Shown here piece by piece: positions 1-64,000 of a DNA stretch of 64,000 bases. Where the stretch lies: contig OX597839.1 of NCBI GenBank assembly GCA_951406725.2, positions 12,214,001 to 12,278,000 of the forward strand. The letters are read 5' to 3'. The notes below the pieces were generated by a model, which saw only the letters and a program-made list of their open reading frames with translations, did no database searches and was not told the DNA's origin. A program made the translations under genes and the position numbers. The number at the start of each line of letters is the position of its first letter. Within the stretch, counting starts at the first letter, position 1. This stretch comes from Octopus vulgaris. Lineage: Eukaryota.

Positions 1-234
1 ATCCTTTTCTCTCCCTCTCTCCAACCATATACTTCACTCTTTCAAAGTCTCACTCCCCTTCCTACTCACCCTTATACTCTCTACCTCTTTCTTATGCACT
101 CTATCTGTCTTCCTCTCTCCACATTGCCACACTGTAATTCAATCAGAGCCAACATTGTCAGATATAACATTTTTAACTGAATCAACGAATTGCATTGAAA
201 ACTACGAGGCAGACGTGATGTCTTTCAGCTATCA

Positions 235-242
235 TACACATA

Positions 243-324
<82 letters not shown>

Positions 325-406
325 CACACACAGAGATTCATACACATATATTTCCATGCTTATACATATCTGTGCGTGTACATGTGCATATGTATACATG
401 TGTACC

Positions 407-447
<41 letters not shown>

Positions 448-559
448 ATGTATACACATATACATGTATGGATATATATACGTTTACACACACACACATA
501 TCCATAAAGATGGATAGATTGATAGACTGTTGTTCGAACACACATAGAAACACACACAC

Positions 560-597
<38 letters not shown>

Positions 598-610
598 ACA
601 CAACACACAC
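235..610. repeat. (CA)n/(TA)n/(TG)n compound microsatellite
   Basis: Direct reading; accounts for ORFs 155..517, 338..640, 360..614 and 372..671. Confidence 0.97.
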
Positions 611-1099
611 ACAAGCTACATTACATTCAAAAACACACAAAACGAAATTAACATCACGTACAAATACATAAACCTAGATAAGATTTGATGCCGCCATGTT
701 TGATGTGAATATGACTGATTTTGTTAAGTAGCAGTTTCGATTTAAGAAAGAAAGAGGAAAATAGCGGCCATTTTGTTAATCTTTTTATAGCGGTTCATTG
801 TAAGATATATTGTTTCCCGAACACGTAGAGTGTGCAAACACAAACACACAAACAAATAAGCACATACACATACATTTATATGTACGAATTTATGTGTATG
901 CACGTGTGTGCACGTCTGTGTGTGTGTGTATGCATTAATAAGTCACATGTGACGAGAAAAGTGATAAGCCTCAAAATCGTAGGAAGCAGATGACTATATT
1001 TATTGAATGATACAGATATAAAGACTTACATGCAGAACTTCAAGTTACTGTATGAACGTTACGATGATCAATGCACTTCTTCAGCTGTTGCAAGTCCAG

Positions 1100-1226
1100 T
1101 TTTGTTTTGTACGTAAAGGGGCTAAGTGCAGCTGAAGCGGTGCGGCGATCACCAAATCGGTGTGGGATCAAAGAACTAGAAGATAGGTGGTTTCAGAGCA
1201 TGCAAAATGATGGCTTCTAGTTTGAA
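1100..1226 (+). mobile_element. Degenerate mariner transposase N-terminal HTH fragment
   Basis: Translates FVLYVKGLSAAEAVRR...RWFQSMQNDGF*FE, resembling the mariner HTH pattern G.SAAEA.R...RWF..F..GDF.LE; contains a stop. Confidence 0.5.
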
Positions 1227-1311
1227 TGCTGGACCGCTTTTGCTGTAAATTGACGAATAAAACAAACAAGTTACCAAAGTATAGCAAAATCTTCGACTCA
1301 GTGTAATATAT

Positions 1312-1375
<64 letters not shown>

Positions 1376-1412
1376 GCACAGACACAGACACACACATACA
1401 TACATACATACA

Positions 1413-1448
<36 letters not shown>

Positions 1449-1578
1449 TATACATACATATAAGAGACCAAAGTGTACGTACGCCGTTATATTTTTTATA
1501 AATAAGTAACACAAAATGGGTGAAGAACGCAAAACATCCAGATAGACGATACAAACAAAACAAGGACGGGTCATTCGG

Positions 1579-1672
1579 AGTTTTCTTTCCTTAGTCGAGT
1601 TCCAGATTATCTTTGCAATTTCGGCTGGTTATACTCGAGATTGCTCCAATCTGGCCAGCCCAAGGAAAAACT
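1579..1672 (-). ncRNA. Non-circularly permuted hammerhead-like motif (divergent copy, G5A core change)
   Basis: Minus strand: GGCTGG-CCAGATT-gga-GCAAT-C-TCGAGT-ataa-CCAGCC-GAAA-TTGC-aaagat-AATCTGG-a-ACTCGA-CTAAGGA; four perfect helices. Confidence 0.65.
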
Positions 1673-1778
1673 AAGCTAAGGGCATTAGATTACTTGGAAC
1701 AAAGCAGCGAAAGTATACGAAAACAAAGACGGAGAATGTTACACAAATACAAATAACAGGACATAACAACAGGCATTG

Positions 1779-1952
<174 letters not shown>

Positions 1953-2508
1953 AATATTAGGGAATAAATCCAAATTTACAAGGAAAAATCAGATTTAAGA
2001 TTGAATCCAATTTTATAATAAAATATTATCTCTTATTATAAAAGGCAGATTTTATCTGCCTCCCTTTGTATCTTATAGAAATCTACAATATAGGATTTCT
2101 TCAATTACAATTTACCTAGCATTTTTAAGAGTAGAATGCATCGGGTCGTGCCAGGTCCACTTTTTAAAATTTCAACCCCAATTAAGCAAAATTTAGAGAA
2201 AACTCACATTGTGGTGTATGAGTCAAATGCTTCTCTTAGTGTGGGATACAGCACACGCAAACGCACACACACAGTGTGCAACGAATAAAGTGAAAGTAAT
2301 TGACTTTCTGAAGTGAGTGACTCTTTCACTCTGCCTCCCACTTCCTCTTTACACACATAGACACGCAAATATATAAATAAAATTGTAAGCTAACGTGCGT
2401 GTGTGTGAGTGTGTGTGTGTGTGTGTGTGTGCGTGTGTGTGCGTGTGTGTGTGTGTGAGTGTGTGTGAGGGTGTGTGTGTGTGTGTGTGTGCGTGAGTGT
2501 GTGACAGG

Positions 2509-3090
2509 AAAGTTTTTTAGGACGACTATAAGACCTATATCCAAGTAGCAGAAAGATCGCCCAAAAGTGTATATAGATATTTAAATGTATTTATATATTC
2601 ATCTATACACAGATGTATGTATAATGTGTGTGTATATATTTCCATAGAGGTAACCTTTCACTCCATACAAAGTTTTTTAGGACGAATATAAGATCTAAAG
2701 TATATACAAGTAGCAGAAAGATCGCCCAAAAGATATTTAAATGTATTTATATATTCATCTATACACAGATGTATGTATAATGTGTGTGTATATATTTCCA
2801 TACACGTAACCATTCACTCCGCACAAAGTTTTTTAGGACGAAAATAAGATCTAAAGTTATCTCTAAGAAACAGAAAGATCGCCCAAAAGTGTATATAGAT
2901 ATTTAAATGTATTTATATATTCATCTATACACACATGTATGTATAATGTGCGTGTATATATTTCCATAGAGGTAACCATTCAATCCATACAAAGTTTTTT
3001 AGGACGAAAATATTTATATAGAAAAGAAAGGTCGCCCAAAAGTGTATATAGATATTTAAATGTATTTATATATTCATCTATCTACACCGT
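2509..3090 (+). repeat. About 160-bp tandem repeat (3.5 units) inside the Helitron
   Basis: AGTTTTTTAGGACGA recurs at 2511, 2671, 2827 and 2993 with near-identical unit bodies. Confidence 0.92.
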
Positions 3091-3287
3091 ATGTTTAGAT
3101 TCCTAACTACATTCAATCCACATTTTGCGATGCAGTTTAACCTAAAACATTTTGCGTATCGTATAGTCGTGATTCATATCCAGCCCTTCTGGGTATTAGC
3201 GCGCGTCTACGATGAGTCTATGATTTTACAAATAATTTACCATCATTTTTTCCCATTTTAATGCATATTTTTTTTAATAAAGGGAAG

Positions 3288-3853
3288 TAACTCTCAAACT
3301 TCACACCAATATGCGTGCTCATATGCGACGTAATATCACATCAGCAGCATTTCCTCACACCCTCCTTGCACTTGGCGATGAAAATGGTAATATTGCATAT
3401 ATATATATACCAGGGGATGAAAATGGTAATATTGCCATCGATTCCATTTGTACCATTGTTAAGACGCCTTCTGATCTCAGAGATGCAGTGTTCCCAGATC
3501 TACAAGCTAATTATCAGAATATGGATTGGATTGGCAAAAAGGCTATACTGGCCCCGAGGAATAAAACTGTTCACCATATTAATGATGAAATGCTAAAACT
3601 CATTCCTGGGGAAGTCTATGTATATCAGTCTATCGATACAACTCCTGACCCAGAGGACGTCATCAACTATCCAATAGAAGTACTCAATTCCTTTGAGCAC
3701 CCCGGACTACCACCACACTTTCTCAAACTTAAAGTTGGTGCCCTTATAATGCTCATCAGAAATTTGGTTCCCCCAAAACAATGCAATGGCACACGTTTGA
3801 TCGTTAAGTCCTTATCTCCCACCGTAAGCTTATATCAATATTTGCCTGAATAA
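3288..3853 (+). pseudogene. Helitron PIF1-like helicase fragment (LxLxxNMR through the 2B region)
   Basis: LKLHTNMRAH...AILAPRN...LNSFEHPGLPPHFLKLKVGALIMLIRNL...CNGTRL; truncated on both sides and enclosed by Helitron termini. Confidence 0.92.
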
Positions 3854-3929
3854 TCATCATAATTCAGTGCAATCATTAACAGTACTTTCAAGCAATTCAG
3901 CCCCGAGCAACGCCGGGCAATTCTGCTAG

Positions 3930-4178
3930 TATTATAATAAATTAGAAACAAAACCACTACTATGCAAATCAAACAAAGAAAGACTTAAGCCAATACATAA
4001 AATAACTCGCTAAGAAGGTTTAGAAACCACCTGAAGAATGTCTAAGATGTGCTGACACGAAACGATCGTAGTGGTTATTCATTTGTTAAATTTTAATTTA
4101 TATAAATTATTTATATTTATGTATTGGCTTAAGTCTTTCTTTGTTTGATTTGCATAGTAGTGGTTTTGTTTCTAATTT

Positions 4179-4187
<9 letters not shown>
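3930..4187. mobile_element. Penelope-like pLTR remnant with a 72-bp perfect inverted repeat
   Basis: 3930-4001 is the reverse complement of 4116-4187; the arms enclose a hammerhead motif. Confidence 0.75.
4025..4076 (+). ncRNA. Minimal type I hammerhead ribozyme motif (PLE type)
   Basis: AACCAC-CTGAAGA-aTGTC..GACAc-GAA-ACGATCGT-A-GTGGTT: 6-bp stem I, palindromic stem III, GUA site. Confidence 0.8.
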
Positions 4188-4231
<44 letters not shown>

Positions 4232-4769
4232 CTGGACGTCACCAACAATGCAAATGATATGCACACGAGATAGATACAAGACGTGGACAGTAATTTCAGG
4301 ATAAAAACGAGTGAAATACGTAAACAACGAGAAAAAAAATGGAAAGCAGGACAAGTTCACACAGAAAAAGGACCCTTCATCAGTTGTCGGCTTTCTATTT
4401 AATCCTCGTGAAATTTTTGGTATTATCTATTCTTCATTATACGTGTTTCATTTGCTAATAAGAATTACAAAGATTCACATGTTATACATGCATGTAAGGG
4501 ATTCCCAATTAGAAATTCGTCAAACAGAGAAAAAGAACAGAGGTTGGCGACAAACTGAGAATATCTGCAGGAGAGTGTCAGTTGCTATCTAGCTCTCACT
4601 CAGTGCACATCTCTGCTTGAATTCGCCGTGCTTTGTCTTAGATTTCCTATGAGAAAATTAGTTTTGGTTTACAAACATTTTAGGTGACGAACGTCTTCAG
4701 GGGCAAATTAATTTCGTAAACTGAAGTCTCACTGCATATATATGTGTGAACATATGTCTGAGGTGTTCG

Positions 4770-5325
4770 TGTCTTTGTGTTCATCTCCCATCGCTTAACA
4801 ACTGATATTGGTTTGCTAGCGTCTCCGAAGCATAGCGGTTCGACAAAAGAAGCTGGTGGAAAAAAGTATAAACGGCAAAATGTCTCTGTGTGTCCTTTAT
4901 ACAAATCCACAATTTTTCAGTTAGAGGGCTCGCACTTTCTATGGTCAATCAAAACCATCCAAGGGTGGTCGTGCACATCTTTACATTTCTCCAGTCACCC
5001 CGCAAAGCCATTAAAAAATCAATAGAAGTGACTTTTTGTGAAATTTTTATTCAAAACCCAATCAAAATGCCCGAAACTTGATACGCCAATTGAATGCCAG
5101 GTAGCTGTATGTGATTGGTTGGAGATTTGGACAGTATTCGCGTGTATGTGCGCGCGCACGCAGCTGTATATGCATGCACTAGCACTATGACTCGGCATTG
5201 CCGGGTCATAGTGCTAGTCAGATTTAAATATGTAAGAACAGAGGGTACATTTGATCGACTAAAGCTTTCAAGGCGGTGCTCCAGCATGAGCGCAGTCCCA
5301 TGCTAGAAACAAAGTAGAAGAATAA
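4770..5325 (+). mobile_element. Diverged SINE family A 3' half interrupted by a Helitron
   Basis: Tail motifs TAGCGGTTCGACAAAAGA and AAGGCGGTGCTCCAGCATG lie on either side of the insert. Confidence 0.65.
4869..5217 (+). mobile_element. Short non-autonomous Helitron
   Basis: 5' TAAACGGCAAAATGTCTCTGTGTG resembles the other copies; 3' CTCGGCATTGCCGGG hairpin plus CTAG|T (5214-5217). Confidence 0.7.
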
Positions 5326-5346
5326 AAGAATAGTTAAATCGTAACC

Positions 5347-5825
5347 TTGAAAAGTAACCCCCTATATTAAAATATAAATTATTTATTAATTGTAATCTTT
5401 ACAAAAAATGGATGTGAGAGGAAAGATTTTAGTATGAGGATTTATTTAAAATTCGATATGGGCTCCAGATATCGCCATCAGCTTCTTGAGTCGCCCAGGA
5501 ATTACGTAAACTGATTCCTCCAAGACATAACTTCGCCCTTCAAGTTCTTCCAAAGTATTTGGTTTGGTACAGTAGACTTGTTCCTTTAACCAACCCCCAA
5601 AAAAGAAGTCACCGGGTGTTAAGCCAGGGCTCCTGGTTGGCCACTCAGGTGGACCATGACAACCCGTCCATCTCCCAGGGAAGTGGGCATTCAGTTATCC
5701 ACGAACGGTTACAGATTAAATCCCCATACTTCAAAAAACAAGCGCAATATATTTCGGAAGAAAATCACAATTAATGAATGATTTATAAGTATTTTAAAAT
5801 AGGGAGTTACTTTGAAATCACCCTG
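5347..5825 (-). mobile_element. Internally deleted Tc1/mariner-superfamily element (maT/DD37D-like) with TIRs
   Basis: Right end GGGAGTTACTTTGAAATCACCCTG|TA matches the left end AAAGTAACCCCCTAT. Minus strand gives WPTRSPGLTPGDFFFWGLVK and PGRLKKLMAISGAHIEF*. Confidence 0.78.
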
Positions 5826-7259
5826 TAGGACGACCAACGCCCGACAGCTACGTCAGCATCATGCGGCTTTTAAAGTGCGCGGCTTTGGAGCGTAACTCTA
5901 AACGTGAACTGCGGAGAGATACTCTTCCATTGTTTTATTTTTTTACCCGTTTCGGTTAGCGGGTTGTGGCCATGCTGGGGCAGCTTTATATGCAGAGGAA
6001 TCTGATCATTCCAAAGACGTGTTCGATCGTTTCTGTAGCAATGGTGAGGTGTGACCGAGTTGTTTGCTCTTGAAACTCTGAGAAACGGTTGCTGGTCTTC
6101 AAAGTGTCCACCTCAGACAAATATGACATTGAGCAGTTTGACTGCACAGAGAATAATGAGACAGAAATCATCATCGTCGTCGTCGTAATCATCATCTCCA
6201 CCCCCTCATCATCATTATTAGCAGCGGTGTTATCATCATCGTCGTTTCCATCATCGCTGCCGTCGTCGACATCGTTGATGTAATGGCCGTCTCCGCCATC
6301 GTCGTCTTCATCCTCGTCCTCCTCCTTCTCTTCTTCCTGCTCCTCCTCCTCTCTTCCTCATCATCATGAAATACAATGGGGTTACGATGGGTACGTGTTT
6401 GGTATTAGAGAACCGAAGCTGATAAGACCTCGTTAGGCTCAAATAGCGAACAGTCCATTTGTCAGAACGGCAATCTTCTGAAATTTTAATCATAAACCAA
6501 CATACATTATTATACAGATTTAAGCAGGACGGGTGGAGTGAGAAACGGAGAGAGGAAGAAGGTAGAAATGGGACTGAGATTGATACTTGCTCAAAGAGAC
6601 GTGACCTCTGCATTGAACAGGTCGAGTGAATACATATAAACGTCCGTGTCTTGCACAAATTCCACCATTCACACAAATCTGTAGTGTTTCTTCCATTTAC
6701 TTAACGCCAAAGCCATATGAAACCCCTCTACTCTATCTCTCTCTTACTCTCTCCTTCTCTATCTCTCTCTTTCTCTCCCTCTCTTTCGTCTATAAATTTA
6801 CGGCCATGTTTGTCTTCCTACAAAGGAATCAATAATTCTTTCGAATTCAATTCGCTCGCCGCAGGAATACATTATTTACCAAATACTAAGCAATATATCA
6901 CCAGCTTTGCGTCCAGCACATAGTATAATTATATACAGCATTGGCAGAATTATACATACATACATGCACACATCCGTTCATCCATTCATCCATACATACA
7001 TAATTACAAACACACACACACATATAGATAGAATGTGTTTGTGTATATGCGCCATTTTAAGACGTTCATCTTTACGACTGCTCAAACACGATAAACCTCT
7101 CCCTTGATAATATTGTTAAACAGTTGATAACATGTTGAATTATCTGATATCTAATGGCTAATTATGTTCCAATAAAAATATCACATGTCACATATATAAC
7201 TCCAGAACCATTTTCATTGTGATAAATTGCTATCTTTATTATTACCATTACAACTATGA

Positions 7260-7448
7260 TTACTGCGAATACTGAAGTTGTTATTATTGTTGTTGCTGTT
7301 GTTGTTGCTGCTGTTCTTCTGGTTGTTATTATTGTTATTATCGTTGTTGTTATTGTTGTTGTTATTGTTGTTATTATTATTGTTGTTGCTGCTGTAGTTA
7401 TTGCTTATTTATTTATTTTGTGCTTCTCTGGTTCTCATCATCCTGCTG

Positions 7449-7546
<98 letters not shown>

Positions 7547-7560
7547 GAAGAAGAAGAAAA
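7260..7560. repeat. (GTT/ATT)n followed by (TAA)n(TGA)n(GAA)n trinucleotide arrays
   Basis: Direct reading. Confidence 0.95.
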
Positions 7561-8480
7561 GGAGGAGGAAAAAGAAGGGGTGAAGGAAGATGAAGATGGC
7601 TGTATAATTTATGCTCTTTATTGCTTAATATGACTGTATAATAACGTACAGCTCTTGTTATTCGATGATTTTTTCAACGATATATGTTCGTTTACGCTGT
7701 AATGAAAGAACGGATATAAAGTAAAGAATAAATAAAGACAAGGAGACATCCTTCGACGAATAGGTGCCTCACTCTAAAGACTAAACCACGCGCCCTCATT
7801 CATTCATACATATATATACATGCATATATACGTACATACATGCACACAATGCATGCATACATACGTACATACATACATGCAGGCATACATGCATACATAC
7901 ATACATACATGCAGACATACATAATAGTCAGACATATGTGCATACATGCATGCATACATTCATATATACATTCATATATACATGCATATATATTCATAAT
8001 TCATACTTACATACATACATGCAGACATACACAAGAGTCAGATATACGTGCATACATGTATGCATACATTCATATATACATACAAACATACATACATGCT
8101 TGTATACTTACATGCATGCATACATAATACATATATGTATACATACATATAGACGGAAAAATGATATGGGAAACAGAAATGCAAATTATAACCTCTCAGG
8201 AACAAGCTATTAAGACGAATCTGATAAAGGCAAAGATTGATAAAATTCAGTCAGAGAGCAAAAAAGTGCGAAACGGTATGAAAGTTCTAACCATCTCTTG
8301 AGTGAATGCCATAAGCTAACACAAAAAGAGTATAAGTGTAGGCATGAATGTGTAGGTAATAAGGTACACTGGGGTGTTAGCCAGGTGTGAATTCAAAGTA
8401 GCTGGAAAGTGGTATGAGTACGAATCCAACTCTACAATAGACAATAAGAATGATTCCCATAAATTATAAGAATAATTTAG

Positions 8481-8583
8481 AAATTTAGAAATAGCAGCCA
8501 AGAAGCTAGCTATTTCGCTAGCATAAGTAAATCTCCTTTATGGTAGAGAAATAACTAGCTTCTTGGCTGATATTTCTAAATTT
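8481..8583. repeat. Fold-back inverted repeat (36-bp arms, 2 mismatches)
   Basis: AAATTTAGAAATAGCAGCCAAGAAGCTAGCTATTTC versus GAAATAACTAGCTTCTTGGCTGATATTTCTAAATTT. Confidence 0.9.
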
Positions 8584-8857
8584 CGGTATGTGGTGAAGCA
8601 AATTTTTTTTTGCTGAACCCTAATTATAATTATACTCATAATTATAAAAATTATTGTTTAAGTTTACCAATAATGGTTCTTTTAACAAACAAAACACACA
8701 CACTGAATACAATGTTCACAACACTAGCGGTGCTTTTATTTCGTTATTGACTATATATATATACACACACACATATATTGATAGAAATGGCAAGACAAGA
8801 AAAGAATGAAAGAGAACTCGATATTATGTAAATAGAGGAATTTATCTGTAAATATTG

Positions 8858-8910
8858 GTGACAATTATACGGTAGCCGGAGTTTTATCATGGCTACCGAA
8901 TAATTGTCAC
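8858..8910. repeat. Hairpin with 20-bp arms
   Basis: GTGACAATTATACGGTAGCC / GGCTACCGAATAATTGTCAC, 19 of 20 paired. Confidence 0.85.
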
Positions 8911-8946
8911 ATATTATATTTACAGATATATCTATCTATCTATCTA

Positions 8947-9022
<76 letters not shown>

Positions 9023-9862
9023 TGTGTGTGTGTATGTGTGTTATATATGTGTGTATATTATATATAAATACATGTTATATTTGTGTGCTGTGTGTGTATA
9101 TTATATATGTGGGTGTGTTGTGTATGTGTGTGTTCTGTGTGTGTGTGTGTTGTGTGTATGTGGTGTGTGTTTGTATACTATGTGTGTGTGTGTGTGTATG
9201 TGTGTGACAAACAGATGCCGTCTGACCAAATACTGCAGGCACACGGACACATCTATTCACACCCGCATACTCACCTCCCGATAACCCCAAAATCATTGAT
9301 GCTTGAAGGGGAACCATAAACAAAACTGGGTACAACATTTTTTTCTCTCAATTCAACTTTTCTGCTAAAGCCAACAGGTGAGTAAAAACAAATTCTCGCC
9401 TTCAACTCAAAATATTCTGAGATGTATAAAATATCCATTTTAATTTTTTCTGTCAATATTACAAATTTTCTCACCAAACTATTGCACTTCCTTATGTCTT
9501 TAACATGTCCTTTCTACCAAAGACTGTATATATATACATGTAATGTGACAATTTGCGACAACCAATAATTAACGCAAACAAATTTCCAATAATATATTTG
9601 TTTTATTCTTTTCTGCCAATTTTTCCAAATATTCTCATCACACTATTGAACTTCTCTGTCACTAAACACTATATTTATACATGTAATGTGACAATTATGT
9701 ATAAAAAAACATTTTTGAATTCATAATATTCAATGTGACAATTATGTAAAAAACTTTTTTGAACCCATATTATTCAATGTTACTTTTGACAATCTTTTAC
9801 CAAAGAGTGAAACCGGTTAAGTAAATAAACATCTTTTAAATTGCATTTTCAAACCTTCTTTC

Positions 9863-9962
<100 letters not shown>

Positions 9963-10391
9963 ATGTATGTATGTATGTATGTATGTATGTATGTATGTAT
10001 GATGTGTGTGTACACTTATTCACACGCATGTATATATAAATTATAATTAAAATTTAAATTTGAAATGATTCGTGACAAAAAGTCACATTATTTCGTTCAG
10101 ATGAGCATTCTTTAACAACTATGAGTGTGTGTGTGTATGTATGTGTGTTTCAGTGTGTGCACGTGCGCGCGTGCATATGTATATATGAAGAATAGAAAGA
10201 AGGAGAGAAAACCAAAGCGATAAAGAAAGAGAAAATTGCAGTGGAATTGTGTCGCATAAGTGCAACGAAACATTTTAATACTTCTTACATAATATAATTG
10301 TTGTATGCATAAATATATATATATATATGCGTGTGCGAGTAATATAAACACGGGTGTATATTTATGAGTGTGCTAGTGTATGTGATCCAGA

Positions 10392-10429
<38 letters not shown>

Positions 10430-11019
10430 AACGCTCCGAAGAAACTAAGATACTAAATTACGTTAACGCATTATGTAGTAAAGCTTCGCTCTCTTTGCGG
10501 AAATAGCTGTAAGCTCATAAATAAATTAAAGAACTTGTTTTCCTTTGTTATTTATTCTTAGAATATAACTATATTTCTTTTGTGTGTTTTTGTTCAGAGC
10601 TACAAGCTTACGGTGATATAAGATGCCGTCTTTATAGATACAAAGCTGTAGCCTGCAAAGTTATAATAGAATGGTTTGCACATCCTACTATGGCAAAGCA
10701 AAATTATAATACGCACGTATACATGAAAGTAACGAACACAAAATGAAAGTTGACAATACATGAGGTACAAGTTTTAACAAACTTATTTAAACAAATATAT
10801 TAGCTTAATGCTTAAAGGAAGAGAAAAATCATAACGTTTCGGATGTTTGTCCTTCATACGAAAAATATAGAAGAAAAGTGTAGGAGGAGAGTGAAAGGAG
10901 AAAAGTGGCTCTTTTCTATTTTTCCTTTCATTTCTCCTCTCTTCTCCTTTCCTATATCTCTATGCCATTTTCATCCATTCCTCTCCAAATACACTTGAAA
11001 AGTCTTTTCATCTGTTCGA

Positions 11020-11764
11020 CTTTAGACATTTGATCTCAGCTCCATTAGCTCTGTTCGACCATTGGTCCAAATTGCTCCCCAGACCTTCACAGAATAGCTG
11101 CCGTGTTTCATTGTTGGCTGCAATCTTTTCACGTCAAATTCTTGATCACAGAGTCTCCAGATCCACAGTCAACCACTGTCAGAAAAGACAGCAAATCTGG
11201 ACTCATCGGAGAATATGACAGTATTCCAAAATATTGGTGTTACAATCTCACTGGTCCAATTTTTCTCCACTTGATATTGACTGGTTGAAGCAGTGACTAC
11301 CTTCTTGCTGCTATGTCATGGTAGCCAAGTGTATGGAGATACCTGACAGCTGTCCTGGGACTGACATCAACTTGTTCTGCTATGTCTGAAGCCTTGCAAC
11401 GAGGATTATCCTCCACACTTCTCTTAACAAAGCGAAGGGTCCTGTCAGAGGGACCTGGGCGAGGTGATGTGGACTCCTTACCCTCTCTGGTGAATTGCTT
11501 GTACAATCACTCTATTAACTGTAGAAGATGGGATCCTAGGGTTTCTGCGATTTTATGCTAAGTCCACCTTCAGACTGACGCACAATACGGCACATTTGAA
11601 ATTTGGACAGTTCCAAGGATTCTTTTGTACGTAGGAAGATAAAATAGTCACATATAAGACCTTAGACATAAAAATGTCAATTAATAAAAGATATAAACCC
11701 TTTCAGGTTAAAATAAACATGAAACGATGTTTTATGGGGTGTCTGTTTACCTCTGTCACGTCTG
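11020..11764 (-). mobile_element. Tc1-like transposon 5' remnant (TIR, HTH and start of the DDE domain)
   Basis: ORF 11297..11506 (..VDVSPRTAVRYLHTLGYHDIAARR), then FSDESRF..WIWR..LQPTMKHGSYSVKVWG with frameshifts; terminal TA|CAGACGTGACAGAGGTAAACAGACACCCC. Confidence 0.88.
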
Positions 11765-11789
11765 TATGTATATATATATATATATATAT

Positions 11790-11938
11790 GACGGGCTTCT
11801 TTCAGTTTCCGTCTACCAAATCCATTTACAAGGCTTTGGCCAACCAGAGGCTATAGATAAAGACACTTGCCCTAGTTGTCACGCAGTGGGACTGAACCAC
11901 CAACCATATGGTTGGGAAGCAAGCGTCGTACCACACAA
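11790..11938 (-). mobile_element. SINE family A 5' half
   Basis: Reverse complement of the tRNA head plus CORE-like block. Confidence 0.85.
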
Positions 11939-12237
11939 TATATGTATGTATAATGTATGTGTGTGTATGTATCCATCAATTAGTCGCCCCAACTCTGTGA
12001 TTTGGGTTCATATTTTATATCTTAGAGTCAAGTAGGCCATATTTACAGTTGTTCGGGATCTCATTTTTTTCTTTTCTTCCCCTCAACCCATAAAGCCGTC
12101 ATCACTACTTATATTTCCTTCGTTGATTAAATCAGACTCTTTGAAATTGTCAACTGATAGCACCTCCTATACAATTAGAGTGGAGCTTTATATACACAAA
12201 CACACACACACACAGATAAATACGTGCGTGTATGCAT

Positions 12238-12680
<443 letters not shown>

Positions 12681-12762
12681 CGACATCATTGGCAGACGCC
12701 ATTAGAAAAACTTATATATGTTTGCAAAGAGGCCTTCACTTTCATCGCGACCTGGTGGTTAC

Positions 12763-12805
12763 CGCCCGTTGACGAGGAACAACAATCCCGAAACTAGTTC
12801 GAGCG
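12763..12805 (+). ncRNA. Minimal type I hammerhead motif (C3U variant)
   Basis: CGCCCG-TTGACGA-GGAacaacaaTCCc-GAA-ACTAGT-T-CGAGCG. Confidence 0.65.
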
Positions 12806-14190
12806 TATCACTCAGGCTTGCGAGGAAGGGATGGCCTCCCTTTGCAAATACTCCAAGGACACTTATATTGTGTCTAAAGCCAGCTAGAGACGAAGATCTC
12901 TTGGGGCTATAAAGCTACAGTAACACCCCCTCCCCAATGTGGTTAGCCATGATAAGATGGCTTCTATACTTTACATTATATATATATATATATATTTACA
13001 CACACAGACACGTGCGCACACACACACATACACACACAATCACATTCGCATACACATTATAAACGACAATTTGGTTTCAAAGACTTGTGTCAGTTTTCCT
13101 GCAGTTCTTTGTCTTGCTGTTGTCGTTGCTGTAATGTAAATTGTTATTTTGTGCGTGTGGTTTTTACCTAGTAATAATCCAGTCGACAACTTCTGTAATT
13201 TGAGCAACAAAAGAACAAAAGTCAAAAGTGAAAGCGAAACATGACGTCAGCACAGAACCAGCAAAATCAACGAGATTACTTCCCTTGCCACAGCGCTCTC
13301 ACACCTTCTTTCATTCACCCCTTTTCTCCCTTCTCTCCCTTAACCCACCCTGTATATCCCTTACCGCGTCTCTCGCGACCCACAAACTTCACATTTACCA
13401 GATGTTGTTAGAAAAAATCTTAAACCATGGGGGTAGGCCGATTAAAAGTTTTATTCCTGCCAAAATAGATTCTGCAGCAATATAAAGATGGCGTCACGTC
13501 ATGTATTCGGGACCCCACCTAACAGGAACTTAGTTATTCTTGTCTGTAGTTTCTCTCTTTTTACCCACATTAACCAATACCACGACCACCACCACTGACT
13601 CATCATGAATCATATTCTCTCTATCATACAAAGACTTTACACCTCATCTCCGTCCACCCAGTCTCACAGTTATTTATTAACATAATACTATAATACTTCT
13701 TGGGTGGCGTAGACAAGCGAACTACGGGAAATTATCGCTGTTGTTCTTTACGTGATGGCGCTGCTGTGATTATTATATGGGTATGTGTCTCTGTGTGTGT
13801 ATATGTATCTGTGTGTGAATGTGTGTGTGACTCTGTGTGTCTGTCAAAGTGTGTGTGTGTGTGTATGTGTGTGTGTGTGTATGTGTGTGTGTGTGTATGT
13901 GTGTGTGTGTGCATTTCCCTACTTCTAGCTTTATTATCTAACTCAAGTGTGCGGTGTTAACTTTCAAATAAAAGCCACTTGTCGATTCATGTGTATATCG
14001 TGTGTTCTTGTTCTTTTTCTTTTCCTTCTTTCAGTCATTCGACGGCGGCCATGCTGCAGCACCACCTTTAGTCGAACGAATCGACGCCAGGACTTTGTGA
14101 AGGCTAGGAATTATTCTCTCGTACCCCTTTGCCGAATTGCTAAGTTACATGAACGTAAACACAGATACACAAACATATACATACATATAT

Positions 14191-14230
<40 letters not shown>

Positions 14231-14345
14231 GTGTGTGTGTGTGTGTGTGTTATCCGTCTTTTTATCTTTGTTGCCGTACACATTCGCTAGCTTTCTTACA
14301 AAAAAATCTAATATTGCCCCAGCATGGCCACAGCTCGTAAGCTGA

Positions 14346-14379
<34 letters not shown>

Positions 14380-14619
14380 GGTTTAAATAATTGAGATTCA
14401 AGTGAATTCTAATGAATTCACATGAATATGGTCCTTAACTAGGATACACCGGAAATCTATATGGTGTTAACCATACGACAAGTGGGGTGATTACAAATAG
14501 GAAAAAAGCAACAAGAATGGATTAAAATATCGGTACAATTGTTTCGTACGAGGACAAGATGTCCTCGTACGAAACAATTGTACCGATATTTTAATCCATT
14601 CTTGTTGTTTTTTTCCTAT
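14380..14619 (-). mobile_element. PLE pLTR fragment ending in a 123-bp palindrome
   Basis: 14380-14556 is homologous to 51121-51292; arms 14497-14556 and 14560-14619 are 59/60 complementary. Confidence 0.8.
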
Positions 14620-14642
14620 ATATATATATAATATATATATAT

Positions 14643-14673
<31 letters not shown>

Positions 14674-14675
14674 CA

Positions 14676-14711
<36 letters not shown>

Positions 14712-14784
14712 TGTATGTATGTATGTATGTATGTATGTATGTATGTATGTATGTATCTATCTATCTATCTATCTATCTATGTAT

Positions 14785-15050
14785 ACGATGGGTTTGCTTT
14801 AGTTTCCGTCAACCAAATCCACTCACAAGGCTTTGATCAGCCGGAGACTATAGAAGACACTTACCCAAGGTACCATGCAGAGGGACAGAACTCGGAACCA
14901 TGTGGTTGGGAAGCAAGCTTCTTACCACACAGCCACACCTGCGCCTATAATATATATTCTATCTTTTCCTTGTTTCAGTCATTAGTCTCGGACCATGCTG
15001 GGGCAATGCCTTAAGGAATTTTAGTCGAACTAATCGATCCCAGTACTTCT
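14785..15050 (-). mobile_element. SINE family A head plus an adjacent tail fragment
   Basis: Reverse-complement matches to the family A consensus. Confidence 0.8.
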
Positions 15051-15195
15051 TTTCGCTTTTTGTTTTTTTATGAAGTATAAGTTTATTTGAGGAAGCATTT
15101 ACTGAATTATAACATAAGGTTATCAAAAACGCTACGCCTACGCGAAATCTTGACTCTCTCACACACACCCTAATAACACATATATATGTAGTGAA

Positions 15196-15482
15196 GGCGC
15201 AAAGCTCAGTAGTTAGAGCGTCAGGCTCACAATGATGAGGTAGTGAGTTAGATTCTGGACCGGGCTGTGTGTTGTGTTCTTGAGCGAGACACTTTATTTC
15301 ATGTTGCTCCAGTTCACTCAGCTGTAGAAATGAGTTGTAACTTCACTGGTGCCAAGCTGTGTCGATCTTTGACTTTCCCTTGGATAACATCGGTGGCGTG
15401 GAGATAACAACCTCGCCCGGACTTGTGCCTCGGAGAGTGACTTTCTAGGTGCAATCCCATGGTCATTCATGACCGAAGGAGC
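15196..15482 (+). mobile_element. tRNA-derived SINE family C (Meta-like central block)
   Basis: A/B-box-like head, then TTGTGTTCTTGAGCGAGACACTTTATTTCATGTTGCTCCAGTTCACTCAGCTG; related copy at about 23185-23410. Confidence 0.75.
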
Positions 15483-15492
15483 TTTTTGCTTT

Positions 15493-15554
<62 letters not shown>

Positions 15555-15559
15555 TATGT

Positions 15560-15866
15560 GGAGGCGCAATGGCCCAGTGGTTAGGGCAGCGGACTCGCGG
15601 TTGTAGGATCGCGGTTTCGATTCCCAGACCAGGCGTTGTGAGTGTTTATTGAGCGAAAACACCTAAAGCTCTACGAGGTTCCGGTAGTGGGGGGGATCCC
15701 TGCTGTACTCTTTCGCCACAACTTTCTCTCACACTTTCTTCTGTTGGCCTGCTCGCTTAGCCAGCGGAGTGGCGTTATTTGAAGGCTAAATCAATGCGAA
15801 GCGCATTGTGACCAGCGATGTGTAGCAACTTCTGATAGCCTGGTCGGTCACGGTGATCACGGTGAT
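15560..15866 (+). mobile_element. tRNA-derived SINE family D
   Basis: TGGCCCAGTGGTTAGG (A box) ... GGTTTCGATTCCC (B box), unique body, tandem CACGGTGAT tail. Confidence 0.8.
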
Positions 15867-15934
15867 ATATATATATATAAAGATAAGATCGATATTTAAA
15901 TACTGATATTAGGTGGAATGGAAAAATCATTAAT

Positions 15935-16499
15935 CCTTTTCGAGGAGACAGATCCTAATGCTGAGCGCTTTGCTAAAATTATGCGGGTTCTTCACAGCGC
16001 TTATGTGGGGTTGTTCTGAATGACGTGAAGGGTAAAACCATTCGAAATACTCTAGACAAGTTTTTGCTGCTCGATGAAAAGTCGACAGTCTGAATTGGAC
16101 ACACTTGATAACGAACAGACTTCTATCGATTTCAATGTCAACACTATAATGCATACTTCTGCAACTTCCATTTCTGGCTAATCAAACTCATCGAAGTCAC
16201 ATATCAAATAAATGTTTGTTTTACTGTCTTATTTGATTTTTTTTTCATTTTTTTTCTCTTTTTGTGTTTCTTTTGACATTTTTTTCTTGACATAAAATTT
16301 TATAAATTTTATGTTTATTTAAATAATTAAACCATAGTACTTTATAGCGTCCGGAAGTTGGTTTTTTTTTCAATGAATTTCAATGAATTTTGAACTTTTA
16401 ATGTTTCTCTTGTGTGTGTGTGTGTGTGTGTGTTATGGCGTTTTTCGAGATAAGTCGCATGTCTAGGAACCAATTAACGACGTAAGTTGAGGCATGTCT
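15935..16499 (+). mobile_element. Tigger/pogo-like transposon 3' remnant
   Basis: LFEETDPNAERFAKIMRVLHSA...NTLDKFL resembles the Tigger transposase C-terminus; TIR-like CGACGTAAGTTGAGGCATGTCT at the end. Confidence 0.6.
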
Positions 16500-16546
16500 C
16501 TCTCTCTTTGTCTCTGTCTCTCTAGCTTTCTCTGTCTATCTGTCTC

Positions 16547-16603
<57 letters not shown>

Positions 16604-17960
16604 AGAGGGAGAGAGAGAAGAGAGAGAGGAGAGAAAGAAAGAAGAGAGGTGGTGTGTATGTTTATGTATGTGTGCCTGTACACGTATAAAACATAAAAGA
16701 TGCTTTAAGAAATTAGTAGGGCTCTTCTAGTTTCACTTTCCCTCTCTCTCTCCATCCCTCTTTCTTCCTCTCTCTGTAGCATAGGTGGCGCTTTAATCAA
16801 TTAATGTTAGCAGACGACTTTAAAGGAAAAGCATAACCGACAAACACTTCCTCACTCCCCTACAAACTATAAATGAAATATAACTTCATAGCGATATTTA
16901 TCGTTTATAAAGCAGACATCTAAAAGACACGTTGTCTCTCCCATCCGTACCAGCTTATCTTCTCTCTCTCTTCTTCTCTATCTTTCCCTCTGTTTCCCCC
17001 CTCTCTCTCTCTCTATCTCTAAATAGCCGCATTTAAACGAATACGTTTCAATCAACCATTGCTAACCCTTTGTAGTTGTTGTTATTGCTGTTATAGTAGT
17101 CATGGTTTATTGTAGTCGTGGGTGTTGTTGTTTTTGTTGTTATCGTTTTTGCTCTCCATTTACCGAAAAGTAAAGTGGACACATTTTAAAAGCTGACAAA
17201 ATGTCGCCCGTTTTCTAGCTAATAGAATTAACAAAAATTACTGCCAAAGGAGATGACACGTGACGAAACGCTTACTAGACATACGCACGCACGCACACAC
17301 ACACACATACTTCTCTATCTCTCTCTCGTACACACATAAACACATATACATATAGAGTATGACACACTCATACAATCAATGTACATTAACAGACCCAATA
17401 TTTCTTTCTTATTCACATACACACGCAAACGCGTACACGTACATGCACATATATACATACATATAAATATATATGTGTGTGTGTGTATATATATATATAT
17501 ATACACACACACATATATACACACGACACATACGCATGCCATAGGTACATATATGCACAAACACATACATGCAACGAGGCACACGTACATTGTGCTGCAC
17601 ACATACACACACACACTGTGTCAAAGTGTCATACTCTATCAACTACACTGTAGAACGCTCACACTGTGTCACATAAAGACACAACCATACACATATGAAC
17701 ACAGTGTCACGCGTACACACAATGTATTACACCTACACGCACACATCTATGATGTCCGATTACATTCTTGGATATTTACACTCACACACAGGCGGGTGCT
17801 GTTGTAGTAAGAAGGTTAATTCCCAAGCATGTCGTCCCGGGTTCAGTCCGATTGCGTGACACCGGCAAGTGCCTTCTACTATATAGATACATATAGTTCA
17901 CAAATGAGATCCAGAGATTCTCCGTATAGAAGACAATAGTGCTCAAAAGATTTCAGACTT

Positions 17961-18045
<85 letters not shown>

Positions 18046-18261
18046 CAAAAGTAGTTAGCTATTCTAGTGTCATTTTAAAGTCCAATCATTTTAATACGGT
18101 CACTTAAATTGTGTCTGCTCCGGTCCAGTGAACATCAATGGATCTGCAGAAAGGAAATGGATGGATGGACGGACGGGGCGGATGAGGTGGTGGTGGTGGT
18201 AGTGTCCCTGGAGTGGTGGGAAGTGGGGACAAAGACCATAACAGCAAAATCAACAACCGTC

Positions 18262-18310
18262 ACTACTACTACTACTTTTACTACTACTACTTTTGTTGCT
18301 GCTGCTGCTG

Positions 18311-18343
<33 letters not shown>

Positions 18344-18508
18344 TTGTTGTTGCTGCTGCTACTACTACTACTACTACTACTACTTTTGTTGCTGCTGCTG
18401 CTACTACTACTACTACTACTACTTTTGTTGTTGCTGCTGCTACTACTACTACTACTACTACTATTGCTGCTGCTGCTGCTACTGCTACTACTACTACTAC
18501 TACTACTA
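18262..18508. repeat. Compound (ACT)n/(GCT)n array with higher-order unit (ACT)n-TTT-GTT-(GCT)n
   Basis: Direct reading. Confidence 0.95.
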
Positions 18509-19089
18509 CACCCCCTCAAGTTGGATAAATAGATAAATATATGACTTCGTTTTAAACAACCAATCTCTCTTGTCATTAGTTGATTGTGTTTCCTCTGATC
18601 AGCTCCCCCAGGTGGTGGTGTGATAATGATGGTAGTTGTGATTGTATCGGTTTGGGTGCTAGTGGTACTGGTGGTTGAAGCGGTCGTGGTGGCACTGGCA
18701 GATGTGGTGGTGCTGGGAGGTAGAATAGGCGCGGTAGTGATGTCGGTGGTGGCTTTAGCGGTTGTAAGCTCCGATCTTCCTCTCTCTTTACCTACGCCTC
18801 TCCACTCTTGCCATTCATTCCGGCATCCTTTCTCTCCTTAACGCCTTGCTTGCTCTCCGATTCATTCGTTCAGAGATTTGATATCAAAAGCAACCAGATA
18901 CAAATTTCATTTCCTCACAAAAGCATTGTAACACGCACAGATAAACGTATGCACAGCCCACATTGTATTGGTTGATGTAGTCACAAATACATCTGGATAT
19001 ATGTCTATGTTAATTTAGTCATGATACACTCCAGTGGTGCTGTAAGAATACATAAATATAATTGTGCTTGTGTGTGTGTTTGTATGTCT

Positions 19090-19326
19090 AGGCGCTGGTG
19101 TGGCTGTGTGGTGAGATCTTGCTTCCCAAATACATTGTTACGGGTTCAGTCCCACAACGTGGCCCCTTGAGCAATCGGCTTCTGCTATTGCCTCGGGTTG
19201 ACCAAAGCCTTGTGAGTAGATTTGGTAGACTGAAACTAAAAGACGCTCCTTGTATACACACACACACACACACATACATATATATATATACATATATATG
19301 TATATATGGATGTATGTATAAATGCG

Positions 19327-19357
<31 letters not shown>

Positions 19358-19595
19358 CAGGGGGGATGGAGGTTGTCATTGTATCTGTGTTTGTCTCCCA
19401 CCACCGGTGGACAATTGGTGTGCTTGCGTCCCCGTAGCTTAGCAGTTCGGCAAAGAGATTGATAAAATAAGTACCAGGCTTGTAGAAGAAGTTCTGGGGA
19501 GGGGATCGATGTCGATTTGTTCGACTAAAAATTGAAGGCGGTAAGGCAGCATGGCCACAGTCTAATGACTGAAACAAGTAAAAGAAGATAAAAGA
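19090..19595 (+). mobile_element. SINE family A (tRNA head, CORE-like block, microsatellite linker, tail); resembles octopus OR-type CORE-SINEs
   Basis: Collinear with the other full copies. Family name is from memory and not searched. Confidence 0.88.
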
Positions 19596-19823
19596 TATAT
19601 CGAATAAGCACAATATATATATTTTTATGAGTTACTAATAGTTCTATGCGAAGGAACATCAATACTGTCTGAGTTGTTATTATTGCATGAAACTATCAGT
19701 AGCTCATAAAATATATATTGGGTTTATTAGATAATAGTATTTATCTCTCGGCAGATGGAGTACTTTTTTTTTTTGTTAATCTTACCATCACGGAACAGTA
19801 CAATATCTATTATATAAAATCCG

Positions 19824-19856
<33 letters not shown>

Positions 19857-20179
19857 TTCTGGGATCTCGGGCATCCTCCATCCGATTGCGCTCAAATTTG
19901 ATATGTAGATACCGACGGTGTCAGGGCGTGAATAAGACTTGAAAAATTTACAAAAATCGATTCCAGGTGAGAATGCGATCGATAAAGCCGTGGGAACGCG
20001 CATTTGCACGCGCAAGTCCATCAGTCGAAATCTGTCTTTTGCGGGTGTCTCAAATTTAGATTAAATCAGTGTCTCTCAAAGGGGAGGCCTATGGGACGGT
20101 CGGACAAGTTGTTTTGAGAAAATTTGGTTTAAATGTTTGACAACTCAGCATTGTCCATTGGACGGGAAGAGTTTTGCTC

Positions 20180-20239
<60 letters not shown>

Positions 20240-20246
20240 GTATATG

Positions 20247-20277
<31 letters not shown>

Positions 20278-20284
20278 GTATATG

Positions 20285-20359
<75 letters not shown>

Positions 20360-20364
<5 letters not shown>

Positions 20365-20563
20365 TGTGTGTGTGTGTATGTTGGCTCCCACAATCGCTTG
20401 ACAACCGATGTTAGTGCGTTTACATTCCAATAACTTAGCAGTTCGACAAAAATGATCGATAGAACAAGTACTAGGCTAACAAAGAATAAGTCCTGGGGTC
20501 AATTTTTTCGACTAAAAGAGGTGCTCCAGCATGGCCGCAGTCAAATGACTGAAACAAATAAAA

Positions 20564-20565
<2 letters not shown>
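20360..20565 (+). mobile_element. SINE family A 3' half
   Basis: Matches the tail consensus. Confidence 0.85.
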
Positions 20566-20599
<34 letters not shown>

Positions 20600-21427
20600 G
20601 AGTAATTCGAAACCGTTTGATACTCGGTCAGACACATCGAGCGGACCAACACAGTTTCAAGTGATCGATCTATTAATCGACCGATCAGTGCTATAAACTA
20701 ATTAAGTTAACTTGCAAAATAAGATAGATTTGACCTAGTTGCTCTAGAATATCCGCTTCACTTTCTCTGTCTATATAATAATCTGCTTGTTCTTTCGCCC
20801 GTTATACTTTAGTGAGTTAGAGCGGTGAATGTGGAGTGAGTGAGTGGTGGAGTAAATGTGTCTGAGAGTGGGGGGTGGTAGAGTATGAGTAGAGAAGAAA
20901 GATGTATAATAAGATTAAATGCGTCATGTGGTTAGTTGAAGGGAGTGACAGAGAGCGGGAGAAAATGACGGTGAGAGAAAAGAGGGAGAGAGAAGTGTTA
21001 ACGACGTGCTGTAAAGTGGGGAGGAAAAAGTAAAAAGAAATATGTTCAGGATACAATATTCAACAGAGGCTGGTGTCCTGGTGGTGAGGTTAAAGAAAGG
21101 CAGACAGAAAAATATGGGCAGGCGAGGCAGATACATTATAAGAGAGAGAGAGGGGAAGATAGCCTTTGTATTGTCAGAGTAGAGATACATCGACAGCAAG
21201 AAAAACTAGATATAAACAAACGGCTGAACAGAAACAAAATGAAATGAGTTTTGTTACTGAAAACTATAATGATGATGATGGTGCTGCTGCTGCTGCTGGT
21301 GTGTTGATAGTGAAACTAATTTTATTTTATTGAACTGAATCTATAATATTCTTCTAACTGTTCGTTTACACTTTGCATTTTAGTTTGTTAGAGAGGAGGA
21401 AGAGGTGGAGTGAGACAGAAAAAGAGG

Positions 21428-21632
21428 GAATTCTAACTGGGCCTCACCCACAAGGTCATATGCTGTTTATCGTGAAATGAGATCACCATATCGCGCACAT
21501 ATGGTTGCAATGCATGTGCCTGGTGTACCCTTATCAGTCGGGTAGTCATGATGGGTATATTGGGTTTCGTATATTTGTACCCCAATCTTATTTTGATGGC
21601 GTGCGCTGCTTTCTCACTCAATAATAATAATA
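21428..21632 (+). mobile_element. 5'-truncated LINE 3' UTR ending in (AAT)n (Dong/R4-like)
   Basis: Homologous to 60876-61066; both copies end CTCACTC-(AAT)n. Confidence 0.6.
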
Positions 21633-21650
21633 GTAATACCATATATATAT

Positions 21651-22065
21651 AAAACAATAATAAATCTCTGAACGAGATATAAACAGTAACTGCTCCACAA
21701 CGTAAGGGGGATCAGCCATCTGAATGTGGCTAGGGACAGGGCGGGGTGGTGTTGGTGTTACTGATGCTTTTAGCCCAGGCGATCATCGACGTCACCAGAA
21801 GGACTGACACCATATCGGTGTCCTTGTTTGACTGTAAAGGAGGTTATCCTCCTCGAAGATACGGATGCTACATACGGACCGGTTTCGAGGTCATTGCCTC
21901 TTATCAACGTATGGTAAGCACCGTTCCTCGATGAAGGATTCCTCTACAGGCAACATATATAAGATTTTTCACAGTAACTACTGTCACTGATGTAGAAAAA
22001 CTGTCTGAAAACAATAAATCTCTGAACGAGATATAAACAGTAACTGCTATATAGCCACATTCAGA

Positions 22066-22067
<2 letters not shown>
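21651..22067 (-). mobile_element. PLE-type partial tandem pLTR (354-bp period) with a short inverted 5' tag
   Basis: 36-bp direct repeat at 21659-21694 and 22013-22048; 22052-22067 is the reverse complement of 21717-21732; contains a hammerhead. Confidence 0.72.
21871..21913 (-). ncRNA. Minimal type I hammerhead with a U3-A8 core pair
   Basis: CATACG-TTGATAA-GAGG-caatga-CCTC-GAA-ACCGGT-C-CGTATG; all stems perfect, GUC site. Confidence 0.82.
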
Positions 22068-22114
<47 letters not shown>

Positions 22115-22184
22115 ATATGACCGTGTGTGTATCGTTGGCGATTTTCTTTCTCCGTCTTCCCTTCCTTGGACCTTCCCTTTTTCT

Positions 22185-22222
22185 ATGTTTCTGATGAAGA
22201 GCTCCGCTCGAAACGTGATATC
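22185..22222 (+). ncRNA. Degenerate minimal hammerhead motif
   Basis: CTGATGA-a-GAGC-tcc-GCTC-GAAACGT; cleavage site and stem I eroded. Confidence 0.55.
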
Positions 22223-22304
22223 CTCTTTCTTTCCTTTCCTGAGCGTCCAATAACACTGTACATATTCCACGTCCTCGCGTTGTTGTTTTTTCTTGCTTGT
22301 TCCT

Positions 22305-22690
22305 GTCTGCTTCCCAACTACATGGTTCCAAGTTGAATCCCACTGCGTGACACCTTAGGCAAGTGTCTTCTCCTATAGCTTCAAGCCGACTAAAGGTTTT
22401 TTTCAGTGGATTGGTTATACGGAAACTGTAAAGAAGCCCATTGCATACATATATATATTTATGTGTGTGTGTGTATCTGTCTTTGTGTCTGTGTTTGTCC
22501 CCTACCATTGCCTAACAACCCGTGTCAGTGTGTTTACGTCCCAGTAAATTAATAAGTTCGGCCAGGGGGACCGTTAGATTAAGTACGAGCCTTTATTTGA
22601 AATAATACTGGGTTCAATTCATTCAGCTAAAACTCCTCAAAGCAGTGCTCCAGTATGACCGCAGTCTGCTGACTGAAAGAAGTAAAAGAT
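22305..22690 (+). mobile_element. SINE family A, 5'-clipped and diverged
   Basis: Matches the consensus. Confidence 0.82.
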
Positions 22691-23515
22691 AACAGAAACA
22701 TACACACACGCACACAAACACACACACACACATGTATATATGTGCAAACATTTTCCCAGGCAAACGCTTTTTGCTGTTGTCAGACATAGTGAACCATTTC
22801 CTATGAAGTCTCTTATATCTCTGGCTGACAATCACCGGTTCTCACAAATATTACCGAATTTATTTATGCACCTCTCCTCCTCTTTATTAATGAGGTGACA
22901 AAATAAATTATGCGTCCATATAATTCTTTCTCACCAATGTGTCTAGCGAGTTCAAACAGTAGGAGACCATCTTAATTGTATTAATGTGGCAATATGTCTG
23001 TCAACTTTTCAATCCTCATGATTATTCCCTTGAGAAACTCTAGCGTAACCCGGTCGTTCGGAGTATTGAGTATGAATTCAAGCTGCATCCAGTAGTGGCC
23101 GCCTGGGTTGGGAGATTCGGGCTTTTAGGAGTGTGGAACCACTTCTTAGCCACAATTGTTCCCAGGTCTACTCTGATCCGCCTGGCTTAGTGGTTAAGGT
23201 GATCGTAAGATTGTGGTTTCGAAATCCTGGACCGGGCGATGCGTTGTGTTGTTGCGCAAAACACTTGATTTCATGTTGCTCCAGAGCACTCAGCTGGCAA
23301 AAAAAAACAGAATCCTGTGACGAAGCGGCATCTTGTTCAGGCGTGGAATATATACGCCATGAAACCGGCCCCTTATGAGTCGGTATGGCTCGAGAAGATA
23401 ACTTTACCATTTTTTTTTTTACTCTGACACGGAGCAGTAACACTTGTCAGGGTACCAGCTATGGGTTAAGTAGCATATTAGAGCTTGACCGCCTACGTAT
23501 GTGAAGACTGGATCC

Positions 23516-23551
<36 letters not shown>

Positions 23552-23554
23552 CTT

Positions 23555-23950
23555 TTTCTTGTTTTGGTCATTTGACTGCGGTCATGTTGGGGCCCCGTCT
23601 TCAGAGGCTTTAGTCGAACAAATCGATTCCAGGACTTATTTTTCAAAGCCTTGTACTTATTTTATCGGAATCGTTTGCCGAACCGCTAAGTTACAGGGAC
23701 ATAATCGCACTAACATCGGTCGTCAAGGTGTTGGTGGACAAACAAAGACACAACGAAACACTGTTATAGACACACACACACACACAGACACACACACACG
23801 CACACACACACACACACACACATACACAAACACACACATATACATATGATGGTCTTCTTTCAGCTTCCATCTACTAAATCCACTCGCAAGGCATTGGTCG
23901 GTCCCAGGCTATAGTAGAAAACACTTGCCCAAGGTGCTTGGGAAGCAAGC
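23555..23950 (-). mobile_element. SINE family A
   Basis: Reverse-complement match; deletion in the head. Confidence 0.82.
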
Positions 23951-24151
23951 TTCATTATTTCATTAAATTGGCCACAAAAGCCGTACAAAATAGGACGAAC
24001 AAGGACAGACAAAACACAAAATGTGAAGAAGCTGCTTTAATTAAAAGTTAATGTCCGAATGAATGATGATAGCAGAAAATGACATAATTATAATGCAATT
24101 AAAAATATAATAGAATATATTTATTATTGCAATATGCAATAATTCACGATC

Positions 24152-24520
24152 TGCAGTAATCCCACCTACAAATACATAGAGGGAGACAAAGAAATGAAAT
24201 TTAAAAGTGGTCACATATTCAAAATAAATGCAGATATGAACTGCAAGACGCAGAACGTAATGTACTGCATAACCTGCCCCACGTGCAAGGAGGATTACAT
24301 AGGTGAAGCTGGAAATTCTTTATGCTAACGAGCCAGAATTCACGGACATGTCCGACAGGAGGAACTGCGCAAGATACCACTGCGTAAACAGCTAGATACA
24401 TGTGGAGAAGGAAAATTTAAGATCTTTCCCTTCTACAAATGTCCAAAAAATGACACCTCCTTCAGGAGGAATATGGAAAAGTACTTCATAACTAAGTTCT
24501 CCCCCAAATTGAATGGCTGA
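24152..24520 (+). pseudogene. Penelope-like element GIY-YIG endonuclease remnant
   Basis: MNCKTQNVMYCITCPTCKEDYIGEAGNSLC*RARIH...FRRNMEKYFITKFSPKLNG*; one internal stop at 24326; absent from the ORF track. Confidence 0.9.
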
Positions 24521-25763
24521 AAATATCTCTATAATAAGATGTACCAGATGAAGGACCAAATTTGTAAAGTAAACTGTATTAAACACACACACACAATTCT
24601 ACACATATGTTTTGGTTTTTGAAAATACAACATTGAACAAATGATATTCTAATATTTGAACGAAACCATTTTACTTTAATTTGTGGAACCAGTTGCTTCT
24701 GTATGATAAAACTTAATATTTATTTAGCTGTCAATCAGTGAGATATTAGACTAAATCAACTGAAGATCAGACAACAGACTCAGTGGTTGTCAGTTTGTAT
24801 TCTGTTATCTCTAATTTCAACACAAGGAAGTCTCTTTTTCAAGTATGGACCTTATGAAATTTTGCTCATCATACACTGACAGACAAATCTTTCAATTTAT
24901 AATTTAACAAACATAGTGTAGCATTTAGTGCACTGTATATTACTCTACATTCTTGTTGATCACCAAAGCAAATTGACTTTTCAAATGTGAATAAAACAAA
25001 CCTGTTTTTGTAATCCAGATTTTCCATCCCATGTAAGCACAGGAATCAAACATTTATTTCTTCTTCCTCTTTTTCTTCTTTCTTCCTTTCTCCAACGACA
25101 CCCCTTCCAGATTCACCCCCCACACACACACACACCTTCACAAAACAATAATAAAAAGAAATCCAGACAATTCTTTTTTGAAATGGCCAATTTCTAAAAA
25201 CCAAAAACCATTTACAGTTGCAAAAAAATAAAAACAAAAGTGGTACTGATTACTCTTAACAACTTGACCATTCCTCCTTAACACTTCTTTCAGATACAAA
25301 GACACAAACACACGCACCACACACGCGCGCACATAAACACACACACACTCTCACAAGACAATGATAAAAAGGAAATATAATTTATGGTTTTCCTTCTGTC
25401 CCTTTTCTTCCTTTCCTTCTTTTTCTCTAACACTTCTTTCAGATACAAAAACACACACAACACACCCATGCTCTCTCTCTCTCTCACTTTTTCCCCATTC
25501 ATCACCCTCTTGTACTATCTTATATCCCTCCCCACAACTACACACTCAATAACACTATAAAATGGTCAAAATTTTTCAACAGGAACTTAGTTCAATTTGA
25601 AAAATCCACCAGAATGGACGAAAGCGCTGATATATGATATAAGTTATATGATGTATTAAAAAAATGTAATATACAAATAAATATCTGTAAATATAAAACC
25701 ATCCGAATTTCTGAGTACCTCATTTCTTCTAATATAAAATACCTGTACATCATCTCCAAACCG

Positions 25764-25839
<76 letters not shown>

Positions 25840-26333
25840 GTATATATATATGTATATATATATGTATGTATATATGAATATTTTTTAAATCTTAGGGAAT
25901 AATAAGTATTCCAGGTTATCAGGACATTTACTATTTTACACTTTACTAATGCAATGGAAACAGTATCATTCATAATATTATATCATTACTGTTGTGAGAA
26001 TGCAATAAACTGTGTGTATGCATGTTTATGTTGTTTGCGTATACATGTTTATACGAAAATATATATACTGTTTATGTATGTATTACAAACGCTCGTCAGC
26101 CAGACATTGTCCATTCTGTACTCTAGTATTTACATTTTAGGGATTTTACCAATAGAACCGCAACTCCTATTTCAGGAAAAAATTTTTGTTTGGAATACAC
26201 AAAGAAAGTTATATCCAACAAAATAATACAAGCATTAAAAAAAACCTACTATAAAAAACAATAAAATTATTAGAAAAAATCTATATAACTTACCTGTTAT
26301 TAGTCTGTGGGGAAAGAAAATATTTTTAATCAA

Positions 26334-26412
26334 CGCTACACGTGTTTCTGCGCTGGTAGGAGTTTATAAAGTATATACCAAATACATTAATCCACCAGTG
26401 CGTCCTCAGGCA
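26334..26412 (-). ncRNA. Type I hammerhead motif with a long stem II
   Basis: TGC-CTGAGGA-CGCACTGGTGG...CTACCAGCGCA-GAA-ACACGTGT-A-GCG. Confidence 0.75.
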
Positions 26413-26828
26413 ATTTAACTTTATTGTTATTATTATTAACAGATCAAAGTTAAAAATACATATTATAAGTCATATTAAATAGAAAAATAAGAATATGAAT
26501 ACAAATATAATATAATAGAAATATAATAAAAATATATAAATTACAAATATATTTTTTAGAAAATTAAAAAATTAAACAAATTTTAAAAAATTTAAACACC
26601 TGAAATTACAATACCGATATTTTTTTATAGAAAGTGCTAAACGTAAGGAAACCCTCAACGACTATATTATAAACACATAAAATCCTACAGCCTATCTATA
26701 TAAACATTATGGGAATTAATAATTTAGTGTAAGATTTATCCCTATCTATACAAGTATAAATTACCTTTTTTTTTTGTCAAACGTAAGTTAATAGTATTTT
26801 AAAAGATTATTTAGTAAAAACCACTATA

Positions 26829-27339
26829 CAGGGATTCCTCGACTTGCGCGAGTAATTGGGGGACGCGCAATTCGAAATTCGCGCATGACGAGTACCAGAT
26901 ATTGTTTTCTATAAATATTTTCCAGGATAACTGCTAAATATTGTTATATTAAAGAAACACTTAGAGAAAGTATTGAATGAACTTTCTTTCTATTTGAAAC
27001 CAAAAAAACTTTTATTGGTGACTGCTTTGTACGACATACTGTATTCTTTCTTTATACCATGCTGAGAAAGGTGACACAAATAAAAGAAGAGTTTAATGTA
27101 AAGCTAAATAATAAATAAAACAATGAAAATTAACTTTAACTAAAACATGTTATCAATTACTCAAACACAACTATTTTTACTTTATGTATATTTGAAATGA
27201 TGGATAGATAACAAGATAACAGACAAGGCAATGCAACCATGGATAATAAATATTTTTACAAGCGCAAGTCGAGAATACAACTCGCGCAACCTGAACACTC
27301 GGTATCAAAAGTTGGCTCGCGCAAGTCGGGGAATCCCTG
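26829..27339. mobile_element. Intact Tigger/pogo-like MITE
   Basis: 24-bp TIRs CAGGGATTCCTCGACTTGCGCGAG / CTCGCGCAAGTCGGGGAATCCCTG (1 mismatch), TA on both sides, subterminal GCGCAAGTCG repeats. Confidence 0.92.
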
Positions 27340-27498
27340 TATATGTTATAAATTTATTGAATAAAACTAGTAAAAAAATTAACACGGGAAGAGTACTTAC
27401 CTTCCCATTCCTACTCTGTCTCTGTCATGTGTATTCCATACAATAAGGTTATCCTGAAATAGAAATTGCGGTTCTATTAGTAAAATCTCAAATTTGTA

Positions 27499-27606
<108 letters not shown>

Positions 27607-27609
27607 TAT

Positions 27610-28110
27610 ACCTACCCCTTTCTTAAGCCGTTGTTCTCACGCGTTCAAAATAAATTTTCTTTCGTTCGGCTTAACAACCCTTAACGTTTGTATTACTGTT
27701 ATTCTACCTGTCCTGTCGTTTACTGTTTTTATTTGTATTTCTACTGTCTTGTATTGTTTTTACTGTCCTGTTTTTGTTACCCCCTCCTCAAAAAATCTCA
27801 AATTTTATTTAATTTGCTTTGCGGGAAGGACCGTTTCACCGGAGTTGTGTTTCGCCTTTACCTTCGAAACACGGAGTAGACGAAACAGAGGCGGTTGAAG
27901 AAGGGGAATTTTCTTTGTGTTGTATGTCTTGTACCCTGTTTTTTCGTTGTTTAAAAAAATGTCCGTTTCCATGGTTCTGTTTTTATGTTTTCGTTTCTCA
28001 TTGTGTTCGACGTTTTTTTGGTGTCCTGTACCCATATATGCATGTATATACACATATAGATGTAGGTACCTATATATATGTATGTATATATGCATATGCT
28101 TTATTTATTA
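27610..28110 (+). mobile_element. TA-flanked retroelement-like 3' end family carrying the permuted hammerhead
   Basis: Homologous to 41142-41522 (+), 41556-41932 (-), 50925-51110 (+) and about 4230-4405 (-). Confidence 0.7.
27825..27906 (+). ncRNA. Non-circularly permuted hammerhead-like motif
   Basis: GAAGG..GTTTC..GTGT-T-TCGCCT-tta-CCTTC-GAAA-CAC..GAAAC..AGGCGG-TTGAAGA. Confidence 0.65.
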
Positions 28111-28133
28111 TCTAGTTATTATATATATATTAT

Positions 28134-28162
28134 AATTTTGATCTAACCAACACACACATGTA

Positions 28163-28236
<74 letters not shown>

Positions 28237-28265
28237 TACATGTGTGTGTTGGTTAGATCAAAATT
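28134..28265. repeat. 132-bp palindrome centred on (TA)n
   Basis: AATTTTGATCTAACCAACACACACATGTATG.. / ..CATACATGTGTGTGTTGGTTAGATCAAAATT. Confidence 0.93.
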
Positions 28266-28440
28266 TTTTCGTAGCTGGAATTGGTTAGTTTTGTTCAATG
28301 TCGTCAGTTGTGGAATATGATAATTTTGTGTCTTGCCTGTTTACTAGTTTGCGATACTTGTGGTTGGGAGGAAGTGTTTTTGGAGTATTCTGTGAAAATA
28401 ATTTGGCTATTTTTATTTTTGATAAATGGCAGGAACCATT
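28266..28440 (-). pseudogene. PLE ORF remnant (post-RT linker region)
   Basis: ..KIAKLF..PPNHKYRKLVNRQDTKLSYSTT resembles the PLE pattern FP..HK..KIFNR...K.SYS; frameshifted. Confidence 0.55.
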
Positions 28441-28966
28441 TATCAATTTGCAGGCAACGTTTGCTTATTCTAAGAACCGTTATAAGGGTAAGCAGTTTTC
28501 ATTGAAGCAGTACACAGCAATCAAATTTCATGTCGCATGTCCGACAATAGCAGAATAAAATAGATGAGGTAAAGACACATTTTGGGGGCAGGTTTTAAAG
28601 ATAAGTGATTTATTACCTCAATATTCCTCATATATACACAAAGCGACATAATATATTTATATATACTATACACGGTATAACATATGCTATATATCTTCTC
28701 ATTGCATCAGTCACTGGACTGCCCCAGTACTTATTTTTTTAAAAGCCTGGTCGGCTTTCACCTTTTGTCGAACTGCTAGATTACTTGAACGTAAACAAAG
28801 CAATATGAAAATTTAAATTTAATGTAATTTAATTCTTCAAATTGAATTAATTGGGTATGGAAACAGTTGTAGGTGTAAAGAATTTGATGCTATAGTCAAT
28901 TGAATGTTGTTCAAATAAATTGATGTCTATATATTAATTTCTCCATTTCCTTTTTCTCAAACAAGA

Positions 28967-29014
<48 letters not shown>

Positions 29015-29112
29015 CAATGCATAAATAATGGTCAGTATATATTTTTCTTTATTGCCGTAAATTTTTAAATGTAAGTCAAATTTACTACATTAAAGAAAAT
29101 TAGGCAAATGAC

Positions 29113-29527
29113 AGATCTTTTCGGTTTGAACGGTCGTTTTTTAAAATAATTTCCACGTAACTAAACACTTTTAAACTTCGTATACTGGTAGAATGCGTTT
29201 ATAAAACATCTTTTTCTCTTGGCTTTATTGAGAAAATTCTATAGTTTGTAAGATATTTGTTGTTGTTTTTCTTCAATTTCTGCAATTTCAACCAATCAAT
29301 GACGTCTATTGAGGTGAAGACATTCTGTGCCGTATGAATATGTCCCTCGTTTAAGAAACAGATTGGGTTTATTTACATTTGTGAAGAAAATAAGATACCC
29401 TTCCCTCACCCTAACCCTAACCCTAAAACAGATTGAAATGCAATAGATCGATACTAGGGTCATGATTATGGGTGACAATTTCATATGACACCGCTAGAAA
29501 AAACTGTCGTTCAAACCGAAAAGATCC
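29113..29527. mobile_element. MITE with long TIRs, an 8-bp TSD and internal (CCCTAA)n
   Basis: TIR GATCTTTTCGGTTTGAACG / CGTTCAAACCGAAAAGATC; flanks CAAATGAC and CAAGTGAC. Confidence 0.88.
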
Positions 29528-29769
29528 CAAGTGACTACTATTTATGCCTTGTCTTGTATATCACTGTGAGTGAAAAACCAATATAACTGGAACACAACAA
29601 TGGATACAAAATATAGAATGGTGATGAAGTAGAATCTACTCTGCCACAAGATTACGCAGAGTGCTTTACTTATCTAAATGATATTGTTAGTCTGGAGTAT
29701 TAACACAGGACTTATAAAGTATTTTTCCCGGATTGATAATCCCTCACTAATAACTCCGTTATATATATA

Positions 29770-30150
29770 CATAGGAGTGGCTGTGTGGTAAGTAGCTTGC
29801 TTACCAACCACATGGTTCCGAGTCCAGTCCCACTGCATGGCACCTTGAGCAAGTGTCTTCTACTATAGCCTCGGGCCGACCAAAGCCTTGTGAGTGGATT
29901 TGGTAGACGGAAACTGAAAGAAGCCCGTCGTATATATGTTTGTGTGACTGTGTTTATCCTCCCAAAACATCGCTTGACAACTGATGCTGGTGTGTTTACG
30001 TCCCCCGTAACTTAGCGGTTCGGCAAAAGAGACCGATAGAATAAGTACTAGGCTTACAAAGAATAAGTCCTGGGGTCGATTTGCCCGACTAAAAGCGGTG
30101 CTCCAGCATGGCCACATTCACATGACTACAAAACAAGTAAAAAAAAGAGA
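29770..30150 (+). mobile_element. SINE family A, full length
   Basis: Head GGAGTGGCTGTGTGGTAAG..., CORE-like GGCACCTTGAGCAAGTGTCTTCT, tail ...AAACAAGTAAAA. Confidence 0.93.
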
Positions 30151-30854
30151 GTATACATGTGCACACACACACAGACACACACACACGCATGTTTGCTCTA
30201 CGCATGCGCACTACTCCAAGCAATATCAGTTACTCCGCACATCGCTTATAAATAAAATAAAATAAAATAAAAAATCCTTTTTTTTTCTACACGCCACCAT
30301 CTTTCTCACACCCGTTCATTACACAAAACTAAACAATCTTCTTCCTCTCCTCCGCCTACCCTCTCGCTCATTCTCTCATTCCTCTTCCTTGCTCTCTCCA
30401 CCTCCACACCGCCACCACCACCACTACCACCACCATCGTCATCAGAGGAGACTTTATTACTCTTCAAAACCAATCTCAAATGTTGGTAAGACTTCAAGCG
30501 GAAACAATTGACATACACTTGTGATAAGATAGACGCCAGTGGTACTGGATGGTACTGTGGCGGTGGTAGCGGTGGTGGTGGTTGTGAGGGGTGGTGGTCG
30601 TGGGTGGATGTGGTGAGTGATACAAGTGTTGCAGGGGCGAAGGGAGTTGAGGGGGCGAGAGAGGGGAGAGAAAATACGGTGGTGGTGGTGGTGGCGGTGG
30701 TAGGGAAATGAGGTGTGGAGCTGTTTGTATGTTTTAGGGGTGTTATCAAAGAGAGATAACAAAATATAAAGGTTGGGAGGAAGAAGAAATAAAAAGGCAA
30801 AAGAAAAAGAAAAGGGAAAGAGAGAGACATAGTGAGAGACACAATGAGAAGGCA

Positions 30855-30902
<48 letters not shown>

Positions 30903-30954
30903 TTGTACGGAGAGAGAGCGGGAGAAAGAGAGAGAGAGAGACGGTGGAAAAGCA

Positions 30955-30999
<45 letters not shown>

Positions 31000-32204
31000 T
31001 ATAGAAAGGAAGACAGACAGATGGGCAAACAGTGAGAGACAGATAGTGAGAAAGAAAGAAAACAATATATATATATATATAAAAAGAAAGAGGGGAGTGA
31101 GAAAGAGAAAGAGGCAGTGAAAAAGAGAGATAAATGGGGTGAAAAAAAGGAAGAAAGGATTATTGGCGTAGTAAATTAAAATGTTTTCCTACCACCACCT
31201 CTTATACCTTTTCCCCAAGGCGGCTGTGACCGTTTGTGAAATAGTTCCGACGTAACCCTAATGCAAAGAAAATGAGGGAGAGAGGGAGTGGGAGGGGGAT
31301 GAACGAGTGAGACTGACAGAGTGACAGAGGAAGAGTATGAGGAGTAGATTTACACACACACACACACACACGCGCACGCACACACACACACACCACATAT
31401 ATACACAGACACACATGTATGTAATATTATCGTAATTATCTTCGTTGCTTGCCTTCATGTTCAACCAAGCAAGACTAATACATACGTAGTTCTTCTCCCT
31501 TGGTTATCGTCTGCTTTAGTCATTTGAAGTTGCTCGCTCACCCTCATTGTCGCTCTCTCTCTCTCTCTGTTGATGATGAAGATGGCGTTGGTGTTAGTAA
31601 TGACAGCGATGACGACGACAACGACTACGATGATGATGACAACGATGATGATTCCTGTGCTCAGAATTGAGAGAAAGGGATTTGTCGGGATAATATAGTA
31701 TTTATGTGGGTCTCATTTGAATGATCCTGATGTAGTCTGTCCTCCTATTCGGACTATTTCTTTTTATTGTTTATGTTTTTTTACTTTTTCTAAGGCATAA
31801 GACCCCTACCGTTTATAATTTGCCCCCTTGTAATGTTTTCTCATCTATCGCCACCTTATGCCAATGAAACAATCTTTATTAATGGCGATACTCCATCTTC
31901 ATAGCATAAGGTTGCATCGGGCGCAATTCTGGAATCGTTGCAAAAGAAAAAATCACCTCTTTCTCATATCCAAATATCAACCAGGGAACCCAGAAATTCC
32001 ATTTCCCAGTACAACTGGCGTTAGCAATGAGAAAGAGAAAGAAACACAGAACGACCCACATCATCATCATCATCAGCAGGAGTAAGTGAGCTATGGGGAA
32101 GCTATCTTTCACAGCAGTGGCTTTCCAATCAATTTTACTGATGTGGACGAGATCGAAGTCACGAGAAGGGAACTAGCCGAATTGTTCGAAAGAAAAAGAA
32201 TAAA

Positions 32205-32550
32205 AGGTTGTGTGGTAAGAAGTTGGATTCTCAACCATAGTTCCGGGTTCACTCCCACTGCATAGCACCTTGGGCAAGTGTTTTCTACTGTAGCCTCGGG
32301 CTAACCAAAGCCTTGTGAGTGGATATGTAGACGGAAACAGAAAGTAGTGTGTCATTGTGTCTGTGTTTGTCTCCCATCACCGCTTGACAACCGGTGTTGT
32401 TCTTTTTCCGTCGCCGTAACATAGCGCTTCCACAGGGAAAAGAAGGCCGATAGAATATGTACCAGGCTTAAGACGAAAATAAGTCCTGGGGTCGATTTGG
32501 TCGACTAAAAGCTTGAAGACAGTAGCCCAAAATGGCCACATTTACTGAAA
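32205..32550 (+). mobile_element. SINE family A, diverged
   Basis: Matches the consensus. Confidence 0.8.
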
Positions 32551-32714
32551 AGAGGAAAACCTCTCAAACCAGGAGGAATCGATGACTTATGAAAGAGAGC
32601 GCGCCCTTCTCTCGTGAAAAAGGATTCCTTTCCATTGAAGAGGATTCCATCTCTGAAGAAGAATCCATTTCCTTTGAGAAATAATCCATTTTCCTCAGAA
32701 ATGAAATTAAATTA

Positions 32715-33072
32715 ACGGCCCCTCGTCGTTGTCATCTCTATTAAGTAATTGAGCCTCTTCATATTGATGTGTGCGAAGGGTGCCGGTGCCCGAGGTGGCT
32801 GTTTAGGCCAAGGGCGATATAGAAGAGCCCGGGACATTTATCGCAGGAGAGTTGGTGGGGGATGAGGAATTGCAAATCGCTTTTGATGTCGTCAACATAT
32901 GATCTCTGCCTTTCGACGTCTGTTATTTTCTATCTGGTCCGGTCCCTCGACGGTGAGATGCCGCTATTTTGGGTGGTCGCTGGCAATTATCTCCCAGGTA
33001 TTTAGGTCTATGGTGTAGCAGAGGAGAGTGGCCTTGAGCTAGTCTTGGAAACGGAATTTGGAGGACAGCCCT
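32715..33072 (-). mobile_element. RTE-clade LINE ORF 3' end with a C2H2-like finger
   Basis: KFRFQD*LKATL..IDLNTWEIIASDHPK*R...CDKCPGLFYIALGLNSHLGHRH, typical of an RTE/BovB C-terminus. Confidence 0.78.
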
Positions 33073-33767
33073 TCATAAAACGGAATTCGAAGTACAAAAA
33101 AACTGAGAAAAATCGGCTTTAAGAGTCGTACTTCGAATATTTTTACTTTACGTTACAAGCCAATCAACTCCTATGTCTTTATTCCCTGCTGTTCTTCAAA
33201 ACTTTTGCCGGTTGTAATGAAGAAAGTAATTATGGGACCTGCACCATCCCCTCAATATTGCAGGCCATTATTATTTAATATACGCCCAACAGATTAGACT
33301 GTATGTGTGTATGTATGTATGTATGTATGTTCTGAGTACAAAATTAGACTGCTTCCGGTTGTGAAGCAGCAGTTAAGAAGTTCTGGGGATGTGAGGAGCT
33401 TGGAGTCATCCCTTAATTACCATTGCTCCCAGGTCCGTTAGTAGCTGTCAAGCCCCCCGTTTATGGTGTAAATAGATTTCCCAGGAGTAGAGGAAGCTCC
33501 CATTATTTTTGACAAAGCCGTGGCGGGATGGTGGGTCTTCTAGGAGAAAGATACTCTGACCTAAAACAATTGCCGTCAAAACAACACCAGTCATCTCGGA
33601 ATGCTTGTCACTGGAAGCTACTATGGCGACTGGGAGAGTGGCAAAAGTATTATACAAGCTTTAGTCACTTAATTCTAATGACGTACAGATGTCTCACTAT
33701 TGTGAAACGGCTATCATCTGACAAGATGAAGCAATCATCATGTACGTATGTATGTATGTATGTATAA

Positions 33768-35110
<1,343 letters not shown>

Positions 35111-35711
35111 AAACAAAATAACAAATCCATCGAAAATCTATCTTGAAAAGTCATACAGCCTTAATTTTGTTGATTTTCTTACACCCACCCCGATCCTTTC
35201 CTCCTGTGGCCACCCATCTTCATTTGCCCCGTCTCTTTATTGTGCTTTTGAAGGAAGGCCGCCCACTTAGATGAGCTGTCCAGCTAAATACACATCTGCA
35301 CTAACCTTGTTTCTTTCCTTCTCTTTTTCTCGCTCCTACCGTCGATATGAAACTCCTGCGACCACAGCAACAACCACGACGTCGACGACCACCACCACCA
35401 CCACTAACACCAATACTACTACTACTACTACAATCGCTACGACCACAACCAACGCTATAACCAGTGTCACCAACGCTGCTGCTGCTGCTACTACTACTAC
35501 TACAACTACTACCACTACTGCTACTGCAACTACCGGTCTTGAAGTATTGATGATGATGATGATGAGGAGGAGGAGGAGGAGGAGGAGGAACAGGAGCAGG
35601 AGGGGGACGCTGATGATGATGATGAGGAGGAGGCGGATTAACGTCAGGTCAGCTAGCCAGCAACGACCATCCAGTCTTTGTATATACATGTCTGTACGTA
35701 AGCACGCATGT

Positions 35712-35880
35712 AGAAAGGGGTGCTGAAAAGTCCCTGCTTTTTAGAGTATCACGAAAGGCCTGGTTGGACGTCCAACCTTCCGAGTTCTTTTACAGAGCTT
35801 AGAAAAACTGAAGGACCGCTTGCAATTAGTGTGTGAATCAGTGAGGAGAATGTTGAATAAAAGCATAATTAACTGATGCC
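35712..35880 (+). mobile_element. mariner MITE remnant
   Basis: GGGGTGCTGAAAAGTCCCTG TIR-like start; FFYRA*KNLKDR..CVNQ*GENVE*-like C-terminus. Confidence 0.6.
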
Positions 35881-35983
35881 AACAACATATATATAGTTGG
35901 AATTTACAAAAAAAGGGTGGGGGCAAGACGTGTGTGTAAACAATAAACAAATATATTAGCTTAACGCTCGGGAAATAAGAAAG

Positions 35984-36020
35984 TCTTTTACGTTTCGAGC
36001 CTACGCTCTTCAACAGAAAC
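35984..36020 (-). ncRNA. Minimal hammerhead-like motif, A6U core family (copy 1 of 4)
   Basis: TTT-CTGTTGA-a-GAGC-gtag-GCTC-GAA-ACGT-A-AAAG; also at 39190-39226 (+), 51905-51942 (-) and 55804-55841 (-). Confidence 0.6.
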
Positions 36021-36168
36021 AAACACAGAAATAAGCAGAGAGAGAAAATAAAAAAAGGTTTAGTGGCTAGCGATCAATGCATGTATGTATGTATGTGTGT
36101 ATAGCTCATTTGCGGACCCATGAAAAATAAACCACCAACTAGTGTGTCTATATATCTGTGTACACCTT

Positions 36169-36210
<42 letters not shown>

Positions 36211-36669
36211 GTGGTGCGATGTTATTTTGAAACAATAGGTATATAGGGTGAGAAAAATGTGACTGACATTTCTAGCAAGACGAGCGATCTCTTTGTGGCT
36301 GCGTCGTTTTGCAGGGTTAAATGGATAATGTCAGGGTCGGTGGTGTTACTTGATGGGTTGAAGTGAACAGGGGTTTATTTTACACATGGTGTGTATATGT
36401 GGATAGTGGTGGAGGGCAAAGTACGAGGGTGTCAAGTGTGAGGTCGGAAGGAAAAGAAGGGAGCCATCGTGAATGCATTCACTGCAGGTTTACTGCTTAA
36501 GGAACCAGCGTGGTGTAGGGGAGGAGAGTAAACGAAGACATGTGTATATAATACAAATATGGCATGTGTCTAGAATATCAGCATGACATATGTTTGTGTA
36601 TATGTGTGTATACATACATACATCCTTAGATAATGCATGTACGCATGTATGTATACATGTATGTAAATA

Positions 36670-37740
36670 TTGGTTTCAGATTTTAGCACAAGACCAGCAA
36701 TCTCGGAGGAGGGGCTAAGTCGATGACGTCGATCCAAATGTTCAACTGGTACTTATTTTATCGACCCCGGAAGGGTGAAAGACAAAGTCAACCTCTGCAA
36801 AATTTGATCTCGGGACGTAAAGATGGAAGAAATGCGTCTAAGTATTTTGTCCGGCGTGCTAACACTTCTGCTAGTTCGCCACCTTAGTTTATGTAAATAC
36901 TCCTCTCTATTATCTTTCTACTAAGGGTACAAGGCCTGGAATTTTGGAGGCGGAGTACTGACGATTACATTAATCCCAGTACTCAACTGGTACTTATTTT
37001 ATTGACCACGAAAGGATGAAAGCAAAATCGACCTCGTCAGAATTTGAACTCAACGCGAAGACGGATGAAATGCCGTTAAGCATTTTGTACGGCGTGCTAA
37101 CGATTCGACACCCTACTTTACCCTTTTTACTTGTTTCAGTCATTTGGCTGAGGCCATGCTGGAGCACCTCCTTTAGTCGAGCAAATCGACCCCAAAACTT
37201 ATTCTTTGTAAGCCTAGTGCTTATTCTATCGGTCTCTTTTGCCGAACCGCTAAGTTACGGGGACGTAAACACACCAGCATCGGTTGTGAAGCGATGTTGG
37301 GGGGGACAAACACAGACGTACAAACATATATGCACACATACATATAATATATACGACGGGCTTCTTTCAGTTTCCGTTTACCAAATCCACTCACAAGACT
37401 TTGATTGGCCCGAGGTAATAGTAGAAGACACTTGCCCAAGGTGCCACGCAGTGGGACTGAACCCGGAACCATACGGTTGGTAAGCAAGCTACTTACCACA
37501 CAGCCACTCCTGCGCCTCCTTTATATAAATATTCTTTGCTCCTCTAGGCACAAGGCCCGAAATTTCTGGGGGAGGGGGAGCAGTCGATTAGATCGAACCC
37601 AGTACGCATCTGATACTTAATTTATCGACCCCGTAAGGATGAAAACAAAGTCGACCTCGGCAGAATTTGAACTCAACGCGAAGACGGACGAAATTCCGCT
37701 AAGCATTTTGCACGGCGGGCTAACGATTCGACACCCTCCT
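36670..37740 (-). mobile_element. Three tandem SINE family B copies with a full family A copy (37123-37516) inserted
   Basis: B motif TTTATCGACCCCG.AAGGATGAAA..CAAAGTCGACCTCG recurs at about 36758, 37000 and 37621. Confidence 0.85.
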
Positions 37741-38144
37741 TTATATAAATATAAACGAAGTAAATGGAGTAAACAACTTAATTGCGTACGTAATACAACA
37801 ATTGTTTCATTGACACTTTGCCAGCAGATTATCGCTAGGATATTAAATAGTATACTAAATAATACATCAAATCAGTATTAGTTAAGTAACACTGGGAAAT
37901 ATCAACTTTTCAGATATATGTATAGTGCGCTTTACACACTCACACACACGCATGCAATTTGTAGAACGTGGTTACATTTGAGAAGAGAATAACCTGCAAT
38001 ACGGATTCAATACTAGGGAGGCGTGAATATTATTTTACATAAATAAATAAATACCTTACAACCCCACAAACGTTTCAATGCTAAAAACGTGTTCTCCTTT
38101 GAGAAACTGCTTCGCCTTTCTAACATTTGAAACATATCATACAT

Positions 38145-38181
<37 letters not shown>

Positions 38182-38567
38182 GCATAGACACGCACGCAGA
38201 CTCACTCACACGTGGGAGAGAGAGACTAAAGAAGAGAAGCCCTCTCATAAATGTCAGCATGAATTATCAGCTTACATGTGTTTAGACATTAGATATAGGT
38301 GTTAATACCAATAGGAATGATTATAAAACAGACACACGCAAAAACAGGCATAAATGTCTGCGATTGTGCGCGTGTTTACGGGCACTGTATGTGCGTGTAT
38401 GTGTGAAAGTAATATTTATAAATGGAGAAGGATGGATATAATGATACAAAGATTGATTGATAGAATATATATTGTTTTATCACATCTGTCTGATGAACGA
38501 TCACATGAAACTCTGAACAGTTTGTGAATTTCTTCGGCTGTGACAAAATAGTTGATATATATATATA

Positions 38568-38944
38568 GGCGCAGGAGTGGCCGTGTGGTAAATAGCTTGC
38601 TTACCAAGCCGATGGTTCCGGGTTGAGTCCCACTGCGTGGCACCTTGGGCAAGTGTCTTCTAATATAGCCTCGGGCTGACCAAAGCCTTGTGAGTGGATT
38701 TGGTAGACGAAAACTGAAACAAGCCCGTCGTATATATATATGTTTGTGTGTCTGTATTTGTCCCCCCATCATCGCTTGACAACCGATGCTGGTGTATTTA
38801 TGTCCCCGTAACTTAACGGTTCGACAAAAGAGACCGATAGAATATGTACTAGGCTTATAAAGGATAAGTCCTGGGGTCGATTTGCTCGACTAAAGGCGGT
38901 GCTCCAGCACGGCCGGAGTCAAATGACTGAAACAAGTAAAAGAG
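38568..38944 (+). mobile_element. SINE family A, full length
   Basis: Near-consensus copy between TA arrays. Confidence 0.93.
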
Positions 38945-39027
<83 letters not shown>

Positions 39028-39316
39028 ATGAATGGATGGATATATTGATAGATATATACATACATACGCAAACATACATGCATGTATGCATGCATATATG
39101 TATGTATTTCATCATGTTAAACTGTTAATCCCTACACATTTTTTCTCTCGGTTTTTTCTTTCGTTCTCTATTCTTTCCCCTTTTCAATCCTTTCTGTCGA
39201 AGAGCGTAGGCTCGAAACATCACAGACTTTTCCATTCTTCCGGAGCGTCAAACTAATATACCTACTTGCTGTTCCCTTACCTGTCTTTGTCTATCGTTTT
39301 CTGTAAATTCGAACTA

Positions 39317-39347
<31 letters not shown>

Positions 39348-39767
39348 GTATTTCCGTATGTATGTCATGGGGGCAAAGTGTGAAGGAGAAAATAAATAGA
39401 TCTGTGACATAGAAATAGGTAGAGAGACAACAATCAAGTGTGTACGTGTGTGTGAGAAATAGAAAGTGAAAGTGACACTTGGAAACCGAGTTAGAGTATA
39501 TGTGGTCGTGGAAAGGAAGATAAATGTAGTGTTGTGGCGTTAGTGGTGGTGGTGATTGTGGTAGTAGAGCCGGATAGCGATTGCAGTGCTTTAAGTAGGT
39601 GCGGTGGTTGCGGCAGTGCTGTTGTGTTTGTTGTTGTAGTTGCAGCTACATAATATATGACATCCGTTGTCTAAATGATATCAACGAGTCTTGCAATATG
39701 TCAACAAGAATTACGGCAGCATTTCTTGATTTCTACTCAATAATACAATCAACACTGAAACATCATG

Positions 39768-39818
<51 letters not shown>

Positions 39819-39869
39819 CGCAACAAACGATCAGATACACATACATTTACATGTGTATTACATATGTGC

Positions 39870-39956
<87 letters not shown>

Positions 39957-40150
39957 ACGACATGGTATATGTGTGTGTGTGTGTGTGTATGTATATATTT
40001 ATGTATTTATATATGTATATATATATATGAATATATATTCTTTTATTTGTTTCAGCTCTGAGACTGTGGCCATGCTGGGACACAGTGTGCGTGTGTAATG
40101 TATATGATACGACATAATATATGTGTGTATGTATCTATATATGTATATTT

Positions 40151-40181
<31 letters not shown>

Positions 40182-40182
40182 A

Positions 40183-41125
40183 CTAGCAGCATAGCCCGGC
40201 GTTGCCCGGGTATGTAAGAGCCCCTAGTAGGCAACGACTAATCCCAATTTAATCCTTTCCCTCTAGGGAACGAAGGCGCATGTGTAGGTTGCAATGTCTT
40301 CTCTTCACTCGAATACTTCTGTGTATACAATGTTCCTAGCTGCCCCTTTGGGCGAAAACATGAAAACATCATTGCGCCTCCCAACGCGTGAACAGCCCAC
40401 GTAGAGTTGACCGTGGGCGAAGCACTGTTCGCCCAACTGTAACCCAGCGACTTGTAGCGTTTGGCCTTGGGATTTATTGATGGACATTGCGAAGCAGAGT
40501 TTAACAGGAAACTGAGAACGTCTGAAGTGGATTCGGAGGTCAGCGCCCGACGGTTGAAGGTGCATGCGTGGAATGAAGACGTCCTCTCCCTTCCCACAAC
40601 CGGTAAGTATTGTGGCCGTTATTAAATGTGGTGGCAAATGTTTCACAACCAGACGTGTGCCGTTGCACTGTTTAGGTGGAACCAAATTCCTGATGAGCAT
40701 AATGGGCGCACCGACTTTTAACTTCAGGATGTGTGGCGGCAGGCCTGGCGGTTCAAGTGAATTCAGGAATTCAACAGGATAATCGGCAAGCTCGGCGGGG
40801 TCTGCTGTCCTATCAATAGATTTGTAGACGTGGACATCACCAGGAATAGCTTCAAGTAGCTGGATATTGATGGAGTTGAGAGTTAAAAAGGTCGAGTTGC
40901 GTCCCCTAGACAGTATGTGGTTTGTGTTTCTGATTCTCGACCCCATGTCGAATATATCGATTTTTTTCAGAACTGGGGGAACTTTTCAAAATTTTCGCTC
41001 CGTTAGTTTTGAATTATGACATTGGGCTATGTGTGTGTCAAGTTTCATCAGAATCGGTTGAAAGCCGTGGTCAGGGTGAGGGTACAACCTGACAGACACA
41101 CAGGCAGACAAATTGCCGTTTATAT
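40183..41125 (-). mobile_element. Helitron deletion derivative carrying the PIF1 C-terminus
   Basis: A|CTAG at 40183, hairpin CCCGGCGTTGCCCGGG; 40877-41125 is nearly identical to 62007-62265. Confidence 0.9.
40305..40946 (-). pseudogene. Helitron PIF1 helicase C-terminal ORF (213 aa, chimeric N-terminus)
   Basis: LNSLEPPGLPPH..LKVGAPIMLIRNL..CNGTRL..RSQFPVKLCFAMSINKSQGQTL..CFAHGQLYVGCSRV; Walker A/B absent. Confidence 0.93.
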
Positions 41126-41231
41126 ATATATATATATATATTTTTGTACTGTCGTTACTGTCTCGTTTTTTTACCATTTTTTACCCCTCTGCGAAAAGAT
41201 CTCAGAATTTTAATTGATTTGCTTTTCGCAG

Positions 41232-41316
41232 GAAGGAAAGTTTCTTTTCGAAGATACGTCTCGCTTTTATCCTTCGAAACGTAGAGTAGATGAAACCTTA
41301 ACGACTGAAGAAGGGG
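41232..41316 (+). ncRNA. Non-circularly permuted hammerhead-like motif with an intact core
   Basis: GAAGGA..GTTTC..TACGT-C-TCGCT-ttta-TCCTTC-GAAA-CGTA..GAAAC..AACGA-CTGAAGA. Confidence 0.72.
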
Positions 41317-41521
41317 TTTTTTCGTTGTGTTAACTGTCCTGTACTCCATTTTTTGTTGTTTTTAAAAAAATGTCCTGTTCCTTTGGTTTGTGTCTATGTT
41401 TTCGTTTCTCTATGTGTTCGACGTCCCTTTGGTGTCCTGTACTCATATATGCGTGTATATGTACATGTAGAGGTAGGTACGTACATATATGTTTATATAT
41501 ATGCATATGTTTTATTTCTTT

Positions 41522-41555
<34 letters not shown>

Positions 41556-41756
41556 TAATAAATAAAATATATGCATACATACAAACATATATGTACGTAC
41601 CTACATCTACATGTATATATACATGCATATATAAATATATATACGTGAGTACAGGACACCACAACTAGACGTAGAACTCAACGAGAAACGAAAACGGAAA
41701 AACCATTTTTTTACAACAGAAAAACAGAGTACAGGACATACTACACAAGGAAAAAT

Positions 41757-41838
41757 CCCCTATCATCAGCTGTCACTGGTTCGACTCTAGCGTGTTTTGA
41801 AGGCAAGACAGGACACGACTCGCCAAACTAGTCCTTCC
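41757..41838 (-). ncRNA. Non-circularly permuted hammerhead-like motif (G12A)
   Basis: GAAGG-a-CTAGTTTG..CGTGT-C-CTGTC-ttg-CCTTC-AAAA-CACG..CGAACCAG-t-GACAG-CTGATGA. Confidence 0.68.
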
Positions 41839-42722
41839 TGCGAGAGAATTAAAATAAAATTACCTCGCAGAGGGGTAAAAACAAGCAAGAAAAAAATGTA
41901 ACACAAACAGGACGTACAAACGATACGAATAAAAATATATATATATATATGAATATATTTTCTTTTATATGTTTCAGCTCTGAGACTGTGGCCATGCTGG
42001 GACACAGTGTGCGTGTGTAATGTATATGTTTGTGTGTGCGTGCAGTGTATGTGTATATGTATGTACACACACACACACACATATACTCATACAGAGTTTT
42101 AAAAATCGATCGTATGGTATACAGCTGATAATTTGTCGGTAAAGTACGTTCGCTGACTCGGTGTTCGTTGGGTATTCGATTAATGAAAGACACGTACTGG
42201 GGTCGATCTAATTGACTGCCCCGCCTCCCCAGAAATAACTAAAAATATTCAATGCCACACTAGTTAACAACATCACTTAGATACCCCTTGGCCATTGTAA
42301 TACCGCTTAAAGTGAGAAAAATACCAACTTGAGTTTCTTAATAAGTATCGCTCACCGTGGGATGAAAGCTAAAAAAAAAACCTACGCCTATCTACACTTC
42401 AGTATTGCTTCTTAGGCGTTTTAAAAATCTTTATAGACTACACTACAAAAAACATTCCTACACTACTTAAAAACGTTTACTTCAGGATGCTCATAGAAAA
42501 AAAAAAACACAGAAGATTTTGTTAAACGCTTACAATGGAAGGCCCTACAGTTTGACGGAGCATTACCTCTAACAGCAACTGAACATTTCGACATTAACCA
42601 CGGAACTTTTCTCCACGTGTTAAAGACCTTATTCACTTCCCCGCCGATTTGCTGAACCTTATTTCCACGATGATGTTTAGCAAGTACACTTACTCTAACC
42701 TGTTTCAATCTAAATTGGCTAA

Positions 42723-42952
42723 GGCGGCGAGCTGGCAGACACGTTAGCACGACGGGCGAAATGTTTAACCGTATTTCGTCTGCCGTTACGTTCTGAGTTC
42801 AAATTCCGCCGAGGTCGACTTTGTCTTTCATCCTTTCGGGGTCGATTAAATTAAGTACCAGTTATGCACTGGGGTCGATATAATCGACTTAATCCGTTTG
42901 TCTGTCCTTGTTTGTCCCCTCTATGTTTAGCCCCTTGTGGGTAATAAAGAAA
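42723..42952 (+). mobile_element. SINE family B, full length
   Basis: GGCGGCGAGCTGGCAGA..GAGTTCAAATTCC (B box)..TTTCATCCTTTCGGGGTCGAT..AAGTACCAG. Confidence 0.9.
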
Positions 42953-44568
42953 CAGATATACTAGTTAATAACTCTAATAGAAAGTTCATGTTTTCAGACG
43001 AGGCTAACAATCCATACGAAGCACACCGGTAGAATAATTACCAGACTGAAGGAAAAAACGGTATTGGGATCTAAACCCTTAAAGGTGGAGCCCGATCATG
43101 GTCGCAGTCTAATGACTGAAGCAAATAAAAGATAAAAAGATTTATACACACACACACACACGCATACATGTATATGTATATGTACATACACACACACACA
43201 CACACACGCATACATGTATATATATATATGTATACACACACACACACACACATATATATGTGCATGCATACATACATGCATGTATACATATAATACACAC
43301 ATCCATACACGCGCATAGAACAAGATGTTCATGTAGAAGAAGAAGAAGAAGAAGAAGAAGAAGAAGAAGAAGAAGGAGGAGGAGGAGGAGGAGGAGGTGG
43401 TGGAGGAGATATGTAGATGTTAAGAAGAAAAAGAACAACCGCACTCTGTCACTTGCATTACTGTTCTTACCTAAACCTCGAAAAACCTGTAACAAAATAC
43501 AAAACCCACCCCCAATACTCATACCACCACCACCACCACCAACACCACCTCCACTATCATCTATCACTTACAAGCCTCCCAATCAGCCCTTAAAAAACAG
43601 ACGGAAATATCTAAATCTCTAACGATGAAAACGTAGACTGACTCCCCACTTAAAAATACACACATAACCGGCAGCGAATGTCAAACATGCAAAAAAAACA
43701 ACAACAAAAAAGACAGCAAGCGAGAAACCAACAACAGTATCATCGTCATCATCATCATCATCGCCACCAACATCATCATCATCATGATCACCAGCGTCAT
43801 CATCACTACCATGATCATTATTATTATCATCAGCATCAGCATCACTTCCACCAGTACCACCATCACAACCACCACCAACACCATTATCCGCCTCCCCCTC
43901 ATCATCATCGACACCATCCTCATCCTCCTCCTCATCATCATGATCATCAACAACAACAGCAACAACTGTGGGCTGCAACAAACGATACTTTGTACAGATG
44001 ACTGGAAGCAAGAGAATTCTAAACGAACATTAAATTGAATTCTGTTGCGGTTCTTTTACTTTTATATTTTTCACTTTTATGTTTTAAAGGAAAACAGCAA
44101 AAAGCAAAATTAACAAAATGGTAAAAATAAAAAAGAATTAAAGGAATTACCGAACAGAGAAGACTATAGCATTGGAATGGGTAAAACAACAAACCTAGAG
44201 AAAAGAAGAAAAAAAAACCCTTGATAATTTGTGTGTGAAGTTCTTGGAGTTTCGAAAATCATTGTGTTCTTGGATTGTTTGGATTTCCTTTGAAAACGGT
44301 GCCAAAGAAAAGAGAAGAAAAGCGAGAAATCGCGAAAAATTTTCATCACGCAGAAACAAACACGCAAACGCGGTCGCGCACGCACATATACGCGTACACA
44401 CGCCCGCATGTACATACATATACTTGTTTATGAATGTGTGTTTAATTGTATGGTTTATGCAACGATATATATATATATATATATGTGTCCACATACATAC
44501 ATCTTTCACATACATTTTTCTGTCTTTCTCTCTCTCTGTATATATATAAATGTGCGTGTGCATGTATT

Positions 44569-44613
<45 letters not shown>

Positions 44614-44668
44614 ATATATACATATGAGTATGTATATATATATATCTATCTATCTATATCTATCTATA

Positions 44669-44740
<72 letters not shown>

Positions 44741-44743
44741 TAG

Positions 44744-44783
<40 letters not shown>

Positions 44784-44940
44784 AAGATAGATAGATAGAT
44801 AGAATAAGTACTAGGCTTACAAAGAATAAGTTCTGGGGGCGATTTGCTCGACTAAAAGCGGTTCTCCAGCATGGCCGCAGTCAAATAACCGAAACAAATA
44901 AAAGAATAAAAGAATATATATCGATAAAGAGAACAGCGAG

Positions 44941-45172
44941 CTTGCCATGGGGAGTAAGAAATCCTACGTTTCAGACAAAATCCTTCCTCAGGGAAGACTT
45001 GTAAAGAGGGAAATTAATTCGAGATAGCAGAGTTTCAGAGCATACAGATTAAAAGACAACCCTAGTTGGAGATTCTGAAACTCTGCTGTCTTTCATAAAT
45101 TTCTTTCGTCTTGACCTTTCCCTAAAGAAAGACTCTCTCTGAAACGTTCGGTTTTCCACTCTCCACGACAAA
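44941..45172. mobile_element. Old fold-back of two inverted hammerhead-bearing arms
   Basis: 44941-45039 and 45074-45172 are diverged inverted copies; hammerheads at 44962-44994 (-) and 45118-45152 (+). Confidence 0.72.
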
Positions 45173-45469
45173 TTCAATGGACGCTAATACATGACTACAA
45201 AAGCAAAAAAAAAAAATGTTTGATTTGTGTCAGGCGGTTAAGAACCATACAGAAAATGGCATGCTTTGGTTTTTGTACAGATCCTTCTTATATCCCCAGA
45301 GTGATGCACAGCAAATTTCGAGTAACTGTGAATAACGATAAGTACTGAGTGGCGAGTAACGAAGATGATATTATACTACCATACATCTTCCCACAGGATA
45401 TTCTAACTAATGCTGCTGGATACAGCTTTGGCCATATGTGTTTCAACAAGACTCAGCACCTTGTTACTA

Positions 45470-45730
45470 ACCCCATATAACACAAGAATGGAAGTCAGAC
45501 AATCTTTACCGTCATGTAATAGTAGACTTGTGGTTGGAAAACTCGCCAGATTGAAATCCCATGTTGAAAAGGAAACTATTCGATATCCTCACAATACGTT
45601 GGCTTTACAGAAGGCCACATTTATCCGGGTGATGTCCGAAATGAATAAAGGACCACTTAGTGCTGGTATGTCAATGATTCCGGTCCTGCATTAAAGTAGC
45701 CATCGAAGTCAGATTCATAGAAAGCTTATC
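45470..45730 (+). mobile_element. maT/DD37D-like transposase C-terminal remnant
   Basis: LWLENSPD*NP..VEKETIRYPHNT..ATFIRVMSEMNK..C..FRSCIKVAIE. Confidence 0.65.
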
Positions 45731-46690
45731 AAGAACGTGTGCACAAATTTTTTTTATTAAGAACGCTTGGTATTTGCTAGATTAGAGCTGTTATTTTATA
45801 TTATCATATATATATCCGCAAATTCTGCTGTCATCCTGAAACACACACACACATACACGCAGGCGCGCACACACATACGTATTTTAAAAAATATAAGAAG
45901 AGGAAAATGCTTAGAGAACTTTCTTAAGGAAAACAGAAAGGCAGTGTTTACACTTTTAACTTAAGTCACCACCGGTTTCAGTTCTTGACAGTCACGTTTT
46001 TTTCTTATAGAGATTACATGATGCTGTATTTCGTTTACTTCTGATTGTTGCAAGTTGGCAGTGATAGCTAAGTGATGAAAGTGACACCATATAAGGCTGT
46101 TAGTAGTGGTAGCAAGAGAAGGGAAAACAGCAGTAGCAGCAGAGAGGGTTCCCACAGGCATGTAGCAATCGTCTATCTAACGAGTAGTAGTCATTGTGGT
46201 AACTTTTGCAAAAGTTGTAGTTGTGTTGTTGGTGGTTGCTCTTTTCATTTCTCTGCCAAAGAATTTTATTGTGGTTGGTATTTTGTTATGAAGGACATTA
46301 CTTTGCTGATACGTTTCCGTTGAATTGTAAATCACCAAAGTTATAGAGTAAAAATCATAATGTTACTTTCTTGCCCGCACATGTATCTATACGTTCATTC
46401 AGTCCTATTTGTCTGTATTCCGGTATATTTTAATTTGTGAACTACGTATAGCCATGTGTTGTCATAGGGAATTTCCCCTTCTATTCAATGTAATGTTCCC
46501 CACACCCAGAAAGTTTTTTCGCATACATTACGTTTTCAGACACAAAGTGTAGCTATGTTTTTATTCTGAGGAGTTGCTCTTGATTGGAACGGATCTCTGG
46601 TCTTTCCGTCAGGTTTACACATATACAACAGTTGGGATTTCAGTATAATTCAACTGATGGTTTTGTGGTTACAAAGTACAGTTTTGCCTT

Positions 46691-46721
<31 letters not shown>

Positions 46722-46732
46722 TCATGTATACT

Positions 46733-47060
46733 CTTTTACTTGTTTCAGTCATTTGACTGCGGCCATGCCGGAGCACCGACTTTAGTCAAGCAAATCGACC
46801 ACAGGACTTATGCTTTGTAAGCCTAGTACTTGTTGTATCGTCTCTTTTGCCGAACCGCTAAGTTACGGGGACGTAAACACACCAGCATCGGTTGTCAAGT
46901 GATGCTGGGGGGACAAACATAGACACACGCATACATATATACGACGGGCTTCTTTCAGTTTCCGTGTACCACATCCACTCACAAGGCTTTGGTCGGCCCG
47001 AGGCTATATGTAGAAGACACTTGGTAAGCAAGCCTCTTACCACACAGCCACTCCTGCGCC
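46733..47060 (-). mobile_element. SINE family A with an internal head deletion
   Basis: GACACTTG joined directly to GTAAGCAAG. Confidence 0.9.
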
Positions 47061-47140
47061 TATGATATATACTATATATATATGTGTGTATGCGTGTGTG
47101 TAAAGGAAAAACATACATACATACATATACATATATATAT

Positions 47141-47179
<39 letters not shown>

Positions 47180-47928
47180 TACATGTACAAATACACACAT
47201 GCACATATATGTATGTATATATGTATACATGCATGCTTGCATGTATGTATGTATGTATGTATGTATACACGAACAAGGTGCAATTTTTCTTTTAGATGTT
47301 GCTATAGCCGTAATAGTTGTTGTTTTCGTTGCCGTTGTTGTTGTTGTTGTTGGCTGGTAAAATAACTCCCCAGAAACGCCAGAGTAAATTATAGTGTTAA
47401 GACATTGCTGAAAGTCTTGTAGCGTAATGGTAGTTAGAATAATATCTATGTGTGTGTGTGTGTCAGCGGTAGAGGGGGCTACATGATCAGTGTTTTTTTT
47501 GTGTGTGTTGTGTGTGTCTGAGAGTATATGTATGTGTGTGTGAGCAATGTCGTTTCTTGTTCCCATCACATTAGAGCGATTAGTTGTGCTATCTTACTAA
47601 TGGTGCCGTGATTGCCCACTACTCTTACCTCCTCACCAAATTAACCAAAAAAAAAATATATATACATATATATATAAAAAAAAGGAAAAAAAAACAAACA
47701 AAAGATGTAAGGTATAAACAAACCAAAAACAACAACAGCAGCAACAACACGAACAAGAAGAGCAACGATACCAACTCCTGTGTTGTACATAATCTTGGCT
47801 TAACCTCACAGGCAAATAGTGATTTCTTCACAGACGTGCAAAGAAAATTAGATAGAGCGAGGGGGGGGGATACACGCAAACACACACACGCATGTATAGA
47901 CATACATACATACATAGACATACACACA

Positions 47929-47969
<41 letters not shown>

Positions 47970-48113
47970 GCACACATGTGGATAAATACGTTTCTGCCTG
48001 CAAATAATCAATATCACTTTTCTTTCATACAACGTACACATACATACAAATAAAAATATTTATATATATGTATACATTCATACATACATAGATATTACAC
48101 ACATATACACACA

Positions 48114-48165
<52 letters not shown>

Positions 48166-48210
48166 TACATACATATATATATATACATACATATATATGT
48201 ACATATATAC

Positions 48211-48241
<31 letters not shown>

Positions 48242-48298
48242 CATACATATATATATGCACATATATATATATATATATATACACATATATATATACAT

Positions 48299-48349
<51 letters not shown>

Positions 48350-48350
<1 letters not shown>

Positions 48351-48512
48351 GCGCAGGAGTGGCTGTGTGGTAAGAAGCTTCCTTCCCAACCACATGGTTC
48401 CGGGTTCAGTCCCACTGCGTGGTTCCTTGGGCAATTGTCTTCTACTATAGTCTCGGGCCGACCAAAGCCTTGTGAGTGGATTTGGTAGGCAGAAACTGAA
48501 AGAAGCCCGTCG

Positions 48513-48572
<60 letters not shown>

Positions 48573-48773
48573 CGTGCGTGCGTGTGTGTGTATGTATGTA
48601 TTTGTTTGTATGTGTTTCTCCTCCACCATCACTTGACAACCGATGTTGTTATGTTTACGTTCCCGTAACTTAACGGTTCGGGAAAAGCGAGCGATAGAAT
48701 AAGTACTAGGCTTACAAAGAATAAGTCCTGGGGTCGATTTGTATGACAAAGGCGGTGCTCCAGCATGGCCGCA
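48350..48773 (+). mobile_element. SINE family A
   Basis: Near-consensus; tail clipped. Confidence 0.92.
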
Positions 48774-49135
48774 GCGGATATATATATATATATAAATATG
48801 ATAGATGCATACATACACAGTCAAACGAAAAACATACAGAGACAAGTTATTTTACGCAACTAAGTACTCTCCCCACAACCACCACCACTATCACCACCAC
48901 CTTCACAATACTTGATACTTTTTGGGGGTACTATTAATATATGTAGTAGTAGCAGTGTTGGTGGTGGTAGTGGTGGTGATTGTGGGCGGGTGGGTGTCTA
49001 CTATTAATGACAGCTGCAAATAACCTCAGGGCAACCCTACTTCATTCCAGCAACACGCTTTTTGTAAATGCCACCACACTTTCACATCATACACAGACAC
49101 ACACACATACTTGCATACATACAAACATATACACA

Positions 49136-49178
<43 letters not shown>

Positions 49179-49328
49179 AATAAAATTAAAAATATAACAC
49201 AAAGGATATCGCGGTACACGTGTTTCAAGATTTAAAAACAATCCGTTATTACGTCAGTGTATTATTGATATAAAAGATGGTTTAAAGTCCTTACACTTAT
49301 CAAGTATTCACCCTAAATTTACAGTACC

Positions 49329-49395
<67 letters not shown>

Positions 49396-49619
49396 CAAAC
49401 ATACACACATGCTTATACATATACATACGTACATATATGAGCATGTCTAGATATGCAACTATATACATGAGAGCACATACATAATGCAAAACATACAAAG
49501 CTACTTATATACATACATACAAACAAAAATACCCAGTTGTTGAAGTTGAAATTCCAATGAAGGAGCCTTGAATCTAGGAAATATAACTGAATAATGTCAT
49601 AGATACATGCATACACATA

Positions 49620-49676
<57 letters not shown>

Positions 49677-49937
49677 ATGTATATATATATGTATATATGT
49701 ATGCATGTATGAATACATACATACATACATATATGTCTCTGTGTGTGCTTATGTCTTTGCATATGTGTATTTAAGCATATATATATATATATATATATAT
49801 ATATGACAATGTACATACAAATATACATATACATGTGAATACTTACACACGCAAACATGTATATATATACATGTAAACACACACACACACATGTATCGAA
49901 TAATTTCATTCATTTTGCATTACATTCTCCAAATGAA

Positions 49938-50153
49938 CGCGGCGAGCTGGCTTGAAACGTTAGCACGCCGGGCGAAATGCTTAGCGGTATTTCGTCTGCC
50001 GTTATGCTCTGAGTCCAAATTCCGCCGAGGTCGACTTTGCCTTTCATCCTTTCGGGGTCAATAAATTAAGTACCAGCTGCGAACTAGGGTCTATCTAATC
50101 GACTGCCCCCCCCCCCAAAAAAAATTTCGGGTCTTGTGCCTAGAGTAGAAAAG
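49938..50153 (+). mobile_element. SINE family B
   Basis: Matches 42723-42952. Confidence 0.88.
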
Positions 50154-50454
50154 ATTATATTCTGCAAATAGCCGATATTTCGGTGCTAAAATGTCTTAGA
50201 CGAAGTGATTTGAAATAATAAAACTTCAAATATTCTTTGTATTTCTTTATCTAACAATCTTGAATCAATTAAATCACAATGCAAAATCTGATGTATATCT
50301 ACTGCCGTCTAAATTAACAGTGTTAGTTTTAGGATGTTCAATGCAAACATAACCGTTATGTAATTTATTGTGGAATATGAATGAAATAAGATGTTTATGA
50401 CAAAACCGCAAGTATGTATGTAATGATGTATGTATGTATGTATGTATGTATGAA

Positions 50455-50720
50455 ACAGTAGAAAATAAAGAAGCATCGATTTTTACATGTGTTATTCTTA
50501 AGAAGAAATGTGTGAATTATGGAGGCCTGGTCAGCCATCAAAGAAACCACAAGAATCGACCCCTTGTACATTGTGAGACAGCTATTGCTCACAACAGAAC
50601 ACGCGCAACCTGGGGAAAGCCGTGCCGTTCAGTTGGCGGTTTAAAAAGACATGTCAAAAACACTTCATACTGTGGCACTGGTTCCTTCTGCCAGCCAGCA
50701 CAACTGGGCATTATGTAATA
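50455..50720 (+). mobile_element. Probable RTE LINE C-terminus with two decayed C2H2-like fingers
   Basis: TCVILKKKCVNYGGLVSHQRNH...GKPCRSVGGLKRHVK; Cys ligands lost, no TGEKP linker. Confidence 0.55.
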
Positions 50721-51120
50721 AAATGCGCAAATCCTTGGCGGGACTCAAGAGTCATATAAGGGCCACACATTGCATTATCAATGACTCATTTCAATGATTC
50801 TTTCTAGCAATGGTTTTACTCATATACAAAAAAGAAGCCACTCTACTATGTATGTATGTATATCTGTCTGTATCTATGTATGTATGTCAATGCCGTGTAT
50901 ACCATAAGGTCTGCAATTCAAACGGAGGCCTCAAATCAGGAGTAGATGGACAGCAGCCAACTGATGAAGGGTTGTTATGTTACTTTTCTTGTTTTCCATT
51001 TGTCACTCTCGTTGTTTGCATACCCAAGTTTGTCTTCGTATTTCATGTTGTTTTCGTATTTCGTATTGTTTACGTTTTGTGACGTCCTGTACTCATTATA
51101 TGCATATATACATATATTCG

Positions 51121-51590
51121 GTTAAGTAATTGAGATTCAAGTGAATTCTAAAGAATTCACATGAATATGGTCCTTAACTAGGATGCACCAATCTATATGG
51201 TGTTAACCATACGACAAGTGGGGTGATTAAAAATAGGAAAAAAGCAACAAGAATGGATTAAAATCTCGGTGCGATCGTTTCGTACGAGGGCATCTTTAAT
51301 AAGCTACAAAAAATGCAGTGAATACAGATGGCTCGTACTCGTCAGCCGAAAAAACATCAGAGAATTCCCAAACATCAAAAGGGGTAGATACAAAAGAGGT
51401 TGTAAGATTAACTGCATTGAAGAAAGTTCGATTCATGGAGATCCGATGAAAGGTTTTAAACTTACAGAATTTGTGCATGTCTACATATAGCTCATATTAA
51501 ATTTTTAATCAAGTTGTGTGAAGAAATTTTCGGATACAGTCATGCAAAATTTCTGAAAATCCGAGTAAGAGGCAAAGTGACTGCCATATC
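51121..51590 (-). mobile_element. PLE 3' end / pLTR
   Basis: Homologous to 14380-14556; contains a hammerhead; CRH-type ORF end on the minus strand. Confidence 0.7.
51266..51349 (-). ncRNA. Type I hammerhead with a long stem II (U16.1 changed to C)
   Basis: TCGG-CTGACGA-GTACGAGcCATCT...AGATGccCTCGTAC-GAA-ACGATCGC-A-CCGA. Confidence 0.75.
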
Positions 51591-51622
51591 TATACATATA
51601 TACATATATATACATATATATG

Positions 51623-51698
<76 letters not shown>

Positions 51699-51749
51699 CA
51701 CATATATATACATATATACATATATATATATATATACACATACATATAT

Positions 51750-51807
<58 letters not shown>

Positions 51808-52111
51808 CGGGAAGCTTTATGAAAATAGACAAAAGACGAAGGCAGGTGGAAAACAAACAAACAATTGTATTAGTATGGCGCTCAGGAAATATAAATAAAA
51901 CAAGTCTTTAACGTTTCGAGCCTACGCTCTTCAACAGAAAGATACACAGAGAGAAAAAAAACACAGAAAGAAGGAGAGAAAAAAAGTGCGTGCAGTAACT
52001 AACGAATCAACATGGCGATCTGATTTCGGCCAGAGGTCAAAGATCAAACATGAGACACGAGAGCGAAATAAGGGGAGATAATAGGGTTGATAATAGGGTT
52101 GAATGACCAGC

Positions 52112-52320
52112 TATTAGTGCGTAGGAGGGGTCTGGACGTGTGTATGTATAGGGTTGGTGTATGTATTAGCATGTATTAGTATGTATAAGGGTGTGTGTGT
52201 GTGTGTGTGTGTGTACGAGAGAGTATTAGTGCGTAGGATAGGTCTGGACGTGCGTATGTATGGGGTTGGTGTATGTATTAGTATGTATTAGTATGTATTA
52301 GTACGTATTAGTATGTATAA

Positions 52321-52351
<31 letters not shown>

Positions 52352-52440
52352 AGAGAGTATAAGTGCGTATGAGGGGTCTGGACGTGTGTATGTATAGGGT
52401 TGGTGTATGTATTAGTATGTATTAGTATGTATTAGTACGT
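52112..52440 (+). repeat. Minisatellite, 3 units of about 110-135 bp
   Basis: TAT(T/A)AGTGCGTA..GGTCTGGACGTG..GGGTTGGTGTATG(TATTAGTATG)n at about 52112, 52224 and 52358. Confidence 0.9.
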
Positions 52441-52489
52441 AATACATACATACACATTAACACAGAGAGACACACACACAGTTATAAGC

Positions 52490-53190
<701 letters not shown>

Positions 53191-54809
53191 AACAAACTGA
53201 AAGATATAAATATATAAGCATAATCTATAACAAATACAGAATAGTCTCTCTCTCCCTTCTTTCTGTCTGTCTTTGTCTCGCCATCTCTTACACACACACA
53301 CACACACACATACACACACTCACTAATCTTTAAAAGTATCAGATTGTAAGAAGTACATGTGTGGGCGGTGGGTAATCGATATGATCAGGCACCAGTCTGG
53401 CCGCAGTCCACTATCTGAAACGAGTGCTGTAGTAAAACAGTAAAAATGTTATAAACAGTATTAAAAGAAACATAAAGCATAAGATAAGATAATTTAACAT
53501 AATAAATACGGGGAGCAACCCCCTACCACCACTATCACCTTTCCGGCTCTCCTCGCTCCGTCTCTCTACCTCTCTGTCTTTCTTTCTCCTCTAATCTTTA
53601 AAAGTAGACGTAAATAACAACATGAAACATATGTAAGAATCTAGTTTAACGTCAGTTCCAATTGCACGCTGAAAGAATTTGCCCCACCGCCTCCACCACA
53701 GAAAAAAAAGGAGGGGAAAAGCCCATAAAAGCAAACAAATAAATTAAAAAACAAAAAGAAAATATTCGCGCGAAAAAAATGAAAGAAGCAGACGTTAGAC
53801 ATAAATACAACACTATACGTATATATATTTCTTTTTCTTTGTCTCTATCTTCGCCCCTCCCTCTCATATTCCTCCATATGTATGTGTGTAGATATATATA
53901 TATGCACGTATGTGCATCAAGTCCACTTATTATTTTTATTATTTAATTATCTAGTTTGTTCTTTTGATATGTTGTTGTTATGTTGACTTCTTGAAACTTC
54001 AGAACATTCTTTTCGCTTCTCGTTTCTCATTCGTCATAATCTCGTTCTAATTCTCGCTGTTTCTTAATTAATCTATCCACTTTTCCTGCTGTATAGTTTT
54101 CTTATTCTCTCTTCATTTTTCTTTCATCTCAAAGCTACTACTGCTGTCTTCTTCTTCTTCTTCTTCTTCTTCCTCCTCCTCCTCCACTTCTTCTTCTTCT
54201 TCCTCCTCCTCCACTTCTTCATTTCTACTCTGTTTCTTCACTCGCATCCTCTACCTTCTCCCACTCCTCATCATTTCCCTCCTAATCATCCTTTACCCTT
54301 CTTCCTTATCTCTCTCTGTTACCCCCTACTCCTCCGCTACATCCAATACCACACACATACACTTTCTCTCTCTTTCTCTATCTCTCTTCCTCGCAGTTTC
54401 ATTGTCTCCCTCCCCCTCTTCCTCAAGCCCCACTACTTCGCTAATTAGAATCTCTTCCTCTCTTATTACACACATTACTGACATTGACTCACTCATACTT
54501 ACCAAATTCATTACGACCGAACATCATACCCACCCCTGCCCATTCATCTTTACTTTCCACTAATTCACTTTCTCACACTTTGTTGCCTTCATTCGCATAA
54601 TCACATCTCTTTCTCTCTCTTCCACTGTCTCTGTCTGTCTGTCTGTCTGTATCTCGCTCTTTCTCGATTTAATCAGGAATATAAAGCAACAGACTGCCAT
54701 TTTGTGTTACCATAACTCAACTGATTTATATGTGTGCGTGTGATTGTGTGTATATAAACAAATATATACATACATACATACGTGTGTATATATGTGTATA
54801 CGTATGTTT

Positions 54810-55070
54810 CTTTATTACCCACAAGGGGCTAAACACAGAGGGGGACAAACAAACGAATTAAGTCGATTACATCGACCCCCAGTGCGTAACTGGTATTTAA
54901 TTTATCGATCCCGCTTGACAACCGATGCTGATGTGTTTACGTCCCCGTAACTTAGCGGTTCGGCAAAAGAGTCCGATATAGTAAGTACTAGGCTTACTGG
55001 GGTCGATTTGCTCGACTAAAGGCGGTGCTCCAGCATGGCCGCAGTCAAATGACTGAAACAAGTAAAAGAT
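54810..55070. mobile_element. Junction of SINE B tail (-) and SINE A tail (+)
   Basis: TTTATCGATCC joined to CGCTTGACAACCGATGC. Confidence 0.75.
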
Positions 55071-55683
55071 GTAAAAGATATGCACATATATATGTATATA
55101 TATATACATACATACGCACACACACACATATATACACATGTGTGTATAGGTGTACGTATGTATGCATATACATTCTTACATAAAAATATCTAAATGAGGT
55201 AATTCCATCAGATCAATGGCTATGTAAGTTGAAACATCGGGGATGTGGTGATATAATATAAGGCGGAAGCCAAAAAGTTCCCAAGAATTTAGCCACTTAG
55301 TTGGAGAGAGAAAACAAATACCTAGTGGTGTTTGCTATTGACTCATGGAGATTGTTAATTTTCATGCGCGCGCGCATAACTTGAATTCAGCTGCTTTGCT
55401 AATTCTTTTTGCAGTTTGCTTCGGATTTACTCCAGAGAAAAAACTACGCGGGCGAAACTGACCATACCATCGTTAGCATCTGAAGATAATTAAAGCTTCA
55501 TTTCCAAAGACAGAACGGATATTTCTTGCGGCATGTGTTTCTGAAAGGTTCGATTTAGATTCAAACAGCATGCAGTGTCTGATATGAGTATGATCTAAAC
55601 TAATTTTCAAATAGTAAGACCGATATGAATTGAGTCACTATAGCAACACACGAACACACAAACATTGACTTTTATATAATATA

Positions 55684-55714
<31 letters not shown>

Positions 55715-55892
55715 GTGAGAATTTACAAAACAAAATAAAAGACGAAGACGGGTGTGTAAACAACAAACAGATGTATTAGTTTAACGCTCGGGAAGTAAGA
55801 AAGTCTTTTACGTTTCGAGCCTACGCTCTTGGACAGAAAGGAACAGAGAAATAAACAGGGAGAGGAAATAGAAAAAGGTTTAGTAGCTAGTG

Positions 55893-55937
<45 letters not shown>

Positions 55938-56228
55938 ATATATATATATGAGTATACGATATGCATTTTAAAGGTTTGTATGTATATAATGTATATACAT
56001 ACCCAAAAATAAATAAATATAAAACAAAGAAAATTTAACGGCGTGTTAATTTTCTGGAAGGGTGGGCACGAACAAATATTTATTATTATCATTGTTGTCG
56101 TCATCATCATCGTCATCATCATCATCATCAACGCTATTGCTGTTATTGTTATTATTAATAATATTTGTTTTTGCAAGCCTCGGCTCTTCCCCGTAATCAA
56201 CGAACATCTTGAATTATTTCATTTCGTA

Positions 56229-56339
<111 letters not shown>

Positions 56340-56709
56340 AAGAAGAAGAATATAAGAAGGAAGGGGACGCACTGCTAAATAATCACTATATAAAACAAAC
56401 ACACCCCTTATGCTTTTTTTTTCCTTCAACAAAAAAAATGTGAAGAAAGTAACTAGATTAAAATGAAACAATAAACAATGTCGGAAACGAAACGAAATAA
56501 AACGAAAATCAAAATATATTACATGACAGAGAAAAAGAAAAAGAAAATGGCGTAGGAAGATGTATAGCTGAAAGGCGACGTCAACTTTGTTGGGCACGTT
56601 ACAAAGGTCAGAGTTTGTAAATGTCTGTAATCAAAATGAAATGTGGTAAAGAGACTCACACATGTTTTGTAACGAAAAGGAAAAGAACGTATATACGTTT
56701 GTATGTGTG

Positions 56710-56741
<32 letters not shown>

Positions 56742-56901
56742 AATTCCTCACAAAAAAAGAAATTAAGAAATGGCGGAACAAAAATACAGTAGAAAAATTG
56801 AATGATTTGTTAGCGTTGAAAATGCCTTGTCGGATGTCTGTTTTAAGGTCGTTAATAATAGACAGAAAAACGTGTTAAGTAATACATACATGCATCCATC
56901 C

Positions 56902-56989
<88 letters not shown>

Positions 56990-57027
56990 CATACATACAT
57001 ACATACATACATACATACATACATACA

Positions 57028-57058
<31 letters not shown>

Positions 57059-57589
57059 GGTTCACCCCACAGCGAAGTAATTTGTTTTTATTTCCTGAAT
57101 AAATTTCGAGAATATGTCTCTCTGGAGGTGCTGCAGCAGCTGCAACTTGCTGCACAGTCGCCACCGTCGCCTCCTCCACCACCACCATCACCACCACCAC
57201 CACCACCACCACCACCACCACTACTACCACCGTTCTTCTGCTTCTGTTGCCCATGATCGTCATTCTTCCCTTCTTTCTCTATTCTTCAATATTCTGCTGC
57301 TCCCTTTCCTTCTCATCGTCATCTTCAATGTCCACACAATCCATCATCGTCGGTTGTTGTTGTAGTCGTCGCCATCATCTTCATCGCCCGCTGCATCGTT
57401 ACCCCAATATGACCACCACTGCTGTCATCATGATTATCATCATCCTCATCGGTACTTATCGATATTTTAAACCTGATTCTTCTTCTATCGATCACTTTTA
57501 CCGAACCGCATGGATTGACAAGGAGAAAGCTTTCCACAGTTTTCTCCAGACGTGGATCCGGGAATCATAGCAATTAAAAAGATAGTAGC

Positions 57590-58035
57590 AATAATAAATA
57601 AACGAAACCTCGGATATGCTTTACTCCACGTAGAAACAGCAGGAGTTATTCGGATGTTTTGCAAGCCCTTCTTAATCCATCAAAGTGATGGCAACTCTTC
57701 CATATCGTCATCAAATATTTCAAGTTCACAAGCGTTTCGCCCATTAGCCAAAAACGCTTCACTTGAATAGGGCAGCGAGGACTGCAAGAGTCTTCATCTA
57801 CGGAAAGGTTCCACTTGCGGTCTCTTTTCAGCCATAGTCACTTTGAGCTTGTTTCAGCTGCTGTGCTTATCTCCTTGAAGGCCTTACTTCAGTTGTTTCG
57901 GTTCCAGAACTATGTTTTGCAGAACTATCTCAGAAACTGCAAGAAAGTTGCAGTAGCCGACTTCAATAGGGAGCCACGACTACAAAAAGGAATGCAATTA
58001 TATATATTAAGTCCATTTGAAGAGGAATATTTCAA
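57590..58035 (-). mobile_element. HERO-clade (RLE) LINE 3' end
   Basis: LPIEVGYCNFLAVS...KEISTAAETSSK*LWLKRDRKW matches the HERO pattern PVEVGCRGF...AAE..S.WLW.KR...W. Confidence 0.75.
57708..57773 (-). ncRNA. Decayed permuted hammerhead-like motif in the HERO 3' UTR
   Basis: GCCC..TTCAAGT-g-AAGCGT-T-tttggctaat-GGGC-GAAA-CGCTT..ACTTGAA-atat-TTGATGA; stem I eroded. Confidence 0.55.
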
Positions 58036-58824
58036 GAGGACTGTCTCTCTTTCTCTGTTTTTCCTTTTCTCACTCTCTGTTTCTCTCTCTCTCTCTCTCT
58101 CTGTATATGTGTTAATTTCTGTTTGCTTTTCTCCTGTCTGTCTTAATACATTTAAACAAAAAAGAGACGGATGCAATCAACAAATTGAAGAGGACAATTA
58201 ACTACGTTTTCTCTTTAGATGACACCAATGTTAAACAATTAGAAACACAGCTTCAGACAGTTCATGGTTTACTACGGAAATTGACACGAGATTCAAATTA
58301 GAAAAAAAATATTAAAAATACTATAATTATGAGATAAACACAGACTTACAAATACTTAGAAACCCACACCTAAATGAAAGGACGTATGAGTCCTAGAATT
58401 CACAAAGCCGGAACATTTCTCTTTCTCTCTCATCCGTGACCATCTTCAATCCAGTGGCAAGACATTGGAGACGGATGCAGTAGATAACCAAGATGTCTGA
58501 CTTGCCACATCTTGCTCTTAGCACTCCACGATGCGTTACTGTAACTGCCTTCTCTATTGAACCATGAAGGGCACTTCCACGGAGTCCGCTGCATCCAGTC
58601 TTCACACGCATAGTTAGGGCAAGCCCTAATATGCTAAGAGTAGACTTGGGAATAATAAGGGCTAAGCATTGTTCTTGGAATTCTCAAACCAAGGCCCCAC
58701 TTTCGGGTGTAGTTTGATTAATATAAAAGAAAGATAGAGATAATATACATGCATCGTGGTATTTATATGCATCTCTATTCGTCTTAATAAGGGGATGTTC
58801 ACCCCCCAATAAGTAGTGTACAGA

Positions 58825-59590
58825 TGGTGGTAGATATAGTGGCGTAGGTGGTGGAAGTTGTGGTGGTGGTAGTTGTAGTGGTGGTAGTTGTAGTGGTGAT
58901 GGTAGTGGTGGTGGTAGTTGTGGTGGTGGTAGTTGTTGTGGTGGTAGTTGTGGTGGTGGTGGAGGTGATAGTGCTGATGGGAATGATGGTGGTGATTGTG
59001 GTGGCAGTAGTGTTGTTGTTGTTGGTGGTAGAAGTGGTGATAGAGGTAATGAAGGTGACGGTGGTGGTGGCAGTGGTGGTGGTAGTAGTGGTGATTGTGG
59101 TAACGATGGCGATGGTGGTGGTAGTGGAAGAGGTAATTGTAGTAATGGTGGTGATGGTGGTGTGATGGTAATGGTGTTGGTAGAGGTAATTGTAGTAATG
59201 GTGGTGGTGGTGTGGTGGTGATAACGATGGTGGTGGTGGTGTGGTGGTGGTAGTGGCTGGAGGTACTTGGTAGTGATGGTTGTGGTCGGAGTTGAAAGGA
59301 AGGTAACATTATTCATAATATATATTCATGAGAACTTTTAATATCTCCCACCTCCCTTTTATATTTCAAGCCCTCATTATCCAGCACCCAAATCCCTGCT
59401 ACTACCACCACCACCACCACCACCACCACCAATATTATCATTACCATCAACAACCTCTACCACCACCGTTAGTACCATCACCACCATTACCACCACCACT
59501 ACCATCATCACCACCACCGACACCACCACTACCGTCATCATCACCATCAAATATCTCCACCACCACCACCACCGCCCCCACCAACACCAT
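58825..59590. repeat. Degenerate (GGT)n and (ACC)n trinucleotide tracts
   Basis: Direct reading; explains the His/Pro/Val-rich ORFs. Confidence 0.93.
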
Positions 59591-60536
59591 CACTCTCCAT
59601 ATCGACTCTCCCTTCCAGAGGATGAAAATGACAAAAATTAAAACAAAAAATTCAAAATAGACACAAAATACGACAAATTTATGGGAGAAGGATATGGCTG
59701 AACAACACATTTAGTTTTTAAAGAAATGCAAACATTAGCTGCTTTCTTGCTGGTTATTTTTTCTGTCTTTTGCCTTTTTTAAAAATATTTTTTATTGTTA
59801 TTTCATTCAGAGATGAACGTTGGTGCGGCGTTGGGATGAGACGTATGGAGCAAGGTCAAATTTAATTTGACCCTTTGCCATCATTAACCAACCAGCCGAC
59901 CAGTCGACAGACCGTGCAATCGACCGACCGACCGACCCACGGAACGACCACACCGCAACCAAATAGCAGGCTTATCACGATTGAAACACTAACTCTGTCG
60001 ACCGCCACCTATTTGCACATCACAGCATCCGGCAAGAATTCAACTTACCAACACCCATTCTCCAATCATTATTCATTCATCCACGTTCTACACGCATGTA
60101 CACATGTTCACGTGCGAGCTGATAATGGCGGAAATTATAAGCGAGGCAGACGATTAAGAGAAACAGAAGTTTAAAAACGACAAACAAAAATCAATGGAAT
60201 AATATTAACAACGAAAATGGAAAAGAAAAAGTAAATAAATGAATAAATCCTTTAAAAAAAAATATTCGTTTTATACAAACAACAAAACGAAGCTATACAC
60301 ACATACGTGTGTGCGTGTACACACTCATATACGTATACATATACATGCGTGCACACAGGCGTACGTGAATGCTACACAACAATGTGACTTAGAACAGGCA
60401 ACAACAATAACAAAAATAACAGCAACAACAACAACACCAGCACTGAAAAGTAAAAATAAAAACAAGAAATGAAGTAATGACGTGATAATAATAACAATAA
60501 CAATGATAATACAATTAATAATAATAATAATAATGA

Positions 60537-60570
<34 letters not shown>

Positions 60571-60611
60571 GGTGGTGATGATGATGATGATGATGATAAT
60601 AATAATAATAA

Positions 60612-61080
60612 AACAGCAAATATTCTGCTCAATACCAAAGATTTGCTTGTCAGTTGTTTGACCTTAAGCAGTTGAGCATGTCCCTTAGTGGCTGACGATA
60701 TGTACATCTCTGATCACAAGCAGAAGTCGTGGGGGAGCATCATAGCCGTCTGTTGAAAAGAATTCTTAGAGGTTTGGATAATTCACCTTTGGAAACAGAG
60801 GTGGTTCGTTCAACATCCTTAAGCAACCCTTATTCAGGGACCTTTTGAGCGGAATGGGCTACTCGACGAGAAGAAAATTCTAACTGGGCCCCACCTGCAA
60901 GGTCATGCGCCGTTTATCTTGATATGAGATCACCATGTCGCGCACATATGGTTGTGATACATGTGCCTGGTGTACCCTTATCAGACGGGTAGTCATGATG
61001 GGTATACTGTGCTTCGTATATTTTACCCCAGTGTCACTTTGATGGCATGCTCTGCTCGCTCACTCAATAATAATAATAAT
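60612..61080 (+). mobile_element. LINE 3' UTR inserted in a (TAA)n array (Dong/R4-like)
   Basis: (TAA)n on both sides; shares its last 190 bp or so with 21428-21620. Confidence 0.62.
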
Positions 61081-61682
61081 AACAACAACAATAATAATAA
61101 CAGCAACAACAATAATAATAGTGATAATAATGATGATAATATAATGACGGTGGTGGTGGTGGTGGTGGTTGTGGTGTTGTTGCTGTTGTTGGTGATGGTT
61201 ATGGTGTTGGTAGTGTTGTTGGTAAACGACGGTAAAAACGATAATACAATTGAAGGAAAGAAACAATAAAAATATACATAATTAGTAAAATAAATAGATA
61301 AATAAATAAAATCGTTTTTTTTACTGTTTTTTTTATAGAAACAAAAAATTAAAAAAAAACAATCGGTACAAATGATATAAATGTTCGAAAATAAATCTGG
61401 TAAAATTCTAATGGTTAGTGGGATTGGAGACAATTGTTTCTTCAGCAGTTCTTAGATTCACCACCCAATCTAGTCGCTCACGCTTTACTCGTTAAATCAA
61501 CTAGCGCCATTATTTGAGACAACCATCAAGCAATGGAGTACGGAATGTCAGAGAAATCAGGCGGTTGTCGTCTGCCAGCCAGTCAATTTCGATAAATGAG
61601 TGTGTGTGTGTAATATAATGTATTGTATATAAATACTTGTTTGTCTATGTCTATATATACATAAATATGGGTGTAGGCGTGC

Positions 61683-61726
<44 letters not shown>

Positions 61727-61834
61727 AGAGAGAGAGATAAATAGATAAATATATTGTATGTATGTGTATACATAGATACCCACACACACGCACACCAATT
61801 TTGTCCCCTTTTTCTATCTGTTTTCTTTCTGCAC

Positions 61835-62440
61835 ACCAACGTCGGTTGTCAACCGATGGGGTGGGGACAAATAAATACATATATAATATACTAGCAGTAT
61901 CGCCCGGCGTTGCTCGGGTTTGTAAGGGAAATAACTATAAAGCATTTTTAGAGAGTTATAGCCAAAAAATAGCAAACAAATGGAAAAAAAATGATGGTAA
62001 ATTTTTTTGAGAGTTAAAAAGGTGGAGTTGCGTCCCCTAGACAGTCTGTGGTTTGTGTTTCTGATTCTCGACCCCATGTCGAATTTATCAAATTTTTTCA
62101 GAACTGGGGGAACTTTTCAAAATTTTCGCTGCGTTAGTTTTGAATTATGACATTGGGCTATGTGTGTGTCAAGTTTCATCAGAATCGGTTGAAAGCCGTG
62201 GTCAGGGTGAGGGTACAACCTAACAGACATACAGACACACACACAGACAAACTGCCGTTTATATAGAGAGAGATATACGACGGGCTTCTTTCAGTTTCCA
62301 TCTACCAAATCCACTCACATGGCTTTGGTCGGCCCGAGGCTATAGTAGAAGATACTTGCTCAAGGTGTCACGCATTGGGACTGAACTCGGAACCATGTAG
62401 TTGCGAAGAAAGCTTCTTGCCACACAGCCACGCCTGCGCC
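61835..62440 (-). mobile_element. SINE family A interrupted by a Helitron
   Basis: Tail fragment 61835-61870 and head 62277-62440 flank the insert. Confidence 0.85.
61891..62273 (-). mobile_element. Complete 383-bp non-autonomous Helitron
   Basis: Minus strand A|TCTCTCTCTATATAAACGGCAG...CCCGAGCAACGCCGGG-cgatactg-CTAG|T; no TSD. Confidence 0.92.
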
Positions 62441-62604
62441 TATGCATAAATTTTAACAACAAAATCTTATATGTGCCCCCAAGGGTCATATGGCGTCTAC
62501 AACTCCAAATCGTCATCTACATGTATTTTAATTTTCAATTTCTTTGGTCGAAGGTCTGTTTGCTCGAGGTTAACTTGGGTTTAAATAATTCTTTCCATTA
62601 TGTG

Positions 62605-63125
62605 CACAGGGCCTGAAAATTGGTAGAAAAGGGATAGTTGATTACTCTGACTCATGTGTTCAGTTGGGACATAATTCATCGATCCCCGAAAGGATAAAAG
62701 GTAAAGTTAACCTCGATGGGATTTGAACTCAGAACGTTGTGAGTTAGAAGAAATATCCTTTCTAATATAGACACAAAGCCTGAAATTTTGAGGGAGGGGT
62801 TAAGTCGATTACATCGATCCCAGTACTCCACTGGCACTTAATTAATCAACCACGAAAGGGATGACAAGCAAAGTCGACCTCAGCGGAATTTGAACTCAGA
62901 ACGTAAAGACAGACGAAATGCCGCTAAGCATTTTACCCGACGTGCTAACGATTCTGCCAGCTCGCCGCCTTTCCTCGCTAATTTAGAAGAATTTCGTCCA
63001 TCTTTACGTTCTGAGTTCAAATTCCGCTGAGGTCAACTTTGCCTTTCGTCCTTCCAGGGTCGATAAATTAAGTACTAGTGAAACATCGTCTGCTGTCCTT
63101 CACTGGTACTTATTTTATCGACCAT
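62605..63125. mobile_element. Cluster of SINE family B copies in both orientations
   Basis: Minus copies at about 62605-62750 and 62760-62970; plus copy at about 62990-63080. Confidence 0.82.
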
Positions 63126-63949
63126 GGCGGTATGATTATTATTGTTATTGTTACTACTTTTTTTTCATCAACCGCCCTTGTGACAGAAAATAAAATTGAT
63201 AATATCTAATATTATTACTATATTTTTTGTTTGTTTATTGCCTTTTACATCGATATAGCTTTGCTTTGTTTGGTTTGGTTTGGCTATTATATTTTTATGT
63301 GATAGCGCATGTATATATATATATATATATATATATATTCGTCTATTGAATACTTATTTCATTATTTTTGTTTTTCGTGATGCGGATAATAGACTTGCAA
63401 TGGTGAAGGAGAGAGAGAAGATAGTCCGTTGCCGACAAACTGTGACAATTATATTTAACTAAAGCCGAAATTACGCGAGTATCCGGCGTTAACGTTGTGA
63501 AACTTCACTTTGAATGATTCTCAACGGGGGAGCCCAGCTGACTTGGCTACTGAGATGATGGGAAGTTGGAAGTTGTTACGCACTAGCTTAGTCAACTGGA
63601 AGATGCGAAACTAACCAGCAAAATAAACAGCTAGCTGCTTCAAGCTAGCTATTATATGGCATATTTGTCACACGGTGATTCTGGTTTATATAACCGTGTA
63701 ACGTATTTATTTATTGTCTCTTTTTTATCTGTTTCTCTCTGTCTCTTTCTCTCGCTCTCTATTTATCTATCTATATCTGTATCTCTGTCTCTATCTACCT
63801 CTGCTTCTACATTGCATGATTGTTTCAGGAAAGCTGAATATACATACATACATGCGCATGTTTGAGAGTGTGTTGTGTATATATGGTTGTGTATATATAT
63901 ATATTATTATTATCTATAGCTATCTATCTATCTTCTCTCTCTCTCTCTC

Positions 63950-63984
<35 letters not shown>

Positions 63985-64000
63985 GCGTAGGAGTGGCTGT

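What the first reader, a model, noticed from the sequence alone, without database searches (positions are those of the whole stretch)
1579..1672. Divergent copy of the permuted hammerhead supplies full helix covariation
Seen: every helix has a different sequence from the 27.8 and 41 kb copies yet pairs perfectly: GCAAT/ATTGC (stem III), TCGAGT/ACTCGA (stem I), GGCTGG/CCAGCC (stem II position) and CCAGATT/AATCTGG (extra helix). The GAAA-proximal strand pairs with an upstream strand, not with the bases after CUGANGA. Those bases (AAGAAAACT) could instead pair with upstream AGTTTTTCCTT, hinting at a four-way junction in place of stem II. The core reads CTAAGGA, so this copy is probably inactive (G5 is invariant in hammerheads). 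Inference: the fold was under selection in separate element families.
Basis: partly seen in the sequence, partly recalled or inferred. Interest (0 to 1): 0.75.

Follow-up and report, generated by a model that had tools for sequence, protein, structure and literature searches.

The report
Dead copy of rewired hammerhead ribozyme
This stretch is a mutated, probably dead copy of a very abundant repeat whose intact relatives carry every part of a hammerhead self-cutting RNA in a scrambled, knotted order with the catalytic strand opened by two extra helices; cutting is predicted, not shown, and I found this wiring in no paper searched.

Summary

- **Family:** the copy belongs to a repeat with at least 1831 candidate copies in a 2.8-Gb genome. 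Of 30 copies, 23 have CTGANGA, so the A is a private G5-to-A change.
- **Other families:** four more (27.8 kb, 41.2 kb, 41.8 kb minus strand, and a tandem-array family) keep C17, GAAA and CUGANGA. Only N7 varies in the core, while the helices change by paired substitutions: 25 of 31 pair positions, against 2-10 with slid partners.
- **Strand order:** it matches the type-SGC non-circular hammerhead permutation (Eckert et al. 2023), including its extra helix. Here, though, the chain is broken between A9 and G10.1, where a closing helix (P0) and a hairpin (Px) enter.
- **Known models:** Rfam finds nothing.
- **Tandem family:** it forms arrays of 829-860-nt units over 98% identical (two of three arrays 99.9%), as retrozymes do.
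- **Untested:** self-cleavage.

Earlier notes of this scan report the same fold elsewhere in this genome and in other genomes. Their link to Naiad elements was not confirmed here.

The parts
1465..1780 (-). Whole repeat copy (family 1, T-rich strand), lying between an (ACAT)n run and a (TA)n run
   Evidence: The profile match covers 1489-1770. The genome search gave 1831 candidates; the 40 scored were 84-93% identical over most of the query. Flanking microsatellites are visible.
1698..1703 (-). P0 5' strand (TTTGTT; family consensus TTTCTT). One G-G mismatch in this copy.
   Evidence: Alignments; pair read-out. The minimum-energy fold of an intact copy (L003) recovers P0.
1660..1697 (-). Px hairpin: CCAAGTAA 1697-1690, loop, TTCCTTGG 1667-1660. 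Damaged here by a G-to-T change and a lost G shared with stem II.
   Evidence: Px covaries between families.
1655..1660 (-). Stem II 5' strand (G10.1 onwards, GGCTGG), separated from CUGANGA by P0 and Px
   Evidence: Pairs with 1628-1623, all standard pairs. G10.1-C11.1 is kept in all families.
1648..1654 (-). Helix B 5' strand (CCAGATT)
   Evidence: Pairs with 1608-1602. In the other families 7 of 7 B pairs show changes on both sides.
1645..1647 (-). Linker GGA. Together with AAAGAT 1614-1609 it forms an internal loop that resembles a kink-turn.
   Evidence: The sequence is. The kink-turn consensus is recalled, not tested.
1633..1644 (-). Block S: stem III strand GCAAT (1644-1640), C17 (1639), stem I strand TCGAGT (1638-1633). 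The predicted cut lies between 1639 and 1638.
   Evidence: The cut site is inferred by analogy with hammerheads.
1615..1632 (-). Linker ATAA (1632-1629), then block G: stem II strand CCAGCC (1628-1623), GAA (1622-1620), stem III strand ATTGC (1619-1615; A15.1 at 1619)
   Evidence: GAAA is kept in 23 of 30 family copies.
1602..1614 (-). Linker AAAGAT (1614-1609) and helix B 3' strand AATCTGG (1608-1602)
1588..1600 (-). Stem I 3' strand ACTCGA (1600-1595) and core CTAAGGA (1594-1588). Position 1592 is A where the family has G5.
1582..1587 (-). P0 3' strand (AAGAAA), directly after A9
27763..27909 (+). The same domain in a family-2 copy. Its core reads TTGAAGA (C3 to T) and helix B has one mismatch.
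   Evidence: Covariance-model match of 135.8 bits; sequence.
41166..41319 (+). The same domain in a family-3 copy. The core CTGAAGA is intact, but a G-to-A change weakens stem I.
   Evidence: 130.1 bits. Family alignment of 33 copies.
41754..41893 (-). The same domain in a family-5 copy, tail to tail with the family-3 copy. The core CTGATGA is intact, but G12 is changed to A.
   Evidence: 139.5 bits; rows.

Best explanation
Window 1582-1703 (minus strand) is a decayed copy of a high-copy non-coding repeat whose consensus holds all hammerhead core nucleotides and helices in a knotted, non-circularly permuted order, and intact relatives are predicted to cut themselves after C17.

**Shown**
- The strand order is: P0 strand, Px hairpin, stem II strand, helix B strand, then block S (stem III strand, C17, stem I strand). 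After a 3-5-nt linker comes block G (stem II strand, GAAA, stem III strand). Then follow the helix B strand, the stem I strand, CUGANGA and the P0 strand.
- This is the type-SGC order moved round by one step, so the chain ends fall between A9 and G10.1.

**Inferred**
- P0 and Px stack on each other and form a four-way junction with stem II and the core. This would leave A9 next to G10.1 as in ordinary hammerheads.
- Helix B ties the far ends of stems I and II together, as it does in type-SGC ribozymes.
- In tandem arrays or read-through transcripts, one cut per unit would likely release unit-length RNAs that could be circularised and copied back into DNA, as proposed for retrozymes.
- This particular copy is most likely inactive, because of G5 to A and the damaged P0 and Px.
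For: **Family and consensus**
- At least 1831 candidate copies.
- 23 of 30 copies have CTGANGA and 23 of 30 have GAAA.

**Same architecture in four more families**
- Cores are intact in 26 of 30, 33 of 33, 9 of 9 and 32 of 33 copies.
- In the consensuses, N7 is the only core position that differs between families: G or A, A, A, A, U. H17 is C or U.

**Covariation**
- Six natural copies, one per family or subfamily: 25 of 31 pair positions change on both sides and 177 of 186 cells are paired. Slid controls give 2-10 of 31 and 70-90 of 186.
- All 75 covariance-model matches at E up to 1: 93.1% paired against 40.4-49.0% slid. 23 of 32 pairs change on both sides against 10-17 slid. The covariation score is 0.318 against 0.037-0.086, and 0 of 500 shuffles reach it.
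- Stem I was not in the model, yet 4 of its 6 pairs change on both sides.

**Chance**
- Descriptor: 14 hits in the real loci, 0 in 10 shuffles.

**Match to a validated permutation**
- Eckert et al. 2023 (PMC10085705, sections 13, 15 and 18 read) describe the S-G-C order, a roughly 3-nt linker from stem I to stem II, a helix tying the other sides of I and II, and a 0-44-nt link from that helix to stem III. They showed in vitro cleavage. All of these features are present here.

**Tolerance of the A9/G10.1 step**
- Penelope-like-element (PLE) hammerheads keep a nucleotide there (PMC4209133, passage read).
- The plus-strand hammerhead of chrysanthemum chlorotic mottle viroid (CChMVd) has an extra A10 (PMC3705267, passage read).

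**Retrozyme-like genomic layout**
- In three arrays examined, family 4 forms tandem units of 829-860 nt. Neighbouring units are 99.9% identical in two arrays and 98.9% in the third, and the strict descriptor finds one motif in most units.

**Folding**
- Minimum-energy folds of intact copies recover P0, Px, B and III.
Against:
- The chain is interrupted inside the conserved core. Eckert et al. assumed this does not occur, and no structure shows that two helices can enter at A9/G10.1.
- Within family 1, covariation is barely above the slid controls (10 of 38 pairs against 4-10). The signal comes from comparing families, and I delimited the helices in each family by looking for complementarity.
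- Stem II does not vary within families 2, 3 and 5.
- Family 4 needs 2-nt linkers at the junction, and a bulge in helix B.
- Folding z-scores are modest, from -0.9 to -2.7.
- Dispersed copies carry the motif about 110-130 nt inside their 5' border, not at it. Of 26 5'-truncated copies only 1 starts exactly at N1.1. Five more start 5-7 nt downstream, which could equally reflect a reverse-transcription stop at structure.
Confidence: 0.62

Rival explanations
1. The domain is a conserved structured RNA of the element, for example a recognition or priming structure for the reverse transcriptase that copies it. It no longer cuts, or never did. The hammerhead-like boxes would then be a relic or serve folding only.
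For: - Covariation proves a selected fold, not catalysis.
- The core strand is broken where no active hammerhead is known to be broken.
- Truncated copies pile up 5-7 nt after the site rather than at it, as a structural block to reverse transcription would give.
Against: - The unpaired nucleotides kept across five families are exactly the hammerhead catalytic ones. The one position that varies is N7, which hammerheads leave free.
- H17 is never G in the consensuses.
- The closest wiring, type SGC, cleaves in vitro (PMC10085705).
Confidence: 0.25
2. The fold forms between two RNA molecules or two neighbouring units. The loop of one hairpin (blocks S and G) would be clamped by the stem II and stem I strands of another copy, so cutting acts in trans or in dimers.
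For: - The knotted intramolecular fold needs helix B to fold back along stem III. A two-molecule arrangement would relieve that strain (my geometric inference).
- In family 1 the stem II / helix B junction contains an 8-nt palindrome, CTGGCCAG.
- Copies occur in tandem and as close pairs.
Against: - Type-SGC ribozymes with the same four helices cleave as single molecules (PMC10085705).
- The internal loop between B and III in family 1 looks like a kink-turn, which would supply the fold-back (recalled consensus).
- The palindrome is not kept in families 2, 3 and 5.
Confidence: 0.08
3. This is a chance resemblance: ordinary repeat hairpins that happen to sit next to GAAA and CTGANGA-like words.
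For: - Rfam finds no hammerhead.
- Folding z-scores are modest.
Against: - The descriptor gives 0 hits in 10 shuffled sets against 14 in the real loci.
- Five families share the same order with compensating changes.
Confidence: 0.01

Closest known systems
Type-SGC non-circularly permuted hammerhead ribozymes (HRIMA-1 and variants; Eckert, Friedrich, Weinberg and Weinberg 2023, PMC10085705)
   Same: - Block S comes before block G, which comes before CUGANGA.
- A short linker runs from the stem I strand to the stem II strand.
- A fourth helix ties the other sides of stems I and II.
- A linker of a few nucleotides joins that helix to stem III.
- The core is knotted by two pseudoknots.
- All hammerhead core nucleotides are kept.
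   Different: - Here the stem II 5' strand and one strand of the fourth helix lie upstream of block S, so block C is split between A9 and G10.1.
- Two further helices, P0 and Px, enter at that break.
- The far end of the fourth helix is joined to stem III on both strands.
- Type SGC was found in metatranscriptomes, and the paper states that no such RNAs were found in genomes of known organisms apart from one type-GCS candidate. These copies lie in thousands in a 2.8-Gb genome that carries endonuclease-bearing Penelope-like elements.
Non-LTR (animal) retrozymes with type I hammerheads (PMC7229834, abstract seen in a search listing; bioRxiv 10.64898/2026.07.22.740005, passages read)
   Same: - Short non-coding repeats present as solo copies, pairs and tandem arrays.
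- One ribozyme motif in most units that the strict descriptor scanned (family 4).
   Different: - The ribozyme is not type I and is missed by Rfam.
- Family-4 units are 829-860 nt.
- Circular RNA has not been shown here.
Naiad Penelope-like elements (Craig et al. 2021, PMC8557442, passages read)
   Same: - Copies sit in (TA)n runs.
- Partial tandems and adjacent inverted copies occur, for example window 41138-41549 plus strand against 41528-41900 minus strand.
- No canonical hammerhead is present.
- The paper notes eight Naiads with a 'half core' whose second half lies 35-50 nt away.
   Different: - No reverse-transcriptase or N-terminal GIY-YIG reading frame was found joined to these copies.
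- The Penelope-like elements I found carry the nuclease at the C-terminal end and lack the motif downstream.
- The copies have a fixed 5' border.
Hammerheads with an extra nucleotide between A9 and G10.1 (PLE hammerheads, PMC4209133; CChMVd plus strand, PMC3705267; passages read)
   Same: The insertion is at the same step of the core.
   Different: One bulged nucleotide there, against two whole helices and the chain ends here.

Membership tests
Hammerhead ribozyme | CUGANGA box directly 3' of a stem I strand | tested here: met
   Met in the consensus of five families. The window copy itself reads CTAAGGA, so it fails at G5.
Hammerhead ribozyme | GAAA between the stem II 3' strand and stem III, with an A15.1-U16.1 pair | tested here: met
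   The first stem III pair is U-A in all six representative copies.
Hammerhead ribozyme | Cleavage-site nucleotide H17 (not G) between stems III and I | tested here: met
   C in all six representative copies, and U in a family-5 subgroup.
Hammerhead ribozyme | Helices I, II and III supported by covariation; G10.1-C11.1 pair | tested here: met
   G10.1-C11.1 is invariant in the six representative copies.
Hammerhead ribozyme | Continuous strand from A9 into stem II | tested here: not met
   In every family the bases after A9 pair with an upstream strand (P0). Stem II is supplied from upstream of block S.
Hammerhead ribozyme | Match to curated Rfam hammerhead models | tested here: not met
   No hammerhead match at gathering score over the whole window. 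None at E up to 10 around four copies. Nested models cannot represent this order.
Hammerhead ribozyme | Site-specific self-cleavage | not testable with these tools
   It needs a bench assay or RNA-end data.
Type-SGC hammerhead (Eckert et al. 2023) | Order S, G, C with a short stem I to stem II linker and a helix joining the other sides of I and II | tested here: met
   Linkers are 3-5 nt, and helix B is 5-10 bp in all families.
Type-SGC hammerhead (Eckert et al. 2023) | Block C (stem I strand, CUGANGA, stem II strand) uninterrupted | tested here: not met
   It is split by P0 and Px. The paper assumed blocks cannot be interrupted (section 13).
Non-LTR retrozyme | Tandem repeat units, each with a self-cleaving ribozyme motif | tested here: met
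   Met for family 4 only. In three arrays examined the units are 829-860 nt. They are 99.9% identical in two arrays and 98.9% in the third, and the strict descriptor finds a motif in most units. Family 1, which holds this finding, was seen as dispersed copies and one close inverted pair.
Non-LTR retrozyme | Type I hammerhead; circular RNA products | tested here: not met
   The motif is not type I.
Naiad Penelope-like element (3' tail or derivative) | Physical link to a reading frame with an N-terminal GIY-YIG nuclease and a reverse transcriptase | tested here: inconclusive
   In the 30 GIY-YIG loci and 6 extended loci inspected, the nuclease lies at the C-terminal end wherever a reading frame was found, several being a 781-aa frame. 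No motif follows downstream on the same strand. No long upstream extension is shared among copies. The link comes only from earlier scan notes.

The most novel reading that the evidence does not exclude
A hammerhead topology not in print is the working ribozyme of a superfamily of animal retroelements with thousands of copies per family. It has S-G-C strand order, with the catalytic strand opened at A9/G10.1 and re-closed by a four-way junction of two extra helices. It cuts tandem transcripts into unit-length RNAs. It may also be the ribozyme that Naiad Penelope-like elements were reported to lack.
Probability: 0.5. Interest if true: 0.85.

Novelty: new variant of a known kind. Interest (0 to 1): 0.77.

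Why it matters
**For ribozyme structure.** Hammerheads are the best-studied small ribozymes, and non-circular permutations were reported only in 2023, from environmental RNA. That paper states that none were found in genomes of known organisms apart from one weak bacterial candidate. If this RNA cuts, three things follow:
- The core tolerates a chain break and a helical junction at A9/G10.1.
- The six-permutation scheme is incomplete.
- Descriptor and Rfam searches have been blind to a ribozyme present in tens of thousands of copies in animal DNA.

**For mobile elements.** It would also give a concrete, testable candidate for how these (TA)n-targeting repeats, and possibly Naiad elements, process their RNA.

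**For this copy.** On its own it is an ordinary dead relic. Its value is as one more independent sequence solution of the same fold.

Tried and rejected
- **Rfam.** At gathering score over the whole window, and at E up to 10 around four copies, there is no hammerhead or other ribozyme family. The only hits are microRNA-like matches driven by microsatellites.
- **One joint alignment of all families.** MAFFT (alignment A1) put GAAA one column out of register between the two family groups. I therefore made no counts on it.
- **Covariance model R1.** It was built on families 2, 3 and 5. It found families 2, 3, 5 and a degenerate family 6, but of family 1 only one copy, at 21.6 bits, and none of family 4. 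The two groups were therefore counted separately and joined only in my own table.
- **Tandem Repeats Finder.** It returned nothing for the arrays because its longest period is 500. Self-BLAST showed the arrays.
- **Search for an autonomous partner.**
  - Reading frames near copies are Pif1/Helitron fragments, a mariner-type transposase, and LINE-type frames (RVT_1, zf-RVT).
  - The frame upstream of three family-5 copies lies in a duplicated block on one contig, not in an element body.
  - In the GIY-YIG loci inspected the nuclease lies at the C-terminal end, and no motif follows downstream.
  - Three short motifs were absent from the one held supplement of PMC8557442.
- **Genomic footprint of cutting.** Of 26 5'-truncated copies in two families, 6 start 0-7 nt after the predicted site and 1 starts exactly at it. 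This is suggestive, but the window was chosen after seeing the data, and a structural stop would explain it equally well.
- **Kink-turn.** The loop between B and III fits my recalled consensus only in families 1 and 4b. Families 2 and 3 instead show AGUA/GAA, which resembles a loop E motif (recalled).
It appears in the minimum-energy fold of the mutated window copy, but other families do not keep it.

Full report
**1. What is there**

The finding lies on the minus strand. Read 5' to 3' on that strand, window 1703-1582 holds:
- TTTGTT (1703-1698);
- a hairpin, CCAAGTAA ... TTCCTTGG (1697-1660);
- GGCTGG (1660-1655);
- CCAGATT (1654-1648);
- GGA;
- GCAAT (1644-1640);
- C (1639);
- TCGAGT (1638-1633);
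- ATAA;
- CCAGCC (1628-1623);
- GAA (1622-1620);
- ATTGC (1619-1615);
- AAAGAT;
- AATCTGG (1608-1602);
- A;
- ACTCGA (1600-1595);
- CTAAGGA (1594-1588);
- AAGAAA (1587-1582).

Rfam sees no hammerhead here or anywhere in the window.

**2. It is one copy of a large repeat family, and the consensus restores the core**

A search of the window's own genome (2.8 Gb, 227 contigs) gave 1831 candidates. The 40 that were scored were 84-93% identical over most of the query. In an alignment of 30 distinct copies, 23 have CTGANGA (16 CTGAGGA, 7 CTGAAGA) and 23 have GAAA. The window copy is one of two with A at G5.

Across these 30 copies plus 3 of a related family, 92.9% of pair cells are standard pairs, against 25.6-52.9% with slid partners. 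Within the family, changes on both sides are hardly above those controls: 10 of 38 pairs against 4-10. That is what neutrally decaying copies would give.

**3. Other families with the same wiring**

| Family | Where seen | Candidates | Identity of scored copies | Core intact |
|---|---|---|---|---|
| 2 | 27.8 kb, plus strand | at least 3491 | 85-93% | 26 of 30 |
| 3 | 41.2 kb, plus strand | at least 2830 | 94-99% | 33 of 33 |
| 5 | 41528-41900, minus strand, tail to tail with family 3 | at least 2640 | mostly 95-99% | 32 of 33 |
| 4 | found in a flank by my descriptor | at least 1339 | mostly 100% over 250 nt | 9 of 9 |

Family 4 forms tandem arrays with units of 829-860 nt. In three arrays examined, neighbouring units are 99.9% identical in two and 98.9% in the third. 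The strict descriptor finds one motif in most units.

In the family consensuses the only core position that differs is N7 (G/A, A, A, A, U), and H17 is C or U. Each of the four window copies carries at least one disabling change. This is why my strict descriptor found nothing in the window itself.

**4. Covariation**

- **One natural copy per family or subfamily.** Taken from the stored alignments, 25 of 31 pair positions show a change on both sides, and 177 of 186 cells are standard pairs. Most of the nine exceptions are alignment offsets or known bulges. With partners slid by 1-3 columns the figures are 2-10 of 31 and 70-90 of 186.
- **All 75 matches of a covariance model built on the nested helices only**, so not selected for intact helices:

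| Measure | Observed | Slid controls |
|---|---|---|
| Cells paired | 93.1% | 40.4-49.0% |
| Pairs changed on both sides | 23 of 32 | 10-17 |
| Cells changed on both sides | 237 | 15-52 |
| Covariation score | 0.318 | 0.037-0.086 |

  No shuffle out of 500 reached the observed values.
- **Stem I** was not part of the model, yet it changes on both sides at 4 of 6 pairs.
- **Stem II** does not vary inside families 2, 3 and 5. It differs only between the two family groups.
- **Descriptor for the full strand order:** 14 hits in 298 kb of loci, and none in ten shuffled sets.
- **Caveats.** I delimited the helices by eye in each family. Copies of one family are not independent. The model-based alignment leans towards its own helices.

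**5. What it resembles**

Eckert et al. 2023 (PMC10085705; sections 13, 15, 18 and further passages read) divided the hammerhead into three blocks:
- block S: stem III strand, cut site, stem I strand;
- block G: stem II strand, GAAA, stem III strand;
- block C: stem I strand, CUGANGA, stem II strand.

They reported natural, in vitro active ribozymes in the order S-G-C. These have a roughly 3-nt linker from stem I to stem II, a fourth helix joining the other sides of stems I and II, and a 0-44-nt link from that helix to stem III.

All of this is present here: linkers of 3-5 nt, helix B, and links of 4-9 nt. The difference is that they assumed blocks cannot be interrupted. Here the stem II strand and one strand of helix B lie upstream of block S, so the chain is broken between A9 and G10.1.

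At that break every family has a short helix, P0, starting directly after A9. Every family also has a hairpin, Px, ending directly at G10.1. Both covary between families, and folds of intact copies recover them.

I infer that P0 stacks on Px and that the four arms form a junction which leaves A9 beside G10.1. This step of the core is the one known to accept an extra nucleotide (PMC4209133 and PMC3705267, passages read).

**6. What the element is**

- **Form.** The copies are about 300-430 nt, T-rich and non-coding. They have fixed 5' borders and sit in (TA)n or (ACAT)n runs. They occur as solo copies, as inverted or tandem pairs, and, for family 4, as long arrays. This is the layout of animal retrozymes, except that the ribozyme is not type I.
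- **Fit to Naiads.** It also fits what Craig et al. 2021 (PMC8557442, passages read) describe for Naiad Penelope-like elements: (TA)n targets, partial tandems, inverted neighbours and no canonical hammerhead. Some Naiads have 'half cores'.
- **Earlier scan notes.** Earlier notes of this scan report the same split-core fold in other parts of this genome and in other genomes, and place it in Naiad tails.
- **My own check.** I could not confirm the Naiad link. In the GIY-YIG loci I inspected, the nuclease lies at the C-terminal end wherever a reading frame was found, several being a 781-aa frame, and no motif follows downstream on the same strand. No copy extends upstream into a reading frame.

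**7. Is it active?**

This is unknown.

As an indirect test I took copies found by their 3' part alone and mapped their 5' ends:

| Family | Truncated copies | Starts relative to N1.1 |
|---|---|---|
| 3 | 8 of 40 | -95, -62, -56, -24, -22, 0, +7, +7 |
| 5 | 18 of 31 | spread from -105 to +82, with three at +5 |

One copy begins exactly at N1.1. Six of 26 truncated copies fall within 0 to +7, where about one would be expected if starts were even. The window width was chosen after seeing the data, and a reverse-transcription stop at the folded domain would give the same picture.

**8. Verdict**

- The stretch itself is a dead relic.
- The fold is best read as a hammerhead of the S-G-C kind with its core opened by a junction. 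That is a new variant of a known kind.
- I found it in no paper of the library. Searches were run, and only PMC10085705 holds 'type-SGC'.
- Supplements of PMC10085705 were not read, so variants listed only there could bear on this claim.
- Catalysis, circular RNA and the autonomous partner remain to be shown.

Noticed in passing
L124, L128, L140 (G000 C6:50.12 Mb, C5:97.86 Mb, C4:50.19 Mb): Family 4 forms tandem arrays of 829-860-nt units. Neighbouring units are 99.9% identical in two arrays and 98.9% in the third. The strict descriptor finds one permuted-hammerhead motif in most units, followed by a long CT-rich low-complexity stretch. Many array loci share a 250-nt core at 100% identity, so amplification was very recent.
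   Followed up: partly
window 41138-41549 (+) and 41528-41900 (-): A family-3 copy and a family-5 copy lie tail to tail with overlapping TA-rich ends. They form a long inverted repeat that Rfam scores as microRNA-like (MIR4208, 62.9 bits, below its threshold).
   Followed up: partly
window 3281-3853 (+) and 40305-40985 (-): Open frames with the Pif1 helicase 2B domain (E 4e-14 and 4e-16). They are likely fragments of Helitron-type elements and belong to a repeated family.
   Followed up: no
L183-L188 (for example G000 C16:20836000-20843500): [quoted passage not shown] No permuted motif lies downstream. I did not check it for canonical hammerheads.
   Followed up: partly
L206:1437, L203:1703, L193:1703, L232:1441, L237:1707, L227:2585: 5'-truncated copies of families 3 and 5 start at N1.1 (one copy) or 5-7 nt after it, in the linker between the stem I and stem II strands (five copies). 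In most of them a TA-rich run lies directly upstream.
   Followed up: partly
window 1645-1647 with 1609-1614 (-): The internal loop between helix B and stem III (GGA opposite AAAGAT) fits my recalled kink-turn pattern: a 3-nt bulge followed by tandem G-A pairs. Families 2 and 3 have AGUA opposite GAA at the same place, which resembles a loop E motif. Both consensus patterns are recalled, not tested.
   Followed up: no
L059:1059-1200, L037:441-582, window 50801-50974 (+): A sixth, degenerate family (covariance-model scores 63 and 55 bits) has CTGATGA and partly decayed helices. A weaker fragment of the same kind lies in the window.
   Followed up: no
whole window: Microsatellite load is extreme: (TA)n, (ACAT)n and (AC)n runs every few kb. 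It produced 508 Rfam matches at E up to 10; the 150 best shown were nearly all microRNA families, and all were below their thresholds.
   Followed up: no
L100:1912-2028 and about 50 other loci: A separate repeat of about 117 nt lies next to many of the ribozyme-bearing copies, in either orientation. I did not work out what it is.
   Followed up: no

Follow-up and report, generated by a model that had tools for sequence, protein, structure and literature searches.

Four pairings of hammerhead core positions 3 and 8 amplified within one non-coding repeat family of Octopus vulgaris

Metazoan non-LTR retrozymes are non-coding tandem units (350-390 bp in mussel) that each contain one type I hammerhead ribozyme, and their mobilisation by Penelope-like elements has been proposed (PMC7229834; 10.64898/2026.07.22.740005). 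Canonical metazoan type I motifs have a helix I of 6 bp, a helix II of 4 bp and a helix III of 1-2 bp with a palindromic loop; a "minimal" class has no helix III, a helix II of 7-8 bp and an extra base after A9 (Cervera 2014; PMC4209133). Natural U3-A8 hammerheads were reported in 2011 by Perreault, with this pairing stated to be active in vitro (PMC3088659), and were in print in 2014 for Schistosoma Penelope repeats, with about 1,300 matches (PMC4209133). The supplement of the latter includes a Schistosoma row whose seven-letter core is identical to that of the copy described below and one Saccoglossus Penelope row with U3 and G8; its supplement file 2 holds no C3-A8 row. In a laboratory mutagenesis scan, single changes at the 3-8 pair crippled cleavage and, among pairwise changes, only the G-C swap rescued it (PMC9901934). 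Non-autonomous Penelope-like elements form partial tandems with an inverted, 5'-truncated arm, carry a 30-40 bp tail at one end, target (TA)n and show no clear target duplication (Craig 2021; PMC8557442). That source describes what hammerheads do in Penelope elements and retrozymes as still unclear.

We analysed a 64,000-nt stretch of the Octopus vulgaris genome (the window; GCA_951406725.2, contig OX597839.1, positions 12,214,001 to 12,278,000) that contains one copy of a non-coding hammerhead repeat family. The family is like the published metazoan retrozymes in its tandem units with one type I hammerhead each and in the proposed mobilisation by Penelope-like elements, and like axolotl HHR_Amex1 (PMC7229834) in its weak palindromic helix III. 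It differs from the published retrozymes in that non-canonical 3-8 pairs dominate and in that the window locus is a lone 1.1-mer. The covariation is the same as in published U3-A8 hammerheads (PMC3088659, PMC4209133) and stands here in a type I motif of canonical size; unlike in those reports, four pyrimidine-purine states coexist as amplified subfamilies. The partial tandems, inverted arm, tail, (TA)n targeting and lack of a clear target duplication are those of the elements in PMC8557442, but the unit does not clearly match, in sequence, the termini of the single autonomous Penelope-like family examined. The features of the window copy are as follows.

21913 to 21871, minus strand: type I hammerhead motif (letters read directly and descriptor search)
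21878 to 21883, minus strand: six-base palindrome of stem III, predicted dimer interface (two-copy fold; self-complementary variants in other subfamilies)
21827 to 21955, minus strand: extended stem I, long and interrupted, that surrounds the ribozyme (unit fold and covariation)
21695 to 22048, minus strand: one non-coding monomer of the likely retrozyme, 354 bp (family comparison)
21656 to 21694, minus strand: tail, a repeat of the unit's first 39 bp that gives the main arm its "long" 3' end (direct repeat and long/short arm rule)
22052 to 22067, plus strand: inverted 16-bp stub of the unit's 3' region (same letters as minus-strand 21734 to 21719)
22068 to 22109: (AT)21 target microsatellite adjoining the stub (repeat listing)
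21641 to 21651: short (TA)n run adjoining the long 3' end (letters read directly)

The core letters U3 U4 G5 A6 U7 A8 A9 occupy 21907 to 21901 (U3 at 21907, A8 at 21902), so the UUGAUAA core and GUC site of the preliminary description are present, on the minus strand. Stem I has 6 bp (21908-21913 with 21871-21876), and stem II has 4 bp capped by a 6-nt loop and followed by GAAA, a 6-nt palindrome and the GUC site, with a predicted cut between 21877 and 21876. Apart from the 3-8 pair all core letters are canonical, and the conserved core (CUGANGA, GAAA, UH and a Watson-Crick 3-8 pair) is matched by way of the published U3-A8 covariant. A strict type I descriptor found one match in the window, compared with 0.01 per shuffled window (100 shuffles). 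With regard to a putative tertiary contact between loops 1 and 2, two letters of each loop are invariant across 22 subfamily rows. The motif had been called a perfect minimal hammerhead with all stems intact; neither description holds, since stem III as a monomer consists of a single A-U pair with a palindromic loop of 4 nt, and helices of 6 bp, 4 bp and 1-2 bp with a palindromic loop, together with the long extended stem I, place it among canonical metazoan type I motifs and rule out the min-HHR class. Rfam reported no hammerhead at the window locus and, at its gathering threshold, gave no match in eight family loci, including both C3-G8 loci tried, so the miss at the window copy is not owed to U3-A8 alone.

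The unit is followed by a direct repeat of 39 bp with one mismatch at a spacing of 354 bp; an earlier figure of 36 bp was right in kind and short in length, and the 354-bp spacing stands. It marks where a 1.1-unit partial tandem overlaps itself and corresponds to the tail of about 40 bp seen in the family, which replaces a target-duplication or LTR reading. Small deletions relative to a close relative are visible in the window copy, the family period being mostly 357-360 bp. We read the 16-bp stub as a very short second arm. With one ribozyme, the locus cannot release a unit or circle by itself and could be cut in trans only; it also falls below the two-unit standard for an "active" copy (10.64898/2026.07.22.740005). 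The suggestion that this locus yields a circular RNA is not supported.

With the window unit as query, the 2.8-Gb genome yielded 2018 candidates, and the 40 of these that were scored held 87 matches. The family unit is about 358 bp long and non-coding. Its copies are young and number many hundreds; they mostly differ by 0.3-3% from their own subfamily, and private-change ages (0.3-2.9%) overlap among subfamilies. Arrays reach 7 units at 357-360 bp spacing. The family thus has non-coding tandem monomers with a type I hammerhead in each and is likely a non-LTR retrozyme, in line with one of the two classes, pLTR or retrozyme monomer, first considered for it. Within 190 fetched loci we surveyed 139 insertions, of which 84 are inverted; 69 of these 84 combine one long 3' end, which includes the tail, with one short 3' end, which stops before it. 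Of 207 such 3' ends, 174 lie at (TA)n (10% background). Inverted twin arms, a tail at one end and a microsatellite target are the marks of a Penelope-mobilised element. The same long/short arm rule holds in a young Penelope-like family (99-100% identity among 40 full-length matches listed of 1914 candidates), for at least 9 of its 20 loci examined. In L004 and L131 the arms of a single insertion come from different subfamilies (C-A and C-G in L131), as if from two RNAs. L024, L025, L028 and L029, on one contig (C31), are near-identical copies and probably segmental duplications rather than separate insertions.

Four loci (L074, L194, L213, L214) have one arm of retrozyme and the other of this Penelope-like element; their common flanks indicate one insertion event that was later duplicated. 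This chimera, a sample of one, points to a partner enzyme that uses two templates per insertion. The L074 open reading frame matches PF01541 (E = 0.0016) and PF00078 (E = 0.0013), both short of the Pfam cut-offs, and a Pfam search with the whole frame returned no domain; these weak matches suggest that the young Penelope-like family encodes a reverse transcriptase with GIY-YIG. Among the 40 longest stop-free frames of the 190 loci (1.5-4 kb flanks), a Penelope-type reverse transcriptase occurs in L074 only, and no Penelope frame lies between the paired matches, 1.4-3.6 kb apart, at L171 and L174. At L206 (8170-8230), the 3' region of the Penelope-like element contains what reads by eye as a hammerhead-like motif, its stem II being 6 bp long and its A9 replaced by C.

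U3-A8 is an inherited subfamily state and not private decay. In the 30 best loci, each of the 45 extracted hammerheads has it, and its exact pattern gives 282 matches, 17 of the 100 listed belonging to a second, distant family; two independent private transitions in the window copy are thereby excluded. The second family has the same U3-A8 core, and the window copy's own family also contains C3-G8 relatives. A G8 pattern has 105 matches (99 C3-G8 and 1 U3-G8 among 100 listed), the C3-G8 subfamily amounting to about 104. The U3-G8 pattern with a G-U pair at the stem II base has 325 matches and the exact C3-A8 pattern 32, of which 29 form one lineage and 3 are singletons from U-A lineages. Two core-blind searches returned the same states: 42 U-A, 35 C-G, 19 U-G and 4 C-A among 100 listed of 597 matches in the first, and 96 U-G, 2 C-G, 1 U-A and 1 A-G among 100 listed of 109 in the second.

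Trees built with columns 3 and 8 masked (113 rows, from 155 near-full units, and 140 rows) place one U-G clade beside U-A rows (100/88), a second U-G clade as sister to another U-A group (100/99), and a 17-row C-A clade (100/95) inside a C-A plus C-G clade (100/100). The C-A subfamily was sampled in 19 insertions with 0.7% private change, which indicates that it spread as such. One family thus holds four amplified 3-8 states, U-A, U-G, C-G and C-A. The preliminary description had called U3-A8 a compensatory double change: the inherited pair is borne out, but "compensatory" is too simple, because both single-change states have themselves been amplified as subfamilies, and one scan rescued the pair by the G-C swap only. 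Given that result the spread of U-G and C-A is notable, and U-A may be slow. U3-A8 also has no claim to novelty, as natural examples are already in PMC3088659 and PMC4209133. The swap is real and already known; what is new is the retrozyme family itself, whose core pairings are unusually varied. In the literature covered, we found neither amplified C3-A8 cores nor four states in one family.

The direction of change is less clear. Rooting with the distant U3-A8 family, whose 3' part beats all 500 shuffles and whose 5' part does not, attached it inside U-G on a branch of about 1 change per site, a root we distrust. A non-reversible model (62 rows) preferred a root at the U-A/U-G border, with several C-G or C-A roots not rejected. 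Masking columns 3 and 8 removed the earlier support for C-A as ancestor of C-G and allows either order of the two; since C7-G8 is a CpG, C-A may instead have branched off from an early C-G. RNA editing was discarded as the source of A8G, internal A>G/T>C changes (55/43) being in about the terminal-branch ratio (53/44) and A8 standing unchanged in two C-A contigs.

Constraint on the rest of the core was examined at ten positions (U4, G5, A6, A9, G12, A13, A14, A15.1, U16.1, C17). Only positions 3, 7 and 8 vary by subfamily; among the 200 core-blind matches listed of 706, changes elsewhere in the core occur in single insertions only, and positions 3 and 8 are pyrimidine and purine in 199. None of 254 internal-branch changes falls in the ten columns (7.4 expected); terminal branches are likewise depleted (1 seen, 11.7 expected), which follows from picking loci by intact-core patterns and marks the tree test as biased. 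The depletion within U-A lineages (0 of 142 internal changes, 4.1 expected) carries the same ascertainment bias, and that in U-G (P = 0.14) or C-A (P = 0.54) lineages alone is not significant. Internal changes within the motif fall at positions 3, 7 and 8, loop 2, the stem II base, stem I and stem III. Across the 22 subfamily rows, 14 of 28 pairs are altered on both sides, a count reached in none of 500 shuffles, which ignore relatedness, and also above all slid controls; the stem I share owes much to two rows of the distant second family. In source lineages, selection seems to preserve the catalytic letters but to demand no more of the 3-8 pair than pyrimidine and purine, so that slow or partial cutting would suffice to spread.

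Array length differs with the 3-8 state. C3-G8 insertions hold 1.80 pattern matches on average (n = 55) versus 1.25-1.38 elsewhere (n = 165, p = 0.003), and runs of at least 3 ribozymes occur in 6 of 55 versus 3 of 165 (p = 0.009); in this comparison the U-A and U-G lists cover first contigs only and one U-A row comes from a separate search. Age or lineage could explain the difference.

Because stem III is one pair with a palindromic loop, the active fold is predicted only for a dimer. In the window copy the computed energy of the active monomer is -3.1 kcal/mol, compared with -8.7 kcal/mol when stem III is open, that is, 5.6 kcal/mol above its open form; for two copies the double hammerhead is the minimum-energy fold (-26.5 kcal/mol). 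For several subfamilies the two-copy minimum-energy fold differs from the full double hammerhead. Stem III forms of 6, 7 and 8 nt are all self-complementary, with at most one central mismatch across subfamilies. The fold of the whole unit has z = -4.5, none of 100 shuffles being equally good, and 9 of the 15 pairs in the stem I extension are altered on both sides (22 subfamily rows). A U3-A8 subfamily at L156, L158, L166 and L167 has a U-U mismatch at the stem II base and a 7-nt stem III.

Contigs of sequencing runs guessed, not recorded, to be RNA cover the unit. Two contigs rejoin the unit at 357 bases, which tandem DNA explains equally well, and two exact C-A contig pieces, both with A8 unchanged, come from one study. 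One run, X7, of likewise guessed RNA status, has contigs of C-A, C-G and U-A type.

We put at about 0.68 the probability that the window copy belongs to a young, non-coding U3-A8 family of about 358 bp, likely of non-LTR retrozymes that Penelope-like enzymes copy, whose ribozyme is predicted to be active only as a dimer and probably slower than that of its C3-G8 relatives. Transcripts of at least two units would pair through the stem III palindrome and undergo cutting at GUC. A Penelope-like RT/GIY-YIG protein would then reverse-transcribe the linear or circular products, and copying may start where (TA)n is cut, on both strands.

The ribozyme might instead be vestigial in all but the C-G lineages, including the window copy, its letters drifting in a motif dispensable for Penelope-type copying. 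Such drift would fit the wide occurrence of both single-change states (325 U3-G8 and 32 C3-A8 matches), the low activity of 3-8 mutants in the mutagenesis scan (PMC9901934), the existence of Naiads without hammerheads (PMC8557442), and the inactivity of most Xenopus dimers (10.64898/2026.07.22.740005); the greater number of units in C3-G8 insertions is also what one would expect if circles came from C3-G8 alone. Free drift sits poorly, however, with subfamily variation confined to core positions 3, 7 and 8, with the pyrimidine-purine rule in 199 of the 200 matches listed, with the absence, under its ascertainment bias, of internal core changes in U-A lineages, and with a stem III palindrome that has been rebuilt several times, and we consider it unlikely. 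Another rival, in which a unit's core cuts its partner's site within a double hammerhead, so that weak-core C-A or U-A RNAs would be processed in trans by pairing with C-G relatives, draws on the 6-nt palindrome and compatible stems I common to C-A, C-G and most U-A subfamilies, on mixed dimers that score like homodimers (about -25 kcal/mol), on the mixed arms of L004 and L131, and on the contig types found together in the putative RNA run X7. Folding makes such rescue feasible for C-A and poor for U-G, the largest class, whose different 8-nt palindrome mismatches C-G partners; moreover, rescue would release a unit's own core from selection, yet the core is conserved. As a general account it is quite improbable.

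That the unit is a pseudo-LTR left by 5' truncation of an autonomous Penelope-like element is the reading we find hardest to sustain, and we hold it to be highly improbable. Hammerheads do sit in pLTRs (PMC4209133), Xenopus retrozymes resemble pLTRs (10.64898/2026.07.22.740005), and one chimera links the units to a Penelope frame. In that chimera, however, the frame is joined head-to-head, outside the pLTR position, and the 3' region of the Penelope-like element differs from the unit; L074 is also the one locus with a Penelope-type reverse transcriptase in the frame survey, so that the pLTR identity first offered beside the retrozyme has no adjoining frame outside this chimera.

Returning to the retrozyme reading, we tentatively suggest that the family may have walked round the 3-8 pair by way of both mismatched intermediates, from U-A to U-G twice and from U-A through an amplified C-A to C-G, with all four cores cutting in dimers well enough to spread and the cutting rate setting the number of units per insertion. 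If true, nature would have left a dated record of how a catalytic pair underwent compensatory change, and the part that ribozymes play in Penelope-type transposition could be tested directly. Hundreds of copies carry the four pairings in nearly one scaffold, a natural test of whether jumping depends on cutting; four natural constructs could tell if cutting is required, if it is slow or comes from a partner in trans, and if array length follows.

Several further repeats were observed. An older family of about 340 bp (L112, L117, L122, L125, L130 and others) is alike in its U3-A8 core and stem II; its stem I letters are fully different, and it is the distantly related second family of the searches above. 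A LINE of about 5.5 kb (PF03372, PF00078, PF13966) is inserted in U3-G8 units just 5' of the hammerhead, always at the same site and with a duplication of about 20 bp, in 6 insertions at 5 loci (L172, L173, L223-L226) on contigs C4, C18, C19 and C24; its copies fall into two subfamilies (97-100% and 82%). A check of one more locus, L227, showed repeated units and no match to this LINE. Elsewhere in the window, a 66% remnant of a related unit lies at 12678-12927 on the plus strand (E = 5e-4). An abundant SINE-like repeat, which we take to be a cephalopod SINE, occurs at 19120-19600, 20400-20580, 22308-22700 and 34089-34666, each time near microsatellites.

Follow-up and report, generated by a model that had tools for sequence, protein, structure and literature searches.

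A 5'-truncated and decayed copy of an RLE-type LINE, probably of the HERO group, was identified at positions 57605-57970 on the minus strand of the 64,000-nt stretch of Octopus vulgaris DNA analysed here (the window). The copy contains the last ~60 codons of the open reading frame (ORF) and the 3' UTR, without poly(A). The ORF remnant (57787-57970, minus strand) represents the end of the restriction-like endonuclease domain and is disrupted by a frameshift and by a stop within the frame. At 57789-57787, where the register of the family alignment places the stop codon of the family, this copy is mutated. In tblastn searches the remnant matched the C-terminus of P0002 with 55-59% identity (E 7e-7), in line with the HERO-type assignment made in a preliminary description of this DNA, and P0078 with 46% identity over 26 aa (E 0.19). 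A Pfam search with a 108-aa remnant gave no match.

Copies of the same element are present in this genome (G000, 2.8 Gb), where the 40 scored out of 251 candidates show 72-77% identity to the element at 57605-57970. Sixty loci of this old family were fetched and 51 copies were aligned, five duplicates having been dropped and four loci being without a match. The window copy is 83% identical to the majority sequence of the 51 aligned copies, which average 81%. These copies have a common 3' end and no poly(A). Five old-family copies lie at G000:C18:76.87-76.95 Mb with a spacing of 16-22 kb and are likely carried in a segmental tandem array. The old family also shows 63-73% DNA identity to the metagenome loci L118 and L091, its UTR similarity to L091 is confined to the ribozyme-like motif described below, and its closest named proteins are from fish; from these sequence comparisons, horizontal transfer is possible.

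The ORF piece of one old-family copy matched P0001 and P0002 at 64%, and a search with P0002 returned 178 relatives in fish, molluscs and lancelets. RVT_1 was found in P0002, P0078 and L333, a CCHC knuckle and the RLE-type PD..E-L-T-V-P-W-E pattern were found in 48 of 50 aligned relatives, and R2 proteins are the best solved relatives of the HERO-like proteins. The relatives have a single ORF with RT, CCHC knuckle and C-terminal PD-(D/E)xK-type endonuclease, of which the window holds only the last ~60 codons. The Tetraodon protein AAN12398 is among the P0002 relatives and clusters with BAC82599; we take these two to be Zebulon/HEROTn. A tree of the C-terminal region was built from 70 loci with a midpoint root, nine loci lacking the region being left out. 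In this tree, which holds neither outgroups from other clades nor the window fragment, AAN12398/BAC82599 nest among motif-bearing loci with support of 100/99, and they are 42% identical to P0002 over the C-terminal region. HERO insertion is described as mostly non-specific (PMC4640811), and the 51 old-family copies have no common flank directly behind the 3' end. Membership of the window element in the HERO group is likely, because RT, the knuckle, the RLE pattern and R2 relatives were all found, AAN12398 is among the relatives and the remnant matches P0002.

The preliminary description had placed a permuted hammerhead layout directly behind this ORF remnant. The strings that it named were all found on the minus strand of the window, in the order given, at 57773-57708: GCCC (57773-57770), TTCAAGT (57767-57761), AAGCGT (57759-57754), GGGC-GAAA (57742-57735), ACGCTT (57735-57730) and ACTTGAA (57725-57719). 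The core string TTGATGA is present at 57714-57708, but it is a look-alike three nucleotides off; the true core is ATGACGA at 57711-57705. Two helices absent from that description were identified, P0 (57812-57799 with 57704-57691) and the hairpin P5 (57798-57774).

The full motif has the order P0 - P5 - II5' - Ia - III3' - UH - I5' - linker - II3' - GAAA - III5' - Ia' - I3' - CUGAnGA - P0'. In this copy every part of it lies on the minus strand. P0 is a helix of 14 bp in the family majority and covaries in relatives; its 5' strand (57799-57812) overlaps the last ORF codons and is followed by P5 (57774-57798), which abuts both P0 and stem II without a spacer. The 5' strand of stem II, starting from G10.1 (57769-57773), lies upstream of the cleavage block and not behind CUGAnGA. 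Next comes the 5' strand of helix Ia (57761-57767), the helix that bridges stems I and II in type-SGC hammerheads, and two of its pairs in the window copy differ from the family majority on both sides. Block S (57748-57759) comprises the 3' strand of stem III, U16.1-H17 and the decayed 5' strand of stem I, with a predicted cut after ~57753, whose position is read by analogy with known hammerheads. Block G (57730-57743) comprises the 3' strand of stem II, GAAA (57738-57735) and the 5' strand of stem III, and is followed by the 3' strand of helix Ia (57719-57725). In the family-majority alignment, the decayed 3' strand of stem I and the core from C3 to A9 (AUGACGA) occupy 57705-57715. The 3' strand of P0 (57691-57704), placed by the family register and a covariance model, directly follows A9.

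The window copy of the motif is likely dead, because C3 of the core has changed to A (AUGACGA) and stem I has been lost in register with the family majority; the decay of stem I had already been noted and is confirmed by the alignment. A hammerhead core with UH and stems in register is absent in this copy and present in the relatives and in the family majority. Folding of the 141-nt copy gave a z of -0.81 against shuffles, i.e. no better than shuffles, and nested folding is uninformative for a pseudoknotted, decayed RNA of this kind. A relaxed layout without stem I matched four times in the window, compared with 0-2 times (mean 0.2) in 40 shuffles. Searches with Rfam at the gathering threshold gave no match in the window or in five loci with an intact motif; at E <= 10, the 150 matches listed out of 508 were simple-repeat look-alikes and were rejected. 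A covariance model trained on 32 HERO loci from metagenomes, with no locus of this genome among them, ranked 57693-57807 first in the window (E 4.2e-6, a rough value) and gave E 0.75 at 41180-41323. The window copy alone is weak evidence, because its fold is no better than shuffles, and the motif is taken as real because of the family evidence.

The majority sequence of the old family passes the strict descriptor, as does only one of the 51 old copies. It has a stem I of 4 bp, CUGACGA, a GUA site, a stem II of 5 bp, a stem III of 6 bp, a helix Ia of 6 bp and a 14-bp P0 that starts right after A9. Stem I pairing and the core, which the preliminary description had proposed to look for in HERO 3' UTRs, are thus both present in the family majority. 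Its placement of the layout in the 3' UTR of a HERO-group LINE with an RLE is supported by the loci of relatives in metagenomes. The best 80 of 505 HERO-like contig stretches gave 79 loci, of which 60 were assessable, with at least 250 nt behind the stop. In 43 of the 60 assessable loci, the strict descriptor located the motif no more than 800 nt behind the stop; its matches numbered 54 in sense and none in antisense orientation in 311,369 nt, and a shuffle control gave 3 matches in 12,000. The covariance model recovered 10 of the 17 loci missed by the descriptor, raising the number of loci with the motif to 53 of 60; it missed L333 at E <= 0.05. Neither the descriptor nor the model found the motif in the remaining seven (L093, L112, L118, L136, L142, L161 and L165). 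In L112 and L118 the contig ends at the motif position or short of it, and the sequences of L136 and L161 may be too short to reach it, because sister loci carry the motif 600-700 nt out. Bearers of the motif are distributed across the entire 70-locus tree, and P0078 falls among them.

Pairing was compared with swapped partners or other null sets. Of 46 distinct cores, 42 form an upstream stem II of 4 bp or more (mean of 14.2 and maximum of 21 cores with swapped partners), whereas the canonical SGC stem II, which would join the sequence behind A9 to that ahead of GAAA, has 0 bp in 42 of 46 and at most 2 bp. Helix Ia has at least 6 bp in 37 of 46 cores (null 10, maximum 17), and G10.1-C11.1 is G-C in 42 of 46. 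P0 reaches at least 6 bp in 31 of 40 cores (null 5.9, maximum 12), all of these nulls ignoring relatedness, and P5 has 0-nt junctions in 28 of the 31 relatives with such a P0. P0 is short or bulged in the other nine cores, as also in the young family and the Naiad-like copies described below. A MAFFT alignment was made of 32 selected loci, 26 of the 31 with a long P0 and 6 others, with pairs taken from L102. In this alignment, whose rows were chosen among descriptor matches and thus had stems I and III of at least 4 bp by demand, 87.5% of cells are paired versus 60.4% when shuffled and 37-42% when slid. Six helices covary in the same selected 32 rows, stems I, II and III of the hammerhead among them, and in 35 of 38 pairs both partners vary. 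CUGAnGA, GAAA, U16.1-A15.1 and H17 (A, C or U) are kept across divergent HERO loci, in part because the descriptor demands them. In a hammerhead A9 is joined to 10.1 directly or by 1-2 nt; here P0 follows A9.

It could be argued that the motif is chance complementarity in a repeat-rich genome, as the window copy folds no better than shuffles and no Rfam family matches. The strand and position bias, the covariation and the recurrence in three unrelated repeat types speak against this reading, which is refuted by the covariation and retains next to no probability. The comparative sequence evidence indicates that the motif is a genuine hammerhead-type RNA that has been conserved and in which the A9-G10.1 link is opened. 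It is characteristic of the 3' UTRs of HERO elements and occurs in other retroelements as well.

The search was extended to viruses and prokaryotes. No HERO-like ORFs were found in viral contigs, and none of 31 viral loci with a narrow core pattern, a pattern too narrow to show absence, passed the descriptor. The same pattern in prokaryotes gave one locus passing the descriptor (L220) among the 80 listed. This locus, a 2.6-kb contig of a bacterial MAG (JBOFCM010000140.1), resembles HERO loci and was set aside as likely host contamination.

The same architecture occurs in an unrelated young repeat in the window at 41180-41323 (plus strand), with one stem I mismatch in this copy; the preliminary description had reported a common motif order in unrelated sequence here, and it was found again at 41185-41323 (plus strand). 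A relaxed scan of the sequence located a diverged inverted copy at 41745-41885 (minus strand), in which GAAA has become AAAA and the stems are different but paired, and a further copy lies at ~27780-27900 (plus strand). The repeat at 41.2 kb has a unit of ~890 nt, is inserted in (TA)n, forms partial tandems and is represented by 2265 candidates of 94-99% identity; 29 of 30 loci pass the strict descriptor. This non-coding repeat looks like a non-autonomous Penelope-like element or retrozyme. Its sequence covers 41150-41530 (plus), 41560-41920 (minus) and 27780-27900 (plus) in the window, and inverted pairs also occur among the loci L031-L060. Helitron-like fragments with a Pif1 2B domain are present at 40180-41130 (minus) and 3281-3850 (plus).

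A third host is suggested by the Naiads, Penelope-like elements (PLEs) for which Craig et al. 2021 (PMC8557442) report no canonical hammerhead and core halves ('HHR_half_core') that fit no descriptor. The published 3' ends of Naiad_Ovul, Naiad_Obim and Naiad_Esco (PMC8557442) show the HERO motif order by eye. A 17-nt piece of the published octopus Naiad consensus matches 365 places in G000. Of 12 such loci fetched (L321-L332), four pass the descriptor at the match, with a weak P0, and the HERO-built model finds all three Naiad-like loci given to it (L322, L324 and L330; E 3e-5 to 2e-4). No ORF was seen within 1.5 kb of the Naiad-like loci, so their Naiad identity rests on the published consensus. 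Two Naiad consensus 3' ends in the supplement of PMC8557442 show by eye the order C-S-G with a bridging helix, i.e. type CSG; by their place in the file, these are likely Naiad_Hpol and a spider Naiad. Two examples of type-CSG hammerheads were known to Eckert 2023 (PMC10085705).

Several known ribozyme systems are similar to the HERO motif in some respects. The type-SGC hammerhead HRIMA-1 (Eckert et al. 2023, PMC10085705) has the same block order S, G, C and equal core nucleotides, a short linker between stems I and II, and an extra helix bridging the other strands of these stems. In type SGC block C (I3'-CUGAnGA-II5') is uninterrupted, whereas in the HERO motif the 5' strand of stem II is upstream of block S, and P0 and P5 lie between A9 and G10.1. 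The HERO motif is not filed as type SGC, because block C is interrupted; by analogy, it likely works like type SGC. Type SGC was reported from metatranscriptomes only and from no genomes of known organisms (PMC10085705), whereas the HERO motif is found in animal retrotransposons, and type-SGC ribozymes with equal cyclic order and the Ia helix cleave in vitro. The hammerheads of Penelope-like and non-LTR retrozyme elements are also near the 3' end of a partially tandem-inserting retroelement (PMC6765202). These are canonical and circularly permuted, whereas the HERO host is a true RLE LINE and not a GIY-YIG element. The Naiad half cores (PMC8557442) have a HERO-like order, with a weaker P0, a PLE host and no structure given by the authors. 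The HDV-like ribozymes at the 5' ends of R2, L1Tc and RTE are likewise self-cleaving RNAs in LINEs and likely free the element RNA from a longer transcript (PMC6765202). They belong to another class and are present as a single 5' copy, whereas the HERO motif is behind the ORF and acts upstream only via tandem arrangement. In the PK hammerhead (Zhan et al. 2024, PMC11300833), the core has a pseudoknot-like long-range stem II as in the HERO motif. Its G10.1 still follows A9, with pistol-like connectivity and the A9-G10.1 link intact, whereas this link is opened in the HERO motif.

The copy ends bear on what the motif does. In the old family the genomic 3' end is 155 nt downstream of the predicted cut; of 29 ORF-selected loci, 21 extend to this end and none stops within 10 nt of the cut. 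A young HERO family with open 1.1-kaa frames and about 2100 candidates was also found in G000, with a unit of 3738 nt. Its loci L333-L352 contain many open frames and copies that are 99% identical, L334 with an inverted 5' copy. Of 20 near-full-length copies, 16 pass the descriptor at the 3' end and six also upstream. Ends were measured in 29 of 30 young loci, two of them tandem; the 27 non-tandem copies end 118-126 nt beyond the predicted cut, and none of the 30 copies ends at the cut itself. The preliminary description had suggested that cleavage could set the 3' end of the RNA for target-primed reverse transcription, and had proposed comparing the cleavage site with the genomic 3' boundary. 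The position of the motif in the 3' UTR, on the sense strand, is in keeping with this, but the two sites coincide in none of the 29 old and 30 young copies, and with ends 118-155 nt beyond the cut this role is very improbable. Its contrast between a 3' motif and the 5' ribozymes of other LINEs is weaker than it was put, because in partial tandems, as in six of the 20 copies, the motif also precedes the ORF of the following unit.

Each partial tandem has two intact motifs, and head-to-tail units are also present in L091, L093, L094, L096, L155 and others. The upstream tandem copies of the young family are truncated 121-1555 nt above their own cut. Among the 30 loci (of 40 matches) holding the 5' UTR, 23 pass the junction and 17 pass the cut, and of the 30 5' ends (two rows sharing one flank and two reaching the locus edge) one falls within 10 nt of the junction and none that close to the cut. 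As 5' ends cross both sites without pile-up, the template is inferred to run unbroken across the junction and the predicted cut. A unit-length linear RNA with occasional template jumps, which predicts a 5'-end pile-up, was rejected in the absence of one. An extension of the 3' end by 2-10 nt into the tandem junction was rejected as proof of internal priming, because a slightly longer linear template with microhomology priming gives an equal result.

We lean towards the explanation that the HERO 3'-end fold is a rearranged hammerhead core and that intact elements self-cleave, their tandem transcripts giving unit RNAs that become circles and are reverse transcribed by internal priming. P0 would be stacked on P5, and the two would join stem II and the core at A9/G10.1 in a four-way crossover of Holliday-like form, which would keep the A9-G12 / G10.1-C11.1 stack despite the opened backbone. 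Cleavage is predicted to occur after UH and to leave a 5'-OH and a 2',3'-cyclic phosphate. Cuts at two ribozymes in succession could release a monomer that is re-ligated to a circle, a continuous template, on which reverse transcription would start internally and could exceed one round, so that partial tandems would be regenerated. The circle is favoured because tandems are regenerated each round and because the two tandem copies of L343 share 12 variants, five of them absent from 15 other loci. Against it, the upstream copy in L333, L339 and L340 (three of six tandems) has a common shorter G-run than the downstream copy, a pattern more in keeping with descent from a tandem master, or with homopolymer error, than with one circle copied twice; five of the six tandems are otherwise uninformative on variant sharing between upstream and downstream copies. 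Processing of multimers and circles has been proposed for the Penelope-like and retrozyme hammerheads (PMC6765202), and an internal start of reverse transcription was shown for the Penelope element PAc (PMC11167929). Contigs of four RNA runs cover parts of the young element, and contigs cannot show RNA ends.

The main alternative, itself rather unlikely, is that an active hammerhead is slow or gated by protein, the template being an uncut linear multimer from a tandem locus and cleavage having a part in regulation or translation or freeing the RNA from host transcripts. This would account equally well for the smooth 5' ends and for two intact motifs per insertion, and the G-run difference between upstream and downstream copies is common to three of six tandems. 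PAc behaves alike in vitro (PMC11167929), which also weighs against the circle: its hammerhead is dispensable for insertion, unprocessed RNA is the main substrate, and no RNA-seq reads begin or end at the cut. As P0 overlaps the last codons in the window family and in relatives whose cuts are 24-50 nt past the stop, ribosomes could gate folding. An uncut multimer would, however, have to escape two cuts per template and would need a promoter upstream of the truncated copy, and over the generations its upstream copies could lose length but not gain it, whereas 121-1555 nt are present above the cut.

A fold that is real and non-catalytic, serving as a hammerhead-shaped binding site by which the RT or endonuclease positions internal initiation, is improbable. 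The distance to the genomic 3' end is fixed within each family, as such a site would have it, and no precedent for a hammerhead with an opened A9-G10.1 link was found in the literature covered. Eckert 2023 (PMC10085705) assumes the A9-G10.1 block to be uninterruptible, and some insertions into the hammerhead core lower activity (PMC3088659), both of which weigh against self-cleavage of the HERO motif. However, CUGAnGA, GAAA, U16.1-A15.1 and H17 are kept in divergent HERO loci and in an unrelated repeat family, and the distance to the 3' end differs between families.

Self-cleavage with circular templates remains the preferred account for HERO. For the wider proposition, that HERO LINEs and cephalopod Naiads share an undescribed, active hammerhead with a four-way junction opened at A9/G10.1 and that HERO elements replicate via self-cleaved circular RNA with internal priming, the chances appear about even. 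If true, this hammerhead topology would break the rule of three uninterruptible blocks by which permutations are enumerated. It would also place a hammerhead in an autonomous LINE clade, with a testable mechanism for the partial-tandem insertions of the HERO/Zebulon type. Such a topology would be invisible to Rfam and standard descriptors and yet present in thousands of copies in one animal genome. The layout offers a structure for the Naiad 'half cores', and, if the proposition holds, rearranged hammerheads would be widespread among animal genomes and would explain the 'missing' Naiad ribozymes. No link between hammerheads and HERO and no description of the layout was found in the literature covered, which lies outside subscription journals and Repbase reports.

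Two further features of these elements were recorded. In the window family (57812-57787) and in loci with the cut 24-50 nt past the stop, the end of the ORF, including its stop, coincides with the 5' strand of P0 and part of P5, and translation could gate folding of the motif. Behind the genomic 3' end, where the next unit starts, tandem junctions contain a cluster of short hairpins in which GGAAAGAC loops recur. This cluster, found in L094, L095, L099, L101, L143, L152, L166 and L333:1190-1330, is possibly a protein-binding or translation element.
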